From Naegleria gruberi (lineage: Eukaryota), in assembly GCA_000004985.1 (NCBI GenBank), contig GG739249.1: DNA of 2,719 bases. One strand, 5' to 3'. Position 1 is the first letter of the stretch; each line of letters opens with the position of its first letter. Shown here piece after piece: positions 1-2,719 of the stretch. A program made the position numbers and the translations under genes. Under the pieces are notes generated by a model. It was not told the origin of the DNA. It did not search any database and saw only the letters and a program-made list of their open reading frames with translations.

Positions 1-92
1 CCTCCAAAATATTGTGCTGCATTAAGAATGACTTGTCTATCTCTCTGAAGTGTCTTATCTGCATAGGCAAAACCTTGGTGTTTGCTAGCCAT
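1..92 (-). CDS. 5'-partial ORF (ATG at 92..90, continues past window start), product begins MASKHQGFAYADKTLQRDRQVILNAAQYFGG. It is a DUF4116-like repeat unit and most likely the continuation of the 103..1914 gene after a 1-nt frame disruption. An in-frame ATG at 116..114 is also available and would overlap the upstream stop.
   Basis: The reverse-complement of 1..92 is an open frame with no stops. It matches the 'L+xD+xVVLxAVxQxG' repeat signature seen throughout the upstream ORF. Only 10 nt separate it from the TAA at 103..105, which leaves no room for a terminator or promoter. Confidence 0.5.
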   Translation of the reverse strand, partial: MASKHQGFAYADKTLQRDRQVILNAAQYFG

Positions 93-102
93 TACAACTT
101 CC

Positions 103-1914
103 TTATTCTTTTTCATTTCTGGGAGAGAGAAGCTTCAGAACACCTCCATGCTTGGTGACGGTTGCCATTACCACATCTATATCGTTCTTTAAGGATGGAT
201 CAATGAATGGGAAGGACATGGGTGATATTTTGAGGTGGCCAATAATTAGCTCTTTATCTTTCTTTTCTTCATCAGAAAGTCTCTCAATTCTATCTGTCAA
301 ATAATTCGTAGTTTTGACCTCTTTTGAGTTGTTTTTTGTCAGTTGCATACGATCCTCTTCATCTAACTTATGAGAAAGAATTTCAAATAAATTGGAGTTC
401 CTCTTGATGGCCCTTATTAAATATTCCTTATTATTACAATATTTTTCCAAATATTTTCCAAAATAATATGAAGAATCTACCACTCCACATTCGTATAGCT
501 CATCATCAAATGTGGTAATGAAAACCCAATTATAGGAATATTTTTTAAGTAGTGCTAATAAAAATTCTCTGTTTTCGAATAATGACTTGTCAAAATAGTT
601 GATTTCAATATAAAGAGAAGTTTCTCTTAGTATCCTAGACATGAGTGGTACGTCAGATTTCAAACTCGGATCAAAGTAATATAACAAGGATGGTTGCTTA
701 AGAATCATTTCTTTCTGCAATTCCAAGTAATCAGAATAGGATTCTTTGAAATCTGCATCAATTTTCATTTTTTGTGCTAGTTTCAATAGAAAGTTCACAT
801 CACTAACTAATTCCTTAGATTTTGAATAGTATTCAAAGAAAGAGCGGAATAAATTTATATTCCCTGCCAATATTCGAATCCAATTATCAACACTTAAACT
901 ATTAGATAAATAATTTGGAAATTCATATCCTCTTTCATATCTGCTTAACATAAACTCCTCATAATCCGAATATTTCTTAATTATTTCAGAAATTTTAGGC
1001 GAAATATGTCCCCAAGATATCATTTTACTCACAAGATTATCCATAAACTCTTTCCTTATCAATAGAGTTGGGCTAGCAAGCAAAAGAGCATCTTTCTGTG
1101 TTTCCATTGCCAATTTGACAATTTCCTCATCCGATCTCAATTCATTTGATGCAAATTCCAATGCCAACCCATTTTGTTTCACAGAAACAATTACAACATT
1201 TCTATTCGAATTGAATTCAGGAAAGTGGACCAATAACAATCCATTACTTAATACTACTCTAAGTACCAATTGTTCCTCAACTATTCCTACTGGAATAAAT
1301 TTACAAGATTCAATATTTTGTTTGAGAGCAATTCCAATCATATTTCTATCATTTTTGACAGATTCTCCACAATATTTCAATTGCATTCCATCTCTTTTCA
1401 ATACAGATTCAACAACAGAACGATCATTTCTAATTCTGTCATTTGCCAATTCCAAAACTCTGGGACAAGTTTCCAATCCCTTCAAAATCAATTCCTCATC
1501 GTCTCTCAATTCTTCTCTTGGAATTGTACATGCAAATAGAATACTTCCATCACTTTCCAATCCTGCCTTTATAATTTCTCTATCACATTTAAACTTTTCA
1601 TTTCGAATATGTTTCAAAGCATTTACACCAAACGATCTAACAGCCAACCATATTAATAACCTATCATTTTCATATTTTGATTCCAGTTTAGACAATTCCG
1701 AAGCACTTCTTCTCTTTACTCTAACTGCCATTCTCAGATATTGTACATTTTCATTGGTGAGATGTTGAGATCGGGAGTGAGATATTTTCTTCATCAATTT
1801 TAATAAACTTTTAAATAAATTGTGAATTATTTCATCGTCATCATTGATATCACCCTCTCTCGTTACAAGATAAACATCTGAAAAGTAATTGTCGTCAATA
1901 ACTTGTCGCCACAT
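103..1914 (-). CDS. Tandem-repeat protein, 603 aa from the first ATG. It carries ~9 consecutive ~24-aa repeats (aa ~60-287 of the 609-aa track ORF) plus more degenerate copies to the C-terminus, resembling DUF4116 (PF13475) repeats.
   Basis: Long uninterrupted minus-strand ORF with a TAA stop at 105..103. The track start at 1932 is TTG (not a eukaryotic start); the first ATG is at 1914..1912 with A-rich context (aaaaaaATGt). Internal periodicity: ENDRLLIWLAVRSFGVNALKHI / DREIIKAGLESDGSILFACTIP / DDEELILKGLETCPRVLELA / NDRSVVESVLKRDGMQLKYCG / NDRNMIGIALKQNIESCKFIP / NRNVVIVSVKQNGLALEFAS / SDEEIVKLAMETQKDALLLAS. The assignment to DUF4116 is from memory of that family's consensus, not from a search. 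Confidence 0.75.
   Translation of the reverse strand: MWRQVIDDNYFSDVYLVTREGDINDDDEIIHNLFKSLLKLMKKISHSRSQHLTNENVQYLRMAVRVKRRSASELSKLESKYENDRLLIWLAVRSFGVNALKHIRNEKFKCDREIIKAGLESDGSILFACTIPREELRDDEELILKGLETCPRVLELANDRIRNDRSVVESVLKRDGMQLKYCGESVKNDRNMIGIALKQNIESCKFIPVGIVEEQLVLRVVLSNGLLLVHFPEFNSNRNVVIVSVKQNGLALEFASNELRSDEEIVKLAMETQKDALLLASPTLLIRKEFMDNLVSKMISWGHISPKISEIIKKYSDYEEFMLSRYERGYEFPNYLSNSLSVDNWIRILAGNINLFRSFFEYYSKSKELVSDVNFLLKLAQKMKIDADFKESYSDYLELQKEMILKQPSLLYYFDPSLKSDVPLMSRILRETSLYIEINYFDKSLFENREFLLALLKKYSYNWVFITTFDDELYECGVVDSSYYFGKYLEKYCNNKEYLIRAIKRNSNLFEILSHKLDEEDRMQLTKNNSKEVKTTNYLTDRIERLSDEEKKDKELIIGHLKISPMSFPFIDPSLKNDIDVVMATVTKHGGVLKLLSPRNEKE
1072..1755 (-). repeat. Coding-level tandem array of ~9 DUF4116-like 24-aa units (nt span encoding aa ~60-287). 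Protein-level repeat; DNA-level identity is low.
   Basis: The repeat periodicity is visible directly in the translated sequence (see CDS entry). Each unit has conserved hydrophobic positions (VVL/IVL, AV/AL, G, AL/LL) and acidic/basic positions (ND+E / SDEE). Confidence 0.6.
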
Positions 1915-2106
1915 TTTTTTCTGTTTGTTCAAATGAAGATTTTTGAATAGTGTTTAATGCAAGATTTAAAGTTTAATAATAACATGTAAATATTCAAAGG
2001 AATTTAAATCCCTAAATACAGATGACAACCTTAATATTCCGAAAATTAAGATAATGAATGGCTACGGCCATATCACGATTCATGCACCTCATCCCGTCCG
2101 ATTTGA

Positions 2107-2152
2107 GAAGTTAAGCATCGTCTAGCCACATCAGTACTGAGGTTGGAGACAA
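2107..2152 (+). promoter_or_regulatory. Internal control region of the 5S gene (box A-like GAAGTTAAGC, intermediate element, box C-like TACTGAGGTTGGAGAC).
   Basis: Placed by position relative to the 5S start (+48 to +93), by analogy with the TFIIIA-binding internal control region of characterised 5S genes. The sequence blocks are conserved relative to vertebrate and yeast 5S. Confidence 0.55.
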
Positions 2153-2177
2153 CTTGGGAATCTGTGGTGCTGTAGTC

Positions 2178-2181
2178 TTTT
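2178..2181 (+). terminator. RNA polymerase III terminator (T4 run) at the 3' end of the 5S gene.
   Basis: TTTT immediately follows the helix I 3' strand. A second T5 run at 2212..2216 could act as a backup terminator. Confidence 0.65.
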
Positions 2182-2291
2182 ATTGGATCTCGGTCAACAA
2201 AGATTTATTTATTTTTGCTACATTCAATTTATTATTTAGCTCCATTAAAAAACTTTTAATTGGAAAACAATACATTGGACTACCTTTTGAA

Positions 2292-2719
2292 TTAGAAAGA
2301 ATTAATCAACTTTTTAGCTTCAGAATCAGCAGAAGGACTTTGTCTTTCGTTGGCAACCTTCATAACAAGAGTCAAATTACATTCCAAAGTGACAACCAAA
2401 TCAGCTCCATTAACCTTGTAAGAATAGCCAAGGAAACCAGAAGATTCCTTACTTTCAGCATTGTGAACAACTCTGAAAATCAATTTTTCCAATCCCATGA
2501 AAGCATCCTTACAATCAGGATCCTTGATGAAAACCTTGGCAATTTCACTCATATTACTCAATCTTGGACATTCGGTTAAGAATTTGATGCAATTATTCAA
2601 CAAGGTATCTTCAGCAAATCTATCACCATACTTGTACTTGGTTTCAGTTGGCAATGCAGCAAGAGAAGCCCAATCCAACAAGATGAGCATCTTTGGATTG
2701 ACTTGTTGAAGATTCTTGG
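2292..2719 (-). CDS. 3' portion of a protein-coding gene (5' end beyond the right edge). Its last 142 codons end ...ADLVVTLECNLTLVMKVANERQSPSADSEAKKLINSF, with a TAA stop at 2294..2292. Product not recognised.
   Basis: The open frame continues through the window edge (cc aag aat ctt caa ... with no stop upstream of the track's Met at 2690). Amino-acid composition is balanced. Codon usage is strongly biased (TTG Leu, AGA Arg, GGT Gly, GCT Ala, CCA Pro, TCT Ser, GTT Val, AAG Lys), typical of a well-expressed gene in an AT-rich unicellular eukaryote. AATAAA-like signals lie ~80-90 nt downstream of the stop on the minus strand. Confidence 0.7.
   Translation of the reverse strand, partial: KNLQQVNPKMLILLDWASLAALPTETKYKYGDRFAEDTLLNNCIKFLTECPRLSNMSEIAKVFIKDPDCKDAFMGLEKLIFRVVHNAESKESSGFLGYSYKVNGADLVVTLECNLTLVMKVANERQSPSADSEAKKLINSF

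Follow-up and report, generated by a model that had tools for sequence, protein, structure and literature searches.

The 2719-bp window analysed here is one complete unplaced scaffold from the draft genome assembly of Naegleria gruberi, a free-living amoeboflagellate, with a GC content in the range of 28-39%. The N. gruberi assembly as a whole comprises 784 scaffolds and 1977 contigs (PMC6125883). More recent public reads exist for strain NEG-M, namely a Nanopore R9/R10 set (S-BSST1363) and EM-seq/WGBS sets cited in PMC12344493. The features recognised on this scaffold are collected in Table 1. The main one is a minus-strand gene for a protein built of DUF4116 repeats; the product of its long open reading frame (1914..103) shows 100% identity to EFC35425.1, which is annotated as 'predicted protein'. 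The 5S rRNA gene lies 145 nt upstream of the ATG of this DUF4116 gene. The neighbour gene at the right end, represented by EFC35426.1, is a member of a family whose proteins are about 178 aa long and of which N. gruberi has at least 12 annotated copies. Two ENA metagenome contigs with this family showed no 5S rRNA gene, since they break off too early.

Table 1. Features of the 2719-bp scaffold and the evidence for each
Feature	Position	Strand	Evidence and remarks
DUF4116 gene, upstream part (EFC35425.1 / XP_002668169.1 / NAEGRDRAFT_60095, 603 aa)	103..1914	-	ORF list; ATG 1914..1912, TAA 105..103
Extra-base site	120..123	-	Minus-strand CCCA = plus-strand T120 + GGG 121-123; abuts (GA)4 / (TC)4 run 123-130
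Premature TAA stop	103..105	-	Arises only through the frame shift; out-of-frame tail after LLSP is RNEKE, then stop
Gene continuation in the +1 frame; 44 codons without a stop, up to and past the scaffold edge	3..134	-	tblastn frame -3, three-way alignment
5S rRNA gene, full length	2060..2178	+	Rfam RF00001, 94.3 bits, E = 1.6e-20
Neighbour gene, 3' part, EFC35426.1 (132 aa from ATG 2690)	2292..2719	-	Open frame running off the right scaffold end

At the left end of the scaffold, the sequence-only reading had seen two minus-strand open reading frames as halves of a single gene, separated by a one-base frame disruption. Its description of the frames is accurate. Minus frame 1 does end in ...DPSLKNDIDVVMATVTKHGGVLKLLSPRNEKE (...KHGGVLKLLSPRNEKE) immediately before the TAA at 105..103, while the +1 frame, which follows a stop with SFSLPEMKKNKEVVMASKHQGFAYADKTLQRDRQVILNAAQYFG, is open from 134 to 3, at the scaffold end; the plus strand carries GGG at 121-123 and then AGAGAGA at 124-130, as had been noted. 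Deletion of one G of 121-123 gives, again as proposed, a continuous frame of 637 aa that reads ...GGVLKLLSPEMKKNKEVVMASKHQGF... across the former junction. This repaired frame leaves the scaffold end and has 89.8% identity over 636 columns to EFC41472.1, a paralogue described below.

The extra base itself can be located only approximately. Removal of T120, which in minus-strand terms is the A that follows CCC, is predicted to give the same protein as removal of a G, and with any one base of CCCA taken out the sequence becomes ...CTC TCT CCN GAA ATG, encoding LSPEM; the extra base can thus be placed only within 120-123. The repair restores CCA, the commonest proline codon of the gene (11 of 19). 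An indel within the adjoining (TC)n run was also considered and set aside: it would yield KLLLPEM, but the second paralogue, EFC48590.1, has KLLSPEM, which makes CCCA the parsimonious site.

With EFC41472.1 as query, tblastn aligns residues 4-603 in frame -2, whereas residues 596-638 fall in frame -3, with E = 2.9e-20 for this short piece. In the off-frames of the upstream part a stop occurs every 8-12 codons, the longest open run there being 28 codons as against the 44 of the continuation. This frame switch, together with the 44-codon open run, excludes a chance open frame.

Two annotated paralogues extend across the junction, and both are unbroken there. NAEGRDRAFT_58778 (EFC41472.1), a protein of 699 aa encoded on a scaffold of 362,555 bp, has 89% identity over the 603 aa of the upstream part and is continuous at the junction (...VLKFLSPEMKKNKEVVMASKHQGF...; ...GGVLKFLSPEMKKNKEVVMASKHQGFAYADKTLQRDRQAIL...; ...IDPSLKNDIDVVMTAVTKHGGVLKFLSPEMKKNKEVVMASKHQGFAYADKTLQRDRQAILNAAQHYGGILELL...), with 96 residues beyond. 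NAEGRDRAFT_78386 (EFC48590.1), 176 aa long, encoded on a scaffold of 707,703 bp and found by a search with the repaired tail, is likewise continuous (...VLKLLSPEMKKNKEVVMASKHQGF...; ...GGVLKLLSPEMKKNKEVVMASKHQGFAYADKTLQRDIQVILNAAQYFGG...; ...GGVLKLLSPEMKKNKEVVMASKHQGFAYADKTLQRDIQVILNAAQYFGGILELL...), and the two have in common an uninterrupted ...LSPEMKKNKEVV... at this point. It had been predicted that homologues, if the ORFs form one gene, would run through ...LLSPEMKKNKEVV... without interruption, and this is what both proteins do, each in a single frame.

The agreement is closest with EFC48590.1: in a gap-free alignment to the repaired tail, 113 of 115 residues are identical (98.3%). From the E codon at 119..117 onward the continuation corresponds to aa 77-115 of EFC48590.1 and to aa 600-638 of EFC41472.1. 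The scaffold and EFC48590.1 also have residues in common on which EFC41472.1 differs, namely KLLSP (KFLSP in EFC41472.1) and QVILNAAQYFGG (QAILNAAQHYGG in EFC41472.1).

None of the homologues found ends in ...SPRNEKE, though the protein searches are incomplete for N. gruberi copies: such word-index searches miss some of them, the full-ORF query having missed EFC48590.1 and the tail query both EFC35425.1 and EFC41472.1, so that copies which they do not show may still exist. Among metagenome contigs of JGI the junction had 0 matches, whether with CC or with CCN. Since the two paralogues are continuous and colinear across both ORFs, and no SPRNEKE ending was found, the two minus-strand ORFs belong to one gene, with a one-base insertion between them, and the frame disruption is confined to the 2719-bp scaffold.

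The frame-shifted continuation belongs to the DUF4116 repeat array. The 603-aa ORF matches Pfam PF13475 (DUF4116) with 176.2 bits in 6 stretches (cut-off 24.9), and EFC41472.1 does so with 272 bits in 9 stretches. The repaired tail scores 57.9 bits in 2 stretches and the truncated tail 36.8 bits in 1; the 38-aa continuation fragment taken alone reaches 18 bits (E = 0.0022), which is below the cut-off, and in combination with the upstream part it contributes a second DUF4116 stretch and 21 bits more. EFC48590.1, 98% identical to the repaired tail, carries PF13475 as well. In the truncated version the last DUF4116 unit is halted at profile position 46 of 49. The repeat register of 24 aa, said earlier to continue exactly through the junction, holds as an approximate periodicity; it is not exact, with spacings of 25 and 22 aa.

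The AlphaFold2 model of EFC48590.1 (mean pLDDT 90.9, pTM 0.82) is an all-helical solenoid, in which short helices form a continuous array from aa 21 to 172 with pLDDT >93. The residues at the junction, P76/E77, are found mid-array, where a helix begins. Judged from the model, a protein truncated there would lack 100 residues and 10 of the 16 helices. A sequence search found no relatives among solved structures, and a fold search gave no significant match, the best being 1lrv (E = 0.11). The latter is a 24-residue leucine-rich repeat variant, a hint only as a fold match. The DUF4116 family has no known function, and a literature search found no paper linking N. gruberi with DUF4116.

The 707,703-bp scaffold that carries EFC48590.1 also carries EFC48589.1, the closest copy of the neighbour protein EFC35426.1 among the 12 or more annotated (137 of 141 residues identical, 97.2%). 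The two have consecutive accessions on the one scaffold, which indicates that their genes are neighbours there too, and the EFC48589/EFC48590 pair mirrors the EFC35426/EFC35425 pair of the small scaffold; the gene order is the same as on the main scaffold. Compared in this way at the protein level, by gene order and amino-acid identity, the 2719-bp scaffold is a second version of the 707,703-bp locus; it could be another haplotype, a piece left unmerged or a duplicate of very recent origin.

The two versions do differ. Along the tail, one difference is private to the small scaffold (T, codon ACT at about 312..310, with A in both EFC48590.1 and EFC41472.1) and one is private to EFC48590.1 (I, with R in the others), and there are 4 differences from EFC48589.1 in the 141 aa of the neighbour. 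Another variant private to the small scaffold is the leucine codon CTC at 2687..2685. Because each copy has private differences, the small scaffold is a distinct sequence rather than a re-read of the same molecule. The EFC48590.1 model consists of the C-terminal 176 aa only, beginning at an internal methionine (MQLTKNN...), from which it follows that on the 707,703-bp scaffold the first 520 aa of the protein are either absent or broken up. The N-terminal part absent from that model is exactly the part that the 2719-bp scaffold supplies.

The gene encodes a protein of about 700 aa made of DUF4116 helical repeats. On the 2719-bp scaffold one extra base in CCCA (120-123) breaks its frame, giving the RNEKE tail and its stop and hiding the last 100 or so residues, about 40 of them on the scaffold and about 60 beyond its end. 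We consider it probable, at roughly 60%, that the extra base arose as an error of base-calling or assembly, within the last 120 nt or so of the scaffold where coverage is low, and is not a biological feature.

In draft Sanger contigs reliability is lowest towards the ends, where few reads make up the consensus, and the extra base is 120 nt away from such an end, within a homopolymer of G beside (GA)4. It is the sole disruption in 1.9 kb of coding sequence, and a real mutation would fall in this terminal stretch about 6% of the time if mutations were uniform over the 1.9 kb. Past the shift there is no sign of decay, the 44 codons being open and free of scaffold-private amino-acid changes. An artefact is favoured on these grounds taken together: a single defect, its position at the scaffold end, the homopolymer, the intact sequence downstream and the restoration of CCA. 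The earlier ranking, which put an indel error or a recent pseudogenising mutation first and recoding last, agrees with this evidence.

The second of these, that the extra base is real, is possible, at rather less than even odds. A recent +1-nt insertion in the C-run would then truncate the protein after LLSP, and the scaffold, being another haplotype or a duplicate of very recent origin, would carry a young null or pseudogene allele of a dispensable member of the expanded repeat family. Such a mutation would be in keeping with the scattered amino-acid differences from EFC48590.1 and EFC48589.1, which make the scaffold a distinct allele or copy, and with the homopolymer and dinucleotide runs, which are natural slippage sites. 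DUF4116 proteins are numerous in N. gruberi, so the loss of one copy would be tolerable, and the terminal 130 nt contain no scaffold-private substitutions and are not obviously of poor quality. Naegleria strains have also been described as mainly heterozygous diploids (PMC9928731). Against a real insertion count its position and its being the only disruption in the gene, as well as the intact frame downstream, which is identical to EFC48590.1 at 39 of 40 residues with no private change, so that the mutation, if real, must be extremely recent.

Much less is left of the proposal that there are two separate genes, one for a 603-aa protein ending in ...SPRNEKE and the other for a short DUF4116 protein starting from the ATG at 116..114 or that at 92..90. 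The public annotation does count the 603-aa product (EFC35425.1) as complete, and the second frame does have in-frame ATGs, but the paralogues EFC41472.1 and EFC48590.1 are unbroken at the junction and the split would fall inside a DUF4116 unit and inside the continuous predicted helical array, which makes two genes very improbable. The spacing of the ORFs weighs on the same side, though differently from what had been argued. The 10-nt gap given earlier is correct for the second ATG of the downstream ORF (92..90) but not for the first (116..114), which is upstream of the gene 1 stop, so that from there the ORFs overlap; and the argument that so short a gap could not hold a terminator and a promoter borrows a bacterial concept for what is here a eukaryotic nuclear scaffold (Naegleria). 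What remains of it is that, in a eukaryotic nuclear genome, the ORFs overlap or lie 10 nt apart.

Recoding is the most improbable of the three. Here the full-length protein would still be made, either because ribosomes shift by +1 (CCC-AGA to CCA-GAA) or because the polymerase slips on the C-run beside (TC)4. In principle a tRNA-Pro in the P site could move its pairing from CCC to CCA, and the frame downstream is intact. The shift lacks conservation, however, EFC41472.1 and EFC48590.1 both encoding the same peptide in a single frame, and the codon after the slip site is AGA, the commonest arginine codon here (28 of 40), so there is no 'hungry' or stop codon to stall the ribosome. Known +1 frameshift sites rely on a pause at a rare or stop codon. 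Programmed frameshifting is not known from nuclear genes of Naegleria, and a recoding event at this site, if true, would to our knowledge be the first in a heterolobosean nuclear gene.

An intron fails since all paralogue residues are accounted for on both sides and only a 1-nt 'intron' would fit, and a variant, ciliate-like code with TAA read as glutamine fails as well, the source being Naegleria, readthrough of the TAA not restoring homology, and a 603-codon ORF at 32% GC with no in-frame TAA or TAG pointing to the standard code.

Whether the extra base is an artefact, as we favour, or a real insertion, the consequences are for annotation. EFC35425.1 / XP_002668169.1 (603 aa) is a C-terminally truncated model of a DUF4116 protein of about 700 aa, and EFC48590.1 (NAEGRDRAFT_78386) is an N-terminally truncated one that is without 520 residues; joined, they would give one complete gene model. 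The 2719-bp scaffold is either redundant with the main-scaffold locus or complements it. The frameshift, if real, would add a further young null allele to a repeat family that is already expanded. The significance of the case is limited to annotation, with no bearing on an open biological question.

Like other PF13475 proteins, the product of the gene is a tandem series of half-units, each about 24 aa long and following the pattern L..D.E(I/V)VL.AV..NG.AL.YAS. EFC41472.1 is a full-length paralogue of the same architecture and shows what the complete protein is like, although it lies on a different scaffold and differs by three small indels and about 10% substitutions. EFC48590.1 resembles the scaffold gene in its near-identical tail and in having a copy of the same neighbour family alongside, but unlike it is in frame through LLSPEMKK. 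The one-base frame disruption is an ordinary thing. Frameshifted models at the ends of draft Sanger contigs have the same single-base homopolymer indel, flanked by unbroken homology to either side, and an intact copy at another place. Allelic and unitary pseudogenes present the same pattern as that seen here, and nothing separates the scaffold gene from the ordinary kind.

The gene at the right-hand end of the scaffold (annotated as EFC35426.1) encodes a member of a Naegleria-specific protein family of about 178 aa, in which no Pfam domain was found. At least 12 copies are annotated in N. gruberi, with 61-97% identity to the window's copy, and genes related to it are also carried by two ENA metagenome contigs, L001 and L002 (nucleotide identity 81% and 91%). 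Scaffolds of only 2719, 3039 and 10,548 bp carry three of the family copies, suggesting that the family is a dispersed repeat that breaks the assembly. At 2685-2687 (-), close to the right end of the scaffold (roughly 30 nt away), the window's copy has KMLILLDW. In nine of the ten further family members in the alignment the sequence is KMIILLDW, and the remaining one is the model annotated on the window itself. The substitution, private to the window's copy, could be a further end-of-contig error or a private variant.

Features of the window and the evidence for each
Feature	Position	Strand	Evidence
Right-hand gene, ~178-aa protein family	2292-2719	-	Family comparison
5S rRNA gene, full length	2060-2178	+	Rfam RF00001, 94.3 bits

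A 5S rRNA gene, which is outside the frame-disruption finding, separates the two protein-coding genes; it lies 145 nt upstream of the ATG of the DUF4116 repeat-protein gene and 113 nt downstream of the stop of that gene's neighbor. No 5S gene was found on the short contigs L001 and L002.

The sister DUF4116 copy on the 707,703-bp scaffold, NAEGRDRAFT_78386 (P0036), is modeled as the C-terminal 176 aa only, starting at an internal Met. Because the N-terminal ~520 aa are absent from that annotation, a gap or disruption at the locus is suggested, one that the 2719-bp scaffold might bridge. With the full 603-aa ORF as the query, P0036 was not among the matches of the word-indexed protein search, despite some 76 near-identical residues in common, and with the tail as the query the search missed both the window's own model (P0001) and the 699-aa paralogue NAEGRDRAFT_58778 (P0002); matches missing from such a search are weak evidence of absence.

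The window segment 3-330 (-) is the counterpart of the first 115 residues of the predicted P0036 model. Its C-terminal DUF4116 array is predicted, with high confidence, to be a solenoid of short helices. Comparison of this array with solved structures gave no significant match; the best-ranked structure, 1lrv, a 24-residue leucine-rich repeat variant, also falls short of significance.
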